Below are positions 1-64,000 of a DNA stretch of 64,000 nt, in pieces; positions within the stretch are counted from its first letter, which is position 1, and every line of letters begins with the position of its first letter. Origin of the DNA: Candidatus Nomurabacteria bacterium GW2011_GWD2_36_14. Lineage in GTDB: Bacteria; Patescibacteriota; Minisyncoccia; Phycocordibacterales; UBA9973. The stretch spans positions 379,200 through 443,199 of the forward strand of contig LBRL01000001.1 of NCBI GenBank assembly GCA_000991405.1, read 5' to 3'. The translations under genes were made by a program, and so were the position numbers. The notes below the pieces were generated by a model that saw nothing but the letters and a program-made list of their open reading frames with translations, did no database searches and had not been told where the DNA came from.

Positions 1-121
1 CAATCGAATTGTGTTATCAGCCATAACAGGATCCTCATGCCCTGAAAATGACGTATCTGAGTAAGGCAATGAAGGGTCTATCAATTCAGAACCCTGTGAT
101 TCGAAAGAGTTTGCAGGGTTT

Positions 122-1798
122 TTATATTACTTCATTCTGATAACACTTCTCACAATACACAATTTCAGGTCTATATGGAGCATATGAAGTTTCGAATTCA
201 TTTGTACACCCTTCTTTCATACACGACCGGTACCAGAGCTTATTGGGACCCCGAGATTTCATCCTTCTGTAATGTCTACAATCTGGGCAAAGTCTTGGAA
301 GAGGTACATTTAACTTTTTATAAAACAAAAATTCATTCGGTATTACCCTGTAATTCTTATTACAGGACTCACATATAAATACTTCTTTTGCAACATCAAA
401 ATCTATCTCCGAGAAACTTTCTGGCATTTGGTCTACTTTCTTGGTTTCTTTATTATAAGTCCCCCTTTCTGTATCTTCCCACCTAGAACCTTGTTTTATT
501 GCTTCATCTTTAGATAATGGAAATTGTTCATTTGCTGGGGTCTCGTTGTATCCAAAGCAAGATAAATGCTTGCCGAAGAATTGTCCATATTCTCCCTTAT
601 CTTTTAATTCACTTTTTATTTTACTTACAATTTCTTCATATTCTTCTTTCTCATATTGTTTATTTAAAATACAATAATTCTTTTTTCTCATTCCTACACA
701 CCCAAAACAATTGTTTGAATTAAAACAATACATTGAATACTCTACAAAAGAACAAGTCCAGCAAAGTGCATCACAAACCAGATTTGAATTATCAATACCT
801 GCGTTTATAGAGTTATATATACGTGAGACATTCCTACCTGCAGTATCGCAATCCATCGTGTCTTTGGCATTTCTCCATATATGTACTCCATACTTATTAT
901 CTTCTGCATCATAACAATGGAAACACGACTGACAATTCTTGGTATTCTTCATGTATGAACCAGTTGAATTAACCACTTGCATCACTTCCGCAAATTTACG
1001 AGGTTGCTTCTTTAGAAAATCTTCATACTTTTCTTTAAACATTTTAACCCCAGAATAAGTATCAAGCATTAAATCTTTCTTTATTTGTTCGTACTCTTCT
1101 TTGCTATATGACTCATTGAAAATATAATTACTTTTATTTCGTAAATTGATACAACCAATACAATCTGTGCAACCCTTACAATCAGTCAAAAAGTAACTCG
1201 TTGTACAATCATGACACCCTTTACTATATAAAAGTTTATAAGAATTGTAACAATCATCAGACTCATAAGTAAGCTCGCATTTTGAAGCAAAAGAAGTATC
1301 CACTACATCTCTGCACTCCTGAATCCAATATGAATGTATTGAATCTTCGTTGTTTGATGATTCTATAATGAAATAGCAATTCTTATTGTCGGCTGAAATA
1401 TTCGTATATTCACTGCCTGGACTACGCATATAAATAAGAGAAACCTTCGGAACAGATCTCCAAAGTTTTTCATATTGTTCAAAAAATGGAATATCTTTAT
1501 CATATTCAATTCCAAAATCTTCCCCTCCCCAATTGTCACTAAACCAACAATCGTAACACCAGACTTTAAAAGATTTATTGGGCGAATACATAGATACGAC
1601 ATCTTTTCCACATTTATCACAAGCTCTTTTATAGAAAGCTCTTTCATTACGAAAACTTAAACGTAATTGTGCTCTACAATCTGGACATGTATCAGGAGCA
1701 CATACTCTCATCTTCTCATAGAAAGAGAAATCATCCGGCTCAATAGTGAAGTCTTTCTTACAATTCTGACAATTCCTTTTTTCTTCTTTGTGTTCCAT
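122..1798 (-). CDS. Cysteine-rich multi-zinc-ribbon repeat protein (paralog A), function unknown
   Basis: 558 aa ORF with no signal peptide. Both termini carry a CxxC...CPDCR zinc-ribbon-like motif (F-x-I-x3-E-x2-F-Y-x-K-[ML]-x-V-P-x-P-x2-C-P-x-C-R). Internal repeated modules C-x-DC-x-GC-x-NLRNKSNYIFN-x-Y-x-KEEY and CFGCVGMRKKNYCILNKQYEKEEY. Clear paralog of the next ORF. Confidence 0.6.
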   Translation of the reverse strand: MEHKEEKRNCQNCKKDFTIEPDDFSFYEKMRVCAPDTCPDCRAQLRLSFRNERAFYKRACDKCGKDVVSMYSPNKSFKVWCYDCWFSDNWGGEDFGIEYDKDIPFFEQYEKLWRSVPKVSLIYMRSPGSEYTNISADNKNCYFIIESSNNEDSIHSYWIQECRDVVDTSFASKCELTYESDDCYNSYKLLYSKGCHDCTTSYFLTDCKGCTDCIGCINLRNKSNYIFNESYSKEEYEQIKKDLMLDTYSGVKMFKEKYEDFLKKQPRKFAEVMQVVNSTGSYMKNTKNCQSCFHCYDAEDNKYGVHIWRNAKDTMDCDTAGRNVSRIYNSINAGIDNSNLVCDALCWTCSFVEYSMYCFNSNNCFGCVGMRKKNYCILNKQYEKEEYEEIVSKIKSELKDKGEYGQFFGKHLSCFGYNETPANEQFPLSKDEAIKQGSRWEDTERGTYNKETKKVDQMPESFSEIDFDVAKEVFICESCNKNYRVIPNEFLFYKKLNVPLPRLCPDCRHYRRMKSRGPNKLWYRSCMKEGCTNEFETSYAPYRPEIVYCEKCYQNEVI

Positions 1799-1832
1799 TT
1801 TTTTACTAGTTACTAGAACCTAATCACTAATT

Positions 1833-3572
1833 CTATAATATCTCTCTCTTGTAACAATCATCACAGTATAAATTCCACCCATCCTTTGAATCATACGTCG
1901 TTATAATACTCTTTTCACACATATTACAAATACTACTATTCATTCTATAATCCCCCAAGTATTTATATCGATCTTTAATTCTTTTTATTTGATGAATATC
2001 AGGAAGAGGAATACTATGAATTCTATAAAATTCTAACTCCGATTCTGTAATGCGGAATGGTTTTCCTGTTTCTTTACACACAAGTGCTTTGGTAAGGATA
2101 TCATCTTCTACGTCATCAATATTGTCAGGAATATCTTCTGTTTTTACTAAATCCATACCCACTGCATTTGATTCAGTCTCTATTTGCCAAAGTCCGCCAA
2201 TTTTCTCTACTTCTTCTTTGCTCAACGGAAATACAAAATCAGAAGTTGATCCATTGTATGCATAAGTACTAAAAGGTAACGAGAAAAAATCTCCGTATTC
2301 TCCCTTTCGTAATAATGATGATTTAATTTTATCTAATTCTTTATAATATTCTTCCTTTTCATATTGACGATTAAAAATACAGTAATTCTTATTGTCTAAA
2401 CCAACACAAGCAAAACAATTATTTATATTCCTACAATTAATCAAAAGCTCTGATTCAGTAATAAACTTCGAAGCAAAGGAGAACTTCACGTTTGATGACT
2501 TGGACCCGACCGCAATGGTACTATAAAGTCTTTCAGATCCACCAGAAACTGCAGCGTCCATGGAATCATGATTTGCAATGACATTATCACAGTGTAAAAC
2601 GTGTGTTGATTTTACAGTGTCAAAAACATCATGACAATCTTTTGAATCTGAAATATTTGTTCCAGACACATTATTTACTCGCTCATGTCTCTCTGCTCTA
2701 ACTGGTTGTAATTTCACAAATTTCCAAAATTCTTCACTAATCTCTTTTATGGACTTTCTACTTTTTAAGTTTATATCTGAGATCTGTTTTCGATACTCTT
2801 CTTTGGTATATTGAACATTAAATATACAATTACTTTTATTTCTAAGATTCACACAACCAAAACAGTCAGTACAATTGTTGCAATCATACAGAAAGTTAGA
2901 GTCTATGCAGTTATCTGAGAAATATAAATATTTAGAGTTATAACATTTCTCACAAGAGACTATCTCATATGAATTCTCTCCAAAATGAACGAGTAACGAA
3001 TCCATAACATTACGAGAATCGTTCACAGTATTGCAATACCAAAGATTCTCTGAATTCCACCCTCCACTTACATAATACCCATTCTTTAAATTTCTACCAT
3101 TTATAGAATACTCACTGTTTATACTAGATGGATCTCGAATAATAGCAGGTTGAGGAACTCTCAATCTCAAATCCCAAAATTGATCTAAAAAAGTTTTTGA
3201 TTCATCATAAAAAGTTCCATAAGTATTTGAGTCAAAATTTTTAATATAACTATCTAAATCATAAACTATTAGTGGAGAAACTGGTGGTACAAAAGAAATT
3301 ATTTTACCCTCTTTTCCGGGAGCATTATTGTCTCTTTTGTATAAATTTATTGAGTTCACGAAAGCATAACGATTCATCCTCCTACATGTCGGACAATAGT
3401 TCGGTGTAGGTACCCGAAGCATTTTCAGGAATTCAATATCTTCCTTAGTTATATCAAATTCCCCTTCACAGTACTTGTGCTCTCCTTGCCACTTACATAC
3501 ACGCTTATGAGGCACCAAACTTTCAAATATCTTATCCAGAAGTGCATCAAATTGTGGGGTTTTTGTTTCCAT
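1833..3572 (-). CDS. Cysteine-rich multi-zinc-ribbon repeat protein (paralog B), function unknown
   Basis: 579 aa. Shares with 122..1798 the N-terminal F-x-I-x3-E-x2-F-[LY]-K-M-x-V-P-x-P-x2-CP-x-CR motif and the modules CNNCTDCFGCVNLRNKSNCIFNVQYTKEEY and CFACVGLDNKNYCIFNRQYEKEEY. The C-terminal ribbon is degenerate. Confidence 0.6.
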   Translation of the reverse strand: METKTPQFDALLDKIFESLVPHKRVCKWQGEHKYCEGEFDITKEDIEFLKMLRVPTPNYCPTCRRMNRYAFVNSINLYKRDNNAPGKEGKIISFVPPVSPLIVYDLDSYIKNFDSNTYGTFYDESKTFLDQFWDLRLRVPQPAIIRDPSSINSEYSINGRNLKNGYYVSGGWNSENLWYCNTVNDSRNVMDSLLVHFGENSYEIVSCEKCYNSKYLYFSDNCIDSNFLYDCNNCTDCFGCVNLRNKSNCIFNVQYTKEEYRKQISDINLKSRKSIKEISEEFWKFVKLQPVRAERHERVNNVSGTNISDSKDCHDVFDTVKSTHVLHCDNVIANHDSMDAAVSGGSERLYSTIAVGSKSSNVKFSFASKFITESELLINCRNINNCFACVGLDNKNYCIFNRQYEKEEYYKELDKIKSSLLRKGEYGDFFSLPFSTYAYNGSTSDFVFPLSKEEVEKIGGLWQIETESNAVGMDLVKTEDIPDNIDDVEDDILTKALVCKETGKPFRITESELEFYRIHSIPLPDIHQIKRIKDRYKYLGDYRMNSSICNMCEKSIITTYDSKDGWNLYCDDCYKREIL

Positions 3573-3617
3573 TGTTTTAATCTAGCCACTAGAACCTAGT
3601 TACTAGAAACTAATCTT

Positions 3618-5333
3618 CTACATCCTATCTGGTACTTCTATACCCAGAAGCCATAGGCCATTCTTCATAGTTTGTACAAATGCTTTTATAAGATTTAAGT
3701 GATAAGCCATATATTTGTTTTCATCTACAAGTATTTGAGTATTCCCATAGAAAGTATTGAAACTACTTGCAAGCTCTATCAGATAAGTCGCTATGTGATG
3801 AGGCTGTAATGTCTCGTATGAATACTTCACAATCTCATGGAATTGATACAACATTTTTTCTAAATCTGTAATCTCTGTTGGTATTTCATCCTTACCTTCA
3901 GTATTTAAATCTTTTGCTTTATTTAAGATAGAATTCGCACGCACAGAAGTATATTGCAAATATGGCCCTGAATCTCCTTCAAAAGAAATAGATTTCTCTG
4001 AATCATATATAATGTCACTACCTAAAGATGATCTAAGTATTGAATATTTCAGAGCTGAAACACCTACAATTTCAGAAATTCGGGTTTTTTCTTCTTCGGA
4101 AATTTTACTGTCCTTCATTTTCTCTTTAACAATATCCATTGAATCTCTCAATAGAGATTCGCCCGTAATTACATTTCCTTTCCTCGAAGACATTTTACCA
4201 TCAGCAAAACGCATCATGCCGTGTGTCACATGCTTCATTTTTGATTCTAAATCAGGATGAATAAGAGATATCGCCTTCTGAACCACTTTCATATACTCTC
4301 CCTGCTCTATGGCTGTTGTTGTAATTGATATATCTGGATTCTCTTTCTCAAACTTTGTAAGTGCGAGACCTATCTCTTTTGTTTCATAAGTAGGTAAACC
4401 TTGTGAATTTATAAATACACGAGTATGAAGTTTCTTGTCATAATTTTCCCCATGGAATACTATAGCACCATCTGATTCACTAAAAACTTTTGGAGCATTT
4501 GCTCGGACAATCTCCTCTCCAATAGGAGCCATCTCACTTTCAAAAAAGTAATACTCAAATTTTGTTCCTAAAATTTTATATATCTCCTCAAATGCATCAA
4601 GGGTTTCTTTTCTCCCCCAATCATAAATTTCATTTATCTTTGGATCACTTTTATCGTAAATCTTTTTATTTATCTCATCAATTTCTTTCTTAGCTTCTAT
4701 CCCCTTTGGGTGTAAAGATTCATATAATGTAGCTCCTAGAGAGTAGCATTCGCCTATCCAAAGAGCATTTTTACCTTCCATTTTTTCTCCAGAGTGTATT
4801 ATCCCCCAAATAGCCTTCGCTACATGTGGACCAACATCACCCTGATAATTTGCTCTTATAGTTTTTGCACCAGAAAATTCTACAACTCTAGAAATTGATT
4901 CACCAATTGCATTTGCCATTAAGTGACCTATGTGAAAAGGTTTAAAAGGATTTGGATCAGTGTATTCAACCATCACCTTCTTCCCTGATAGTAAGCTATT
5001 CTTCCCCCATTCCTCTCCTTTATTTAAAATTTCTTTTACACTCTCAGTGAAAAATTCTCGTGATAAATAGAAATTTATAAATCCTGGGCCAGCTACTTCT
5101 ATCTTTTCTATTCCACCGAAGCCTTGCTTCGGTAAACCCTTTAATTCTAAGACTATTTTTTCAGCTAATTCTTTTGGATTAATTTTCTGTTGTTTAGCAC
5201 ATACCATAGCTACGTTCGCAGAATAATCCCCATTCTTAAAATCAGTTGGATGTTCAACAGAAAAAGAAACATCTTCATGAATTCCAAGATTTTTCAAAGC
5301 TTCTTTTATTTGTTTTTGTATTTTATCTTTCAT
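3618..5333 (-). CDS. argS: Arginine--tRNA ligase
   Basis: 571 aa with the class I HIGH motif (PFHIGHLMANAIGESISR) and a KMSK-like KMSSRKG. Length and architecture are typical of ArgRS. Confidence 0.9.
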   Translation of the reverse strand: MKDKIQKQIKEALKNLGIHEDVSFSVEHPTDFKNGDYSANVAMVCAKQQKINPKELAEKIVLELKGLPKQGFGGIEKIEVAGPGFINFYLSREFFTESVKEILNKGEEWGKNSLLSGKKVMVEYTDPNPFKPFHIGHLMANAIGESISRVVEFSGAKTIRANYQGDVGPHVAKAIWGIIHSGEKMEGKNALWIGECYSLGATLYESLHPKGIEAKKEIDEINKKIYDKSDPKINEIYDWGRKETLDAFEEIYKILGTKFEYYFFESEMAPIGEEIVRANAPKVFSESDGAIVFHGENYDKKLHTRVFINSQGLPTYETKEIGLALTKFEKENPDISITTTAIEQGEYMKVVQKAISLIHPDLESKMKHVTHGMMRFADGKMSSRKGNVITGESLLRDSMDIVKEKMKDSKISEEEKTRISEIVGVSALKYSILRSSLGSDIIYDSEKSISFEGDSGPYLQYTSVRANSILNKAKDLNTEGKDEIPTEITDLEKMLYQFHEIVKYSYETLQPHHIATYLIELASSFNTFYGNTQILVDENKYMAYHLNLIKAFVQTMKNGLWLLGIEVPDRM

Positions 5334-5352
5334 TTACTTTATAACTTTCTAC

Positions 5353-5775
5353 TTACTTCCTTCCAGTTGATCCAAAAGCCCCTTCCCCTCTATCTGACTC
5401 ACTCAATGTATCAGTTTCCTCCAACTCTGCAATAACCACTGGCACAATAACTAGTTGCGACACTTTGTCCCCCTCTTCTACAGTATATGGCTCACTTCCA
5501 AGATTTACAAGGTGAGTATTGTATTCACCTCTATATCCAGCATCAAACACTCCTCCCATATGTATCAACCCAGCCTTAGAAATACTAGACTTATCCATCA
5601 CAATTGCCGCATTCCCAACTGGGAACTCCATAGCAAAACCATGGAAGAATCTATAATGCTCCATGGGCTTGATGGTCACAGTCTCCATAGCATACAAGTC
5701 CATCCCCACATCCCCTGGGTGAGCATACTTGGGCAACTTGGCATTCTCTTTTAATTTTTTAATTTTAATATGCAT
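5353..5775 (-). CDS. dut: dUTP diphosphatase (dUTPase family; possibly dCTP/dUTP)
   Basis: 140 aa with dUTPase motifs: GVFDAGYRGEY (motif III) and C-terminal RGEGAFGSTGRK (motif V). Motif II is KSS instead of RSG. Confidence 0.8.
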   Translation of the reverse strand: MHIKIKKLKENAKLPKYAHPGDVGMDLYAMETVTIKPMEHYRFFHGFAMEFPVGNAAIVMDKSSISKAGLIHMGGVFDAGYRGEYNTHLVNLGSEPYTVEEGDKVSQLVIVPVVIAELEETDTLSESDRGEGAFGSTGRK

Positions 5776-5781
5776 ACTTTG

Positions 5782-6033
5782 TTAACACTTATAACCATTA
5801 CTAATCATATCATCAATTCCTCCACCATTTTTTACATTTTTAAATCCATTTTGCTCCATCATAGACTTGGCTATCGTTGCTCTGCTTCCTGATTCACAAT
5901 ATAAAATTATTTCTTCATCTTTTGGAATTTCAGGAAACTTGCCATACATCATATCCATAATATCGAAAAGTTCTGCATCCTTTATATGCCCATCGTCATA
6001 CTCTTCTTTTGTCCTTACATCTATAATTCTCAT
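5782..6033 (-). CDS. Single-domain rhodanese-like sulfurtransferase
   Basis: 83 aa. The active-site loop YCESGSRA carries the Cys. Typical small rhodanese. Confidence 0.65.
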   Translation of the reverse strand: MRIIDVRTKEEYDDGHIKDAELFDIMDMMYGKFPEIPKDEEIILYCESGSRATIAKSMMEQNGFKNVKNGGGIDDMISNGYKC

Positions 6034-6034
6034 A

Positions 6035-6739
6035 TTATTTTAATACCCTCCTTACCTCTTTATAAACCATATCATGTATTTGCTCACGAGAAAGTATTTC
6101 ACCTTTCTCTGAGCAACTTATTTTACTCCAGTTCGGTTGAGTCTTCGCAAGCCAGAGTGCGCTCTTGATAGAATTCTCCATAAACTTCTCGTCAGCTTCA
6201 TGTACATCTTTGTTCTTCTTTAGATACTTTCTCTTCATCTGACTACTTTCTCTATCATTGAGAAGCTTCATTACAATCTGTATTGGTAAACTTAAATACA
6301 AAGTTAGATCAGGCTTAGGAATACCAAATTCTTCATACTCCATCTGATTGAGCCACTTTATGAAATTATTTCGCTTTCTCGTATCACTTATTTTGCCACC
6401 TTGATGAATCTGATTAGCAGAAACGTAACGATTGGCTACTACTATGTATCCTTCTTTGAGCCACTTTTCCATTTCAGTTTTTGACTGCCATCTGTCTGCG
6501 GCAAAAAGTACGGAAGCAATCTTCGGATGAACATTTATGAAGTTATAGTATTGCTCAGAAAGACAATGCCCAACAAAAGCTCCAAAGAAATTCTTGTAAT
6601 ACTCAGGAAAGTCCACAACCTTTACTTTATATCCGTCTTTTTTAAGTCTGTCAGTGAGATAATTTACTTGTGTAGCCTTTCCACTTCCATCTGTCCCGTC
6701 TATTACGATAAGCTTGCCTTTAGTTTTTTGTTTTTTCAT
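6035..6739 (-). CDS. tmk: Thymidylate (dNMP) kinase family protein
   Basis: P-loop VIDGTDGSGKATQ, a DRY-like motif NRYVSANQIHQGG (E. coli DRHDLSTQAYQGG) and the LID-adjacent PDLTLYLSL (E. coli PDLTLYLDV). It has a C-terminal extension compared with E. coli Tmk. Confidence 0.75.
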   Translation of the reverse strand: MKKQKTKGKLIVIDGTDGSGKATQVNYLTDRLKKDGYKVKVVDFPEYYKNFFGAFVGHCLSEQYYNFINVHPKIASVLFAADRWQSKTEMEKWLKEGYIVVANRYVSANQIHQGGKISDTRKRNNFIKWLNQMEYEEFGIPKPDLTLYLSLPIQIVMKLLNDRESSQMKRKYLKKNKDVHEADEKFMENSIKSALWLAKTQPNWSKISCSEKGEILSREQIHDMVYKEVRRVLK

Positions 6740-6803
6740 AAGATAACCTCAATTATACCTAAAAATTACCCTATATCAAAATCCATTAAATATATACTAA
6801 TTT

Positions 6804-6845
6804 AAAATGACACAATCTCTGCTATAGCAGAGATTGTGTCATTTT
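6804..6845. promoter_or_regulatory. Perfect 19-bp-arm palindrome (AAAATGACACAATCTCTGC-TATA-GCAGAGATTGTGTCATTTT) in the divergent tmk / PaaX-like intergenic region; candidate operator
   Basis: Read directly from the sequence. It lies between divergently transcribed genes, so it is not needed as a terminator. Confidence 0.5.
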
Positions 6846-6863
6846 AATATTTAAGTTATAATT

Positions 6864-7346
6864 ATGTATATGTCTATCGTAAGTGAAATTTTAGAAGAAC
6901 TTTGGAATACAGAACTCAACTATAAGGGAGTTAGGGTTAATCTTTTTGGTATTCCCAGATTTAGTAAATATCCACAAAGAAGTATCCGAACAACAATGGA
7001 CCGATTAAAAAAGAAAGGGATTATAGAAAAAGAGTTGGCTGGAATAGTGCTTTCTAAATACGGGAAAGAATATGTGAAAAGAAAATATGATTCACTTAAG
7101 CAATTTGAAAATCCGGGAAATCTGTCTAAGGATAGAACTTTACTTGTGATGTTTGATATACCGACAGAGAAGAAATCTCATAGAGAATGGCTACGCTGGC
7201 ATTTGAAAAGGTTTAATTATGTTATGGTTCAGAAAAGCGCATGGGTAGGACCCTACCCTCTCCCAAAGGGATTCAATGAATACTTAAAAAGAATAAAACT
7301 AGATAAATGCATAAAAACTTTTAAATTAGATAAACCTTATAAGTAA
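6864..7346 (+). CDS. PaaX-like transcriptional regulator (wHTH plus Cas2-like PaaX effector domain)
   Basis: The N-terminal QRSIRTTMDRLKKKGIIEKE resembles the PaaX wHTH recognition helix and wing (TVRTALSRLVRDGWLE). The second half, LLVMFDIPTEKKSHREWLRWHLKRFNYVMVQKSAWVGPYP, matches the PaaX core motif (sVPE..R..Rd.lR..L.w.GFG.l...vW..P.P). It also resembles the Cas2 beta1-alpha1-beta2 pattern. Confidence 0.5.
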   Translation: MYMSIVSEILEELWNTELNYKGVRVNLFGIPRFSKYPQRSIRTTMDRLKKKGIIEKELAGIVLSKYGKEYVKRKYDSLKQFENPGNLSKDRTLLVMFDIPTEKKSHREWLRWHLKRFNYVMVQKSAWVGPYPLPKGFNEYLKRIKLDKCIKTFKLDKPYK

Positions 7347-7363
7347 ACTACATGATCTTAACT

Positions 7364-7417
7364 AAAACAAAATCTATACAAATTCTGCCATGGCAGAATT
7401 TGTATAGATTTTGTTTT
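7364..7417. terminator. Perfect 25-bp-arm palindrome / bidirectional intrinsic terminator between convergent genes
   Basis: AAAACAAAATCTATACAAATTCTGCC-ATGG-CAGAATTTGTATAGATTTTGTTTT is flanked by A and T runs. It lies between the PaaX-like gene (+) and a NUDIX gene (-). Confidence 0.6.
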
Positions 7418-7444
7418 GAATTTTTGAATTTAAATTAGTTACTT

Positions 7445-7876
7445 TTATTCTTTGTCGTAAAAGTTTTTGCCAGTTTTGTATGAATCAATAATTAATTCAC
7501 TTGGATAAAAAAGAGGTGAAGGTAGATTGTCTAATGAGTACCAATTCCACTCTCCTATTTTCTCATGATCATATGTTTTTGGTTCATTCTCTTTCCAATC
7601 AGCAAAAAGTCCGATCAAAATATCTTGACGATTTTCATGTCTACAATATGTAGAAGTAGAAAGATATTTAATATTTTCAATTTTAATTCCTGATTCTTCT
7701 AATGTTTCCCTTGTAGCACAATCTACAAAAGATTCTTGAAACTCTAAGTGCCCTCCTGGCATCGAGTACTCTCCCTGACCATGACTTCCCTTTCTTTTAC
7801 CAAGAAGAATCTTGCCTTCTTTCCAGATCATTACACCTACACATGGTTTTAATTTATGTCTTTCTCCTTCTACCAT
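7445..7876 (-). CDS. NUDIX hydrolase
   Basis: Nudix box GGHLEFQESFVDCATRETLEESGI (GX5EX7REUXEEXGU). Confidence 0.8.
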   Translation of the reverse strand: MVEGERHKLKPCVGVMIWKEGKILLGKRKGSHGQGEYSMPGGHLEFQESFVDCATRETLEESGIKIENIKYLSTSTYCRHENRQDILIGLFADWKENEPKTYDHEKIGEWNWYSLDNLPSPLFYPSELIIDSYKTGKNFYDKE

Positions 7877-7878
7877 AA

Positions 7879-8205
7879 TTAATTATGTGTCTCGTTCATT
7901 TTGTTAAAATCCCAATTTCTTTCTTTGTTTGATTCAATTTTTTTAAGAACTTCCTTTTCAATATCAATACCAAAAATTCCAGCTAAATGTAAAATTCTTT
8001 GTATTGCATCACCAAGCTCTTCTTTGAAACCATCCTTGCCATCAATATTTTTATGCCTATATGCCTCATAAGCCTCAGAGACTTCTGAGTGTATTAAGGC
8101 AATTTTTTCTCCAACATTTATTTCTTCTGGTTTTGTCCCAAAACCTTTTTCTTTAGCTTGTTCTAGTATTAATGAAGTTAGCTCTCTTAAATTTAAATTT
8201 TCCAT
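7879..8205 (-). CDS. MazG-like all-alpha NTP pyrophosphohydrolase (DCTPP1-like)
   Basis: 108 aa. EVSEAYEA...EELGDAIQRILHLAGIFGIDIEKEVLKKIESNKER matches the MazG/HisE-type EExxE/D metal-binding helices. Confidence 0.6.
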   Translation of the reverse strand: MENLNLRELTSLILEQAKEKGFGTKPEEINVGEKIALIHSEVSEAYEAYRHKNIDGKDGFKEELGDAIQRILHLAGIFGIDIEKEVLKKIESNKERNWDFNKMNETHN

Positions 8206-8207
8206 AA

Positions 8208-8687
8208 TTATTTTTCTCCTAATTCTTTTAATGCTTCTAGCGCATAAAATTTTACATTTGGAATAATTTCAATTTTATTTAAATCATCTGATGTCATCCA
8301 TTTCATCTCAACCCCTTTCTCATGTTCTAAGATTGATTCAGAAATTAAATCTGTCTTTGATTTTGCAAAATAAACAAAAACAACGTGTTCATGTTTATCG
8401 TTAACTGGATGTCTACCTAAGTATCTAGGTGGAATCAAATATTTATAATTCCTATTTTTATCATCCCCATTTAATGGACCATTTGATTCACCAATTATCT
8501 CTATATCAAGACCAACTTCTTCTTTTACTTCACGGATTGCTGCTTCAATTGGGTCCTCATCTAATTCAATATGACCACCAACAGAAAGCCAAAAACCAAG
8601 CTTATCATGAATACGTAAAAGAACCTTGTTTTTATACACAATAAAAACTTCTACGCAAAAATCAATTTTTTCATTAATATGGGGCAT
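8208..8687 (-). CDS. NUDIX hydrolase
   Basis: Nudix box GGHIELDEDPIEAAIREVKEEVGL. Confidence 0.8.
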   Translation of the reverse strand: MPHINEKIDFCVEVFIVYKNKVLLRIHDKLGFWLSVGGHIELDEDPIEAAIREVKEEVGLDIEIIGESNGPLNGDDKNRNYKYLIPPRYLGRHPVNDKHEHVVFVYFAKSKTDLISESILEHEKGVEMKWMTSDDLNKIEIIPNVKFYALEALKELGEK

Positions 8688-8690
8688 ATT

Positions 8691-9866
8691 TTATTTCCCT
8701 CTCAACACCTTATCCATCCTGACTGCAAGTTTGACCATGTCGGACTCTTTCTTGCCACGGGTAGTTTCGGCACAAGTGCCTAGGCGGATACCGGAAGGAT
8801 CCATAGGAGAGCGAGGGTCGCCAGGGATTGTGTTCATATTCACTATAATTCCTGCCTTTTCTAGCTTGTCACTTGCAATCTTGCCAGGAACTCCCTTCCC
8901 TTCCATCCATGTGTCCATAAGGATAAGGTGTGAGTCTGTACCGCCAGAGATAATATGCCAACCGAGCTTTTGTAATTCTTTAGCAAGAACTTTCGCGTTC
9001 TTCACGACTTGCTTGGCATACTTCTTGAATTCGGGCTTTGAAGCTTCTAGGAATGCTACAGCCGCAGCAGCGATACTGTTCTCGTGTGGGCCACCATAGA
9101 GTCCTGGGATTATCATCTTGTCTATTTTCTTATCGAATTCTCTTTCATCTTTCTTTACAAAGATTATCGCGTGTCTTGGACCACGAAGAGACTTGTGAGT
9201 TGTCGTCATGACAGAGTCTGCATATGGAAATGGAGATGGATATGCTCCACCAGCTACAAGACCTGCGAAGTGCGACATGTCAACATGAAGAAGTGCCCCT
9301 GATGCGTCGGCTATATCTCTAAACTTTTTGAAGTCTACAATTCTAGGATATGCAGTAAATCCACAGACTATAATGTCTGGCTTCTCTGCTATTGCAATTT
9401 TCTTCAATGCTTCATAGTCTATGACTTCTGTCTTCTTATCAAGTTCGTATTGTAAAGGTTTCCAAATCTTTCCTGTCATTGATGCTGGATGTCCGTGTGT
9501 AAGGTGCCCGCCTGAGGAAAGCTTCATTCCCATTATTTTCCCTCCAACTGGAACAAGTGCTGAGTAAAGTGCAAAGTTTGCTGGAGATCCTGAAAGAGGT
9601 TGGACATTTACATGCCACTCTGTAGGCTTAAGTTTGAAAAGCTTCAAAGCACGAGCAATTGCTAAATTCTCTACTTTATCTACCACCTGATTACCACCAT
9701 AGTATCTTCTTCCTGGATAACCTTCGGCGTACTTATTTGTAAGTTTGGAACCAAGAGCCTTCAATACATCGTCGGAAACAATGTTCTCTGAAGCTATTAA
9801 ATTCACGACACTCTTCTGACGCTTTTCCTCTTCCTTAATTAGTTTCTCTATTTGTTTATCTTTCAT
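8691..9866 (-). CDS. glyA: Serine hydroxymethyltransferase
   Basis: SHMT motifs: the PLP-lysine region TTTHKSLRGPRHA and N-terminal ASENIVSDDV...KYAEGYPGRRYYGG. Confidence 0.9.
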   Translation of the reverse strand: MKDKQIEKLIKEEEKRQKSVVNLIASENIVSDDVLKALGSKLTNKYAEGYPGRRYYGGNQVVDKVENLAIARALKLFKLKPTEWHVNVQPLSGSPANFALYSALVPVGGKIMGMKLSSGGHLTHGHPASMTGKIWKPLQYELDKKTEVIDYEALKKIAIAEKPDIIVCGFTAYPRIVDFKKFRDIADASGALLHVDMSHFAGLVAGGAYPSPFPYADSVMTTTHKSLRGPRHAIIFVKKDEREFDKKIDKMIIPGLYGGPHENSIAAAAVAFLEASKPEFKKYAKQVVKNAKVLAKELQKLGWHIISGGTDSHLILMDTWMEGKGVPGKIASDKLEKAGIIVNMNTIPGDPRSPMDPSGIRLGTCAETTRGKKESDMVKLAVRMDKVLRGK

Positions 9867-9923
9867 AATATGGTGATAAATTAGATTTGTAATAAGCTAA
9901 TTTTAGCACAATAAATAAAAACT

Positions 9924-9952
9924 AAAAAGCGAGCCAAAATGGCTCGCTTTTT
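9924..9952 (-). terminator. Intrinsic terminator hairpin downstream of the deaminase-like gene
   Basis: AAAAAGCGAGCC-AAAAT-GGCTCGCTTTTT. It is followed by a U-run on either strand. Confidence 0.55.
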
Positions 9953-9955
9953 ATC

Positions 9956-10492
9956 TTAATCAAACTTATGTTTTGTAATGTTATTTGGATCTTTCTCGTT
10001 AAAGAGAACTTCACTTCCTTCCATTACATAGACATTACGAATTGGAACTTCAATCATTTTACCCCAACAGTCTTTGCATGCCCACCAATGACCCCACAGA
10101 TACAAATCAAATTGATCGCTCTTGTCAAAACCCTGCTTAATCAATTTCTTAGAAGCTCTGTATTCAGCATGATGATCCCCAGCTGCACATCCGGGACATA
10201 ACCAATATTTCTTACCAGATGGAATTCCTAGAATTCTTCTGATACAATATTTTTTATGAAGATTAATTAAACCTTCACTTGTTAATGGTGCTTTATTTGC
10301 ATCTTTAGAAACAACAACGCTATCTCGACCCCGAACTATTACTGCCCCAGTAGAAGACCGCTTGTCTGTTGATTCCTTACGAGCAACTTCTTTGGCTTCT
10401 TGCATAAACTTATTATCTTTAGGCACATACAATATAGTTCGTCCTTCGGGTAAATAAGGATAGACTATCTCTTTTTTTATATTTGTTTCCAT
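9956..10492 (-). CDS. dCMP/cytidine deaminase-fold zinc enzyme (dCMP deaminase-like)
   Basis: The STGAVIVRGRDSVVV segment resembles the vGAVIV core strand of CDA-fold dCMP deaminases. HAE followed 28 aa later by ACKDC matches the H[AC]E...PCxxC zinc motif. There is an extra CPGC just before HAE, possibly a second zinc site as in T4 dCMP deaminase. Confidence 0.55.
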   Translation of the reverse strand: METNIKKEIVYPYLPEGRTILYVPKDNKFMQEAKEVARKESTDKRSSTGAVIVRGRDSVVVSKDANKAPLTSEGLINLHKKYCIRRILGIPSGKKYWLCPGCAAGDHHAEYRASKKLIKQGFDKSDQFDLYLWGHWWACKDCWGKMIEVPIRNVYVMEGSEVLFNEKDPNNITKHKFD

Positions 10493-10500
10493 AATTTGAA

Positions 10501-11370
10501 TTGTATTATATAATAGGAATTATGACAACATTTGACACAATATATAAAAATTTAATAAAGCGAATAATGGAGGAAGGTATTGAAGAATTAAACGAAAGAA
10601 CAGGTCACAAAATAAAGATATTACCCGGCTTAACTTTCCAGACTGACATCGAGAAAGATGGGTTCCCTGTATTAACATTGCGAAAGAATCCTATTAAGTC
10701 TCCCATAGCTGAACAAGTTTGGTTTATTACTGGAGACAAAGATACAGAATTTTTAAGAAAATATACAAAAATGTGGGATGAATTTATTGAAGAAGATGGC
10801 ACTATAACTTCTGCATATGGTTATAGATGGCGTCATCATTTCGGAAGAGATCAACTAGACCAGCTAGTAAAACATTTGACCGAAGAACCTCACTCACGGC
10901 AAGGAGTTATTGTTACTTGGGATCCTGCTGATGATGGGTTATATGGAAAAGGATTAAAAGCAACTTATAAGAAAAATGCACCTTGCCCCTTTGCTTTCAC
11001 TATTAACATAATTGGAGGAAGACTTCATCTTCATAACATAGTTCGCTCAAACGACATGATGCTTGGCTGTCCTTTTGATACATTTGGTTTTAGTCTTATG
11101 ATGTGTGCCCTTGCTCAAAAGCTTGGAGTAAAGCCAGGAATATATACCCATACAATTTCGAATGCGCATATATATGACAATCATTACGAAGGAGCAAGAG
11201 AGCTTATAAAAAGAGAAAATGATCACCCTAATATATATCCCGTATTCCCTGCTGATATTTATGACCGAGCAGAGAGAAAAGATGAGACACTAGTTGATGA
11301 AATTTATCAATCTTTTAAACCATTTTTTAATCCAAGTGAACCGATAGAGGGATTAGATATAGTAAAATAA
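10501..11370 (+). CDS. Thymidylate synthase (ThyA) family enzyme carrying an Asp at the nucleotide-specificity position; predicted dCMP methyltransferase/hydroxymethylase or divergent TS
   Basis: The stretch RSNDMMLGCPFDTFGFSLMMCALAQ...SNAHIYDNH aligns gaplessly with E. coli ThyA [25 protein letters not shown]...GDTHLYSNH. The catalytic Cys sits in PCP (canonical PCH). E. coli N177 is replaced by D (PFDTFG), and D205 is replaced by N. Confidence 0.8.
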   Translation: MYYIIGIMTTFDTIYKNLIKRIMEEGIEELNERTGHKIKILPGLTFQTDIEKDGFPVLTLRKNPIKSPIAEQVWFITGDKDTEFLRKYTKMWDEFIEEDGTITSAYGYRWRHHFGRDQLDQLVKHLTEEPHSRQGVIVTWDPADDGLYGKGLKATYKKNAPCPFAFTINIIGGRLHLHNIVRSNDMMLGCPFDTFGFSLMMCALAQKLGVKPGIYTHTISNAHIYDNHYEGARELIKRENDHPNIYPVFPADIYDRAERKDETLVDEIYQSFKPFFNPSEPIEGLDIVK

Positions 11371-11373
11371 TTT

Positions 11374-11898
11374 ATGATTCTATCAATAATCTCAGCCATA
11401 GCAAATAATAATGAAATTGGAAGGAAGAATGAACTTCTATGTGATTTGCCTATCGATATGAAGCACTTCAGAGGAACAACTTCTGGACACCCAGTAATAA
11501 TGGGGCAAAGAACCTTTGAATCTCTCGGAACATCTCCAGATGGTAGTCTTGGTCGCCCTCTTCCAAATAGAAGAAACATAATACTTACTCTTGATAAAAA
11601 TTTCAAAAGAGAAGGAATAGAAATATATAATTCTATCGAAGATCTAGAAAAATCTTTAACTGAAACCATGGGGAAAGATGAGGAAGCATTTATCATAGGT
11701 GGAGGACAGATATATAAACTCTTCATAGACAAAGCAGATAGGTTATATATCACCCACGTAAATGCAGACTTCCCGGATGCTGATACTTTCTTCCCTGTTA
11801 TAGATAAAGATAAATGGAAAATTGTCTCCGAAGATAAACACGAGAAAGATGAACAAAATATATACGATTGTAATTTTGTAATATACGAAAGAAAATAA
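11374..11898 (+). CDS. folA: Dihydrofolate reductase
   Basis: The N-terminus MILSIISAIANNNEIGRKNELLCDLPIDMKHFRGTTSGHPVIMGQRTFESLG is typical of DHFR. It follows the ThyA-like gene in a classic operon arrangement. Confidence 0.85.
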   Translation: MILSIISAIANNNEIGRKNELLCDLPIDMKHFRGTTSGHPVIMGQRTFESLGTSPDGSLGRPLPNRRNIILTLDKNFKREGIEIYNSIEDLEKSLTETMGKDEEAFIIGGGQIYKLFIDKADRLYITHVNADFPDADTFFPVIDKDKWKIVSEDKHEKDEQNIYDCNFVIYERK

Positions 11899-11901
11899 AA
11901 T

Positions 11902-11938
11902 AAAAATCTCCGCTAGGTTTTGCCTAGCGGAGATTTTT
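11902..11938. terminator. REP-like hairpin / bidirectional terminator (AAAAATCTCCGCTAGG-TTTTG-CCTAGCGGAGATTTTT)
   Basis: Perfect 16-bp stem between convergent folA (+) and a MazG-like gene (-). It belongs to a hairpin family that recurs at 25705 and 27539. Confidence 0.6.
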
Positions 11939-11945
11939 ATTTTAT

Positions 11946-12275
11946 TTATGGATCTATATCTGTCTTAACTCTAATAAAGACATCTTCACCATCTGGTGAC
12001 TTTGTCTTTATATATTTACGGTTTTTATTTATTTCTATTTTCCTTACTAATTCTTTTTCTAAATCATAACCAAGTATTTCACACATACCAAGAAGAAAAA
12101 CTGCAACATCTGCAAATTCTTCTGCTACTCCGTCTTGATTTTTATTAAACTTAGAAAATGCCTCAGAAAGTTCCTCGTATGCTCGACAAAACTCCAATGC
12201 TACATCTGTAGTATTGAAACCCTTCTCAAGCTTATTCCTCATTACTTCCTTTTGTAATTCTTTTAAATCTACCAT
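11946..12275 (-). CDS. MazG-like all-alpha NTP pyrophosphohydrolase (second paralog)
   Basis: 109 aa. ELSEAFSKF...EEFADVAVFLLGMCEILGYDLEKELVRKIEINKNRKY parallels the 7879..8205 product. Confidence 0.6.
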   Translation of the reverse strand: MVDLKELQKEVMRNKLEKGFNTTDVALEFCRAYEELSEAFSKFNKNQDGVAEEFADVAVFLLGMCEILGYDLEKELVRKIEINKNRKYIKTKSPDGEDVFIRVKTDIDP

Positions 12276-12311
12276 GTTTCGTATTATATTCTATTTATTA
12301 AAAATATGCGA

Positions 12312-12926
12312 CTACCTCAACACAAAGTACCCCAGTACCATACCTGTGAAGTTTAATATAGTGTGGGAGATAGATATTAGGACTAGATTTGGATACTTGT
12401 AGTAAATCCAAGCGAAGCCGATACCTGCCACGAAGGTCAGAGGTAGAGTAAAGAAAGCTTTGAGATAGATGATATGCATCAATGCAAACAAGGAGGCATT
12501 CAGTACGATGATGAACCATTTATTGGTAAAGACTCTTCGGAGCATGTTCATCAGGACTCCACGGAAAATTAATTCTTGAAGTACGCTAAGTGGTATGAAG
12601 AGGAGCAGGAATCGAGCATTCTTCCACCAGTTCAGCATTGGGCTACTAATCTCTATTTCTTCTACGGCGAAAAGCAAAGCTATCCCTGCTATTGTAAATA
12701 GAAGATACGGCAAGAAATGACTCTTCCAATCTTTTGTAATTCCAAAGTCTTCACTATTCCACTTTTCATAACGAGCAATACCATAAATAAAAAAGGTTAT
12801 GAGAAGTAAAGCTAGAATTCGAAAGCTACTTGGTATAACCTTGTAGTAAAGAAGTAAGATCGGAATTAAGTACAAGTAAAGTATCTGCACCCAGACGAGC
12901 TCTCTTTCCTTTTTTGTATTATCCAT
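12312..12926 (-). CDS. CPBP family intramembrane metalloprotease (CAAX protease/Abi)
   Basis: Multi-TM protein with the EExxxR motif (QELIFRGVL) and a conserved His motif (FALMHII). Confidence 0.65.
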   Translation of the reverse strand: MDNTKKERELVWVQILYLYLIPILLLYYKVIPSSFRILALLLITFFIYGIARYEKWNSEDFGITKDWKSHFLPYLLFTIAGIALLFAVEEIEISSPMLNWWKNARFLLLFIPLSVLQELIFRGVLMNMLRRVFTNKWFIIVLNASLFALMHIIYLKAFFTLPLTFVAGIGFAWIYYKYPNLVLISISHTILNFTGMVLGYFVLR

Positions 12927-12989
12927 GATTTTATTATACCCCGTAGTGAAATTTTAGACAAAATTCTACTACAGGGTTATACTAGAGTT

Positions 12990-14636
12990 ATGGTTAAACT
13001 CAAATATATATTTATAATTGCATTACTTCTAGTATCATACTCGCCTGCCCTTGCTCTTGATATACAGTATGGAAGCATAAAGGGGTACAAAGGCAACGAC
13101 GTACTCGTAGAATACTATGGCATAGGCAAGAAGAAGAATTATATTTGTAATATTGCAAACTTAAAATGTTCATCTACTAAAAAAACTATACTGGGTAAAG
13201 TAAATACATCTACCCTTAAAAGTTCTATCAAGAAAGAATTGCAAGACAAGGGGGCAACTCACACTACTCTCTCAAAGTCAGGGACTTGGCTTGCATACTA
13301 TATGCCAGCTTTTGCTCCAGAGAATAAACGTTCATATATAATTCGAAATTTAAAAGACAATACAGAATATACAATATCGGAAGGTGTCTCATACTGGGAT
13401 CTGATAAATGAACAGAGAAAAGTTTTCGAATTCTCTCCCGATGAGAAGACACTACTCTATATAGACGACAAAGATGACTCTACCAACTTATACAAAGTAG
13501 AATTAAACACTCTTAAAGATACAACTTTTGATAACATCAAAATAAGTACTACAGCTTACAATATTGGGACTTTCATGTTCTACGATTCTACAAGCCTCTA
13601 CTACGTGGGAAACAGCAAAGAGAATCCATACAAGTGGTCACTCTATAATCTTGATATGAAAACAGGTGTAGATAAAGTGATAGAAACAGACGTATCGTAC
13701 GTAGATAGTATTACCAAGATAGGGACTTCACTTCTAATAATTAAACAACAGGAAAAAGGTTACGGCCCAGAAATTTATAATGTGAAAACTAGAAAGCTTA
13801 GTAGCTTCAAGGTGCCAAATATTAAAACTAAAATATTAATTAAAAATGAAGAATATGTAAAAGTTGGAACCTCTACTGGTATAGTCATGACTCCGCCCAA
13901 ATATGATGCAAAGAAGACTTACCCCGTCATGATCTGGCTTCATGGTGGACCACTAAGACAAACGAGTCTCGGCTACCATCCTTATCATAGCTACGGACTC
14001 TATGATGCCATGCTGAAATTATTGCAGAAGAACAATGTGATAGTCCTAAAGCTCGACTACAGAGGAAGCTTCGGACAAGGAAGAAGTTACTCCGAATCTA
14101 TCCGAGAGTCAGTCGGCAAGGGAGATATAGATGATGTCATGGAAGCTGTAAAGTATATGAAGGACAAATATAAAGTAAGTGATGTATACCTTGCTGGTAA
14201 TAGCTATGGAGGATACATGTCCTTAAGGGCTGTCGTAGAACATCCAGAGGTCTTTAAGGGTGTATTCTCTATCAATGGGGTAACAGATTGGGAAGCTCTC
14301 CTATTGAAACTAAAGACTTCAATCTTCAATACAGAATTCAACGGATTGCCAAATGATACGAACAGGAATCTTTATGATCAAGCATCTATCATAAATAAGA
14401 TAGGTAATATGGGCAACCAACGAATCGAAATAATCCAAGGTGAAGCTGATCGTACTATCCCCCTTTGGCAAGCTACACTACTGGCAGGCAAGCTGAAAGA
14501 TGCAGGCAAGAATGTAAACTTGGTCACCTACAAAGGCGAAGACCACGTCTTCAAAGAAAAGAAAAATATCGGTAACATCTGCGTCCGAATGTTCGGACTA
14601 ATGGGAATCAAAGCAGACAAAGAATGTAGTAATTAA
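12990..14636 (+). CDS. Secreted S9 family prolyl oligopeptidase / dipeptidyl-peptidase-like serine peptidase
   Basis: Signal peptide, an N-terminal beta-propeller-like region, and a C-terminal alpha/beta hydrolase with WLHGGP and the nucleophile elbow GNSYGGYMS. Confidence 0.75.
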   Translation: MVKLKYIFIIALLLVSYSPALALDIQYGSIKGYKGNDVLVEYYGIGKKKNYICNIANLKCSSTKKTILGKVNTSTLKSSIKKELQDKGATHTTLSKSGTWLAYYMPAFAPENKRSYIIRNLKDNTEYTISEGVSYWDLINEQRKVFEFSPDEKTLLYIDDKDDSTNLYKVELNTLKDTTFDNIKISTTAYNIGTFMFYDSTSLYYVGNSKENPYKWSLYNLDMKTGVDKVIETDVSYVDSITKIGTSLLIIKQQEKGYGPEIYNVKTRKLSSFKVPNIKTKILIKNEEYVKVGTSTGIVMTPPKYDAKKTYPVMIWLHGGPLRQTSLGYHPYHSYGLYDAMLKLLQKNNVIVLKLDYRGSFGQGRSYSESIRESVGKGDIDDVMEAVKYMKDKYKVSDVYLAGNSYGGYMSLRAVVEHPEVFKGVFSINGVTDWEALLLKLKTSIFNTEFNGLPNDTNRNLYDQASIINKIGNMGNQRIEIIQGEADRTIPLWQATLLAGKLKDAGKNVNLVTYKGEDHVFKEKKNIGNICVRMFGLMGIKADKECSN

Positions 14637-14649
14637 AATACAGATAAGT

Positions 14650-14684
14650 AAAGCTGTGCGAGGCCTTGCCTCGCACAGCTTTTA
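14650..14684. terminator. Bidirectional intrinsic terminator hairpin (AAAGCTGTGCGAGG-CCTTG-CCTCGCACAGCTTT)
   Basis: Perfect 14-bp stem with a flanking T-run, between the convergent peptidase (+) and MacB-like (-) genes. Confidence 0.6.
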
Positions 14685-14685
14685 T

Positions 14686-15909
14686 TTATTCGTACCTTAG
14701 AGCATCTATTGGATTAAGCTTTGATGCTCTTTGAGCTGGGTAGTATCCGAAAACAATTCCAATAAATGCAGACACTCCAAAAGCAAGTAATACAGACTTG
14801 ATAGAAACTTGTGCTTGTAGTATTCCTAATTTTGTTATTACCAGAGAAACTCCCCATCCAAGGAACACCCCGATAGTTCCCCCGATAAATGTAAGCATGA
14901 CGGCTTCTACTAGAAACTGTATATTCACATCCCTCCTCTTGGCTCCTATCGCCTTCCTTAGCCCTATCTCTCGAGTCCTCTCTGTGACTGAAGTCAGCAT
15001 CATATTCATAATACCTATACCTCCTACAAGTAGTGAGATACCCGCTATAGCAGAAAGAAGTAATGTAAATGTTCCTGTAACAGAAGAAGCTGTAGCAATA
15101 ATGTCTGCTTGATTCATTGTATTAAAATCAGCTAAAGTTGAATCTGAGATTTTATGAAGCTCCATAAGCTTAGTAGTAATGTTTGTCTGAACTTGAGTTG
15201 TAACTTCAGAATCTAACGCTTGCACACTTATAGAGTTGACATAACTATCTCCTGAAAAATATCTTTGTGCAGTAGTAATTGGTATATAAATCATATCATC
15301 AGAATTCTGGAAACCAGTACCTCCCTTTGCTTTTGTAATTCCTATTATTTTAAATTGATTATTTTTAATTTTGATAATCTGACCAATAACATCAGTGACA
15401 CCTTCCCCAAATAAATCTGTAACGGTAGTTGGTCCTAAAACTGCAACTTTTGCTCCACTTTGATTATTTTGAGCTGTGATAAAATTACCCTGATCTATTT
15501 CAAGATTTCGAACAGAAGTATAGTCAGGAGTTACTCCGTCGACTGTAGTATTGGTATTTGTTCCTTTTGCTGTTACTTGATAACGTCCAGACACTTCTGC
15601 TGTCACAGCTTTAACTCCCTCAATACTCTTCAAGGCTTCTACGTCAGTAAAGGTTAAAGTCTTGGCTGAACCTCTTCCTTGGTTCACTTGCTGGCCTACA
15701 CCCCTAGGTGCTCCAGGATTCACAATTATCAAATTGGAACCTATTGACTGTATCGATGCAGATATAGAATTCTGTGCACCTGTGCCTATGGCCGTCATGG
15801 CTATCACAGAAGCTATGCCTATGACAATACCAAGCATTGTAAGTCCTGAGCGAACCTTGTTGCTTGAAAGTGCCATAAATGTTTCTTCTAGTAAATCTCT
15901 TGTATTCAT
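14686..15909 (-). CDS. ABC transporter permease, MacB/FtsX family
   Basis: N-terminal TM, a large periplasmic domain, and a C-terminal FtsX-like four-TM region. It overlaps the upstream ATPase gene by 4 bp. Confidence 0.8.
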   Translation of the reverse strand: MNTRDLLEETFMALSSNKVRSGLTMLGIVIGIASVIAMTAIGTGAQNSISASIQSIGSNLIIVNPGAPRGVGQQVNQGRGSAKTLTFTDVEALKSIEGVKAVTAEVSGRYQVTAKGTNTNTTVDGVTPDYTSVRNLEIDQGNFITAQNNQSGAKVAVLGPTTVTDLFGEGVTDVIGQIIKIKNNQFKIIGITKAKGGTGFQNSDDMIYIPITTAQRYFSGDSYVNSISVQALDSEVTTQVQTNITTKLMELHKISDSTLADFNTMNQADIIATASSVTGTFTLLLSAIAGISLLVGGIGIMNMMLTSVTERTREIGLRKAIGAKRRDVNIQFLVEAVMLTFIGGTIGVFLGWGVSLVITKLGILQAQVSIKSVLLAFGVSAFIGIVFGYYPAQRASKLNPIDALRYE

Positions 15910-16610
15910 ATATTTATACTTTTCTTTTCGTGAGTCTTATCATCACTCACGATTAGTCCATCACGAATTGTGATAATACGATCAGCATGCATGGCAACAT
16001 CATGTTCATGAGTAATAAGTATAATGGTTCGACCCTGTTCTTTATTTAATTTTTGAAAAGTTCCGAGAACTATCTCTCCTGTTTTGGTATCTAAGTTTCC
16101 TGTAGGCTCATCGGCTAAAATAAGTGTTGGGTTATTCACAAGAGCCCGAGCTATAGCTACACGCTGTATCTGACCTCCAGAAAGTTGATTTGATAAATGA
16201 GAAAAATGTTCTTCGTCTAATCCAGCAGACAACAATGCTTCTTTTGCCCTCATTTCTCTTTCTGAATGAGGTACTCCATCATAAATCAAAGGTAAGACAA
16301 CATTACGTAAAACAGTAGTTCGTGGAAGTAAATTAAATGACTGAAAGACAAATCCTATTTTATCTTTTCTAATATCAGCCAATTCATCATCTGATAAAAT
16401 TGAAACATCCTTACCATCAAGATGGTAAGTGCCTCCTGTCGGGTTATCAAGAGCCCCTAATATATGCATAAGAGTAGATTTACCTGATCCAGAAGGCCCC
16501 ATGATAGCTACAAACTCTCCATCATTTATAGAGAAACTTACCCCCTTCAAAGCCTCAAATGGCTCGCCTTCTGTCCTGTATGCTTTTTTAATATTATTTA
16601 TTTCAATCAT
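15906..16610 (-). CDS. ABC transporter ATP-binding protein (MacB/LolD-like)
   Basis: Walker [13 protein letters not shown] signature [15 protein letters not shown], Walker [13 protein letters not shown]. Confidence 0.9.
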
Positions 16611-16614
16611 AATT

Positions 16615-18264
16615 CTAATGTCCAGTCACAGCTCTCATTGTTCCACTACCACCTCCTGTCCCTGTCCTCGTAGAACCACCAACAGCACCAAAAATACTTG
16701 GGGCAGAAGAAGTCGTTTTAGAAGTTGTAGAGGTAATAGTTTTAGCAACAATAATATCTCCTTCTTTTAATCCACTTAAAATTTCTGTTGAAGTATCATC
16801 CGACAAGCCAATCTTTATAGGAACTCTACTTGGTAAAGTATTAGAAGTAGAGCCTTGTTCTCCGTTAGAAGACATTAAAGGAGAACTGAACACTTCCACA
16901 TAACTTACTCCTCGTCCAGTTTTAATAGCACTATTTGGAACAACAACAACGTCCTTTGTTGTATTTATTATTATTGTGGCGCTAACACTCATGCCTGGTT
17001 TAATACGAACATCATCTGTATCAAGACTAACAGAAACATTATAAGTAACCACACCTTGACTTACTGTACCAACAGAATCGATTCCTTCCACTGTACCAGT
17101 AATAGTAAGTCCATCGATGGCATCAAATGTCAAAGTAGCCTTTTGCCCAAGCTTTATCTTTGCAATATCAACCTCATTTAAAGCTATTTTAACTAATTTT
17201 TGTTTCGCTATTAAAGTTCCTATACTTCCACTTGCACTCTGACCAACTTTAGCAGTTAATGTTGCAACAATCCCATCAAAAGGAGCAGTTACAAAATAGT
17301 CTGATAGTGCATTTTGTTTCGTCTCGACATTTAATTGTGCCTGACGAATATCAAGCTCATCTGCTCCTTCGATGGTATCATTGATGGATAGAGTAATTTC
17401 TTTAATATTACTCAAATTGACAGATAAAGTATTCACATAACTATTCACGCTTGTTGACCATGCTGTTAGATTCGTCTGGGTATCGACAAATGAAGAAGAG
17501 GTATCGTCATCAAAAAAGTTTGAAGTATAATCAAAACTTGACTGAGCTAGCTTAACAGCATTCGATATCCCTTTTGCAGTATCTAGTGATTTTTCTATAA
17601 GATTATTTATATCTTCGTTGGAGTTTGAACTTGATAATGATTTATATAATAAAGATGTTGAATCCAAACTTTTCTTTATATCCCAATATGCATTTTCAGA
17701 TATATCTAATCTATCTTTTCCTGTCTTACTTAATAAAATTTTATTTTTGTATCCTAAATATCCATTATTATATAAATCTCCTAACCCTACAACAATATTA
17801 TTCATATCGACAATAAATGAAGGCATATTGTTCCAACTTTCTGTATACGTCTTTTTTAAAGAGTTTTCTTTCTGTAGTAGTGTTAAAGTATCTGGTTTTA
17901 AAAGTTTATCTAATGAAAGCTGTGCTGTTTCTAGTGCTATCTTTGCGTCACGAGAATCTATACTTGCTATAAGTGTACCTCTTTTTACTTCCTGTCCTAC
18001 TTTAACTGGAACATAAGTAATAATCCCTGTTGCTTTAGAACTTATATCTACAGTATCTGTCGATTCTATCTGTCCACTACCTGAAACAGAAACTACAATA
18101 TTACCCTTCTTTATAATACTTGTAACATATCTCGTCTCTGCATTTGTTTTACTATTAAAGACAAAGTATGTAGTAGATAAAATAATAAGCACAACAACAA
18201 TACTCCATACTTTATGAGCTACTATGAATGATTTTATTTTTTGTATAAATGATAAGTTTTTCAT
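16615..18264 (-). CDS. Efflux transporter periplasmic adaptor subunit (MacA/HlyD family membrane fusion protein)
   Basis: N-terminal TM anchor, biotinyl/lipoyl-like and beta-barrel segments, and a long coiled-coil insert. It sits upstream of the MacB-like ATPase and permease. Confidence 0.7.
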   Translation of the reverse strand: MKNLSFIQKIKSFIVAHKVWSIVVVLIILSTTYFVFNSKTNAETRYVTSIIKKGNIVVSVSGSGQIESTDTVDISSKATGIITYVPVKVGQEVKRGTLIASIDSRDAKIALETAQLSLDKLLKPDTLTLLQKENSLKKTYTESWNNMPSFIVDMNNIVVGLGDLYNNGYLGYKNKILLSKTGKDRLDISENAYWDIKKSLDSTSLLYKSLSSSNSNEDINNLIEKSLDTAKGISNAVKLAQSSFDYTSNFFDDDTSSSFVDTQTNLTAWSTSVNSYVNTLSVNLSNIKEITLSINDTIEGADELDIRQAQLNVETKQNALSDYFVTAPFDGIVATLTAKVGQSASGSIGTLIAKQKLVKIALNEVDIAKIKLGQKATLTFDAIDGLTITGTVEGIDSVGTVSQGVVTYNVSVSLDTDDVRIKPGMSVSATIIINTTKDVVVVPNSAIKTGRGVSYVEVFSSPLMSSNGEQGSTSNTLPSRVPIKIGLSDDTSTEILSGLKEGDIIVAKTITSTTSKTTSSAPSIFGAVGGSTRTGTGGGSGTMRAVTGH

Positions 18265-18266
18265 AA

Positions 18267-18812
18267 TTATATATTTCTTTTATTAAATTCTGGTGGTAAT
18301 TCTCTACTCCTCATCGACGTCGTATTCTCAATCATTTCTTCAGGGCTGGGCATAATCCTTATTAATTTTGCTTCTATTTGACCAGATTCATTTGGATTAC
18401 CAATAACAACAATATATTTATCAATAGCTAGCTTGTCCTTTGTAAGGATTTCTCTTCTTTCGAGAATACTTGTACTGTCACTTATTATTATCACTTTTTC
18501 TGTTTGATCTTTATCTAAAACTACAATATTGGGAAATTCTATCTTTATAATCTTCCCAATAGCTCCATGAGCATTTGGTAAATCCAAAAGACCACCCTTC
18601 ATAAATGGAGGAACTTTACGCATTGGTCCAAAATTCCTTTCATAATTATCACCCCAATCACGACTAAATGATGCTTTCCTAAACCCTGCTATCATTCCTG
18701 CTTGAAAAACAAAAGATAATATAAAAAGTGCTCCTAAAACATATATAACCTTTTTAAAATTTTTTGAATCGACAAATTTATTTAATTTATTTTTTATTTC
18801 TTCTTTATTCAT
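18267..18812 (-). CDS. Membrane-anchored hypothetical protein (sigma/efflux operon)
   Basis: 181 aa with a single N-terminal TM. Positioned between the anti-sigma-like gene and the MFP gene. Confidence 0.4.
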   Translation of the reverse strand: MNKEEIKNKLNKFVDSKNFKKVIYVLGALFILSFVFQAGMIAGFRKASFSRDWGDNYERNFGPMRKVPPFMKGGLLDLPNAHGAIGKIIKIEFPNIVVLDKDQTEKVIIISDSTSILERREILTKDKLAIDKYIVVIGNPNESGQIEAKLIRIMPSPEEMIENTTSMRSRELPPEFNKRNI

Positions 18813-18814
18813 AA

Positions 18815-19219
18815 TTAATTCTGATTTAATAATAATTGACTTTTATATTGATGGACTATTTTTTTAACAGATATAAGCATAGACAACAATAGGAATGCCG
18901 AAGCTCCTAGGCTTGCAATAGGAACTGAATCAGCAAGAGATAGTAAGTACTCCTTCCAATATAAGGCAACAGCACCGCTATCAGAAAAAGCTAGGGATAC
19001 ATATTCAAAGAAACCAGACAAAGCAAATTGCTCCTTCAGATAAAAAGACATGAAAACAAAACCACCTAAAGACAAAACCCCTATCAAACTATAGGACAGA
19101 GATTGCATCTTTAAATTTCTTGCCTGTTTTAATTTTATAACACGCCAAATATCATCCGAAAGCCCTGTTTCCGGATGATTATAGGCTTGTTTTAATAATT
19201 TTGATAAATTATCACTCAT
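18815..19219 (-). CDS. Putative anti-sigma factor (membrane protein)
   Basis: 134 aa with TM segments, immediately downstream of an ECF sigma factor. Assigned by position only. Confidence 0.35.
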   Translation of the reverse strand: MSDNLSKLLKQAYNHPETGLSDDIWRVIKLKQARNLKMQSLSYSLIGVLSLGGFVFMSFYLKEQFALSGFFEYVSLAFSDSGAVALYWKEYLLSLADSVPIASLGASAFLLLSMLISVKKIVHQYKSQLLLNQN

Positions 19220-19237
19220 ACACTTACGTATACGAGA

Positions 19238-19780
19238 CTACTTTAACTTTTGGTGCAAAAGAACAAGTGCTCTCTGATGATAACTCTTCACAGTATTTAG
19301 AGGTTTATCCATTACTTCCCCTATCTCTTTGAAAGTCATGTCCTCTTGATAACGAAGTATTAGGACTTCTCTGTATTGGACTGGAGTTTCATCTAATACT
19401 TTTATTAGCATTTCTTTATCTTGTAATTTTTGATACACCTCATCTGGTAAAATTTCCTCATCTAAAACATTCTCTTCTATTAATTCTTCATCATTCAAAA
19501 AAGAAAAAGGAATAGATTTCTTCTTGCGTAAATAATCCGTAATAGAATTGCGAGCAATTGTAAAAATCCAAGTTTTAAACTGAGATTTATTTTCATCAAA
19601 ATTTTTCAAATTCTTCCAAACTTTTATAAAAACTTCTTGAGTCGTATCTTTGGCTTGCTCATAACCAACAAACCTAGATGAAAAATTGTAAATGGAAGAA
19701 GTATATCTGTCTATAAGCATTTTTAAAGAAGCTTGATTTCCATCAAGATATTTTTTTATTAAAATATGATCTCCTTCCAT
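19238..19780 (-). CDS. RNA polymerase sigma-70 family ECF sigma factor
   Basis: Region 2 (VFIKVWKNLKNFDENKSQFKTWIFTIARNSITDYLRKKK) and region 4 HTH (YREVLILRYQEDMTFKEIGEVMDKPLNTVKSYHQRALVLL). Confidence 0.8.
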   Translation of the reverse strand: MEGDHILIKKYLDGNQASLKMLIDRYTSSIYNFSSRFVGYEQAKDTTQEVFIKVWKNLKNFDENKSQFKTWIFTIARNSITDYLRKKKSIPFSFLNDEELIEENVLDEEILPDEVYQKLQDKEMLIKVLDETPVQYREVLILRYQEDMTFKEIGEVMDKPLNTVKSYHQRALVLLHQKLK

Positions 19781-19815
19781 TACACCAATATACTACTAAA
19801 TACAAAATATGAAAA

Positions 19816-20430
19816 TTAATCATTGTACCTAGGATGTTCTTCGGGTATAGAGAGTAGGTGGTTCGCATAGCGCGACATTGCAAACAATATAGATGATAGA
19901 CGATTGAGATATGCAATAGTAATAGGCCCGACCTTGCGGTGACCCTCGTCTAAGACAGCTACGATTCTCCTTTCGCATCTTCTAGCTAAAGTTCTAGAGA
20001 AGTCGAGTTCGGCACTCAATATACTTCCTCCGGAAATAGTAAAAGAAGTGATAGGGGGTAAAACGTCGCTAATGCAACTAATGATGTGTTCTACTTTGGT
20101 TAGATTCTTCTTCTTGACTGTCATATCGGAACCAGCGATTTCTGCTTGAATGATGAAAAGTGTTTGCTGGATGTCGCTTAGAATATCACTGAATAGAATC
20201 TTCTTCTTAATACTTACAGGTACTTTGGACTGCTCGGTATTGGCATAAACTTTCACTAAGCCCAAGTAAGCATTGAGTTCATCGAGAGCTCCTAAGGCTT
20301 CTATAATGTTGGCACTTTTAGAAATCCGCCCCTGATCACAATGAAAGAGCGTCGTGGTCCCATTGTCCCCCCGGCCTGTATATAAGGCAGATTTATGATA
20401 TTTGGTGTTTGATTGTGGCTTTTTGGGCAT
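19816..20430 (-). CDS. ATP:cob(I)alamin adenosyltransferase, PduO/MMAB type
   Basis: The N-terminus ALYTGRGDNGTTTLFHCDQGRISKSANIIEALGALDELNAYLG matches the PduO-type signature (YTrtGDkGeTsL...K...rv.A.G..DELns). Confidence 0.7.
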   Translation of the reverse strand: MPKKPQSNTKYHKSALYTGRGDNGTTTLFHCDQGRISKSANIIEALGALDELNAYLGLVKVYANTEQSKVPVSIKKKILFSDILSDIQQTLFIIQAEIAGSDMTVKKKNLTKVEHIISCISDVLPPITSFTISGGSILSAELDFSRTLARRCERRIVAVLDEGHRKVGPITIAYLNRLSSILFAMSRYANHLLSIPEEHPRYND

Positions 20431-20499
20431 GAATTTATTATATCCTACCCTTAAATTCCATCAAAATTTGACTTTTACTGTATAAATGTTAATATATAA

Positions 20500-20931
20500 A
20501 TGAACCCAAAAAGCAAAAAAATGTATTTACTAAAAATTTTAGTGCTGTATTCTGACGAAAAAAATCTTCTTAAATCAAAAGAGGAGATTGAGAATCGTCT
20601 TTTTAAAAGAGTCAAAGAGGATGAAAATATTGACATAATAGTATCTTCCTCTTTTATTAATAATGATATTGCAACTAATCCCGAGATATTGAAAGATATT
20701 GATGGAATTCTCTACACCTCTGATGTTCAGAGGAAGGACGTCGAGAAATTGACGCCAATATTAAAAGAAACTTCAAATGATATTGAATTTGCAAGAATTC
20801 GTGTCAGTCTAGTTGGTGAAACTGGTCCAATCGATTATGCTGTAAAAGATGTAATAACACTAACTAATTTCGACCTCTATCCATACATAATTAGGTATAA
20901 AAATATGGAGGTGGAAAAATTCTTTAATTAA
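20500..20931 (+). CDS. Hypothetical protein
   Basis: 143 aa ORF in a clean intergenic slot. No recognizable motif. Confidence 0.35.
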   Translation: MNPKSKKMYLLKILVLYSDEKNLLKSKEEIENRLFKRVKEDENIDIIVSSSFINNDIATNPEILKDIDGILYTSDVQRKDVEKLTPILKETSNDIEFARIRVSLVGETGPIDYAVKDVITLTNFDLYPYIIRYKNMEVEKFFN

Positions 20932-20978
20932 CTTTTTTTTGTTTTTAAATGTTTTTTATCATTGTTAAAAGCTAACTT

Positions 20979-21296
20979 ATGAAAATGTTATTAGTTATTA
21001 CTGGTTTTCTACAAGAAGACTTCGGGAATCGGAATGAGATTTCTAAAAAAGAATCGTCTTTTCTTTTTGAAAATAACATTGCGAATGATTGCAATGTTAA
21101 GTTCTTTCATCTTAAGCGTCAAGATCTAAGAGTCCTTGATAATCTTTTGAGGGAACATGTTTTATATAACTTGTCTGTATTTTTTACTGATGGAATATCA
21201 GAAACAGCACAAGGTATATATAAAACATATATTTCAGAAAGAAAAAGTAGTGTTACTTTCTTGGAAAAGCTACCCCGAGTTCTTGAGACTTGCTAA
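20979..21296 (+). CDS. Hypothetical protein
   Basis: 105 aa ORF followed by a strong terminator hairpin. Confidence 0.35.
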   Translation: MKMLLVITGFLQEDFGNRNEISKKESSFLFENNIANDCNVKFFHLKRQDLRVLDNLLREHVLYNLSVFFTDGISETAQGIYKTYISERKSSVTFLEKLPRVLETC

Positions 21297-21311
21297 AAAC
21301 TTGTAAATTTG

Positions 21312-21346
21312 AAGTCCCCAAATCTGTCTAACAGATTTGGGGACTT
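21312..21346. terminator. Bidirectional intrinsic terminator (AAGTCCCCAAATCTGT-CTAA-CAGATTTGGGGACTT)
   Basis: Perfect 15-bp stem followed by TTTATT, between convergent genes. Confidence 0.6.
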
Positions 21347-21364
21347 TATTATTTCAAGTAAAAT

Positions 21365-22504
21365 TTATTTATGATATTTACCCACTGCTTCACTTACACT
21401 CTTGTATCCATCCTTTCGTAAAAGCTTCGCTAGGTCTCTATTGATCTTGCCTATGACACTTGGACCTTCGTATATCATGCCGGTGATCATTTGCACAAGA
21501 CTTGCTCCTCTTTTGATCTTCTCATAAGCATCTTTACCTGTGAAGATTCCTCCGCATCCTATAATTATAAATCTATCTTTGTATTTCTTGTAAACTTCAC
21601 TTATCAGATTATTGGAAAATTCTTCGGTAGGTTTACCGCTAAAGTTCCCCTTCCCTGCATTCTTTATTTCCGTCTGATCAAAGCAAGCATTTTCTCGATT
21701 CTTGACCAAGTTGGACATTATGACTCCTGATATCCACTTGTATTTATCTGCCACAGCAAGCAGTGCTAAAGTCTCTGCCACGCTTTTCTCGGCGTGCATT
21801 TTTATAAACAAAGGTTTGTTGATATTCAAGTATGAAAGCTTATTTAGAAGAATTGCGAATCCGACAGGATCATCGAACTTCTCTTTCAAGTTCTCAACAT
21901 TTATAAGATTCGGGCAACTTATATTGAGTTCATAATAATCAAAATAATTCACCTTCAAAGCAAGCTCAAAGGAAAGGTAGACGTCATCGGCCATATCCTC
22001 TATCTTTTTATAAGCTCTATTGGTCGCACCAATACTGAGTCCTAGGGGTATAGTACCCGCCTCTTCGGACTGATGCCGCCCTCGAGGCGACTCCTTAATT
22101 TTCTTTAATACAGCCTCCATGCCCATACTTTTGAAACCTTTGTTTACAAGCAAAGACTTGGACTTGGGAAGTCGTCCGAGCATAGGTCTTGGATTGCCGG
22201 CATAAGGTAAGTGGGTTACAGTCCCAATAGTATGAAAACCGAAACCAACAGAAGGAAGTACTTCTATCAGATCAGCATCGTAGTCAAAGCCAGCCGAAAG
22301 ACCGACCGGATTGGTGAAATTAATACCAGCAACTTTTGTATTTAATACAGAATCTTTGTAAGGCAAAATCTTACTAAGTAAATTTTTAGTAAAATTTATA
22401 CTACCTAAAAGCCTTCCTCTCTTTAAGAAAAAGGTATGAACATCATCCGCAGGGAATTTGAAAAGTATGGGTTTAATAATTTTCTTATAGATAAATCCAA
22501 TCAT
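21365..22504 (-). CDS. pyrD: Dihydroorotate dehydrogenase (quinone)-like, PyrD class 2 family
   Basis: N-terminal membrane-association helix region plus the C-terminal FMN-binding motif IIGCGGIFTGKDAYEKIKRGASLVQMITGMIYEGP. Confidence 0.65.
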   Translation of the reverse strand: MIGFIYKKIIKPILFKFPADDVHTFFLKRGRLLGSINFTKNLLSKILPYKDSVLNTKVAGINFTNPVGLSAGFDYDADLIEVLPSVGFGFHTIGTVTHLPYAGNPRPMLGRLPKSKSLLVNKGFKSMGMEAVLKKIKESPRGRHQSEEAGTIPLGLSIGATNRAYKKIEDMADDVYLSFELALKVNYFDYYELNISCPNLINVENLKEKFDDPVGFAILLNKLSYLNINKPLFIKMHAEKSVAETLALLAVADKYKWISGVIMSNLVKNRENACFDQTEIKNAGKGNFSGKPTEEFSNNLISEVYKKYKDRFIIIGCGGIFTGKDAYEKIKRGASLVQMITGMIYEGPSVIGKINRDLAKLLRKDGYKSVSEAVGKYHK

Positions 22505-22554
22505 ATACTACTCAGTATAACATTTTATTTGAAAATTATAGATATTGACGAATT

Positions 22555-22592
22555 AGTAATTCTAAATTCTTAATTCTTAATTCTTAATTTCT
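22555..22592. repeat. Short tandem heptamer repeat (T/A)AATTCT x5 at the zwf 3' end / pyrD upstream region
   Basis: TAATTCTAAATTCTTAATTCTTAATTCTTAATTTCTT read directly from the sequence. Confidence 0.5.
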
Positions 22593-23911
22593 TCTACAGT
22601 ACTACCTTTCTTATAAATTATTAAATCATAAGTACTAGTTGACCAAGCCTTCTGTAGTCCGTCTAATATACGCCAAGTTTCTATAACTTCTTCACTCGTT
22701 GAGAAGAGACTATGGTCACCATTGATAGCATTGAAAAGCACTTGCTCATAAGCTTCTGGAAGTGCAGTATAGTGATCCTTGAAAGAGAAATTTAGTGCAT
22801 GACGACTGACTTGATGCTCATACCCCGGACGCTTGGCCCAGACAGAGAAAGATATCCCCTCGTCTGGCTGAAGTCTCAAAAGTAATTCGTTGGATTCGCG
22901 ATCATTATCTTTTCTATAAAGAATTTTTATTTCTGTAAATTTGTCTTTCAGAGCTTTCCCTGTGGTAAGATTAATCTTGACTCCTTGCCACTTTGGATCA
23001 CTAGAGACTAAGTCTATCGAGGCAAAAGTCTCTACCATACTGTGCGGATTCTGTACTTCTTCTCGGTAGCCATGATATTGACCACGCTTTACATGAGCTG
23101 ACAATGAAGGAACGGATGGAATACTAATCTGCCTCAAAGCTTCATAACGTAAGTTGGGGACTTCTTCGATGTGCCCTTCCTCTGGAATATCCATGAGGGT
23201 CAAGGCTAGAAGCTGAAGTAAGTGACTTTGAATTAAGTCTCGAAGTGCCCCAGTCTGCTCGTAAAAGTTTGCTCGGCCTTCTATTCCGATTTCTTCGCTG
23301 ACAACAATTTCAATCTTGTCAATAAAATCTTTGTTCCAAGTTTTCTTGAAAAGAGAATTCCCTTCACGGAAAACTATAATATTCTGGGCTGTTTCCTTGG
23401 CCAAGTAGTGGTCAATACGATAGATCTGCTCTCTCTTGAAATATTTATCGATATGCTCTACTAACTCCGTCGCACTTTCTAAATTAATACCAAAAGGCTT
23501 CTCAAGCAAAAGCTTGGTATTGTCCTTCTCGGCAAAACCTTCTTTCCCCAAGAATTCAATAATCGACTTGGAAGTGTTTGGGGGAACTGAAAGATAAAAT
23601 AAATACTGAGCAGAAGTTCCAAACTCTCTTTCGATTTCTTCTAAACGAATTCTTAACTTTCGATAATCTTCCTCTCTCAGAAGATTCATTTCAAACATTT
23701 CCGTACTCTTCAGGAGATAATCCTTGTTGACTGTATGTTTTAACAAATTTTCTAAATTAATATCTGACTGACGAGTAACACCAATAATTCGAAAATTTGA
23801 AGGAATCATGCCAGTCATGGCAATCTGCCCGATAGCCGGAAGAAGCTTCCTCTTCGATAAATCGCCAGAGATTCCGATAATAATTAAAATTGTTGGTTGA
23901 TCATTTTTCAT
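22577..23911 (-). CDS. zwf: Glucose-6-phosphate 1-dehydrogenase
   Basis: G6PD active-site region RIDHYLAKE, the dinucleotide-binding N-terminus GISGDLSKRKLLPA, and EKPFG. Confidence 0.9.
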   Translation of the reverse strand: MKNDQPTILIIIGISGDLSKRKLLPAIGQIAMTGMIPSNFRIIGVTRQSDINLENLLKHTVNKDYLLKSTEMFEMNLLREEDYRKLRIRLEEIEREFGTSAQYLFYLSVPPNTSKSIIEFLGKEGFAEKDNTKLLLEKPFGINLESATELVEHIDKYFKREQIYRIDHYLAKETAQNIIVFREGNSLFKKTWNKDFIDKIEIVVSEEIGIEGRANFYEQTGALRDLIQSHLLQLLALTLMDIPEEGHIEEVPNLRYEALRQISIPSVPSLSAHVKRGQYHGYREEVQNPHSMVETFASIDLVSSDPKWQGVKINLTTGKALKDKFTEIKILYRKDNDRESNELLLRLQPDEGISFSVWAKRPGYEHQVSRHALNFSFKDHYTALPEAYEQVLFNAINGDHSLFSTSEEVIETWRILDGLQKAWSTSTYDLIIYKKGSTVEEIKN

Positions 23912-23916
23912 TACTT

Positions 23917-24822
23917 TTATTTCTCATTTATTTTGTGTCCTCCGAAAGCATTCCTCATAGATGCGACCAACTTCGTCGCATAGTTTACAAGTCCCTTTTG
24001 AGAGTCCAGTCGAACATCAAAGGAAGACTGTATGGCCCGAGTCTCAATGTTGAATTCTTTAGCTACTTCGAGAGCCCAACGTGCCTCACCTGACTCTGTG
24101 ACCTTGCCTTCTACTCCATCTTGGTTTGGATTTACTTTCATTATATCTCTTGTAAGTTCATTGAGCCATGAAGTGATAACGCTATGATGTTGCCAGACCT
24201 CACCTGCCTTGTACAAGTCTATATCTTTATATGGACCTTCCTTAAGTATATGATACCCTTCGGCCAAGCTTTGCATCATGCCGTATTCGATAGCATTGTG
24301 AACCATCTTCACATAGTGCCCCGATCCACTTTCTCCGAAGTGGGCATACATACCTTCGGGATTCTTCAATGTTTCAAGTATGGGCTTTATAATTTCAAAG
24401 GAAGCGCTATCTCCACCTACCATCATTGAGAAGCCGTTCTGATAGCCCCAGACGCCGCCCGACGTGCCTATGTCGATAAGTGTTGATCCCTGAGCCAAGA
24501 CTGCTTCAGCTCTTCTCTTCGTATCACTCCATTTAGAATTCCCACCGTCAATCAGAATACTGCCGACAGGTACTAGCCTGAGCCATGTGTCTAGCTCAGC
24601 ATCGACTGTATCGGATGGTATCATGAGCCAGACGATAACTTGATCAGTTCCAAAAGAAGATACAACTTCCTCTTTCGTATAAGCACCGATCATACCCAAA
24701 CTTTTCATTTCATCTACTGCACCACTGCTCCTGTTGGAAGCTATGACCGTATGCCCGCCCTCGTGCAACTTGCGAGCTATCTGTGAACCCATTTTGCCTA
24801 AACCAACGATTGCTATTCTCAT
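23917..24822 (-). CDS. gnd: 6-phosphogluconate dehydrogenase (decarboxylating), short Gnd/YqeC-like form
   Basis: N-terminal Rossmann MRIAIVGLGKMGSQIARKL and the 6PGDH C-terminal helical domain. About 300 aa, typical of the short form. Confidence 0.8.
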   Translation of the reverse strand: MRIAIVGLGKMGSQIARKLHEGGHTVIASNRSSGAVDEMKSLGMIGAYTKEEVVSSFGTDQVIVWLMIPSDTVDAELDTWLRLVPVGSILIDGGNSKWSDTKRRAEAVLAQGSTLIDIGTSGGVWGYQNGFSMMVGGDSASFEIIKPILETLKNPEGMYAHFGESGSGHYVKMVHNAIEYGMMQSLAEGYHILKEGPYKDIDLYKAGEVWQHHSVITSWLNELTRDIMKVNPNQDGVEGKVTESGEARWALEVAKEFNIETRAIQSSFDVRLDSQKGLVNYATKLVASMRNAFGGHKINEK

Positions 24823-24927
24823 CCGCCTAAATTTTTTACTAAATTAACGTTTATCATTAATGATATATTAATAAAGAAAAAAGAAATTAAATTTATAATA
24901 ATTAATATTTTAAAAATTTTGGTGGAT

Positions 24928-25593
24928 TCATTCCACTTTATAATCTGTAAAAATTGTAAATAATGGAACACTCTTCAGTATTTGTGCTGGCTCTTCGTCG
25001 ATAGATACGTCAGTCGCCAGCTTCTCTATTGCTGGCCATTTATTCTCTCCTACTGCGTAGAGTACTGCTTCATCGAGCATCTTGATAGTCTTCCCTGTTA
25101 TGGTCATACGATCATGTAAGTCCGTCTCGTATGTGCACACCAACTCTTCGCTCTTTACCGCTTCTGTATGAGGTAGGATACCTGCAGTATGACCGTCTAT
25201 ACCTATCCCGAAAATTCCAATTTTATATTCTGCATTTTTCAATTCCTCTGATAAAGCTTCTCTTATATCTTCTGTCGTTTCCTTCATGTCCTTTCCAGAG
25301 AGGAATGGTATTATCTTGGCTTTCAGTATCCTAAATCCAGAATTTGTAAGCTTGAACCAATTGGATTCAGGATGTCCAAGATGACCAAATCTTTCATCAC
25401 ATAGTGTTACAACTAACGTCCCTGATAAGCTTATATCTATCTTGTCAGCAATTTTCACTTCTACGGGAATAGCCGAGCCACCAGAAACAAACCAGAGAAC
25501 CTTCTTCCCTTGTTTTAGCTTTTCGTTTATAGATGAGGATACAAACTCCACTACCTCTTCTATGTCTTTAATTGTTTTAATATTTAAATTCAT
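24928..25593 (-). CDS. pgl: 6-phosphogluconolactonase (glucosamine-6-P isomerase/Pgl family)
   Basis: LWFVSGGSAIPV motif. It sits in an operon with zwf and gnd. Confidence 0.7.
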   Translation of the reverse strand: MNLNIKTIKDIEEVVEFVSSSINEKLKQGKKVLWFVSGGSAIPVEVKIADKIDISLSGTLVVTLCDERFGHLGHPESNWFKLTNSGFRILKAKIIPFLSGKDMKETTEDIREALSEELKNAEYKIGIFGIGIDGHTAGILPHTEAVKSEELVCTYETDLHDRMTITGKTIKMLDEAVLYAVGENKWPAIEKLATDVSIDEEPAQILKSVPLFTIFTDYKVE

Positions 25594-25656
25594 AATATAT
25601 TATATTTTGCACCTCAATGTATATTATACCATTATCGTCAAACTTTAATACAAACT

Positions 25657-25683
25657 AAAATAAGGCCATTTTGGCCTTATTTT
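25657..25683. terminator. Hairpin AAAATAAGGCC-ATTTT-GGCCTTATTTT
   Basis: Perfect 11-bp stem with flanking A/T runs, downstream of the relE-like operon (minus). Confidence 0.5.
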
Positions 25684-25704
25684 AGTTATATTTATCATCT
25701 GTAA

Positions 25705-25746
25705 ACCAAAATCTCCGCTAGGCCTTGCCTAGGGGGAATCCCCCCC
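25705..25746. repeat. Degenerate copy of the REP-like hairpin element (ACCAAAATCTCCGCTAGGCCTTGCCTAG...)
   Basis: The first 28 nt are identical to the 27539..27579 element. The 3' arm is replaced by GGGGGAATCCCCCC. Confidence 0.45.
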
Positions 25747-25771
25747 AGTCCGACTGGTGGGGAAATCTAAT

Positions 25772-26038
25772 TTATAAGGATTTATAAATATCTTTTCTGT
25801 GTCCTATTGCGAATAGAATGACATTGTCACAAGATAGACGGAAGATACCTCTATAGACCCTCGTAATTCTAAAAGAGTACACATGCTCATCGGGGAATCC
25901 TTTTAACTTTTTAGTGTGAAGTTTTGAATCAAAAATATCTTTTACCAAAAGTTTTTCTTGTTCAAATAGTAAAGCTTTATCTTTCTTTGGTAAAGAAGTA
26001 ACACTTTTCTTGTAATTCTTAGTTTTTAAAAGAATCAT
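25772..26038 (-). CDS. Type II toxin-antitoxin system toxin, RelE/ParE superfamily
   Basis: 88 aa. The C-terminus YSFRITRVYRGIFRLSCDNVILFAIGHRKDIY is typical of RelE/YoeB-like toxins. Confidence 0.6.
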   Translation of the reverse strand: MILLKTKNYKKSVTSLPKKDKALLFEQEKLLVKDIFDSKLHTKKLKGFPDEHVYSFRITRVYRGIFRLSCDNVILFAIGHRKDIYKSL

Positions 26039-26041
26039 ATA

Positions 26042-26329
26042 TTATTTGAATTCTTTCAAAGACTCTTGATAAGCGGAAAGAATTTCTTTCTTGTTGATAT
26101 AAGAATCCAAGCTCTCAGTGGGCATCTTAGAAATTGTTATTCCTTGGTTGATTATAAATTGTCGGAGAGATGCATTTACAACATCAGCCAAAGAAAGCCC
26201 TAAATCTCTTGCTAGATCTTGTGCTTGTAACTTTAAATCCTTCTTGGTTTTAATTAAAATTGTTGTATCCATATTCAAAAGTATATACTTTTGAATAATA
26301 GAAGTCAAGCATTCTAAGAGGATAAACAC
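26042..26329 (-). CDS. Type II antitoxin (RelB/DinJ-like)
   Basis: 95 aa, encoded immediately upstream of the toxin with a 3-bp gap. It has an RHH-like segment LKLQAQDLARDLGLSLADVVNASLRQF. Confidence 0.5.
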   Translation of the reverse strand: MFILLECLTSIIQKYILLNMDTTILIKTKKDLKLQAQDLARDLGLSLADVVNASLRQFIINQGITISKMPTESLDSYINKKEILSAYQESLKEFK

Positions 26330-26332
26330 AAA

Positions 26333-26358
26333 GGGTCGGCGACTACTGTCGCCGACCC
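26333..26358 (-). terminator. Terminator hairpin GGGTCGGCGAC-TAC-TGTCGCCGACCC
   Basis: Perfect GC-rich 11-bp stem downstream of the 26381..27472 gene. Confidence 0.5.
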
Positions 26359-26380
26359 AAATTATGCTTTATTTTAAAGG

Positions 26381-27472
26381 TTAAAATATTTTAACTGATG
26401 CCATAATTTTATCAAGATCTAACAGTTCTGAATCAAGGAATTTATCCACATCAGTAGGAAATGTATAAGTAGATGGTCTTTCGTTATTTCCTAGACCAGA
26501 AAGCCTTTCTTCTATTATGTAACATTTATCTGTTGATTCGTAAAAATATTTTCTCCATTTAGATATTGAACTCATCCCACTCGTTTCTCCCCAATCAGGA
26601 TCTACAAACATATAAGAGGTTCCATTTATTACCCTTTTTTGTGTTGGTGAAGTTGGTAAGTAATCACTACAACTACTTTTACGAATAGTAAAATTTATTC
26701 CTTTTGAAGTCCAAGCATCATAATGGGTTTTAAAAGGAAGACTAACTGTTATTACAGATCCTTGAGTTAAATCAGTCCTACCTAATTGCTTTTCTGTAAT
26801 ATTTGCTGTTGATGGATAATCAAACTCAATTCCATATTCTTTATTAGTGTATGTCTTCAGATTTGAAGTAGAAGTTGCAGAATTTATTGTAAAATAATTA
26901 TCTGAATCATCGTTATACACAGCCCATTGAGGTTGTCTTCCTTCTGGCATAGGACCAGTGTATTTTTCTGTAAATACATAGTTTAAACGAATTTTAAATT
27001 TATTACCTAAAATAAACTTTTGCATATCTTTTTGCTCAGTAAGATAAATAGTCTCAATCCCATCATTAGGTGTTTGCTGTATAGCAACATTGTCAGCTAC
27101 TGTAAGTGGGTTTGATTTTAATTCATTTAATATATCTATTCCTATATCAACACCCGCTGGTATATTACAGCTCTTCCATTTTACATCCACTTTCTGATTA
27201 AGAACGTATGACTCTCCCCCATTTGGAGAAACAAGAATAATCCAAGGGGTTGTATCTTTTTCACAAACAGCAGACCCTCTTGATGGAACTTGTTCTTTGT
27301 TACCAATATCTCCATCACTACTATTTGATAAAGTATTACCATCTATAATTACACCTGTATTCCACTTATCGGTACTCTTCCCTACATAATACGCTCCTCC
27401 ACCAACGACCACTATACCCAAAACAATTGCCAATACTAGACCAATACCTATAATGCCTTTGTTTGTTTTCAT
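26381..27472 (-). CDS. Membrane-anchored extracytoplasmic hypothetical protein
   Basis: 363 aa with an N-terminal TM (IIGIGLVLAIVLGIVVVGGGAYYV). No known motifs. Confidence 0.45.
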   Translation of the reverse strand: MKTNKGIIGIGLVLAIVLGIVVVGGGAYYVGKSTDKWNTGVIIDGNTLSNSSDGDIGNKEQVPSRGSAVCEKDTTPWIILVSPNGGESYVLNQKVDVKWKSCNIPAGVDIGIDILNELKSNPLTVADNVAIQQTPNDGIETIYLTEQKDMQKFILGNKFKIRLNYVFTEKYTGPMPEGRQPQWAVYNDDSDNYFTINSATSTSNLKTYTNKEYGIEFDYPSTANITEKQLGRTDLTQGSVITVSLPFKTHYDAWTSKGINFTIRKSSCSDYLPTSPTQKRVINGTSYMFVDPDWGETSGMSSISKWRKYFYESTDKCYIIEERLSGLGNNERPSTYTFPTDVDKFLDSELLDLDKIMASVKIF

Positions 27473-27538
27473 TTGTTTTTAATTAGATTGTTAATAAATA
27501 ACTATTAATATTATATACTTCTACTTTTGAAAGTACAA

Positions 27539-27579
27539 ACCAAAATCTCCGCTAGGCCTTGCCTAGCGGAGATTTTGGT
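27539..27579. repeat. REP-like hairpin element / terminator (ACCAAAATCTCCGCTAGG-CCTTG-CCTAGCGGAGATTTTGGT)
   Basis: Perfect 18-bp stem. It is the same core as the 11902..11938 hairpin. Confidence 0.6.
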
Positions 27580-27586
27580 AATACAT

Positions 27587-28009
27587 TTATCTATTTGTAA
27601 ATTGACCTTGGCCCATCATTCCCATACCTCTAGCTCCTCTCTGTCCTCCTTTCATCATTGCTACTCTGTTCCTTACTCCATCTGGTGTTCTTAAACCCAG
27701 CTCTTTTCTTATAATATTTGCTTCTTTGATTTTGCCTTCTTTTGCTAGTCTCCATGCTTCAGCAAACTTTGGAAAATTCTCTCTTGTGATTAACTCATCG
27801 ACTCTACCCACTTTATTCTCTACAAGATTTCTCCAGCCATCATAATCGTTGTTCAGCATAACCCTAGTCATCTCTGATTCAAATTCTTGGCTATAATTTG
27901 GCCCTTTTTTTGTATAATCTCCTTGATAAGCAAAAGTTGCACTCGATACTCCTAAGCCCAACGTTAATGCGAGTAATCCACTCATTATTAATTTATTTCT
28001 ATTTTTCAT
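27587..28009 (-). CDS. Small secreted protein with a Gly/Met-rich C-terminus (possible periplasmic stress/metal-binding protein)
   Basis: Signal peptide and a C-terminal MMKGGQRGARGMGMMGQGQ. Any Spy/ZraP-like resemblance is weak. Confidence 0.4.
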   Translation of the reverse strand: MKNRNKLIMSGLLALTLGLGVSSATFAYQGDYTKKGPNYSQEFESEMTRVMLNNDYDGWRNLVENKVGRVDELITRENFPKFAEAWRLAKEGKIKEANIIRKELGLRTPDGVRNRVAMMKGGQRGARGMGMMGQGQFTNR

Positions 28010-28114
28010 AATTATAAGTATTATTTTGTTTTACACTACAAAATATATTGTTAGATTTTTAATCCATAAGTAATCGTCATTACTTACACTTATAATACGC
28101 AAGGTTTTAGTATT

Positions 28115-28846
28115 TTATCTCATCATACCTCTTCGCATTCCTATCCAAGGTCTTATCTCGTCTGCAATACAAATAGTCTCCATACATTTACCTATAATTT
28201 TTATTCTTTCACCTATTTCTATCTCTACCCTTCCTCGAAGGTACACATCTTGCATATTTATAATCCAAATAAAACCATCAGAATCAATAACTTCTACCTC
28301 ATTGTCCATAACACGTATGATTCTACCAGAAAGGAATCCAGCTTCCGGATGAGACCAAACTTCATATCTATTGAGCATAACATGACGATAAATGGGCGCT
28401 TCGTTCTCTAAAGACTGCTCTATCAACCTACCTGTTCCAATTAGATAAAATAAAGAACCGAAAACAGTTGTAGATACCAAATAAACTCCCATGATTAAAA
28501 TAAAGCCACGTCTATGCCCCAAATATGTTTTTCTATAATAATATTCTCCTAAAACAGTAAAAACAGCCAAAGAAATTAACCAAAAATAAGGTAGGGTTCT
28601 AAAAATAAAACTAAATCCAATTTTATTATACAAATCCCAATCATTATTAAATAAAGCAGACAATACAAGTGAGAAAGTAATAGCTCCAATTATAAATGAA
28701 CTGGCAACTAAAACCCAGAAAAGTACTCGCTTGATACTAAAAATATTCCGTGAAATTGGTTTAATCCCCTCATCCTTTATTCTTTCTATTGCTATTTGAC
28801 TTATATTTCTATTTTCCATAATATTTTTTAATAATGTTTTATTCAC
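28115..28846 (-). CDS. Membrane protein, putative anti-sigma factor
   Basis: 243 aa with multiple TM segments, directly downstream of an ECF sigma gene. Confidence 0.4.
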   Translation of the reverse strand: MNKTLLKNIMENRNISQIAIERIKDEGIKPISRNIFSIKRVLFWVLVASSFIIGAITFSLVLSALFNNDWDLYNKIGFSFIFRTLPYFWLISLAVFTVLGEYYYRKTYLGHRRGFILIMGVYLVSTTVFGSLFYLIGTGRLIEQSLENEAPIYRHVMLNRYEVWSHPEAGFLSGRIIRVMDNEVEVIDSDGFIWIINMQDVYLRGRVEIEIGERIKIIGKCMETICIADEIRPWIGMRRGMMR

Positions 28847-28854
28847 TATGACGA

Positions 28855-29433
28855 CTATACACTGACTCCTATTAATTTTTCATATTCATATTTAAAAAGC
28901 TTTTTACCTCTTAATATCAAGTTCCCTACTGTACTTACTGGTTTCTTTAGAATATCGGATATCTCCACATAATCCTTCTCGTCTAGGAATCGCAAGACCA
29001 ATACTTCCCTATACTTTTCGTCTAAATTTGAAAGAGCTATATCTATCGCTTTCCTATCTATAGAATTATCTACATCTTTAACCATATCAAAAACATCTCC
29101 AAATTTCTCCAAGTCTCCCTCTTCTAGATAGAGAGTTGGTCTAGCAACTTTCTTTCTTATAGCACTTACTGCTTCATTGTGAGCTATGCGATATATCCAA
29201 GAAGAAAATTTAAGACTAGGATCAAAACCATTCAAATTGTAATAAGTTTTAATAAAGACCTCCTGAAGAACATCTTCGGAGTCTTCTCGACTAAATTTTG
29301 AAATATGTGTGATGTACCGCAATAACTTTTCTTCATATCTTTTCGATAAGCAAAAAAAGTAATCAGAATCTTTCAGGGACAATCCGACTAGTTCTTCATC
29401 TGTTTTACTTTCACAAGATCGCGTATCTATCAT
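28855..29433 (-). CDS. ECF-type sigma-70 family sigma factor
   Basis: Region 2 (VFIKTYYNLNGFDPSLKFSSWIYRIAHNEAVSAIRKK) and region 4 (YREVLVLRFLDEKDYVEISDILKKPVSTVGNLILRGKK). Confidence 0.75.
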   Translation of the reverse strand: MIDTRSCESKTDEELVGLSLKDSDYFFCLSKRYEEKLLRYITHISKFSREDSEDVLQEVFIKTYYNLNGFDPSLKFSSWIYRIAHNEAVSAIRKKVARPTLYLEEGDLEKFGDVFDMVKDVDNSIDRKAIDIALSNLDEKYREVLVLRFLDEKDYVEISDILKKPVSTVGNLILRGKKLFKYEYEKLIGVSV

Positions 29434-29482
29434 ATGATATATTGTACCCTTAATACGCAGAATATATCAATATTATCTCAAA

Positions 29483-29511
29483 AGAGGGGCAGACCTACGG
29501 TCTGCCCCTCT
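29483..29511 (-). terminator. Terminator hairpin AGAGGGGCAGACC-TAC-GGTCTGCCCCTCT
   Basis: Perfect 13-bp stem downstream of the 29532..30308 gene, with a U-run on the minus strand. Confidence 0.55.
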
Positions 29512-29531
29512 CGTTTATTAGTAAAAATCTT

Positions 29532-30308
29532 TTATTTAACTTCTTCTTTTGGAGTCTCTACAACCTCTGGAACTACTGGGTTCACAACAGTAGCAACTGG
29601 AGTTGGTCCTACAACACTAGACTTCACAAGCTCACGATAGAGCATGACTATCACTATCATAGCGATAGGATAAGTCACGACAATTCCAATAAATAATGCG
29701 AAAATACCAACAACAGCAAATAGACCTATTACAAAAGTCTTCCAGAAAATATACCATCCGTAACCTTTTGTAATCTCCCATGCTCCTTTTATACTCATTA
29801 CTGCCCCTTGACCCTTATCAATAGACATATATATTGAAGGAAAAAGACGACTAGCAATATACATACCAGGGATAATCAATATGGCGATAACTGGAATTAA
29901 ATATGGAAGGAAAACTACTCCCAGCAATAAAGATGGAAGAATAGAGATTGCTATAACTATAAACATAGGAATTATGATTATAGGAAGGATACACAATATA
30001 AGTAGTAAGTACGTCTTAAAAAAATTCCAAAACAAAGGCCAAGTAGGAAGTACTTCTCTTGAAAACGGATGAAATCCTTTACTGTCCAAAAGATTCAAAT
30101 TAGCTTTAATCCCTAGATACAAAAAGAAAGTATTGATAATAAAAAATACTAACGAAACAAAAGCGTTACCATCCTTTCCTGAGAGAACACTGCTAATCGT
30201 TTGAATGATAGCTAAAACTATAACAAACAAAATTATATTCCCAAAATTCTCTTTATAAAGAGGCCATGCCTCCTTAATCTTTGCACCAACTTTAAATGTG
30301 AATGGCAT
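29532..30308 (-). CDS. Polytopic membrane protein, unknown function
   Basis: 258 aa with about 6 TM segments and a Pro/Val-rich C-terminal tail. Confidence 0.45.
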   Translation of the reverse strand: MPFTFKVGAKIKEAWPLYKENFGNIILFVIVLAIIQTISSVLSGKDGNAFVSLVFFIINTFFLYLGIKANLNLLDSKGFHPFSREVLPTWPLFWNFFKTYLLLILCILPIIIIPMFIVIAISILPSLLLGVVFLPYLIPVIAILIIPGMYIASRLFPSIYMSIDKGQGAVMSIKGAWEITKGYGWYIFWKTFVIGLFAVVGIFALFIGIVVTYPIAMIVIVMLYRELVKSSVVGPTPVATVVNPVVPEVVETPKEEVK

Positions 30309-30369
30309 AAATTTAATATAAATTATTAATATATTAATTATACCACTTTAATATGGTATAATCTACCTT

Positions 30370-31377
30370 ATGTCGCACAAAATAGAGGGTAGCAAGTCAG
30401 TAACCGCAGCACTTTTCGGGAATGTCTTTGTGACTATTATTAAGACTATTGTAGCCGTCACTTCTGGCTCTGCCAGTATGTTTGCCGAAAGTGTACACAG
30501 TTTCGCTGATACTCTCAACCAATCTTTGTTGCTTGTAGGACTCAAAAGGTCAAAGAGGCCAGCCGACCTCTCTCGTGGATATGGATACGGTATCGAAAGA
30601 TTCTTCTGGTCTCTCATATCTGCTTGTGGAATTCTATTCATAGGAGCTGGGGTCACTATATACCATTCTATTGATTCTATCCTGAAAAATGAAGGGGGTG
30701 TAACTCATGATTTTAATTATTTTACTATTATTGTACTTTGTATCGCATTCTTTGTAGAAGGAGCAACCTTGATAATTGCAATTAGAGAGCTCAAGAAAAA
30801 GCAAAAATTTTCGAAGAAAATTTTTGCTGATGCTGATCCTGTAACCCTAGCTGTCGTCTACGAAGACAGTGCCGCGGTACTTGGTGTGGTAGTTGCCCTC
30901 GTAGCTCAATTCTTGATGCATTTTACAGGGAACAATATATATGACTCCATCGGGGGAATCGTCGTCGGATTCATCCTTGGATTCTTGGCAATCATATTGA
31001 TTATTAAAAATCATCAATACATTATAGGTAAATCCTTGGATCAAGAAAGAACAGATGAAGTTATAGAATTTCTATTAAAAGATCCTTGTATTGAAAATAT
31101 TTCTGAATTCAAATCTGTAGCTATAGATGTAAATAAATATAAAATATATACGACAGTGGAGTGGAATGGCTCTCCCCTCTATGAAGAGATCTATGAAGCA
31201 GGAGATCTAAAAGAAGAGTTCGATAATATCAAAGATGATTTCAAAGAATTTACAAAGTTAATGTTCAAAACAACCGACAGAATTCCTAGACTCATAGGTA
31301 GCCACATAGACGAGATAGAGAAAAGAATCCGTGAAGAATTCCCGGAAATTATATATGTGGATATAGAGATTAACTAA
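30370..31377 (+). CDS. Cation diffusion facilitator (CDF) family metal efflux transporter
   Basis: TM region with SMFAESVHSFADTLNQ (TM2 metal site) and a C-terminal cytoplasmic domain. The annotated start may be slightly downstream. Confidence 0.8.
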   Translation: MSHKIEGSKSVTAALFGNVFVTIIKTIVAVTSGSASMFAESVHSFADTLNQSLLLVGLKRSKRPADLSRGYGYGIERFFWSLISACGILFIGAGVTIYHSIDSILKNEGGVTHDFNYFTIIVLCIAFFVEGATLIIAIRELKKKQKFSKKIFADADPVTLAVVYEDSAAVLGVVVALVAQFLMHFTGNNIYDSIGGIVVGFILGFLAIILIIKNHQYIIGKSLDQERTDEVIEFLLKDPCIENISEFKSVAIDVNKYKIYTTVEWNGSPLYEEIYEAGDLKEEFDNIKDDFKEFTKLMFKTTDRIPRLIGSHIDEIEKRIREEFPEIIYVDIEIN

Positions 31378-31382
31378 CAGAA

Positions 31383-32384
31383 TTAATCTCTTTTATTCTT
31401 TCGTTCCTCTTTATGCTTTATACCATTCTTGAAAAGAATATTGGCTTCTTTGATAGAACTCTCAGAGTCTAGAAGCGAAGAGTAAGCTTCCTTCCAATCA
31501 CCCTCTTTATCTTTCATGGTCGAATCCTCTAGATATTCCCTGGCCTTATCTATAGTTTTATGAGTATCATCCTCTGTGGATATTTCTATCTTATTTTCAT
31601 TTTGATTAGTATATTTGACCTTCTCGTCTGTGTTCTCAATCAGGGACTTGACCTCTTCTTTTTTAGAATTATATTTTACTATATTTTCTTTGTTTATTTT
31701 ATTTGATATTTTCTTTATCTTTTCTGCATTTACCTTGGCTGTATTTGAAATTTTATTGTCTTCCTTCTCTACTTCATTATCATTACTCTTTTTCTGCTTC
31801 TGTTTCTCCTTAATAACTGCTAGAACCTTGGCATGAGCATTCATCTCTGCACGGAAGCTAGTACTTATATCTTCTATAGTTTCTGTTGCATTAGTATCAT
31901 CAACTTTTTCTAAAGCTTTATTCAAGGATATAGTATGCAGAGTCAGAAGATTATTTATCTTTTCTTCATTGGAAGAATTTAATTTACCAGCTTTTGCCAA
32001 AGTTTCGGCTTCAATCAAGCGCTTAGTAGCAAGGCCACTTTCATGTTTGGCTTTTGCTGTATTTGAAAAAGCTAAAGCTCCTTCCATAGGTTCTAGAACC
32101 TTCACCTTGATAGGATAAAGTATATTGTCTGGCAAGCTATCCTGCGAAGCAAAGACCACTCCCCCACTAGAAAGTATAATGATAAGCGGTATAACTATGT
32201 AGTATACCAACCTATTGCTTTGAAGCATTGCTACAAAAGAGAAAGTTACCCAAGGGCTTTTAATAGGTTTTGAATTACTAGTAGAAGCTTTCAAGATATT
32301 GTCAAAGACGCGCGCTTTCTCACTGTCGGTCATGACAATACTTCTAATCTCATTTATTCCATTTTTTAATTTATTATTTTCCAT
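31383..32384 (-). CDS. Anti-sigma factor-like membrane protein with a DUF5667-like extracytoplasmic domain and a K/E-rich tail
   Basis: N-terminal cytoplasmic segment, a TM, an LYPIKVKVLEP...KRLIEAE domain, and a lysine-rich low-complexity tail. Directly downstream of an ECF sigma gene. Confidence 0.4.
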   Translation of the reverse strand: MENNKLKNGINEIRSIVMTDSEKARVFDNILKASTSNSKPIKSPWVTFSFVAMLQSNRLVYYIVIPLIIILSSGGVVFASQDSLPDNILYPIKVKVLEPMEGALAFSNTAKAKHESGLATKRLIEAETLAKAGKLNSSNEEKINNLLTLHTISLNKALEKVDDTNATETIEDISTSFRAEMNAHAKVLAVIKEKQKQKKSNDNEVEKEDNKISNTAKVNAEKIKKISNKINKENIVKYNSKKEEVKSLIENTDEKVKYTNQNENKIEISTEDDTHKTIDKAREYLEDSTMKDKEGDWKEAYSSLLDSESSIKEANILFKNGIKHKEERKNKRD

Positions 32385-32925
32385 AACCTGCTATTTTTCT
32401 TAATTCTATAATTCCTCTATTAATCCTGACTGATACTGCATTGGCTGATATATTCAAAATCTTTCCTATCTCTCCCGGCGATAAGTCTTCGATGAATCGC
32501 AGGTACAGTGGATCTCTATAGGAAGGCTCAAGATCATTTATCTTCTCTAGTAAGTACCTACCCTCTATGCCGATCGTCAATTTATCATCTACCGTTTTTT
32601 CGTCTACTATATCATATGTGCTATCTTCCCTTTCCGACATCATACTGTCTAACGACAAACTCTTCTTCTTCCGATACCAGTCTATGATAAGACGACGTGC
32701 AACAGTAAACAAGAAGGCTTTATTATTCAAAATTTCTTTATCTGAAAGCAGGCTTTGCCATAAACGCAAGAAGGTCTCTTGTGTGATATCTAAAGCTTGT
32801 TCACGCGAAGAAACGCGAAGCAAACAGAATCGGAATATTGCATCCGATTCACTTTTATATATTGCTTCAAATGTACTCTTGGTATTTTTGTTGTTTACCT
32901 TCATATATGTAGACGTATCTCTCAT
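32374..32925 (-). CDS. ECF-type sigma-70 family sigma factor
   Basis: Region 2 (TFLRLWQSL...AFLFTVARRLIIDWYRKKK) and region 4 (YRDPLYLRFIEDLSPGEIGKILNISANAVSVRINRG). Confidence 0.75.
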   Translation of the reverse strand: MRDTSTYMKVNNKNTKSTFEAIYKSESDAIFRFCLLRVSSREQALDITQETFLRLWQSLLSDKEILNNKAFLFTVARRLIIDWYRKKKSLSLDSMMSEREDSTYDIVDEKTVDDKLTIGIEGRYLLEKINDLEPSYRDPLYLRFIEDLSPGEIGKILNISANAVSVRINRGIIELRKIAGYGK

Positions 32926-33147
32926 GTATTTCTTACATTGTCTATATACTTAAAGTACAACAAAAACAAATAAATGTCTATGTAAGGAAAGTGTATGCTC
33001 CCTCGTCTACTCTATTGTGAGGTCGTAATTAAGTGGAATATGAATCCACCAAAACTTTCTCACAAATAAAATTATAAATAATATATTCTGTTTAATCACA
33101 TATTATTTCTTGAAAATAAACATGAGTTAAATGGAAAGTTTAGGCGG

Positions 33148-34323
33148 ATGAAAAATTATAAATCGTTAATCACTAGTTCTCTTCTCTTGGCTCTTATCAT
33201 AGCTACTCCTATTGCAAGTTTTGCAGAGGGTAACGATAAAGACAAGGAGGACCGCAACGAAAAGAAGTTTAAAATCGAACAAGTTCAAAAAGATAAAGAA
33301 GATGACGAAGACAAGAAAGAAAGAGGTAATTCTTTCAATCGTGGCTTTGCCAATTGGTTTAATAAAAGAATCAATGCGAAAGCAAACGTAGAGGTCAACT
33401 TGGCACCTTCTATAGAAGGAATCACGGCACCAACCGTCCTTAAGGTTGGAGAAGTAGGCACTTGGATAGTTAAAGCATCAGATCCAAAGAATACGTCACT
33501 TAGTTATGCAGTTGATTGGGGAGACAATAATATCGTTTCTAAATCATTGTCATTACTATCACAGCAAGTATTTGTTCAAACAGGAACATTCACCCATACT
33601 TACGCAGACAAAGGTGAGTATAGAGTAATGTTTACTGTAAGTAACGAAGCTGGATTGAAAACAGTATCTTCAGTCACAGTACACGTAAGAGATACAGAGG
33701 ATGTAGTGGCTCCTGTTATAAGTAACCTTAATGTAACAAATGTTAAAAGTCATAAGGCTACTATAAACTGGACAACAGATACAAAGTCCAACACAATGGT
33801 GTGGATTAGCAAGACTTCCCCTGTTGATACAAATCTAGCCAAGTATTCAAGAAAGGCTTTAGTCTTAAACCACAAAATGGAATTAAAGAAACTCGAAGCA
33901 AATACAAAATACTATGTCGTTGTCGGATCAAAGAATAAAGCTGGAATAACCAAGTCTGCTGAGATGTCATTCACAACTTTAGTATCTAATCCAGATATTA
34001 CTCCTACACCTACTCCTACACCTACCCCAGATACAACTGCTCCAGTAATAAGTGCAATCACAACAAACGTTACAGGTATAAATGCTGTGGTCTCATGGAC
34101 AACCAATGAGCCTGCAACATCCAATGTATTCTACTCTACAGGTACACCCGTAGATACAAATGCAATACTTACACCAAAAGTAACAGATGGAGCACTTACG
34201 ACAAGTCATTCACTCAGTATTCCAAGTTTAACATCAAGCACTCTCTATCACTTTGTTATAAAGTCTCTTGATGCATCAAACAATGTAGTATTATCTAGTG
34301 AATCTACATTTGCAACTAACTAG
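33148..34323 (+). CDS. Secreted protein with tandem Fn3/PKD-like beta-sandwich domains and a (TP)5 linker
   Basis: Signal peptide and a repeated APVIS...VTN...INWTT...VDTN module with a TPTPTPTPTP linker. Confidence 0.55.
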   Translation: MKNYKSLITSSLLLALIIATPIASFAEGNDKDKEDRNEKKFKIEQVQKDKEDDEDKKERGNSFNRGFANWFNKRINAKANVEVNLAPSIEGITAPTVLKVGEVGTWIVKASDPKNTSLSYAVDWGDNNIVSKSLSLLSQQVFVQTGTFTHTYADKGEYRVMFTVSNEAGLKTVSSVTVHVRDTEDVVAPVISNLNVTNVKSHKATINWTTDTKSNTMVWISKTSPVDTNLAKYSRKALVLNHKMELKKLEANTKYYVVVGSKNKAGITKSAEMSFTTLVSNPDITPTPTPTPTPDTTAPVISAITTNVTGINAVVSWTTNEPATSNVFYSTGTPVDTNAILTPKVTDGALTTSHSLSIPSLTSSTLYHFVIKSLDASNNVVLSSESTFATN

Positions 34324-34358
34324 AGTTATTAGAAGCGAAATCATATAACATAGCCGAT

Positions 34359-34389
34359 AAAAAAACTACACGTTATGTGTAGTTTTTTT
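34359..34389 (+). terminator. Intrinsic terminator AAAAAAACTACAC-GTTAT-GTGTAGTTTTTTT
   Basis: Perfect stem with a flanking T7 run, downstream of 33148..34323. Confidence 0.6.
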
Positions 34390-34555
34390 ATTTATAATTA
34401 ATCTTCAATTTCCTTACCACACCTAATAATTTTTATTACTCAACTGTAAAACAGAGAGAACTAGAATTAAAATACCCATACCAAAGAAAACAATTTACTG
34501 AAGAAGACGATTAGTCTTCCTCATCTTCTTCGCACACAATACTTTTTAATTTCTC

Positions 34556-35326
34556 TTATATCCCCGACACTCCGAACAATTTCCCTATAGCAAAAGTAAT
34601 AACCATAGCAAAGACTCCTCCTAAGACAACTCTGGTGATAGCTTTCAGCTTGCTGGCACCACCAGCATGAGCACTAAGTGTCCCTGTAATAATAAGCGCA
34701 ATAACGACAGCAATAAATGTAACCGGTATCTGCCATGTTGCCGGAGATATGAGTATAGCTAAGACTGGTATGATAGCTCCAGATAGGAAGGCGATTCCTG
34801 AGGCATAAGCAGCGTGGAACGGATTGGTAAGATCATCGGGATTGATACCAAGCTCAGCATCTACATGGGCAGCGAAAGCATCGTGGAGAGTTAGCTCTTT
34901 TGCTACTAACTCGGCGGTTTCTTTCGATAAACCTTTATTCTCATAAATTCCTGCAAGCTCCTCGAGCTCAGCTTCTGGTTCTGTCGCAAGCTCAAAACGC
35001 TCCTTCTCAAGTAAGGCCTTCTCAGTATCCTTCTGAGCACTGACTGATATATACTCTCCGACAGCCATAGAGAGTGCCCCCGCTACAAGACTAGCAATAC
35101 CCGCGGTGAGAATAATTAACCTAGAATTTGTCGCTCCAGCAACTCCGACGATAACAGAAGAAATAGAGACTATGCCATCATTGGCACCTAAAACAGCCGC
35201 CCGAAGCCAGTTGAGCCTTGAGCTATCAGTGGCACTATGCAGTTCGTTATGTGTTCTAGGATTTCGTAATTTGATCATGAGATTAGTTGTCTCCTTCGTT
35301 ATTATTTTCATCTTCGTTATCTTCAA
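34556..35326 (-). CDS. VIT1/CCC1 family iron/manganese transporter
   Basis: WLRAAVLGANDGIVSISSVIVGVAGA, the GxNDG core motif of the VIT family, plus a C-terminal TM bundle. Confidence 0.7.
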   Translation of the reverse strand: MKITKMKIITKETTNLMIKLRNPRTHNELHSATDSSRLNWLRAAVLGANDGIVSISSVIVGVAGATNSRLIILTAGIASLVAGALSMAVGEYISVSAQKDTEKALLEKERFELATEPEAELEELAGIYENKGLSKETAELVAKELTLHDAFAAHVDAELGINPDDLTNPFHAAYASGIAFLSGAIIPVLAILISPATWQIPVTFIAVVIALIITGTLSAHAGGASKLKAITRVVLGGVFAMVITFAIGKLFGVSGI

Positions 35327-36383
35327 CGCCCCTTAAGTGTTCTTTGATTTGATTCTGTTCTTCCTTGAGGTCTTCTTGCTCTTTGTTGAGTTCTTCAATC
35401 TTTTGCTTCATTTCTTCCTTGATTTGCTTGGCTTCTTCTTTATCGGCATCTTTTAATTTATTTTCAAGTTCACTCTGAAGCATCTTCTTCTCATCATTGA
35501 GATCTTCCTTGTCTTCTAGAGTATTACTAAAATCTTCTAAATTCTTTATCAATTTCTTCAAGCTTTTCTTGGCTTCCTTGGCTAGATTCTTGGCTTCTAC
35601 ATACTTCCCTGCATCAAAGGCAGTCTTGGCTTGAGAAAGCAAGGCATCGAAGCTTTTAACTACTCCATCGGGGATTGTAATATTCCCTGCTTCTACTTCT
35701 TTCAAGAATTCCGCCTTGGCTTCTTCAGCTTCCCTTATCTTCTCTGAAGCAGATTTCTCTAGACCTAGTACTTCATCTAGGTTATCATTCTCCTCTTCTA
35801 TATTGTCATCATTATCATCTTCATACTTACCTAGAAGTTCTTCTTGTGCCTTAAGGTCAGATATTTCCTTTGTTAATGATTCAACTAAGGTTGTATCTAG
35901 GGCCAAGCGAGCTTCACTAAGCTTTACTTTCAAAGCTTCTATTTGAGCTTCTATCGCATCCTTCTCAGATTTGAATACAGACTTCAGCTCCTTGTGAGCT
36001 GGGTCAAGTTCATCTGATATTTCCTTACTAAGAGCACTTGAATCCTTGCCTTCCTTCTTCTGGTCGGTAACGATGCTTGTAGCATTTGCTAGATTCTTGC
36101 CTAGTTGCTCTTCGGCTACACTAAGACCCTTGGCATTGACTCCATTTTTCTCAAGAATTACCTTTATCTCAGCAATTCTTTCCTTGGCAAATGATATTTC
36201 TAGCTTGGCTTTACTTTCAGGACTAAAGGTAAAGAGCCTTTGTAGTGCCTCGCCTAGCTTATCGAAAAAGTAAAAAGAACTTTGAGGTGTAACACCTGCT
36301 TCAGGTAAGACTACTGAATTCTCAGCTGAGACAAGAAACGGAATAAAGATTAATGACATTAAAACGATTCTAATTATTTTCAT
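35283..36383 (-). CDS. Secreted coiled-coil protein with a DUF5667-like N-terminal domain
   Basis: Signal peptide, then SSFYFFDKLGEALQRLFTF (similar to the domain in 31383..32384), then a long E/K-rich coiled coil. Confidence 0.45.
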   Translation of the reverse strand: MKIIRIVLMSLIFIPFLVSAENSVVLPEAGVTPQSSFYFFDKLGEALQRLFTFSPESKAKLEISFAKERIAEIKVILEKNGVNAKGLSVAEEQLGKNLANATSIVTDQKKEGKDSSALSKEISDELDPAHKELKSVFKSEKDAIEAQIEALKVKLSEARLALDTTLVESLTKEISDLKAQEELLGKYEDDNDDNIEEENDNLDEVLGLEKSASEKIREAEEAKAEFLKEVEAGNITIPDGVVKSFDALLSQAKTAFDAGKYVEAKNLAKEAKKSLKKLIKNLEDFSNTLEDKEDLNDEKKMLQSELENKLKDADKEEAKQIKEEMKQKIEELNKEQEDLKEEQNQIKEHLRGVEDNEDENNNEGDN

Positions 36384-36441
36384 ACATGTTTATATATTTA
36401 TATTATTAATAATAACTTTTACTTCTTCACAATTTTATTAT

Positions 36442-36621
36442 TTAAATTTGTAAGAATTGCAATAAATGATAGACGAGTACTCCGGGCCATACAATCGACT
36501 TCCCTATAGCAAGCATAATAGCTCCAAAAGTTACAGCCCCTTTTAAGAAATACACCAACGAACCTATGAGAGCAAGCCCATAGATACAACCTCCGCCACC
36601 ATTTGATATATTATTTTTCAT
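36442..36621 (-). CDS. Small membrane protein (59 aa), absent from the ORF track
   Basis: My manual translation gives MKNNISNGGGGCIYGLALIGSLVYFLKGAVTFGAIMLAIGKSIVWPGVLVYHLLQFLQI, a hydrophobic hairpin-like peptide in an otherwise empty 370-bp gap. Confidence 0.3.
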   Translation of the reverse strand: MKNNISNGGGGCIYGLALIGSLVYFLKGAVTFGAIMLAIGKSIVWPGVLVYHLLQFLQI

Positions 36622-36751
36622 ACATGTATATTATACTACCATTTTCTTGTGTAGCAATAATAAAACGTAAATATGACATTAAAATGAGATGAATTTACGT
36701 TTTTTAAGCGATAATTATTGCAAATCTATAGTTGATTGAATTAAAGGTGAA

Positions 36752-37189
36752 TTAATATTGTTTTATAAATCTTACTTCATCAGATAACACTTTGCCTTCT
36801 TTAAAATCATTAAATATTTTCTCTGGTAAGAATTTTATATCTTCATCTCTACTCTTCCAGCAAATTTCAGATAGTTCAAACGCATGAGTACGATTAACAT
36901 TTTCTAAATCTAAATAATCTTTACCATTTTTAACTTCAAATATAAAATCCAGACATTGTTCTGTTCCTTTTAAAATAAAATTATTTACATATAATAACCT
37001 TCCAATTTTAGGTTTAATACCCAATTCTTCAACAAGCTCTCTTTCCAAACACTCTTCTATCCCCTCATTAAAATCCAGCTTACCTCCCGGTAAACAATAA
37101 AAATTATTATGGGGCATTTTAACAAGAAGAAATTTATCATCGTGCAAAATAATACCCCTTACTGTAATTGATAATTTATTTAATTCCAT
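36752..37189 (-). CDS. NUDIX hydrolase
   Basis: Nudix box GGKLDFNEGIEECLERELVEELGI. Confidence 0.75.
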   Translation of the reverse strand: MELNKLSITVRGIILHDDKFLLVKMPHNNFYCLPGGKLDFNEGIEECLERELVEELGIKPKIGRLLYVNNFILKGTEQCLDFIFEVKNGKDYLDLENVNRTHAFELSEICWKSRDEDIKFLPEKIFNDFKEGKVLSDEVRFIKQY

Positions 37190-37206
37190 AATTTTATTAT
37201 ACTTCT

Positions 37207-37524
37207 TTATTTAAATTCAAACAAAACGTCTCTGAAATTCACAATCCTATTGTTCTTATCTAGCTTAATCCCCTCCTTTTTGTACAGGGCGAACCTTTTC
37301 TTCTTATACTCATCATTTATCCAGACTTTCCCATCTGCATATACAATCCGGTGGAATGGAATATTCTTCACCCCTGCCATATGCGCCTTCCCTAAAATAT
37401 TCGTAATACTCTGCGAGGCCATAGGCCCTGCCCCCGCTGCCCGCGCAATTCTACCATAAGTAGTGACTCTACCTTTTGGAATGGCTAATGCTATTTTGAT
37501 AACACGGTCAGAGAAAGTAAGCAT
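37207..37524 (-). CDS. Alkyltransferase-like protein (ATL; MGMT/Ogt DNA-binding domain lacking the catalytic cysteine)
   Basis: 105 aa. IPKGRVTTYGRIARAAGAGPMASQSITNILGKAH...IPFHRIV matches the MGMT HTH and PCHRV active-site context, with Phe replacing the Cys (PFHRI). Confidence 0.6.
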   Translation of the reverse strand: MLTFSDRVIKIALAIPKGRVTTYGRIARAAGAGPMASQSITNILGKAHMAGVKNIPFHRIVYADGKVWINDEYKKKRFALYKKEGIKLDKNNRIVNFRDVLFEFK

Positions 37525-37560
37525 AAATTAATTAACAAAATAACAGTTAAAAACCCTGAT

Positions 37561-38241
37561 TTAAATTAAAGCTATTAATCTAATTGGCGATTCTGTCCCA
37601 TCTTTTATTTTCATTGGTAATACGAAACTTTTTGCCCCGATTGGTGGTAATTCTTTTGCGTTTGCAATGTTCTCTACGAGGTATTTATCAGCACCTAGGA
37701 TTGCATTATGAACAGGAAATCCATTTGTACCAGTATCAGCAGAAAGAGTATCAATACCTATCCCTGCTATGTCTCTCTTTAAAAGAAGTTCTGCGGTAGA
37801 GACATCTACACTAGGGAATTTATGATCATTATTGTACTTTTCTCTGTCGTCCCAATATTTGTCCCAGCCAGTATAAAAAATAACAAAGCTATTTGGCTTT
37901 ATTTCCCCGTGTTCTTTTTCAAATTTCTCAACAACCTCTGGTAATACTATATAATCTTCGCCTGCTTCCGCACTAACATCAATAACTATGCAGTCAGTCA
38001 CCAATTCCTCTAAAGAAAGCTTGTCTATTGTCCTCCCATTTGGAATGACATGTGCAGGTGCATCCATGTGTGTTCCTATCCCTGCCCCACATTTTATTTT
38101 CTGTACACGAAATAGATTTGGAGATATACAATCTTTATAATCAGTACCAATAGACAATTCAAAACCGCAACTTCCATCCCAAGTCGGAATTTCAGACGAG
38201 AGTTGGTGAGTAAGATCTACTAATTTAAATTCTTTATTCAT
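37561..38241 (-). CDS. Cyclase family protein (kynurenine formamidase KynB-like)
   Basis: Metal-binding motif GAGIGTHMDAPAHV (HxGTHxDxPxH). Confidence 0.7.
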   Translation of the reverse strand: MNKEFKLVDLTHQLSSEIPTWDGSCGFELSIGTDYKDCISPNLFRVQKIKCGAGIGTHMDAPAHVIPNGRTIDKLSLEELVTDCIVIDVSAEAGEDYIVLPEVVEKFEKEHGEIKPNSFVIFYTGWDKYWDDREKYNNDHKFPSVDVSTAELLLKRDIAGIGIDTLSADTGTNGFPVHNAILGADKYLVENIANAKELPPIGAKSFVLPMKIKDGTESPIRLIALI

Positions 38242-38337
38242 GATACTAGTATATCAAAATAACAGCTAAAAATCCTAGCTAGCTGGGCCACTGTTGGAAG
38301 TTATTAAAGATATAACAGGAAGAATCTTTACTATGAT

Positions 38338-38700
38338 TTAGAATAATAAAGATATTAGACTATATAATATACCTAATATTAAAAATAAATTAATGAAAAT
38401 TGCTGGGATAAAACCTAACCATAAGATCCAAGATCTTTCACCTTTTCTGTATGCAATAATACCCAAAATAAAAACTGGTATCGAAGTAATAATCTCAATC
38501 ATTACAATCTTTAGTAATCTCGATACCCCTTCTATCTTCATGTCATATATATCAGGATAAATATTTTGATTTAATGGAATTGTACGCATTATCATATATG
38601 CAATAATTCCTAAAATTAAATAAACAAAAAATCCAAAAACCCACCAAGTAATTTTTAATTTAGGTAATTCTTTAAACTTACTTATTATTTGTTTTTCCAT
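38338..38700 (-). CDS. Small membrane protein
   Basis: 120 aa with 3-4 TM helices. Confidence 0.4.
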   Translation of the reverse strand: MEKQIISKFKELPKLKITWWVFGFFVYLILGIIAYMIMRTIPLNQNIYPDIYDMKIEGVSRLLKIVMIEIITSIPVFILGIIAYRKGERSWILWLGFIPAIFINLFLILGILYSLISLLF

Positions 38701-38778
38701 ATTTCAATTATAGCAAAATAACCACCCAAAACCCTAGCTGGCTATCTAAGTAATACTGAAATCTATTTAAAAATGATC

Positions 38779-39744
38779 TTAATTAAAATAAGGAATCTTC
38801 CACCATATACCAGGATTAACAAAACGCAAGTTTCTATTAAGCTCTTGAATTATCTTCATTTCTTCTTCCGATAATTCAAAATCAAATACATCTATATTTT
38901 CTTTTATTCTTTCTGGTGTAGTGCTCTTTGGTATTAAAACTGTGCCCCTCTGTATACCCCAACGAATTAATACTTGTGCTGGAGACTTTTTATGGTTATT
39001 TGCAATTTCTTTGATAGTCTTATCCTCGATTAACTCTGGGAAACCTTTGTCCTTGTAATTACCAGGGGATCCAAGTGGAGAATAAGCCGTAACAACGACA
39101 TTGTTGTATTTGCAAAATTCTACTAATTCAGATTGTTGTAGGTATGCATGTAGTTCTATTTGATTCACAGCAGGTTTGACTTTGGCATAAGAAATTAAAT
39201 CATTCAGCATAGGTGCAGTAAAATTTGATACACCTATAGCTTTTACAAGACCTGCTTGTACAAGCTCTTCCATTGCCTCCCATGTTTCTCTAATAGAAAC
39301 TTTCTCTGTGAGAAGAAAACCATTTTCATCGAGTTGTTCATTCCACCTTCCAAGTGGATTGTCTGTCGGTGTATCATTGTAAGGGATAGCTACCCCCCAG
39401 TGCATAAGGTATAGGTCTAAATATTCAAGGTTTAAATCAGCAAGAGTTCTTTCGCATGCTTTTCGTACAGATTCTTTATGATGTTCAGAATTCCAAAGCT
39501 TACTAGTAATGAAAATATCTTCCCTTTTTACTTTTCCACTTCCAAATACTTTTATAAAAGCTTCTCCGATTTCTTTTTCATTACGATATATAGCCGCACA
39601 ATCGATATGACGGTAACCACTTTCTAAAAGTGAATACTCAACTGCCTCTCCTGCCTTATCTGGCGCAGACTTCCAAGTGCCAAGACCTATTATCGGCATT
39701 ATGGCACCTGTATTTAAGATTAAATTTGTTTTTATTGAATTCAT
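38779..39744 (-). CDS. Aldo/keto reductase
   Basis: AKR signatures: GLGTWKS, the catalytic-tetrad context, and IGVSNF. Confidence 0.85.
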   Translation of the reverse strand: MNSIKTNLILNTGAIMPIIGLGTWKSAPDKAGEAVEYSLLESGYRHIDCAAIYRNEKEIGEAFIKVFGSGKVKREDIFITSKLWNSEHHKESVRKACERTLADLNLEYLDLYLMHWGVAIPYNDTPTDNPLGRWNEQLDENGFLLTEKVSIRETWEAMEELVQAGLVKAIGVSNFTAPMLNDLISYAKVKPAVNQIELHAYLQQSELVEFCKYNNVVVTAYSPLGSPGNYKDKGFPELIEDKTIKEIANNHKKSPAQVLIRWGIQRGTVLIPKSTTPERIKENIDVFDFELSEEEMKIIQELNRNLRFVNPGIWWKIPYFN

Positions 39745-39746
39745 AA

Positions 39747-40334
39747 TTATATTATAGGTTTAAATAATTCTATTAATTCATCTTTCTTATTCTTATCAAG
39801 TTTTGCTTCATAAAAATGATTAACAATTTCTCGTTCAGAAAAATTCTTTTTAATCCCTTCTTCAATTAATTCATCAAGTGTAACAAACATTAATTCTATT
39901 TTTTCTCCTGAATCTAAATGTGCTTCATCTATCTTTCTTAACCCTTTTGCAATAAAGGTATATACCACCCAATCAATCTTACTAGTTGGATGTTGAGCAT
40001 CCCATAGAATAAATTCTTCAGCTTCATAACCACTTTCTTCCAATAGTTCTCTCTTTGCTGCAGATAATATATCTTCACCTTCGTCTACTCTTCCTCCTGT
40101 AGTTCCAATAAATGGCTCTTTGCCGGGTTGTTCCTGTTTAGTTAGAATTATTCTTCCGTCATTAAGTACAGGAAAAACAACGACGGTATCAGATCTCTTT
40201 ATCTTTTCAAAAGTTTTCTTACTTCCATCAAACTGTTCTTGGTCCCAGTGATAAACATCGAACAATACACCTTGAAAAACTTTTGTAGCATGTTCTGGTA
40301 TTGGTTGTTTTGATTCTGGTCTTTGAATATTCAT
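39747..40334 (-). CDS. NUDIX hydrolase
   Basis: Nudix box GGRVDEGEDILSAAKRELLEESGY. Confidence 0.75.
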   Translation of the reverse strand: MNIQRPESKQPIPEHATKVFQGVLFDVYHWDQEQFDGSKKTFEKIKRSDTVVVFPVLNDGRIILTKQEQPGKEPFIGTTGGRVDEGEDILSAAKRELLEESGYEAEEFILWDAQHPTSKIDWVVYTFIAKGLRKIDEAHLDSGEKIELMFVTLDELIEEGIKKNFSEREIVNHFYEAKLDKNKKDELIELFKPII

Positions 40335-40358
40335 GATTTTATTATACCAAGATAATGA

Positions 40359-41015
40359 TTAATTGATTTCTAAAAATTCTCCTTCACTAATAATTTTTAT
40401 AATACCATCAACAACTTCTATGGCTGAATTATCATCGAGTACATATACTTTATTTTTTATATCTTTAATTGCTTCTAAGATATTTTCTTTATTTCTTACA
40501 GGATGTTCATTTTTAAGATGAGGAAGTATATAAAAATTAACAAGGTTAATTCCATTTATATTTTCTGTTTTTTCTAAATCTTCTTTATATAATTTTTGTA
40601 ATGTATTTAATAACAAATCTGGACTTAGTATCATACTACCAGCACTTACACCTACATATACTTTTGTTTTTAATAATTCTGGCAATATTTCCCCTAAACC
40701 AGATTTATTCATCCATTCCATTAAATGAAAAGTATTACCACCCTCAAAATACAAAACATCCGCCTCTTTTAATTGAGGTTCCCATATATTCCTTTCAATA
40801 GCAGAAATATCTACTATACTAATAGATTTTAGGTTCAAATTTTTTAGAACAATAAGATCTTTAATAAACCAGTCTTTCTTATCTCCCTTTTCTACATTTG
40901 AAGCAGTTGGAATAAAAGCCAAAGATATATCTTCTGGTTTCTTACCCACTAAATCAAAAAATGATTTCTTTATAGAATCATTTGATATCCCCGCTGATGT
41001 TAATAATAGTTTCAT
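40359..41015 (-). CDS. Peptidase S51 family protein (dipeptidase E / cyanophycinase-like)
   Basis: KLLLTSAGI, FEGGNTFHLM and the nucleophile context VYVGVSAGSMIL. Confidence 0.65.
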   Translation of the reverse strand: MKLLLTSAGISNDSIKKSFFDLVGKKPEDISLAFIPTASNVEKGDKKDWFIKDLIVLKNLNLKSISIVDISAIERNIWEPQLKEADVLYFEGGNTFHLMEWMNKSGLGEILPELLKTKVYVGVSAGSMILSPDLLLNTLQKLYKEDLEKTENINGINLVNFYILPHLKNEHPVRNKENILEAIKDIKNKVYVLDDNSAIEVVDGIIKIISEGEFLEIN

Positions 41016-41043
41016 AATTTGATTATATACGATATTTCAAAAA

Positions 41044-41538
41044 TTAAAGATTATCTCTAATTTTCATCCAGATATTTCCAAGCATATTCTTTCCGTCCTT
41101 ATTTGGTCCTATACCCCAAAAAATATCAACTGGAGAATTCTCGATTATCTTTCTTCCTCCTGCCATCTTGAGTGCATCTTGAACATCCTCATGTTGTTTA
41201 CACTTAGCTCGTAATATTTCTTCCATAATTGTTATTTTTATTTCCGCCCAATCTTTTGGCTGTTTACTTTTATTAGCTTTTGAAATTTTAAAAACTGCAT
41301 ATGGACTTCCAGCTAATAGAATTTTATTTGCAATATCAGGCTCTATTTCAGAAAACTTTTTCCATTGAAATGCATGCTCAGAAGTTGGAAAGTCAATTCC
41401 CCAAATATTAACTTTATGTGAAGACCAGTTATTTAATGGTTCAAAAGGAACAGTAAAAAAGTATATGCTGTCCTCTGTTTCTTTATTTAATCCTTCGCTT
41501 GAATTTGGGTACATAAATTTATAAACTAATATTACCAA
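41044..41538 (-). CDS. NADAR domain protein (YbiA-like N-glycosidase / ADP-ribose processing)
   Basis: TSEHAFQWKKF...WAEIKITIMEEILRAKCKQHEDVQDALKMAGGRKIIENSPVDIFWGIGPNKDGKNMLGNIWMKIRDNL matches the NADAR/DUF1768 consensus. Confidence 0.6.
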   Translation of the reverse strand: MVILVYKFMYPNSSEGLNKETEDSIYFFTVPFEPLNNWSSHKVNIWGIDFPTSEHAFQWKKFSEIEPDIANKILLAGSPYAVFKISKANKSKQPKDWAEIKITIMEEILRAKCKQHEDVQDALKMAGGRKIIENSPVDIFWGIGPNKDGKNMLGNIWMKIRDNL

Positions 41539-41879
41539 ACAGAAGCCTTAGTCTCAACTTCATTTTCTGGCTTCCATGATGGTGTTGTTATCAACACCAT
41601 TTTTAATTTACCTTTATAATAAATTCTAGTGTTAGGCTCAATTGAAATCATATCTCCTTTTTCGACTTCTACTTCTACATCATCTAAGAAAAAAGAGCCG
41701 TTGCCTTCTAAAACAATATAAACAAAAGTTGATTTTAAATTAGAGAACTCTTCATTGTGCCCTGTTTCTGTAGAAACTAGAACAATTCCACAATCATTAA
41801 CATTTGGATAAACATCTAGATTAGCCCCAAATTTCCCCTTTTTCTCTGTATCTGTGTTTTTAGTTAATTTATATTTCAT
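41532..41879 (-). CDS. Cupin domain protein
   Basis: 115 aa beta-rich protein with a cupin-like G-x5-H/E pattern. Weak call. Confidence 0.4.
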   Translation of the reverse strand: MKYKLTKNTDTEKKGKFGANLDVYPNVNDCGIVLVSTETGHNEEFSNLKSTFVYIVLEGNGSFFLDDVEVEVEKGDMISIEPNTRIYYKGKLKMVLITTPSWKPENEVETKASVW

Positions 41880-41944
41880 AATTTTATTATATCAAAGTTC
41901 CAAAGTGATAAACAGGTACTAAAAATTTGCCTTATAAATAAAGC

Positions 41945-42511
41945 TTAAAAATCTTCTGGCAACTCCATATCAATAGGTAAACCCATTTGAGCCATAGGAT
42001 TTTTAGTTAAGTCTTTGACGGTAAAGTTTTGATTGTTTAATAGAAACTCCTCTTGAAGTTTGAACGGTATATATATTTTATTTGAAGGAGATTTTATGTT
42101 TCTTAAATAAAGATTTCTCAGGTTGAAAGTTAATTCATCTAGTATAGTAATAATTTCTTGTGAGTTTGACTTAGACCCAGCCTCTCCGTAGCGATGTGTC
42201 AAATAACCCTCAGATAATTGGTTTAAAAAATCAACCTTATGGATATCATCAAGTATTGAGCTGAAGTATGAATCTCTATTTTTGTACTTTTCTAAAAGCT
42301 TAACAAGGTCATGTCCTTTTTCCTGCTCATGATTAAGCTTAAGAATTGCTTTTATATAAAGTTCCATAGATTGATGTGCGTTTGAACAACCAACTGGTAT
42401 CCATCCATAAGCCAATGCTCTGCGTGCACTTATATAAAAACCATCTGCATTGGAAAAGAGGAATATAAATTGGAGTGTAGAATCTTTTATTAATTCAAAA
42501 GGGCTGGGCAT
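41945..42511 (-). CDS. Hypothetical helical protein (possible HEPN-like domain)
   Basis: 188 aa, predicted all-alpha, with the segment ELYIKAILKLNHEQEKGHDLVKLLEK. No definitive motif. Confidence 0.35.
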   Translation of the reverse strand: MPSPFELIKDSTLQFIFLFSNADGFYISARRALAYGWIPVGCSNAHQSMELYIKAILKLNHEQEKGHDLVKLLEKYKNRDSYFSSILDDIHKVDFLNQLSEGYLTHRYGEAGSKSNSQEIITILDELTFNLRNLYLRNIKSPSNKIYIPFKLQEEFLLNNQNFTVKDLTKNPMAQMGLPIDMELPEDF

Positions 42512-42538
42512 AAAAATTTAAATGACAATCTAATATGT

Positions 42539-43306
42539 TTAAATCAGATTTGTTCTATCTTTAATTAGCTTTAGTGATGTTGCATATGCAATACTGAGAG
42601 GAACTCTCATTGAAACTGGCTGCAAATTAGTCTGGCCATTTGGATTTACTTGTGAAACAAGTAAATCATCTCTTCCCCAATTCATATTTCCATTAATAAA
42701 ACCAACAACAGTTTTCTTGTCTTTCAAGAAAAGAGGCGCTCCACTATTACCACTTAAATTGATTGCATTAATTTTTATATGTTCATAATTCTCTCCACCA
42801 ATAATTGTCGTGGGAAAAGAAGAGATAATACCTTCAGTATATGCAAATGGCGTCGTGTCATGAGTATATCCAAATTGACTTGGAAAACCACCAAACGAAA
42901 CTGAATCCCCATATTTCGGGATTGATTTGATGTTTAGTTTACAAACATTTACACTCTTTTTTTCAACAGAAACTTTTAATGTAACAAGATCATAGAACTC
43001 ACTAAAGTCATTAAGTTCAGCTGTTACTCTACTCCCATCATCCAACTCAATAAATACAGATGGAATTTTATTTTTATAAAAAATATTTAATCGCTCGTGT
43101 TCATTGATATGTTGAATAGTGTTAAATTCAGGCAAGCTCCTGATGTTACGCAACTCTCCACCAAAAACAACATGGAAGCAAGTTACAAACTTTTTCTTGT
43201 TTACAAAAAAACCTGAACCTGATGATTCATTACCATTACTATATCTAATAATAATTCTATAGACTCGCTCTTTTACAAATTCTCCGTGAGGTAACTTTTT
43301 TACCAT
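42539..43306 (-). CDS. Cytoplasmic trypsin-like (S1/chymotrypsin fold) serine protease
   Basis: No signal peptide. It has His (TCFHVV), Asp, and the Ser nucleophile elbow GNSGAPLF. Confidence 0.65.
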   Translation of the reverse strand: MVKKLPHGEFVKERVYRIIIRYSNGNESSGSGFFVNKKKFVTCFHVVFGGELRNIRSLPEFNTIQHINEHERLNIFYKNKIPSVFIELDDGSRVTAELNDFSEFYDLVTLKVSVEKKSVNVCKLNIKSIPKYGDSVSFGGFPSQFGYTHDTTPFAYTEGIISSFPTTIIGGENYEHIKINAINLSGNSGAPLFLKDKKTVVGFINGNMNWGRDDLLVSQVNPNGQTNLQPVSMRVPLSIAYATSLKLIKDRTNLI

Positions 43307-43558
43307 ATTTATATTGTACCGCCATCAGAGACTTTTACAAAGTCTATATAAAATTATATTAGCGTTTCATTGATGCTCTTCGAGCTATGCTCAAATTGGC
43401 TGCGAGACCTGGACCACGAGTACGTTTCTCGAACCTTACAGGTTCAGTACACCTTTTCCATTCGTGAGTACACTCACACGGAAAAGGTTTTCTCGTCCAG
43501 GGCGTATGTGAAGCAGTTCACATACTTCTGGCAGAAAAACTCGCTGCACTCGTTTTTG

Positions 43559-43629
43559 CTGCCAGACCTGGACTCGAACCAAGATAACCTCCTCCAGAGG
43601 GAGGTGTCCTACCATTAGACGATCTGGCA
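43559..43629 (-). tRNA. tRNA-Gln(CTG)
   Basis: My manual fold of the reverse complement gives acceptor UGCCAGA/UCUGGCA with U1:A72 and discriminator G73 (both tRNA-Gln hallmarks), D-stem GTCT/GGAC, anticodon loop CTCTGGA, and T-arm CTTGG-TTCGAGT-CCAGG. Confidence 0.8.
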
Positions 43630-43747
43630 ATGTTTATATAACTAAGCCCACAGACAAAAGCGGATGGACTGGTAATATTAAGTGACAAGAACATATTACC
43701 ATAAAACGCCAAAAATTCAATTGAAAGAACCCATAGAATAAGGTAGA

Positions 43748-44482
43748 ATGATATCCATGACAACAGAAACAAAATATGAGCCTAGGCACATAACGACAGA
43801 TGATATTAAAAATGGTTGTATAACTCTGACAGGGGGCGATGGTGAGGAAACGAAGCTCTGCATGATACAGGAAGAATTCCGTGAAGGAATAGATACTGTG
43901 AAGGTACTGGGTCCTTCGGTCACTTTCTATGGCTCAGCTAGACTAAAGCCCGACCATCCTGAATACCAGAAAGTTTACAATCTAGCATATAGAATAGCAA
44001 AGGAACTAGGAGATGTAATAATTACAGGTGGAGGAGGCGGTATTATGGAAGCGGCGAACAAGGGCGCATACGATGCGAAAGTAGAATCCATAGGTATGAC
44101 TATAAGGCTTCCTCGTGAGCAAGCTACGAACCCTTACGTTACAAAGGAATTGCCCTTCCACTTCTTCTTTGCTCGCCAAGTCTCCATGCAATACACAACT
44201 GAGGCTGTCGTCTATTGTGCGGGAGGTACTGGCACTATGTATGAATTCTTCGAAATGCTGACCCACCTACAGACTGGTAAAGTAGGACCAATTCCTATGA
44301 TTCTATATGGTACAGAATTCTGGACTCCAATAAAGAAGATACTCGAAGAGCAGTTCGTAGAAAAGTACAAAACAATCTCCGCAAGCGATCTAGAAAGATT
44401 CATAATAACTGATGACGAAGATCAGATACTCGAAATCATAAAGTATAGTAAAGTGAGAAACGGAGAGGATGAGTTGAATTAA
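43748..44482 (+). CDS. LOG family protein (TIGR00730 Rossmann-fold nucleotide-binding protein; cytokinin riboside 5'-monophosphate phosphoribohydrolase-like)
   Basis: GSARLKPDHPEYQKVYNLAYRIAKELGDVIITGGGGGIMEAANKGA (GGGxGxMEA) and the PGGxGTxxE-like context AGGTGTMYEF. Confidence 0.75.
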   Translation: MISMTTETKYEPRHITTDDIKNGCITLTGGDGEETKLCMIQEEFREGIDTVKVLGPSVTFYGSARLKPDHPEYQKVYNLAYRIAKELGDVIITGGGGGIMEAANKGAYDAKVESIGMTIRLPREQATNPYVTKELPFHFFFARQVSMQYTTEAVVYCAGGTGTMYEFFEMLTHLQTGKVGPIPMILYGTEFWTPIKKILEEQFVEKYKTISASDLERFIITDDEDQILEIIKYSKVRNGEDELN

Positions 44483-44610
44483 AAATACATAATAAAAATG
44501 TTCTCGAGCGAACACTTGCGCAGGCCGACTGGGCCGAGCAGAGCAAAATTTCAGCAGAAATTTATGCGTGGTGAGTCCGAGAATTTTTTTATGGAGTATT
44601 TTTAATTCAA

Positions 44611-46284
44611 CTAAACTTTCTTCTTGCCTTGGCAAGCTTTTATAAACGCTGTGAATAGTGGGTGGGGGGCTAGGGGTCTAGCTTTGAATTCTGGGTGGTA
44701 CTGTGTACCTAGGAAGAAGGGATGCGAGCTTGTAGGTAGCTCGGCTATCTCACAAAGGGTACCATCGGGAGAATGACCCGAGAACACCAATCCTGCGTTC
44801 TCTAAACGCTCTCTGTAAGCATTATTGACCTCATAGCGATGTCTATGACGCTCTGTGATCATGTCTGCCTTATAAGCCTTGTGTGCCACTGTACCCTTCT
44901 TTAAATGAGCTATATATGCACCAAGACGCATACTACCTCCCATATTTTTACTTTCTATTTTGGCCTTCTGGTCTTCCATGATATCTATTACTAAATTCTT
45001 CGAATTTGGGTTCACTTCACGAGTATTGGCATCTTTCAGACCAAGCACATTGCGAGCGTACTCTATAACCATCAGTTGCATACCATAGCAAAGCCCAAAG
45101 TAAGGAATCTTATTTTCTCTAGCATACCGAATAGCAGAAATGATACCTTCAATACCACTTTCACCAAATCCTCCCGGAACGATAACTCCATCGAACTTTT
45201 TCAACATAGATAATGGAATCTTCTTCGATTCAAAATCTTTGGAATTCACACAGGCAATCTCGATCCCCACTCCTGACTCATATGATGAAAACTTCAATGC
45301 TTCAAGTATAGAAATATATACATCCGAAAGGACGAAGTCACCAGAATCAAAGTACTTGCCCACTACGGCTATCTTGATCTTCTCTTTGCCATTTTTGGTC
45401 TTTGATACAAACTTTTTCCAATTTGAAAGATTGGCCGTCCTCTTAGGTAAGCTTAGGACTCTCTCGAGAGTCTCGCCCATTTTATCTTTCTCAAAGTTTA
45501 AAGGAATATCATAAATACTTTTCACATCGGGAGCAGATATGACGTTGTCTTCAGGAACATTACAGAACAATGCAATCTTCTCCTTGCGTTTCTTGTCCAA
45601 GGCAATAGGACCACGAGCTATGATAATATCGGCTTGAACTCCAGCAGAATTTAATGTACGTGAAGCATACTGAGTAGGTTTGGTCTTCATCTCTCCTAAG
45701 TTGGAAGGTACAGGCAAATAAGACACGAGTACAAAGGCAACATCGGCAGGATTCTTGGTCTTCAACATACGGGCCGCTTCTAGGAATAGAACATTCTGAT
45801 ACTCACCGACAGTGCCACCGATCTCTATAATTGTTATGTCCGAGCCTGTAATACGTGTAGCTTCCTTGATACGGTGAATAACCTCAAAAGGTACATCAGG
45901 AACTACTTCTACGTTCTTGCCTTTATATTCTAAATTACGTTCCTTGCGAATAACCTCCTCGTACACACGGCCAGTCGTCATGTAGTTGGTACGGCAAAGA
46001 TCAACTCCCAAGAATCGCTCGTAGTTACCCATGTCCTGATCGCATTCGTCACCATCATCTAGGACAAAGACTTCGCCATGTTCTGTCGGATTCATGGTCC
46101 CTGCGTCAATGTTGATATATGGGTCAATCTTGATAGAAGTTACTTTGTGACCTCTTGCTTGCATAAGAAGACCAATAGAGGAAGCGGCTACCCCCTTCCC
46201 AACGCCAGAGATGACTCCACCAACTACAAAGATATACTTGCAGTTAGATAATTTATTCTCTAGCTTTGATACGGATGATTTCAT
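44611..46284 (-). CDS. pyrG: CTP synthase
   Basis: N-terminal synthetase domain (YIFVVGGVISGVGKGV) and a C-terminal glutaminase with GLCYGMQLMVIEYARNV. Confidence 0.9.
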   Translation of the reverse strand: MKSSVSKLENKLSNCKYIFVVGGVISGVGKGVAASSIGLLMQARGHKVTSIKIDPYINIDAGTMNPTEHGEVFVLDDGDECDQDMGNYERFLGVDLCRTNYMTTGRVYEEVIRKERNLEYKGKNVEVVPDVPFEVIHRIKEATRITGSDITIIEIGGTVGEYQNVLFLEAARMLKTKNPADVAFVLVSYLPVPSNLGEMKTKPTQYASRTLNSAGVQADIIIARGPIALDKKRKEKIALFCNVPEDNVISAPDVKSIYDIPLNFEKDKMGETLERVLSLPKRTANLSNWKKFVSKTKNGKEKIKIAVVGKYFDSGDFVLSDVYISILEALKFSSYESGVGIEIACVNSKDFESKKIPLSMLKKFDGVIVPGGFGESGIEGIISAIRYARENKIPYFGLCYGMQLMVIEYARNVLGLKDANTREVNPNSKNLVIDIMEDQKAKIESKNMGGSMRLGAYIAHLKKGTVAHKAYKADMITERHRHRYEVNNAYRERLENAGLVFSGHSPDGTLCEIAELPTSSHPFFLGTQYHPEFKARPLAPHPLFTAFIKACQGKKKV

Positions 46285-46287
46285 ATT

Positions 46288-47208
46288 TTATTTTCTTAAA
46301 TACCTACTAATAGCAAAGAAGCTTGAAATACTTCCGAGCAGAACACCAGAACCAAGCATAATAACAAATAGTTGTAAGAAGTTGGACTTATAGTATTGAT
46401 ATAGGTTTATCCCTATAAAGTCGGTCATGTGATTCCCTAGCCAAATAGAAATAGGAATGAAGAGAAGAATCGTCAAGAGAGAAGCACAAATACCTACCAG
46501 CATACCAGAGACAATGAATGGTCCTTGGACATACTTGTGCCCTGCCCCTACTAGCTTCATGACACTAATCTCGTCTTTCGACATATATATAATGAGGCGA
46601 ATAGTATTGAAAGTAATAATAATAGAAATAATGATGAGAACGAGAGATACGGCAAAGCCTAGACTCTTGGCCCCATTGATAATGGAAGTGAGCCTGTCTA
46701 TGACCATCTTGTTCTGATGGTAGTCAATCTTGTCGATAATAGTTAGAGCTCCTTTGGATAGAGCGTTGTCGTTCTCGAAATACTTGGCAATGCTTTCGTA
46801 TTGCGAAGGATCGTTGGCTTTAATATTGAGAGACGCACCTAGAGGATTCTCGCTGAGCTCGTCGAGAGCCTGAAGAGTTAGATAGTCGTTGGAGTGCTTG
46901 TCTTTGAAATTGGATAGAGCTTCTAGTGCTGAGGTATATGTGATACTCTTGATCTCTGGTAACTTGACCAAGGATTCTTCCACTTTCTTTATAGAAGGCT
47001 CGTCGGCCCCTGGTACAAAGTAGATAGTAACGTCTACCTTTTCTTTAATATCACTTAATGATGCATTAAGAGAAGCTTGCACAAAGATAAGTGAAGTAAT
47101 GACAAAGAGAGTGATAGTCATGATCAGAATACTAGCGATGGAAGTAAAGCCACTGCGTATGAAGCTATGCCAACCTGATCGTATTATTCTTTTTGCATGA
47201 ATTAACAT
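46288..47208 (-). CDS. ftsX: Cell division ABC transporter permease FtsX
   Basis: Four-TM FtsX-like permease with a periplasmic domain. The motif is ISVMKLVGAGHKYVQGPFIVSGM. It sits downstream of ftsE. Confidence 0.8.
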   Translation of the reverse strand: MLIHAKRIIRSGWHSFIRSGFTSIASILIMTITLFVITSLIFVQASLNASLSDIKEKVDVTIYFVPGADEPSIKKVEESLVKLPEIKSITYTSALEALSNFKDKHSNDYLTLQALDELSENPLGASLNIKANDPSQYESIAKYFENDNALSKGALTIIDKIDYHQNKMVIDRLTSIINGAKSLGFAVSLVLIIISIIITFNTIRLIIYMSKDEISVMKLVGAGHKYVQGPFIVSGMLVGICASLLTILLFIPISIWLGNHMTDFIGINLYQYYKSNFLQLFVIMLGSGVLLGSISSFFAISRYLRK

Positions 47209-47216
47209 ATACTCTA

Positions 47217-47942
47217 TTATAACATATACTTACCTTCTTTATCATCTCGGATGATGCGACCATTCTCGAGAGTTATAACACGCTTCTTTATACTATCGAC
47301 TACTCCCTTGTTGTGAGTGGTTAGAATTATGGTGGTACCTAGGTCGTTGATCTTCTTAAGGATATTTATAACTTCGTTGGCATTCATGGGGTCGAGGTTA
47401 CCTGTAGGCTCGTCGGCAATGATCAAGTCGGGCTGAGTAATGATAGCGCGGGCTATGGCAAGGCGTTGCTTCTCTCCTCCGGAAAGCTGGTGTGGGAAGT
47501 GGAAAGCTCTGTTTGTAAGATCTACGAGTTCAAGCACATGAGGAACGTCTTCTCTTATCTCATCGTCGCTCTTACCAGTGGCCTCCATGGCAAAGGAGAT
47601 GTTCTCATAGGCGGTCTTGCCTGGAAGAAGACGGAAATCTTGGAAGACGACGCCCACCTTGCGACGAAAGTTCATAAGGTCACGCTTGGAAAGCTTGTTG
47701 ATATCTGTAGATTCGAAGAAGACAGTCCCAGAAGTTGGAATCTCTTCTGCCAAGATAAGCTTGGTCAAAGTCGTCTTGCCTGCACCAGAGTGCCCGACGA
47801 TGGACACGAACTCCCCTGCGGCTATAGACAGCGTTACTTCTTCAAGAGAAGAATTATCTTTGTATTTTTTTGTAACATTATCAAAGTAAATCATCAATTC
47901 ATTAATTTTATCACATTTTCGCTTCTGCCTCAATAAATTCAT
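47217..47942 (-). CDS. ftsE: Cell division ATP-binding protein FtsE
   Basis: Walker A GHSGAGKTT, signature LSGGEKQRLAIARAI, Walker [12 protein letters not shown]. Confidence 0.85.
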   Translation of the reverse strand: MNLLRQKRKCDKINELMIYFDNVTKKYKDNSSLEEVTLSIAAGEFVSIVGHSGAGKTTLTKLILAEEIPTSGTVFFESTDINKLSKRDLMNFRRKVGVVFQDFRLLPGKTAYENISFAMEATGKSDDEIREDVPHVLELVDLTNRAFHFPHQLSGGEKQRLAIARAIITQPDLIIADEPTGNLDPMNANEVINILKKINDLGTTIILTTHNKGVVDSIKKRVITLENGRIIRDDKEGKYML

Positions 47943-48798
47943 CTATCATGCCACTTTCAAGCACGGCGTCAACATCACGTACTTCTACCTCCGTCCTATG
48001 ATCCTTGACCATCTTGTAAGGATGAAGCACGTATGAGCGAATCTGGCTTCCCCATTCTATGTCGGTCGTTTTTGAAATTGAAAGTCCTGCCTTTTCTCGC
48101 TCTGCGTCAACTTCCCTTTTCCGGAAAAGCTTACCTTTGAGCATTTCTATGGCCTTCTCTCTGTTCTGTTCTTGCGAACGCTCTGTCGATACAGCCACTG
48201 ATATGTTCGTGGGTAGGTGCACTACTCGTACGGCCGTCTCGCGCTTGTTTACATTCTGACCTCCGGGACCACCTGACTTTGAGAATTCGATTCTCACCTC
48301 TTCGGGAGGAATTATGATAGCGTCATTGTTCTTCTCTAACTTTGGAATAACTTCTACAAGAGAAAAGGAGGTGTGACGAAGCCCCTTGGCATTGAATGGC
48401 GAGGTACGGACAAGTCGGTGAACGCCAGATTCGTTCTTGAGTGTGCCATAAGCCCCCTTGCCTGTGATTTCGATAGATACATTCCTGTACCCCCCCAGTT
48501 CATTCTTGTTCTCATGTATAAGAGTAGCTTGCCAGCCCTTACTTTCTATATATTTTAAATACATACGAAGAAGCATAGCAGAGAAGTCCTCAGCATCGTC
48601 CCCTCCTGCACCCGAAAGAATAGAGAGAATGGCATTGCCCTTGTCATACTTGAGAGAACCTAGGAGTTCATCCTTGAGCTCTCCAATTCTTTTTATAATA
48701 GCTTGGGCCTTGACCTTATCCTCCCAGAAATTCCCTTGGGACATCTGCGATTCCAAGTCTTTTAACTCTTTCTTTATTTCTTCTGTATCCATTGCCAT
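47911..48798 (-). CDS. prfB: Peptide chain release factor 2
   Basis: SPF tripeptide (VRTSPFNAKG) and the GGQ motif (GGPGGQNVNKRETAVR). It is 295 aa and starts directly after a GGGAGG Shine-Dalgarno, only 35 nt from the upstream stop. Confidence 0.85.
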   Translation of the reverse strand: MAMDTEEIKKELKDLESQMSQGNFWEDKVKAQAIIKRIGELKDELLGSLKYDKGNAILSILSGAGGDDAEDFSAMLLRMYLKYIESKGWQATLIHENKNELGGYRNVSIEITGKGAYGTLKNESGVHRLVRTSPFNAKGLRHTSFSLVEVIPKLEKNNDAIIIPPEEVRIEFSKSGGPGGQNVNKRETAVRVVHLPTNISVAVSTERSQEQNREKAIEMLKGKLFRKREVDAEREKAGLSISKTTDIEWGSQIRSYVLHPYKMVKDHRTEVEVRDVDAVLESGMIDEFIEAEAKM

Positions 48799-48833
48799 CC
48801 TCCCATCATACCAAAATATAAAATTTTTAGAAA

Positions 48834-49772
48834 TTAATGAATTTTTGTGCCGAGGTTGTCGAAGTTGATGAAGGAGCGGATGGTAACTTCTATATTCTGG
48901 TCCAAGCTTGAGATTGAGTCTGGGCGAACAACGAAGGAATTGTTCTTCTCTGTGTTGGCAATGTATTCCTTGCGGGTCATTGCGTTTATTAGTTTGGCTT
49001 CAGGGTTCTTCACTGGGTTCTCTTCGTAGACTCCATCAACGTCCTTCCAGAAAGTTAGCAAAACTTTCTCATTCGTCTTCACTAGAGAGCTTGCAAACTT
49101 CCCTGCGGAGTAGTCACTACCATCAAACCCGACAACAGTATTCACCCCACTACTATCGCGCCCTATGAATCCCTGACTTATGAGGATGTCACTACCTGAA
49201 AAAAATCCTTGGAAGCCCTCTTTGATACTTAGTATCTCTGCTTCTTTGGTATTGCTATCGGTCACGACATACTCACGTGCATCGAACCATTTATTGCTAA
49301 GTCCTATATGATTGGCATAACTACTAAGTATTTGAGAGCTAGCAAGCTCGCCGAACTGTAAGACTGTCGCATAGAATTCATCTTTACTTTCTTCACTACT
49401 ATAACTACTAATAACTTTCTCTAAGGTATTATAAAGACTTTCGAAATTACCTATAACTCCCTCTCGCTTTTCATCGGGGAATAATTCAAAAATAAATTCC
49501 ATATGAGCTCTCTTAAACTCATTCATACAAAGCGTGGTCATGAGCTTCTTCAACTCTTCATCTATCTTCACTTCTGTCTTAATAATATAAATCAGACGAA
49601 GTAGCCTAGTGATACCATTCATAGCTGAAATGACAAAAAGCGTCTTGTGGCTCTTGAGAGAGTCCTCTTCTTGCTTGAAGAAAGATTTAACAATGTTTGT
49701 TACGAAGAACTTTCCGCCACATTTATATACTTGAGTTTGCATACTAAGAATAATTCTTCTCGTTATAGACAC
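48834..49772 (-). CDS. lysC: Aspartate kinase-like amino acid kinase (catalytic domain only, no ACT domains)
   Basis: N-terminal VYKCGGKFF...LFVISAMNGITRLL and the C-terminal GFIGRDSSGVNTVVGFDGSDYSAGKFASSL...WKDVDGVYEENP match the AK catalytic-domain motifs. It overlaps asd. Confidence 0.65.
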   Translation of the reverse strand: MSITRRIILSMQTQVYKCGGKFFVTNIVKSFFKQEEDSLKSHKTLFVISAMNGITRLLRLIYIIKTEVKIDEELKKLMTTLCMNEFKRAHMEFIFELFPDEKREGVIGNFESLYNTLEKVISSYSSEESKDEFYATVLQFGELASSQILSSYANHIGLSNKWFDAREYVVTDSNTKEAEILSIKEGFQGFFSGSDILISQGFIGRDSSGVNTVVGFDGSDYSAGKFASSLVKTNEKVLLTFWKDVDGVYEENPVKNPEAKLINAMTRKEYIANTEKNNSFVVRPDSISSLDQNIEVTIRSFINFDNLGTKIH

Positions 49773-50766
49773 CTAGTAATTTACCTAAGATGGCGACAGC
49801 ATTGTAAGCAGCACCGACTCGCAGATTATCCGAAGCTATGAAGAATTCGAAACACTTAGGATTATTCACATCTTGGCGGAAGCTTCTGACTATTACATAG
49901 TCCTTGCCGATCGTATCATAAGGACCAAGAGGCTCTTCGGAGTACTTTATCTGAGGAGCATTCTTCAGTATATCTATAAGCTTTTCTTCACTCTGTTCTT
50001 CCTTAAAGAAGACTCTCATCATGGCACTGTGCCCCCTAGGTACTGGCACACGATTGGACTGCGCAGAAATCTTTATGGACTTGCCTAAAATCTTTGGAAC
50101 TTCAAACATCATCTTGGCTTCTTCGTCGTTGTATTTAGGAACTGTCGCACTCATAGAAGTAGCAGGAATAATGTTGCCAGCAATATTGGAAACGAAGGTA
50201 GAAATAGAAGCTTTGGCTCCGTCATTATTCTTGAGCTCTTCTTCTAAAGCTTTGGTACCTTTGTATCCAGCTCCCGAGACAGATTGCATAGCACTTACTA
50301 GAATCATATCTGCTCCTAAGTCTACAAATGGAGCAATGGCGATAGCGATCATGATGGCAACGCAGTTTGGATTGGCAATAATGCCAGAAGTCATACTCTC
50401 GTCTAAAGATGGATTGGGAATACTTGGAACGATTAGAGGTATTTCTGGTAATGTCCTCCATGCAGAAGAATTATCTATAACTATGGCTCCACTTTCTACA
50501 AACTTTGGGGCAACTTCTTTTGAAAGAGTCGCTCCTGCTGACATGATCACATAGTCTGGCTTCTTGCTTATAGCTTCCTCTACCGACATAACCCTTACGT
50601 CTTTACCCATGAAAGGAATTACCTTGCCGACAGACTTGTCTGAAGCCACAAAAAGAAGATTATTAGTATTGATATGCGGAACAATCTTTTCTGAAGCCAA
50701 TATTTCAAGAACAACACCTCCCACTAGACCTGTCACACCTACGATTGCTAATTTCTTGTTTTCCAT
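49744..50766 (-). CDS. asd: Aspartate-semialdehyde dehydrogenase
   Basis: N-terminal Rossmann KLAIVGVTGLVGGVVLEIL, the active-site Cys context IANPNCVAIMIAIA, and SGAGYKG. Confidence 0.85.
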   Translation of the reverse strand: MENKKLAIVGVTGLVGGVVLEILASEKIVPHINTNNLLFVASDKSVGKVIPFMGKDVRVMSVEEAISKKPDYVIMSAGATLSKEVAPKFVESGAIVIDNSSAWRTLPEIPLIVPSIPNPSLDESMTSGIIANPNCVAIMIAIAIAPFVDLGADMILVSAMQSVSGAGYKGTKALEEELKNNDGAKASISTFVSNIAGNIIPATSMSATVPKYNDEEAKMMFEVPKILGKSIKISAQSNRVPVPRGHSAMMRVFFKEEQSEEKLIDILKNAPQIKYSEEPLGPYDTIGKDYVIVRSFRQDVNNPKCFEFFIASDNLRVGAAYNAVAILGKLLGVYNEKNYS

Positions 50767-50910
50767 ATAAATTCATTTTATCAAAGTTGGTAATTTTCCA
50801 CAAATGGACAAAATTTCAATTTGTTTTAGAAAATAAGGGCTTTTTGCTATATGGCTTCATTTTTGATAGAATTTATATATTAGAAACTATTTAACTTTTT
50901 ACAAATTATT

Positions 50911-51648
50911 ATGAATATCGCTATCATCGGTTTTGGTTCTATGGGAAAGTCTCTAAAGGAAATCGCGGAGAGCCGTGGGCATAAAGTTGATATCATAATT
51001 GATAGAGTTGACCCAAAAGCTACTCATACAAATCTGACCGATGCACCACTTGAAAATGTAGACATAGTAATAGACTTCTCCTCCGCTAACTCTGTAGTGG
51101 AGAATGCTAAGGTAGTAGCCCTCGCAAAGAAAAGTCTGGTCATAGGCACGACTGGCTGGTATGCACAAATGCCCGAGATTGAGAAAATTGCCAAAGAAAA
51201 TGACACTGGAATAATGTGGTCAGCCAACTTCTCTATTGGTGTAAATATGTACTATCAGATAATAGCCAAAGCAGGAGAACTTATAAACAAGTACGATGAG
51301 TACGATATATGGGGGACAGAACTTCACCACAACAACAAAGCCGACTCCCCTTCAGGCACCGCAAAAGAAATAGCCAAAATTCTCTTGGAAAAAATTGATA
51401 GGAAAGATGAAATAATCTACGACAAACTAGACAGGAAAATAAATCCAAATGAGATTCACTTCTCTTCTACTCGTGGTGGACCTGTAAACTTTAGTCACAC
51501 TATAGGGTTCGACTCTGTGTCTGACACTATTACTCTTACACATAGTGCTAGAGACAGAGGTGGCTATGCACTAGGAGCGATAAAGGCTACAGAGTGGCTA
51601 GCAAATAAAAAAGGTCTATTTAATATGAATGATTTTTTAAATAATTAA
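50911..51648 (+). CDS. dapB: 4-hydroxy-tetrahydrodipicolinate reductase
   Basis: N-terminal NAD-binding MNIAIIGFGSMGKSL, ELHHNNKADSPSGTA (the E(L/A)HHxxKxDxPSGTA DapB signature), and a C-terminal tetramerization domain. Confidence 0.8.
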   Translation: MNIAIIGFGSMGKSLKEIAESRGHKVDIIIDRVDPKATHTNLTDAPLENVDIVIDFSSANSVVENAKVVALAKKSLVIGTTGWYAQMPEIEKIAKENDTGIMWSANFSIGVNMYYQIIAKAGELINKYDEYDIWGTELHHNNKADSPSGTAKEIAKILLEKIDRKDEIIYDKLDRKINPNEIHFSSTRGGPVNFSHTIGFDSVSDTITLTHSARDRGGYALGAIKATEWLANKKGLFNMNDFLNN

Positions 51649-51649
51649 T

Positions 51650-52540
51650 ATGAATAAATACAAAGGTGTGTGGACAGCAATGATAACCCCCTTCAACGAA
51701 GATGGAAGTATAGACTGGAGATCTTTCGACAATCTTGTAGAAAGACAAGTGGAAGCGAAAGTAACAGGAATCATAATCAATGGCACAACAGGAGAATCTC
51801 CTACTATAACCGACGAAGAGTGTATAGATCTGATAAAGAGAGCTAAAGAAAAAGTAGCGGATAAATGCCTGATAATGGCAGGGACTGGCACGAACAATAC
51901 AAAGAAGTCAGTAGAGAAGACAAAGTCCGCAGAAGAAGCTGGAGCAGACATAGTACTACTAGTGAATCCTTACTACAACAAGCCAACACAAAATGGACTC
52001 TATCTTCACTTTAAAGCAATAGCAGAATCCACAAGTCTTCCGGTATTCTTATACAACATCAAAGGGCGCACAGGGGTAAACTTGGAAACTGATACTCTTA
52101 AAAAATTAGCAAATGAAGTCAAGAATATTGTAGGAGTGAAGGAAGCCTCTGGAGACTTGAACCAGATCAAAGCCGTCTGTGAATTAGGATTGGAAGACTT
52201 CGTGATCCTCTCTGGTGATGACAATATCACACTTGAGATTATCAAAAGTTACGGAGCCGATGGGGTCATATCCGTCGCTTCAAACATAGTACCATCCGAT
52301 ATGGTAAGTATGGTGGGTAGTGCTCTAAAGAAAGATTATACAAAAGCTGAAGAAGTAAATACAAAGCTAGCCGACTTATTCAAAATACTTTTTATAGAGA
52401 CGAATCCAATACCAGTAAAGTATGCATCTTATAAAATGGGACTATGTCAAAACATTTACAGACTTCCAATGTGTAAAATCGGAGAAGAAAATGGAAAGCA
52501 AGTAGAAGCAGTACTTGAACAAATGAATATTATAAAATAA
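51650..52540 (+). CDS. dapA: 4-hydroxy-tetrahydrodipicolinate synthase
   Basis: GTTGESPTIT, the YNIKGRTG context, and the Schiff-base lysine region VGVKEASGD. Confidence 0.85.
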   Translation: MNKYKGVWTAMITPFNEDGSIDWRSFDNLVERQVEAKVTGIIINGTTGESPTITDEECIDLIKRAKEKVADKCLIMAGTGTNNTKKSVEKTKSAEEAGADIVLLVNPYYNKPTQNGLYLHFKAIAESTSLPVFLYNIKGRTGVNLETDTLKKLANEVKNIVGVKEASGDLNQIKAVCELGLEDFVILSGDDNITLEIIKSYGADGVISVASNIVPSDMVSMVGSALKKDYTKAEEVNTKLADLFKILFIETNPIPVKYASYKMGLCQNIYRLPMCKIGEENGKQVEAVLEQMNIIK

Positions 52541-52568
52541 GTTGTTACACTTTAAATTCAAATAAAAT

Positions 52569-53750
52569 ATGGAAATAACAGGCTCAGATAAATTAAATAA
52601 AATCGGAGGCTATGCCTTTGATGAAGTCAACAAAATAGTAGCCAAGTTGAAAGAGGAAGGCGTAACTCCTATAGACTTTGGTGTGGGAGACCCCAGTGCT
52701 CCTACTCCCGAATTTGTGAGAAATGCTGTGAAAGAAGCCTTGGGTACTTATTCGAAAGCTGGCTACCCAAGCTATGTAGGACAGAAAGAATATAGGCAAG
52801 CCGTATCCAAATGGATGGAGAAAAGATTTGGAATAGAAATAAATAGTGAGACTGAAATTTGTTCAACAATCGGCTCAAAAGAAGCAGTGTTTCACTTTCC
52901 TCAAGCTTTTATAAACGATGGCGACATTGTAATACTCCCAAATCCCGGCTACCCCCCTATGAAAACTGGAACAATATTTGCAGGAGGAATACCTTACTTT
53001 GTTTCTTTGAAAGAAGAAAATAATTTCTTACTAGATTATAAGTCCATACCCGAAAACATAGCAGAAAAAGCAAAAATAATTTGGATCAATTATCCAAACT
53101 CCCCTACAGGCGTCTGTGCTAATCGAGAATACTATGAAGGCTTAATCAACTGGGCCCACAAGCACGACATAATAATAGCAGCTGACGAGGGGTGCTATAT
53201 AGATATTTATTTTGAAGAAAAACCAATCTCAATACTTGAAGTTGCAAGAGAAGGTGTTATAACTTTCTATTCTTTGAGCAAGAGAAACAATATGACAGGA
53301 TATAGGGTCGGATGGGTAGCAGGAGATGAAAGAATAGTAGAGAAATTTAAAAAGTTGAAAACAAATATAGACTCGGGAACGGCAGACTTTATCCAAGCTG
53401 GAGCTATCTCTGCACTCGAAGATGAAACGCATGCGAAGGAGATGAGAAACGAATATAAAGAAAAGAGAGAGGTAATGCTAGAAGCCTTCAAGCAAGTGGG
53501 TTGGACAGATTGTAAAAGTGAGGCAACTTTCTACTTGTGGCTTAAAACTCCTAAGGGTTTGAAGAGCGTAGAATTTGCTAAACAACTTTTGAGTAAAGAA
53601 GTGGCCGTAGTAGTCACTCCCGGAGCATGGATATCCGACGTAGATAAAGATGGATTTAACCCGGGAGAGAATTATGTCCGATTTGCATTAGTACCTCCTC
53701 TTCTGAAAGTCAAAGAAGCGGTAGAACGAATTAAAAAATTCTATAAATAA
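52569..53750 (+). CDS. PLP-dependent aminotransferase class I/II (LL-diaminopimelate aminotransferase DapL-like)
   Basis: PLP-lysine context SLSKRNNMTGYRVGW. It sits directly after dapB-dapA, suggesting the DapL route. Confidence 0.65.
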   Translation: MEITGSDKLNKIGGYAFDEVNKIVAKLKEEGVTPIDFGVGDPSAPTPEFVRNAVKEALGTYSKAGYPSYVGQKEYRQAVSKWMEKRFGIEINSETEICSTIGSKEAVFHFPQAFINDGDIVILPNPGYPPMKTGTIFAGGIPYFVSLKEENNFLLDYKSIPENIAEKAKIIWINYPNSPTGVCANREYYEGLINWAHKHDIIIAADEGCYIDIYFEEKPISILEVAREGVITFYSLSKRNNMTGYRVGWVAGDERIVEKFKKLKTNIDSGTADFIQAGAISALEDETHAKEMRNEYKEKREVMLEAFKQVGWTDCKSEATFYLWLKTPKGLKSVEFAKQLLSKEVAVVVTPGAWISDVDKDGFNPGENYVRFALVPPLLKVKEAVERIKKFYK

Positions 53751-53775
53751 ATTGAGTCCTTAAGGACCGTCTACA

Positions 53776-53808
53776 GGTGTCCATCAATACTGATGGACCT
53801 GCGTTTTT
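53776..53808 (+). terminator. Intrinsic terminator GGTGTCCATCA-ATAC-TGATGGACCTGCGTTTTT
   Basis: Stem-loop followed by T5, downstream of the aminotransferase gene. Confidence 0.5.
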
Positions 53809-53838
53809 AACAATCCGAGTACAGCTTAAAAAAATGGG

Positions 53839-53911
53839 AGCCATCCCCGAGACTCGAACTCGGCACCTATTCATTACGAATGAATTGCTCTACCAGATGA
53901 GCTAGGATGGC
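53839..53911 (-). tRNA. tRNA-Thr(CGT)
   Basis: My manual fold gives acceptor GCCATCC/GGATGGC, D-arm GCTC-ATCTGGTA-GAGC, anticodon stem ATTCA/TGAAT with loop TTCGTAA, and T-arm CCGAG-TTCGAGT-CTCGG. CCA is not encoded. Confidence 0.8.
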
Positions 53912-53963
53912 TTACAACTGAGTACTTTAACGAGAAAAATCCATGATGTTGATTCTAGCTCAT

Positions 53964-54146
53964 CTATATACATTTTTTAATCAAATCCAAACATTCTTCA
54001 TAAGCATCTGCTTTACCACCAATAAATTCATTCAATCCATATTCTTCAATATTCTCACTTTCCCATAAGTCCTCCTTCCAATCATCCCTATAATTTTTTG
54101 CTAATGCTGTTATTTCTTTTTCTAATAATTGTAATTTTGTATTCAT
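53964..54146 (-). CDS. Small acidic hypothetical protein (60 aa)
   Basis: ORF only, in the islet between two tRNA-Thr genes. Confidence 0.3.
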   Translation of the reverse strand: MNTKLQLLEKEITALAKNYRDDWKEDLWESENIEEYGLNEFIGGKADAYEECLDLIKKCI

Positions 54147-54183
54147 ATACTATAATCTTTGATCAAATAAAATATAAAGTCAA

Positions 54184-54951
54184 CTACTTAAGTCGGTATT
54201 TTCCAGCCTCAATAAACTCAATATAATTTTTATCTCTTAAAAATTGTAACTGCTGTCTTATTTTAGGCTTTATATTTTTATTTTCAGGATGTATAACAGC
54301 CAAATCTTTTTCAAAATCATATACATCTTGTAGTATAAACTCTTTCTTATTTAAAGCATCAATGCAGTTCATAATATCTAAAATCCAACCTTTGGCATTT
54401 GATTTTTTAACCTGTTTTAGAAATACTGTTTTCTGCCATTTTTCCAATACATCTTTTTTGTCAACCTCTTTTCCATTTTCAATATAAAAAATTTGCCCTG
54501 CTTTTGGAATTTTTGAGAATAGTATATTTGAACCAACCCAGCCAGCTCGTCTAGCACTTTCTGCGAGTGGTTTTCGCTCTTCTATAATTTCGGATACAAA
54601 AAAGTGTTTTGGAATAACAAAAAAATCATTCACATCCCACATCTTGACCATATAACCCATAAAAAAGAAATTCGGTTTTTGGAGTGAATTGATTCTCTTT
54701 ACCATTTGAGAATAAGCACCCGCAGAAACTTTTTTACCGATTCTCCCCTTTTTAGATTTCAACTCAAAATCTTCCGAGCATTTTTTACAATAAAAATCTG
54801 CGACTGGCTTATTATTAACATAATCATAAATACTATTACCACAACTCGGGCAATATATTTCTCTCAATACCCAATCTTCAGTCAGTACTCGTGCTTTTTG
54901 AGAATAGCTTGTGTACTTATCAGCTATTTTCGTCTTAAAAGTTAGGTTCAT
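54184..54951 (-). CDS. DpnI-like methyl-directed (Type IIM) restriction endonuclease
   Basis: 255 aa, collinear along its full length with S. pneumoniae DpnI (254 aa) as I recall it. N-terminal SQKARVLTEDWV...YCPSCGN...ADFYCKKCSEDFELKSKKG, a central PNFFFMGY / RKPLAESARRAGWVGSNI catalytic region, and a C-terminal winged-helix KIRQQLQFLRDKNYIEFIEAGKYRLK. Confidence 0.65.
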   Translation of the reverse strand: MNLTFKTKIADKYTSYSQKARVLTEDWVLREIYCPSCGNSIYDYVNNKPVADFYCKKCSEDFELKSKKGRIGKKVSAGAYSQMVKRINSLQKPNFFFMGYMVKMWDVNDFFVIPKHFFVSEIIEERKPLAESARRAGWVGSNILFSKIPKAGQIFYIENGKEVDKKDVLEKWQKTVFLKQVKKSNAKGWILDIMNCIDALNKKEFILQDVYDFEKDLAVIHPENKNIKPKIRQQLQFLRDKNYIEFIEAGKYRLK

Positions 54952-54954
54952 ACA

Positions 54955-55797
54955 TTATTTTCCAAGCTTATCTACCTTTTTCAAGCCTTTCTTTTCATCA
55001 GATTTTAATTTTCTTTCAATTTTCTTGATATCTTCTTCTTTTGGTAACCGTTCTGGAATAATTCCACGACCAATGAGTGTTTTTCTCACGCTACGATTAT
55101 TTGTAATGTGTTCCTCTGAAATAGCTTGTTCTGTTTTTAAATTTTTGCTCTTTGAATTGAAAATAGTAATCTCTGTTGCGAAATCTTTTGCTTTCAAAAT
55201 AATTGTTGGCTGGAAATCAGCAAGTGCTCGACTTTCTGGAACACCAAGTCGCTTTTTCATTTCTCCTGTCGTAAATCCAAACAAGGCTTTATCTCCCTTA
55301 CTTCTAATCAACCCAAAATTCTTGTCGCTACCAGTCTGCTGATAAATAACACCCGATAATTCTTTTTCAGTTTCTGTTAATTTTTGTCTAGCAGTAACTC
55401 GTTCAAATTCTTGTATTCGTTTTTCGATAATTTCAAACTTTCTTGTTTGCACTGCAAAATAATTTTGAGCAAATGCAATTTCTTCTTTGCGTGGGTCACC
55501 ATTTTGAGCTATCAAGTAAGAAGCATACCTAGTAAACATTATGTCCACGATTTCTCGCTCGCTTCCTGAACCAAGTTTAACCATTTTCCCGACATCGGCA
55601 AAATGGTCAGAAACTACTTGTTTGTTATTTTCACAAGCTATTTTTGCCTTTGATATAACTTTTATAAAATTATCCCACTTATCATATCCTAAAAGCTTTT
55701 GTAAATCACGTGCAAGCCAAAACTCAATACCCTCGTCAGTCTTATGTGAATTTGATTCAAAATTACTTATATGTGATTTTATAATTTCTATCTTCAT
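54955..55797 (-). CDS. dinD: DNA-damage-inducible protein D (DinD) / Bro-N domain protein
   Basis: EGIEFWLARDLQKLLGYDKWDNFIKVISKAKIACENNKQVVSDHFADVGKMVKLGSGSEREIVDIMFTRYASYLIAQNGDPRKEEIAFAQNYFAVQTRK aligns closely with E. coli DinD. I placed the start at the internal MKIEII, because the track ORF extends antisense into the tRNA. Confidence 0.7.
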   Translation of the reverse strand: MKIEIIKSHISNFESNSHKTDEGIEFWLARDLQKLLGYDKWDNFIKVISKAKIACENNKQVVSDHFADVGKMVKLGSGSEREIVDIMFTRYASYLIAQNGDPRKEEIAFAQNYFAVQTRKFEIIEKRIQEFERVTARQKLTETEKELSGVIYQQTGSDKNFGLIRSKGDKALFGFTTGEMKKRLGVPESRALADFQPTIILKAKDFATEITIFNSKSKNLKTEQAISEEHITNNRSVRKTLIGRGIIPERLPKEEDIKKIERKLKSDEKKGLKKVDKLGK

Positions 55798-55856
55798 ATA
55801 TAAATATATCTTAACATAATTTAAATATTTTACCCAAAATGATTTGGGTTTGATTG

Positions 55857-55931
55857 TGGAGCCGTCGGTGGGAATCGGACCCACGGTCTCTGTCTTACCA
55901 AGACAGTGCTTTACCACTAAGCTACGACGGC
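55857..55931 (-). tRNA. tRNA-Thr(GGT) with encoded CCA
   Basis: My manual fold gives acceptor GCCGTCG/CGACGGC, D-arm GCTT-AGTGGTA-AAGC, anticodon stem CTGTC/GACAG with loop TTGGTAA, and T-arm GTGGG-TCCGATT-CCCAC. The T-loop is slightly unusual, reading U54-C55. Confidence 0.7.
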
Positions 55932-55978
55932 TAAAACTGGCTTAATTCATACTACTATATATAACCCATATTTTCAAT

Positions 55979-56006
55979 TTGCATAATCTGTGTTTTTAAG
56001 TATAAT
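55979..56006 (+). promoter_or_regulatory. Candidate sigma-70-like promoter for the tRNA-Met/Met/Asp cluster (TTGCAT-16 nt-TATAAT)
   Basis: -35 TTGCAT at 55979-55984 and -10 TATAAT at 56001-56006, about 30 nt upstream of the first tRNA. Confidence 0.35.
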
Positions 56007-56036
56007 AGTCAAGTATAAGAAATATCTTATTAATAT

Positions 56037-56107
56037 AGCGGGATAGAGAAATGGTATCTCGTAAGGCTCATAACCTTAAGACGGTCGTTCGATTCGACCT
56101 CCCGCAA
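56037..56107 (+). tRNA. tRNA-Met(CAT), initiator-like
   Basis: D-arm GAGA-AATGGTA-TCTC (A11:U24), anticodon stem TAAGG/CCTTA with loop CTCATAA, and T-arm GGTCG-TTCGATT-CGACC. The acceptor is AGCGGGA/TCCCGCA with an A1.A72 mismatch, consistent with a bacterial initiator. The exact ends are uncertain by 1 nt. Confidence 0.6.
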
Positions 56108-56181
56108 CAATTCGGTAAGTGACATACCACAAAATATGTCCATGAACCCGAAGAAGAATCTGGGTGATTATTTTGTATTAT

Positions 56182-56255
56182 GTCGATGTAGCTCAGCTGG
56201 TTAGAGCGTGGGACTCATAAGCCCAAGGTCGGAGGTTCGAGCCCTCCCATCGACA
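56182..56255 (+). tRNA. tRNA-Met(CAT), elongator type (or tRNA-Ile2 if lysidinylated)
   Basis: Acceptor GTCGATG/CATCGAC fully paired, D-arm GCTC-AGCTGGTTA-GAGC (C11:G24), anticodon loop CTCATAA, and T-arm GGAGG-TTCGAGC-CCTCC. Confidence 0.75.
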
Positions 56256-56300
56256 CAATAAAATGGAATTATTTTCTATTTTATGTTATGTTTTAAAAAT

Positions 56301-56374
56301 GCAGTCGTAGCTCAACTGGTTAGAGCACCCGCCTGTCACGTGGGAGGTTGAGGGTTCAAGTCCCTTCGACTGCG
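56301..56374 (+). tRNA. tRNA-Asp(GTC)
   Basis: Acceptor GCAGTCG/CGACTGC with discriminator G, D-arm GCTC-AACTGGTTA-GAGC, anticodon stem CCCGC/GTGGG with loop CTGTCAC, and T-arm GAGGG-TTCAAGT-CCCTT. Confidence 0.85.
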
Positions 56375-56382
56375 CATATAGA

Positions 56383-56405
56383 AAAAGCCTCGAAAGAGGC
56401 TTTTT
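56383..56405. terminator. Bidirectional terminator AAAAAGCCTC-GAAA-GAGGCTTTTT
   Basis: Perfect stem with a GNRA-like loop, flanked by A5 and T5. It ends the tRNA cluster (+) and the 56410..57024 gene (-). Confidence 0.6.
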
Positions 56406-56409
56406 CTAT

Positions 56410-57024
56410 TTAAATAACTCCCAGTCCTTCAAATACGTTTTGATACAGCTTTACGATTCGTCGCCCTTCGACTTGGGTCAAAGGATAGTCTAGGCCTTCG
56501 TGGGCAATCTTGTTGCGGATTAAGTGTCCGTCCCATGCATTCTGAATACTTGGATAGCCATTCAACTTTGCCTCTTCTAAAAGCTCCGACATTGTAGTCC
56601 CTACCAAGCCACGCTCTTTGAAAGTCTCTTCAAGTAGTGAGTCGGCTTCCATAATAGCCACTCGCCAGTCGGACTCATTGGGACTCTCTATCAAGGTTAA
56701 AATATACTTCCAACGTGGATTGAGAGTTCTGTCTCTTTCTTTGTCTTTCGCTAGGGCATGATTGATCTCATGCTCTATCTCTTCACGATCGAAAACTTGG
56801 ATTTCATACAAACGTACAAGAGAGAATATTATTATAATAAGAGCAAGTATAGAAATAGATACGGAAATCATACCAATAATCTCCCACGTATGAGCATTAG
56901 TAATGAAAACATAAGTTGACTGCAAGGAATTGGCCAGCTTGTCGAAAACATACTCTATGTTCAAATAGGTCGGATCAAAGAGAGGCTTTTGTACGATAGT
57001 ATTTATGGGAGCTGTCGGTTGCAT
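56410..57024 (-). CDS. Membrane-anchored hypothetical protein
   Basis: 204 aa with one central TM (IIGMISVSISILALIIIIFSLV). No motif recognized. Confidence 0.4.
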   Translation of the reverse strand: MQPTAPINTIVQKPLFDPTYLNIEYVFDKLANSLQSTYVFITNAHTWEIIGMISVSISILALIIIIFSLVRLYEIQVFDREEIEHEINHALAKDKERDRTLNPRWKYILTLIESPNESDWRVAIMEADSLLEETFKERGLVGTTMSELLEEAKLNGYPSIQNAWDGHLIRNKIAHEGLDYPLTQVEGRRIVKLYQNVFEGLGVI

Positions 57025-57034
57025 ACTTTTATCA

Positions 57035-58453
57035 TTATACTAGTTTTTCAAAATCTTTCCCAATCGTAAAGAGGATATCTTCACGTAGATATGGAGAGGT
57101 GAACTGAATACTGAAAGGTAAACCCCCTTCTGATTTACCAGATGGAATAGCAATGGAAGGTATATCAGCTAAATTTGCAGGAGCAGAAAATAGATCTGAT
57201 AAATACATACCTATTGGATCATCAAGTTTCTCCCCAATTTTGAAAGGCAAGAATGGAACAGTTGGGGTCATAAAAGTGTCAAAATCTTTAAAGAAGTTAG
57301 TTAATTCATCTTTAATCATCTGACGAACTTTCAAGGCTGAATTATAATAAGCATCATAGTAACCATGAGAAAGTATATATGTGCCCAGAAGTACACGGCG
57401 ACGAGTCTCCTTGCCGAAGCCTCTCCCTCTGCTCTTCGCATATACATCATATAATTTCTCACCATCAACTTGCTTCCCATATCTTATACCATCAAAACGA
57501 GCTAGATTACTAGAAGCTTCAGCTTGCATGAGAACATGATAAACAGCAAGTGAATATTTAATAGACGGTAAGTCAACATCTATTAGTTCATATCCGGCTT
57601 TTTGTAATTTATCACAACTTTCTTCAAAATTCTTCATTACTTCCTTATCAATACCCTCCCCAGACAGGAATTTGCGCGGAATCCCAATCTTCTTTTTTAT
57701 AATATTATTTTTTATAATCCTCATATTATCTGGAATAGATGTACTATCTTTTGCATCATGTGAAGATATAGTATTAAAAATTATCTCAGTATCTCTTACT
57801 GTTCTTCCTAGAGGACTAACCTGATCCAAAGAACTACCCAAGGATATTACCCCAGAACGAGAAACCATACCATAAGTAGGCTTCAACCCTACAAGTCCAC
57901 AAAAGGCTGCGGGCTGTCTTATGGAACCACAAGTCTCAGTCCCCAAGGCTACAAGGGCCATATCCCCTGCTACAGAAGCAGCTGGACCACCCGAAGAACC
58001 ACCTGGTACCAAAGATTCATCCAAGGGATTTCTAGTAATTCCAAATGCACTTGTCTGAGTAGAACTTCCCATGGCAAATTCGTCCATGTTTGTTCTACCA
58101 AGAAAGATTACCCCCTGTTCTTTCAACTTTTTAACAACAAAAGAATCATAAGTAGCTACATGGTTCTCAAGAATTTTTGAAGAGGCCGAAGCTACATGCC
58201 CCTCCAATAGAATATTATCTTTTAAAGAGAAAGGAATACCTGTCAAAACTGTAGCCGTACCATTCTTAAACATTTCTTCGGCTTTTTTTATTTGAACGTC
58301 TATATCGTTATAAATTTCTAGATATGCATTTATTCTTTCATTATTATTTTTGATTACTTTTAGATATTCATCTACTAATTCTCGTACAGTAAAATCACCA
58401 TTTTTATAATGATTATTTGTCTTTTCTATTGTTAAATTCTTTAGGTCAATCAT
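57035..58453 (-). CDS. gatA: Glutamyl-tRNA(Gln)/Aspartyl-tRNA(Asn) amidotransferase subunit A
   Basis: Amidase signature GGSSGGPAASVAGDMALVALGTETCGSIRQPAAFCGLVGLKPTYG. Confidence 0.9.
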   Translation of the reverse strand: MIDLKNLTIEKTNNHYKNGDFTVRELVDEYLKVIKNNNERINAYLEIYNDIDVQIKKAEEMFKNGTATVLTGIPFSLKDNILLEGHVASASSKILENHVATYDSFVVKKLKEQGVIFLGRTNMDEFAMGSSTQTSAFGITRNPLDESLVPGGSSGGPAASVAGDMALVALGTETCGSIRQPAAFCGLVGLKPTYGMVSRSGVISLGSSLDQVSPLGRTVRDTEIIFNTISSHDAKDSTSIPDNMRIIKNNIIKKKIGIPRKFLSGEGIDKEVMKNFEESCDKLQKAGYELIDVDLPSIKYSLAVYHVLMQAEASSNLARFDGIRYGKQVDGEKLYDVYAKSRGRGFGKETRRRVLLGTYILSHGYYDAYYNSALKVRQMIKDELTNFFKDFDTFMTPTVPFLPFKIGEKLDDPIGMYLSDLFSAPANLADIPSIAIPSGKSEGGLPFSIQFTSPYLREDILFTIGKDFEKLV

Positions 58454-58749
58454 AGTATTTGTTTTACTTTAAGATATCCATTTTCTGTATTTGGGGCAAT
58501 ATCCATAATCTTGTCCGTATACTCACCACTTTTATTTGTAACAATATCTTCTCTCATAATATTGAACAAATGATAGCTCTCTGGAACTTTTGAAACTTCT
58601 CCTCTAACTCCACCCTCTGTAGCAGCTTCTTCTACCTGCCCAATATACGCCAAAATAGTATCAAAATCTTTAGCGATTTCGCCTATTTCAACCTCCTCCA
58701 TATCAATACGAGCCAAATTTGCTAACTTCTTTACAACTTCTAACTGCAT
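58450..58749 (-). CDS. gatC: Glu/Asp-tRNA amidotransferase subunit C
   Basis: 99 aa, LANLARIDMEEVEIGEIAKDFDTILAYIGQVEE. It overlaps gatA by 4 bp. Confidence 0.8.
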   Translation of the reverse strand: MQLEVVKKLANLARIDMEEVEIGEIAKDFDTILAYIGQVEEAATEGGVRGEVSKVPESYHLFNIMREDIVTNKSGEYTDKIMDIAPNTENGYLKVKQIL

Positions 58750-58786
58750 TTACTTAGAATAACATATTTTAAGAGTTTTTTAAAAT

Positions 58787-60796
58787 TTAGAACATTTTTA
58801 GAAATTCTGATTCAGATAAGATTTTGACTCCTAGCTTCTTTGCATCTTCATACTTACTCCCCGGCTCTTCACCTACTAGCACATAGTCAGTCTTACTTGA
58901 GACAGAAGAAGATACCTTGCCTCCATTGTCTATTATTTTCTTCTTAGCATCTTCCCTTGATAAGGTCGGGAGTGTGCCAGTAAGAACAAATATTTTCCCA
59001 GTTAGATTACCTGTCTTCTTTTGTTCTAAAATAATTTCTACTCCATTTTCAAAAAGTTTATCTAAGAAGTGAATATTATTCTTGTCTTGAAAATAATGAA
59101 AAATACTTTCTGAAACTGCAGGCCCAATATTCCCTATATTATTTAATTCTTCTATACTGGCTTTTGATAAATTTGTAAGAGAATGAAAATGATCAGCCAA
59201 GTCACGAGCCGTCTGTTCGCCTACATGAATAATCCCAAGAGCATAGATAAATCTCCACAGAGAAATCTTTTTATGAATTTCAATAGAATTTATAATATTA
59301 TCGGCTGATTTCTCTCCAAAACGATCAAGTCCTGAAAGGTCTGCTCTTTCAAGAGTAAATAAGTCTGCGCTATCACTAATAAGTCCTTCGTCTTTAAGCC
59401 TATCTAAAATTTTTGGCCCTATCTCGTAAATCTCGAATATATTTACAAAATGTTGCATACCTCTCCTGCTTCTTGCAGGGCAAAGCTTGTTCGTACAGTA
59501 ATATGCTACAGAGGATGAGCCTTCTCCGAATCCTGCCTTGCGTTCTATATTAGAATTACAGACTGGACAAGCCTCTGGCATTTTGAATTTCTTTTCTTTG
59601 CCTGTCCTCATATTTACAAGTACTTCTACCACTTCCGGTATGACGTCGCCTGCTTTCTGGATAACTACAGTATCTCCGACTCTTATATCTAGACGTTCTA
59701 TCTGGTCCATATTGTGGAGTGTTGCTTTTGAAATAGTTGAGCCTGCTACCAAAGTAGGGTTAAAGTGTGCAAGAGGAGTCATGACCCCTGTACGCCCTAC
59801 ATTGACAGTGATATCAGTCACCACTGTCGTAGCCCGCTCCGCAGGATATTTATAAGCTGTCATATAACGAGGGGCCTTCCCTACTATTCCTAAATTTTCT
59901 TGTAACTCTAATTCATCTACCAATATAGCCACACCGTCTGAACCATAAGGCAAACTTTCTCTTATTTTTCCTATCTCTTCTATAAAAGAAAATACTTCTT
60001 CTAAATTCTTAGCTTTTTTCTCGTGAGAGTCCAAAGAAAATCCTAATTCTCTTAAAAGTTTGTGTTTATCACTATGAGTTTTGATGTTTATTTCTTTGTC
60101 ATCATATTTGATAGAAGCTAAATCCCAAGGGAAGAAATCTAATCTTCTCTCTTTCACAATCTTTGGGTCTAACTGTCGAAGTGACCCAGCAGCAGCATTA
60201 CGAGTATTTGCAAAAGTTGGCTTACCCTCTTTTGTATTATTTTTATTTAAAACTTCCCAAACTTTTTTAGGCATTAGAACTTCTCCACGAACTTCTAAAT
60301 AAGAAGGGTATGGTGATTTTAATTTAAGAGGAATACTATTTATCATCTTCAGATTTTCCGTTACATCTTCTCCTATAAATCCATCCCCCCTTGTAGAACC
60401 TTCTACAAAAATACCATTTTTATAAATAAGAGAGGCTGACAATCCATCAAACTTCACTTCACAAAAATATGAGTGCTTTTTATTTAGAAGTTTATATATA
60501 CGAGTCTCCCAATCTTTTATTTCATCAAATGAAAAGGTGTCATTCATTGAGAGCATTCTTATTTCATGTTTTACTTTTTTAAATTTGTCTAAAGGTTTAC
60601 CTGCTACTCTGTCTATCTTACTATCTATTTCGATAAATTCTGGATATTTAGCTTCCAAATTATGCAATTCACGAGTAAGAGACTCATATACATCATCCGT
60701 CACTTTTGGATTGTTCCTCACATGATACTCTTCTCTCAAACGAGAAATCTCCTCCCGAAGTTTCGCTATTCGGTTTTTTGCATTATTGTCCTTCAT
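58787..60796 (-). CDS. ligA: NAD-dependent DNA ligase
   Basis: Adenylation motif KxDG (CEVKFDGLS), an OB fold, a Zn finger (CPVCNSNIERK...C), HhH motifs and a C-terminal BRCT. Confidence 0.9.
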   Translation of the reverse strand: MKDNNAKNRIAKLREEISRLREEYHVRNNPKVTDDVYESLTRELHNLEAKYPEFIEIDSKIDRVAGKPLDKFKKVKHEIRMLSMNDTFSFDEIKDWETRIYKLLNKKHSYFCEVKFDGLSASLIYKNGIFVEGSTRGDGFIGEDVTENLKMINSIPLKLKSPYPSYLEVRGEVLMPKKVWEVLNKNNTKEGKPTFANTRNAAAGSLRQLDPKIVKERRLDFFPWDLASIKYDDKEINIKTHSDKHKLLRELGFSLDSHEKKAKNLEEVFSFIEEIGKIRESLPYGSDGVAILVDELELQENLGIVGKAPRYMTAYKYPAERATTVVTDITVNVGRTGVMTPLAHFNPTLVAGSTISKATLHNMDQIERLDIRVGDTVVIQKAGDVIPEVVEVLVNMRTGKEKKFKMPEACPVCNSNIERKAGFGEGSSSVAYYCTNKLCPARSRRGMQHFVNIFEIYEIGPKILDRLKDEGLISDSADLFTLERADLSGLDRFGEKSADNIINSIEIHKKISLWRFIYALGIIHVGEQTARDLADHFHSLTNLSKASIEELNNIGNIGPAVSESIFHYFQDKNNIHFLDKLFENGVEIILEQKKTGNLTGKIFVLTGTLPTLSREDAKKKIIDNGGKVSSSVSSKTDYVLVGEEPGSKYEDAKKLGVKILSESEFLKMF

Positions 60797-60798
60797 AA

Positions 60799-61305
60799 TT
60801 AATATTTGATTAGAAGAGAGCGTTGCACGGTTCTCATATTGGTCATATTACAAATATTATATCCATCTATAATAATCGTAGTTTCTACAAAATCATCTGG
60901 ACTTTCTTTTGTAATATTTGCTCGAAAACACTTATTACCACTCGTAGAAAGTGTAGAATCTGGAAACATTGTATATGTTGATGTTAATCCAGAATCAGAG
61001 GTTGTATTCATAACATAAGAATCTCCTCCACAATTAAATCCAACTTCTGGGTTACCATATGAAGGGAATAAATCGTTATTATCCGCGTACATAACACATT
61101 CTGAACCCAAGTCAGCTTCGTAGAATGCCGTCGTCGAGTCACGAGCAACTCCTGATAGGATTATCTGCTTTAAAGCTGTATTGGCAAGCCCCATAGAAAT
61201 CATAGATATAATACTTATAACTACTAGTGTGAATAGTACCGCGTAGCCCTTCGAGTACTCAGGATTGCCATCTACATTATTTATTTTTATATTTCTTTTT
61301 TTCAT
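60799..61305 (-). CDS. Pilin-like/minor pseudopilin protein
   Basis: N-terminal hydrophobic helix GYAVLFTLVVISIISMISMGLA plus a Cys-containing beta domain. Last gene of the pilin tandem array. Confidence 0.45.
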   Translation of the reverse strand: MKKRNIKINNVDGNPEYSKGYAVLFTLVVISIISMISMGLANTALKQIILSGVARDSTTAFYEADLGSECVMYADNNDLFPSYGNPEVGFNCGGDSYVMNTTSDSGLTSTYTMFPDSTLSTSGNKCFRANITKESPDDFVETTIIIDGYNICNMTNMRTVQRSLLIKY

Positions 61306-61326
61306 TTTTTTAAAATCACAATACCA

Positions 61327-61977
61327 TTAATTCTGCCAATTTAGCAGATTCATTTTTAATGTTCGAATTTTGAAAGTTGTACCATTGGGGTATTCAACTG
61401 TCACAGTTACTTCTACTTTATTTGCATCAGTACTAACCATTTTTACTTGTCTTTTAAATCTACTAGCACTCCCACTTGTGCTTGAGTAGTAACTGCCACC
61501 CTGTGCACTATCATCGTATTGCAAAGCAGAACATGGAATAGTTGAACCTCCCAAACCTTGAGTATCGGCAGTACAAGCAGAAACAAAAGTACTAGGAGTT
61601 CCAGGAGTAAAATATGAACCAATTGAAACTCCACAACCATTATTAGAGAAACAACTACTACTAGTATCTTTCCCATATGCAGTTAAAAATGCGCTCCAAT
61701 TGGTAGCGTTGACTCCAGATTTTTGAAATACCATTGTATCCCTACTATTCCTTATGGCATCTACCGCTTCTTGTAAGAGATAGTTCGCGGTAAGTTCATT
61801 GTTGGCATACTTAGCCGAAGAGTAGCTTGAAACAGTGAGCCCAAGCATGGCAGAAATAGAAATGGAAAGTATAAATACGGCAACTATTGCCTCGACTATT
61901 GTAAACCCCGACACCAAATTTGGTGTTGTATTTCTATTGTGTCGCTTTATTAAATTTTTAAAAAATTGAATCTTCAT
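61327..61977 (-). CDS. Type IV pilin-like protein with prepilin-type N-terminal cleavage/methylation domain
   Basis: MKIQFFKNLIKRHNRNTTPNLVSG|FTIVEAIVAVFILSISISAM has a G-F cleavage site with a long leader. Ser/Thr-rich C-terminal domain. Confidence 0.65.
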   Translation of the reverse strand: MKIQFFKNLIKRHNRNTTPNLVSGFTIVEAIVAVFILSISISAMLGLTVSSYSSAKYANNELTANYLLQEAVDAIRNSRDTMVFQKSGVNATNWSAFLTAYGKDTSSSCFSNNGCGVSIGSYFTPGTPSTFVSACTADTQGLGGSTIPCSALQYDDSAQGGSYYSSTSGSASRFKRQVKMVSTDANKVEVTVTVEYPNGTTFKIRTLKMNLLNWQN

Positions 61978-62003
61978 ATATTAAATATTATATTATCCCC
62001 CCT

Positions 62004-62633
62004 CTAATTTTCTGTTGAACGTTGGGACGCTATGGACTGGAGTATAAATGGTGTAGTTACTCCACCTATTGTTACGGCCCCTTTCATTATAATTCTAACA
62101 CTGGGTTGGATTGTATCATTGCTGGCTGATCCCTTCACATAAAATTTCAAATCTTGTACATCCACATTATCAGCAACTATTGAAGGACAACTTGATGGCA
62201 ATGAATTATCTGCACATCTTACTAAAGTATTACTAGTTCCAATTGATCTTGCTTGTTTATAATAACCTACTCTATCTGGAGCACCTGTAACTCGTTGTGG
62301 CGTAAATGCAATAACTCCACCACCTAGAGGGCAATCAGCTACACTGTTAGTAGTCATATGAACAGTTCCTGCACATTCATAATAAGTTCCTACACGCAAC
62401 TCTCTCGTCATACTTTCCATTGCAAAGTTTACATTATCCATCGCTATTCGAAGTCTCTGAGCAGCCTTGGCGGAATTCGAAGAGACTATGAGTGACCCCA
62501 CCCCCATAAGCATAACTATAGAGAATATAGTCGTCGCTACCATGAGTTCTATCAGCGTAAACCCCGACACCAAAATTGATGTTGTATTTTTGTTGTGTCG
62601 TTCTATTAAATGTGTAAAAAATGGAATCTTCAT
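62004..62633 (-). CDS. Type IV pilin (prepilin-type N-terminal domain)
   Basis: MKIPFFTHLIERHNKNTTSILVSG|FTLIELMVATTIFSIVM is the canonical GFTLIE pilin N-terminus. It has a C-terminal disulfide pair. Confidence 0.7.
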   Translation of the reverse strand: MKIPFFTHLIERHNKNTTSILVSGFTLIELMVATTIFSIVMLMGVGSLIVSSNSAKAAQRLRIAMDNVNFAMESMTRELRVGTYYECAGTVHMTTNSVADCPLGGGVIAFTPQRVTGAPDRVGYYKQARSIGTSNTLVRCADNSLPSSCPSIVADNVDVQDLKFYVKGSASNDTIQPSVRIIMKGAVTIGGVTTPFILQSIASQRSTEN

Positions 62634-62735
62634 ATATTAAGTTTAAAATTATAAATATTGAAAATACTACACAACGACATCAATTTTGGTGTGGGGGTAA
62701 ATGCACTATTCTTTTTTAATATTTTTGTTCTCATA

Positions 62736-63434
62736 TTATTGAATGCTTATCTGTCCAGTATTTTGGACTGTTATCGTTTTAGTTTTCTCATTTGTTTGCC
62801 CGTTGGATACAACAATACTTACTGAAGTAATATCGGGTTTACAACTATTCTCATCACCACTTGAGTTCCTATAGCAAAAGTGGGCACTAGATTCTGGTCG
62901 AGTAAAATAAATATCTACAGATTCTTTGTTGTTACCACTATTACCAGACCCCCCAGATACTGAAATATCTTTAATCTTATCTGTACTTGTAATGTTAAAG
63001 AATTCTATGCATTGATTTACCCCCTTACCACAATCCCCTGTTTGATTTTTGCTATATCCAGAATCACCTTTTGGCATAGAAAATATTAAGAATGATTTAT
63101 CAGAACCATCTAGCCCAGAACCATTTACATTCGTAGAAAAGTGAATACCATAACTTCTGTCAAAGACCTTGGTACTACCTTCTGCTCCAAATCCATGAGC
63201 TCCTATAGCATAGCTTTGCGCCTTGCGGATAGATAAGGCTACAGTATCAGTATTGTTCTGTAAAGAAACACTGGACTTAAAGTCACCATAATTCACAAGA
63301 GTGACACTAGTGATAATAAGAAATATAGAAATAGTCACCATTAATTCAACTAAAGTAAATCCGCCGAAAATGCTATGCATATTTTTGCGGACAAGCCCAC
63401 TATCTTTTATTCTTCTGTAATTCTTTTTATTCAT
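62736..63434 (-). CDS. Type IV pilin-like protein
   Basis: MNKKNYRRIKDSGLVRKNMHSIFGG|FTLVELMVTISIFLI is a prepilin N-terminal domain. Confidence 0.65.
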   Translation of the reverse strand: MNKKNYRRIKDSGLVRKNMHSIFGGFTLVELMVTISIFLIITSVTLVNYGDFKSSVSLQNNTDTVALSIRKAQSYAIGAHGFGAEGSTKVFDRSYGIHFSTNVNGSGLDGSDKSFLIFSMPKGDSGYSKNQTGDCGKGVNQCIEFFNITSTDKIKDISVSGGSGNSGNNKESVDIYFTRPESSAHFCYRNSSGDENSCKPDITSVSIVVSNGQTNEKTKTITVQNTGQISIQ

Positions 63435-63442
63435 TAATTAAA

Positions 63443-63991
63443 TTAAAATTGAAAGAGTGATGCTAAAGAAAAGATATCTAAATTAAATAGAAAGACTATA
63501 AGGGTACTTAAGATTAAGAATGGAGCGAATGGTATTTCGGTCTTCATGGTTATTTTCTGGCGAGAGATAAACATTATAGAGAGACTCACAACTGCTCCAA
63601 TCCAAAATGCCAATATAATAGAAGCCAATCCTAAAGAGGCCCCGAGCATCCAGCCGATACCAAGCATTAGCTTCGCATCACCCAAGCCCATCCACTGGCC
63701 CTTAGATACAAACCAAAGGAAAGCAAATGGCAGAGCAAGTACAGGTCCCGCAACAATGAAAGAGAGAGATGGAAGTGTAAACAAACTTCCAAACGTAGAG
63801 TGATTCACAAAGATCGAAAGGAACGAGACAAAGGCATAGACATATACGAGCTTGTCGGGGATAATCTTGTGACGAATATCGTAGACAGAGATAACTATAA
63901 GAATAGAGAAGATGAAAACAAAGAAGCTCAATAGGAATAAGTATGAAATTGGGGAGAGGGACAATACAGGTAGAAAATGATACGCGATCAA
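63443..63991 (-). CDS. Prepilin peptidase (A24 family), short form
   Basis: Polytopic membrane protein with the catalytic Asp contexts SVYDIRHKIIPD and GLGDAKLMLGIGWMLG. Confidence 0.7.
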   Translation of the reverse strand: MIAYHFLPVLSLSPISYLFLLSFFVFIFSILIVISVYDIRHKIIPDKLVYVYAFVSFLSIFVNHSTFGSLFTLPSLSFIVAGPVLALPFAFLWFVSKGQWMGLGDAKLMLGIGWMLGASLGLASIILAFWIGAVVSLSIMFISRQKITMKTEIPFAPFLILSTLIVFLFNLDIFSLASLFQF

Positions 63992-64000
63992 GACGAATAC

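Follow-up and report, generated by a model that had tools for sequence, protein, structure and literature searches.

Among the closest described systems, the Neisseria drg gene occurs in a Dam-less background, and the dinD promoter of Escherichia coli is under LexA/SOS control. In Streptococcus pneumoniae, dpnI is followed by the co-oriented gene dpnD, whose function is unknown (PMC4471560, PMC12630141). The pneumococcal enzyme R.DpnI has the catalytic residues E25, D53, E64, and K66 and two CXXC pairs of zinc ligands (PMC3424567); its methyl-binding cleft consists of L129, R135, and W138 together with G140, while N48 and R126 contact the guanine (PMC4117772). The recognition helix of its winged-helix (wH) domain contributes E228, K229, R231, Q232, and Q235, and single alanine substitutions at these contact residues have little effect (PMC3424567). 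Here, we describe a locus that encodes a homologue of this enzyme within the window, by which we mean the whole stretch of 64,000 nucleotides that was analysed. We consider it quite probable that this locus is an integrase-less 1.9-kb defence cassette with a DpnI-type core, lodged in the spacer of a two-gene tRNA-Thr operon of a Nomurabacteria-like CPR bacterium from groundwater; among small defence islets, it is an ordinary one.

Gene content of the tRNA-Thr spacer

The locus is framed by two ancestral tRNA-Thr genes on the minus strand, which ARAGORN places at 53835..53912 (anticodon CGT, left edge) and 55857..55931 (anticodon GGT, right edge). The Rfam tRNA model recovers the same genes at 53839-53911 (60.7 bits) and 55860-55931 (71.5 bits), and the outer ends of these Rfam matches are the boundaries given by the original prediction, whose claim of two same-strand tRNA-Thr genes around roughly 1.9 kb agrees with the 1,944 nt that we find between them (53913..55856). 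This segment holds three co-oriented minus-strand ORFs of 280, 255, and 60 aa. A gene for a DinD-like protein (280 aa, 54955..55797), whose true start is the ATG at 55797 rather than a tRNA-overlapping GTG at 55917, is separated by a gap of 3 nt from the gene for the R.DpnI homologue (255 aa, 54184..54951); a cis element follows the dpnI stop (54154..54183, minus strand), and a 60-aa acidic protein is encoded beyond it (53964..54146).

Judged by its sequence, the 255-aa protein is a full-length member of the R.DpnI family and a predicted Type IIM methyl-directed restriction endonuclease. Its residues 1-253 align with residues 4-255 of R.DpnI chain 4esj_A in a PDB search (E 3e-81), PF06044 (DpnI) covers residues 1-180 (E 1.4e-73) and PF17726 (DpnI_C) residues 186-253 (E 3.5e-32), and the PADLOC model mREase_II matches as well (E 1.4e-101). 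The architecture is that of a PD-(D/E)XK catalytic domain with a Cys4 zinc site, followed by a C-terminal winged-helix domain. In the 4esj alignment, the catalytic residues are kept as E25, D52, E63, and K65 and the zinc ligands as C34, C37, C55, and C58 (numbering of the 255-aa protein), within the conserved motifs LTEDW, PVADFYCkkCsedFELKsKK, and CPsCG. The equivalents of N48, R126, L129, R135, W138, and G140 are identical in all six cases, in the cleft motifs "eRKPLAesArRAGWvGsNI" and "NNkPVAD", and four of the five wH contact residues are retained (K-P-KIRQQLQ), E228 being replaced by Pro. The profile search of 54184..54951 and the preserved functional residues thus confirm what had been predicted from the letters, namely, DpnI likeness over the full length of the protein. 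This is the routine part of the locus, as the enzyme is already recognisable and annotated in public databases.

From the active site, zinc site, cleft, and wH helix, we infer that the enzyme would cut G(m6A)TC and require methylation of its adenines to do so. With this specificity, it would break down phage or plasmid DNA that enters the cell with Dam-type methylation and spare the unmethylated GATC sites of the host. The host may lack Dam: within the 64-kb window, to which this check was confined (the genome has at least about 0.8 Mb, with an 800,830-bp scaffold), the methyltransferase motif [DNSH]PP[YFWH] occurs in none of the ORFs of at least 80 aa. GATC is also the most depleted tetranucleotide (O/E 0.62), but islet-free relatives are equally depleted, so that we discarded this as islet-linked evidence: it says nothing specific about the islet.

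The 280-aa protein matches the DinD equivalog NF008573 of NCBIfam over residues 1-278 at 355.1 bits, well above the curated cut-off of 242, and Pfam Bro-N in its N-terminal domain (E 8.6e-11). By these models, it is a DinD protein, in line with the DinD/Bro-N identity first assigned to it. PADLOC lists it as the candidate PDC-S13 (PDLC04919, E 3.1e-113), a name under which we found no literature, and PHROGs assigns it to phrog_8036 (E 4.3e-92); DinD homologues are present in 254 phage records. Sites resembling LexA boxes (GAAC-N4-GTTC, CTG-N10-CAG, and GTTC-N7-GTTC) are absent from both strands of 53913-55957, so that we see no sign of the SOS control known from E. coli. A palindrome had been proposed for the dinD promoter at 55824-55841. 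The palindrome, ACCCAAAATGATTTGGGT, does exist, but it lies 8 nt further on, at 55832-55849, 7 nt downstream of the 3′ end of tRNA-Thr(GGT). Its fold energy is unexceptional (z = -1.46; equally good folds in 18 of 200 shuffles), and it is missing from the closest islet carrier (L005/L036), which has another GC-rich hairpin at the equivalent position. Being neither conserved nor significant, it fails as an operator or promoter element of dinD and is better described as a lineage-specific hairpin, with no functional support.

Insertion state and modularity of the islet

Comparison with relatives reveals that the islet is polymorphic rather than universal. In three of them (L007, L008, and L009), the two tRNA-Thr genes lie 4-23 nt apart and the site is empty, while L005/L036 carries the islet as in the window. 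Other inserts, alr and a LAGLIDADG gene, are found in the same tRNA cluster; alr occupies the site in L010 and unrelated DNA in L006. The islet has a GC content of 31.1% against 35.8% for the window, which puts it in the 5.8th percentile of windows of the same length, and between the window and L005, its genes are 88-91% identical in nucleotide sequence, compared with 74-85% in the flanking genes. This segment was genuinely inserted between the tRNAs, and the idea that a tRNA hotspot here received a small mobile or defence islet is upheld by the empty sites, the alternative inserts, and the occurrence of the cassette at other loci. One of these, L041, is a tRNA-free defence island with XRE, MTase, and RT neighbours, where homology to the window spans 55801 to 53948 only, exactly the dinD-dpnI-small gene trio. 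In L033, L045, and L054-L056, homology runs instead from the dpnI start codon to just past the small ORF. Other DpnI homologues sit in defence islands with AbiEii, HEPN_AbiV, KAP NTPase, NERD, OLD-TOPRIM, TIR, or Mrr.

How the segment entered is a matter of conjecture, given that none of the three islet ORFs encodes an integrase, a transposase, or any other recombinase and that neither att direct repeats nor a target duplication are found at the islet ends (the best pairs are 14 nt long with 93% identity, which is of chance quality). An inverted 14-nt match between the 5′ part of tRNA-Thr(cgt) (53895-53908) and 53952-53965 was likewise set aside as being of chance quality. Probably, homologous recombination via the conserved tRNA genes on either side brought the cassette in and carries it from one related strain to another. 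The two kinds of homology boundary show dpnI travelling with the small acidic gene as a two-gene module, to the front of which dinD has been joined to give the three-gene operon of this lineage.

Two other readings of this arrangement have to be weighed. The segment could be ancestral to the clade and simply part of a core tRNA operon region, with subsequent loss from relatives. The absence of a mobility gene and of flanking repeats would fit such a history, as would the fact that the islet carriers (the window and L005/L036) are mutually closest (85% aa identity in the flanking aminotransferase), since one event in the ancestor of both accounts for the distribution just as well as a gain does. 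However, loss would have had to bring the tRNAs of three separate relatives to within 4-23 nt of each other and leave no trace of the insert, an unrelated locus holds an equal cassette with homology ending a few nucleotides from the outer genes, the GC content of the islet is below that of its surroundings, and the two carriers resemble each other more closely in the islet genes than in the flanks. We therefore regard ancestry followed by loss as quite unlikely. The other reading takes DinD, DpnI, and the small protein not as independent neighbours but as one obligate three-component system, in which, say, DinD could be the sensor or regulator, DpnI the executing enzyme, and the small protein an inhibitor. 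The tight spacing of dinD and dpnI would be expected of such a system; furthermore, the trio is seen again in L005/L036 and L041, the dinD-dpnI pair in L050, L051, and L087, and a Bro-N gene 3 kb from dpnI in L118, and the DinD-like domain matches the N-terminal part of a model for Type I specificity subunits (PDLC03083, 2.3e-50). Yet no more than about 6 of the 87 related DpnI loci have DinD next to the enzyme gene, and many contexts hold dpnI and the small gene but no DinD, the homology there beginning at the dpnI start codon. Moreover, the catalogued candidate PDC-S13 consists of DinD as a single gene, and DinD is frequent in phages, where DpnI is lacking. An obligate trio is thus unlikely, and we retain the reading of a modular defence cassette inserted between the tRNA genes.

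The acidic partner gene and the GATC-bearing element

The small acidic ORF starts 37 nt downstream of dpnI on the same strand and encodes 60 aa with a pI of 4.39 (15 D+E vs 8 K+R). Against seven other short forms, its dN/dS is 0.03-0.19 (dS 0.66-1.6), and on this basis, the small acidic ORF of the original prediction is a real gene. Its homologues form 44 clusters with 63-98% identity, and it aligns to residues ~87-142 of a family of ~142-aa proteins that is restricted to Patescibacteria. Three kinds of partner are known: a two-domain protein of 142 aa, the C-terminal domain alone (as here), and a 67-aa Cys4 protein. It matches nothing in Pfam, PADLOC, PDB, or BFVD, and PHROGs returns only a weak match (phrog_37826, E 0.0025). 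The partner adjoins dpnI on the downstream side in every locus examined, and searches starting from the partner find dpnI immediately upstream in 3 of 3 cases. Among 61 non-redundant loci, partner family A is present in 21 and a second small acidic family at the equal position in 17; neither occurs in the other 23, so that a partner is not obligatory.

Right after the dpnI stop, related loci share the consensus TTGACT-N13-GATCAA-N-GATC. In the window, the element runs on the minus strand from TTGACT (54183-54178) over 13 nt to GATCAA (54164-54159) and a degenerate second site, GATT (54157-54154), and it contains the only GATC of the islet. Across 49 unique TTGA[CT]-anchored sequences, which represent about two-thirds of the related CPR loci, GATC stands at exactly +19 in 45 and additionally at +26 in 34. 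Of the 50 copies of GATCAANGATC in 536 kb of DpnI loci, 47 are within 60 nt of a dpnI stop. The genes downstream of the element are variable small genes. The element is therefore conserved, is promoter-like in its sequence, and carries the recognition sequence expected for DpnI itself. It did not figure in the original prediction and is a previously unreported detail.

It is tempting to speculate that the DpnI of Patescibacteria is the constant half of a two-part system in which the partner belongs to a methylation-sensing circuit. The element would place two copies of the DpnI target over the -10 region of the partner gene; GATC methylation or the binding of DpnI might then alter partner expression once a Dam-encoding phage starts to methylate the cell; and the partner might modulate DpnI, either as an inhibitor or DNA mimic that protects against self-cleavage or as an abortive-infection switch. 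If true, a Type IIM enzyme would thereby have a regulatory circuit that senses methylation, and a first functional clue to dpnD-like genes would be at hand. Taken as a whole, this joint reading is rather doubtful. Alternatively, the 60-aa ORF may be a decaying 3′ remnant of a 142-aa partner gene that has no function of its own, as the restriction of the match to residues ~87-142 of the full-length family, the splitting of the gene into two ORFs in L094, and the degenerate second GATC of the upstream element here might indicate. This is hard to reconcile with the low dN/dS at a dS of 0.66-1.6, with the recurrence of C-domain-only proteins in dozens of 50%-identity clusters, and with the fact that the ORF has its own ATG at a normal distance from the conserved element, and we consider decay very unlikely. 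The enzyme itself raises a related doubt, since DpnI homologues are 75-94% identical (aa) across diverse CPR bacteria, a degree of conservation that is unusual among defence genes and might point to a different role. A housekeeping or regulatory function, e.g., as a reader of methyl-GATC in DNA uptake between symbiont and host, would also accommodate the conserved GATC sites next to dpnI, the uptake of foreign DNA by CPR bacteria, and the genes for a pilin and a PilD-type peptidase near the locus. Such a function is nevertheless most improbable, given that dpnI is patchy among close relatives, that its neighbourhoods are always variable and rich in defence genes, and that the nuclease active site is intact. 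As regards mobile carriers, we found no close relatives in IMG/VR and no full-length copies in GenBank phages, and the plasmid collection has full-length copies only in two N. gonorrhoeae records of 2.17 Mb, which look like mis-filed chromosomes.

Read as a defence cassette, the islet illustrates cleanly, at the sequence level, how defence genes enter ultra-small CPR genomes with no mobility machinery involved, and it would imply that aquifer communities face a relevant threat from Dam-methylated DNA. Worth carrying forward are the tight linkage of dpnI to small acidic proteins and the conserved tandem-GATC element between both genes, which might explain the uncharacterised partner of the classical pneumococcal DpnI gene.

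Comparison with known systems

The 280-aa protein matches the models of both E. coli DinD and PDC-S13 over its full length and shares the N-terminal Bro-N domain; in contrast to E. coli dinD, its gene forms an operon with a restriction enzyme and is devoid of LexA-box-like motifs. With integrative islands that target tRNA genes, the islet has in common that DNA of lower GC content and foreign character lies beside tRNA genes and varies in presence and absence. It differs from them in lacking an integrase, a duplicated tRNA 3′ end, and att direct repeats and in being placed between two intact tRNA genes instead of at the 3′ end of one. The Dam-replacing product of Neisseria (drg/NmeBII) belongs to the same Pfam family, PF06044, which is named "Dam-replacing family" after it, and the N. 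gonorrhoeae homologue is 40% identical over 99% of the protein. As in the islet, drg is a single gene at a defined chromosomal site; however, it replaces dam, whereas the islet splits a tRNA operon, and the Neisseria locus has neither a small partner nor a GATC element after the stop.

In gene order, the islet resembles pneumococcal dpnCD, where the endonuclease gene is also followed by a co-oriented partner and the pair occupies a fixed chromosomal site between conserved genes; the likeness of the partners is one of arrangement. Both enzymes are solitary, without a methylase, and resemble each other end to end as two-domain proteins with common catalytic, zinc, and methyl-cleft residues (PDB 4esj and 4kyw; PMC3424567, PMC4117772), even if the islet enzyme is only ~55% identical to R.DpnI, as estimated by eye from the 4esj alignment. 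Unlike dpnCD, the islet has a DinD gene upstream and the TTGACT-N13-GATCAANGATC element after dpnI, and the alternative states of its site are empty or alr rather than a DpnII-type restriction-modification cassette, no such GATC-specific allele being found at the site in L006, L007, L008, L009, or L010. The proposed spread of the cassette by way of conserved flanks would nonetheless resemble the exchange of dpn cassettes among pneumococci.

Composition and insertion site of the islet

The two tRNA-Thr genes that delimit the islet lie on the minus strand, tRNA-Thr(cgt) at 53835–53912 and tRNA-Thr(ggt) at 55857–55931 in the ARAGORN annotation, and the Rfam placements (53839–53911 and 55860–55931) match the outer boundaries of the original prediction. 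The intervening 1,944 nt (53913–55856) have a GC content of 31.1%, against 35.8% for the window (5.8th percentile), and an ORF scan revealed three ORFs in this segment, all on the minus strand: one of 280 aa (54955–55797), one of 255 aa (54184–54951) and, as predicted, a small acidic one (60 aa, pI 4.39; 53964–54146). The 280-aa ORF starts at the ATG at 55797, in agreement with homologues beginning MKIEIIKS. Outside the islet, ~85 nt (53751–53834) separate the stop codon of the flanking aminotransferase gene from tRNA-Thr(cgt) and hold two hairpins, at 53755–53768 and at 53779–53798, the latter followed by a T-run. In relatives the tRNA follows the aminotransferase stop by a few to ~40 nt, and the alignment shows the hairpin-bearing stretch only in the window.

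We located the site in relatives via the flanking aminotransferase; the nearest species representatives were MAGs of Candidatus Nomurabacteria/Paceibacteria, which places the host among the CPR (Patescibacteria). The same three islet genes are present in the closest relative (loci L005/L036), while the site is empty in three further relatives (L007, L008 and L009), where the two tRNA-Thr genes are 4–23 nt apart; in L006, unrelated DNA follows tRNA-Thr(cgt). Nucleotide identity between the window and L005 is 88–91% for the islet genes, compared with 74–85% for the flanking genes. Other insertions affect the same tRNA cluster in relatives: an alanine-racemase-like gene sits between the two tRNA-Thr genes in L010 (9445–10590, minus strand) and after tRNA-Thr(ggt) in L009 (11413–12546, minus strand). 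L010 also carries a free-standing LAGLIDADG endonuclease ORF (Pfam PF14528, 1.2e-12; 11213–11914, plus strand) between tRNA-Met and tRNA-Asp of this cluster, which is absent from the window. The racemase-like gene at two different positions and the LAGLIDADG gene mark this tRNA cluster as a hotspot of gene-sized indels and rearrangements.

The islet ORFs include no recombinase gene, and no boundary repeat was found at the islet ends. We considered whether a 14-nt inverted match (93%) between the 5′ part of tRNA-Thr(cgt) and the left edge of the islet (53895–53908/53952–53965) could be an att remnant, and rejected this, as chance alone would yield ~0.6 matches of this kind. In its essentials the original interpretation holds: the spacer of the tRNA operon carries a small defence islet that lacks an integrase and contains genes for a DpnI-family enzyme and for DinD/PDC-S13.

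The DpnI and DinD proteins

The proposed end-to-end similarity of the 255-aa protein to DpnI is borne out by Pfam (DpnI, 1.4e-73; DpnI_C, 3.5e-32), by PADLOC (“Type II methyl-directed restriction enzyme”, 1.4e-101) and by a whole-length alignment to the R.DpnI chain 4esj_A (E 3e-81). We read this alignment against two structural papers, which describe the catalytic residues E25, D53, E64 and K66 together with two CXXC zinc pairs (PMC3424567), and the guanine contacts N48 and R126 and a methyl cleft of L129, R135 and W138, with G140 (PMC4117772). All of these are kept in the 255-aa protein; among the five contact residues of the winged helix only E228 differs, being replaced by Pro. Judged by its sequence, the protein is a genuine member of the DpnI family of Type IIM endonucleases. 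GCA_000992205.1 (LBTT01000003.1) and a groundwater metagenome scaffold of 800,830 bp both encode an identical protein with the same neighbours, and full-length DpnI is essentially absent from the phage and plasmid collections searched.

The 280-aa protein is DinD, as originally proposed: its score with the NCBIfam DinD equivalog is 355 bits (cut-off 242), and it carries a Bro-N domain. It also matches the PADLOC defence candidate PDC-S13 (3.1e-113) and phrog_8036, and DinD homologues occur in 254 phage records. No LexA-box-like motif was found in the islet. The relative L008, which lacks the islet, has a DinD-like protein (44% identity over 250 aa) at another place in its 21-kb locus.

The palindrome ACCCAAAATGATTTGGGT noted on the dinD side exists, at 55832–55849, 8 nt from its predicted placement; a role as a dinD operator or promoter element was rejected, as it is neither conserved in L005/L036 nor energetically unusual. 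At the corresponding position, between tRNA-Thr(ggt) and dinD, L005 (13162–13261) and L036 contain ~95 additional nt that include a strong GC-rich hairpin, GGGCGGAGC-GAA-GCTCCGCCC.

Of all 256 tetranucleotides, GATC is the most depleted in the window, with 121 occurrences against 197 expected (O/E 0.62), and no candidate methylase motif was found within these 64 kb. We rejected the depletion as evidence on the islet, since it is similar in L005 and L007–L010 with or without the islet (O/E 0.65–0.84); being common to islet-free relatives, it is a lineage trait, and it suggests that the lineage has long been under restriction pressure directed at GATC.

Partner genes and a GATC element downstream of dpnI

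The 60-aa ORF has homologues in 44 clusters (63–98% identity) and aligns to residues ~87–142 of a ~142-aa acidic protein (family A), of which N-domain-only and C-domain-only forms both recur. With dN/dS of 0.03–0.19 at dS of 0.66–1.6, the short form of the window is under strong purifying selection. The ~142-aa protein gave 681 hits, all annotated “hypothetical” and found only in Patescibacteria (137 clusters at 50% identity). Viewed from the DpnI side, its gene comes right after dpnI in all cases seen, and starting from the partner side the link to dpnI was found in 3/3 look-ups. Its AlphaFold model is confident (pLDDT 88.8), with a small α/β N-domain followed by a helical C-domain, and has no significant structural match in PDB or BFVD; sequence searches of Pfam, PADLOC and PDB gave no match, and PHROGs gave a weak one (phrog_37826, E 0.0025). 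A second, unrelated acidic family of 67 aa with two CxxC motifs, for which no database match was found, occupies the same position (L029, 6803–7006; L034, 6796–6999; L037 and others). Among 61 non-redundant loci, 21 carry family A, 17 the 67-aa family and 23 neither.

The stretch from dinD exactly through the small ORF (55801 to 53948) is homologous at 81% nucleotide identity to L041, which has no tRNAs, an XRE regulator before the trio, and an N6_N4 methylase and a reverse transcriptase after it. In L033, L045 and L054–L056, homology starts at the dpnI start codon and stops just past the small ORF. These extents point to dpnI plus the small gene as the core module, with dinD as an add-on. An adjacent DinD occurs in ~6 of 87 related DpnI loci; neighbours of other related dpnI genes include AbiEii, HEPN_AbiV, KAP NTPase, NERD, OLD-TOPRIM, TIR and Mrr. 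The dinD-dpnI cassettes of L041 (283–4765) and L050 (287–5195) lie in tRNA-free defence islands, with the XRE regulator upstream and, downstream, an N6_N4-class DNA methylase, which in L050 is fused to a nucleotidyltransferase domain, and beyond it a reverse transcriptase or HerA-like ATPase.

Directly after the dpnI stop, related CPR loci share an element, TTGAC(T)-N13-GATCAA-N-GATC(A), which across L029–L115 precedes variable small genes, the ATG of whichever comes next lying ~8–12 nt further on. In 49 unique sequences anchored on TTGA[CT] alone, GATC falls at exactly +19 in 45 and also at +26 in 34, with almost no information in the spacer positions. Of the 50 occurrences of GATCAANGATC in 536 kb of sequence from these loci, 47 are within 60 nt of a dpnI stop. 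The window’s copy (54154–54183, minus strand; TTGACT at 54183–54178, GATCAA at 54164–54159, second site degenerate to GATT) holds the only GATC of the islet. In loci lacking the element a different downstream gene abuts the dpnI stop, and the element is absent from the locus of drg, the Neisseria Dam-replacing gene of the same Pfam family. Its geometry fits a putative σ70-type promoter (−35 TTGACT, 17-nt spacer, −10 AANGAT), whose −10 region would therefore overlap DpnI’s own recognition sequence.

The novelty is modest. The enzyme family, the way it is annotated in CPR genomes and the dpnCD layout of two genes are already known; what is new are the partner families specific to Patescibacteria and the tandem GATC element that lies between dpnI and its partner. 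The pneumococcal dpnCD operon pairs the DpnI gene with a second gene of unknown function (PMC4471560, PMC12630141), a layout resembling that of CPR dpnI and its partner.
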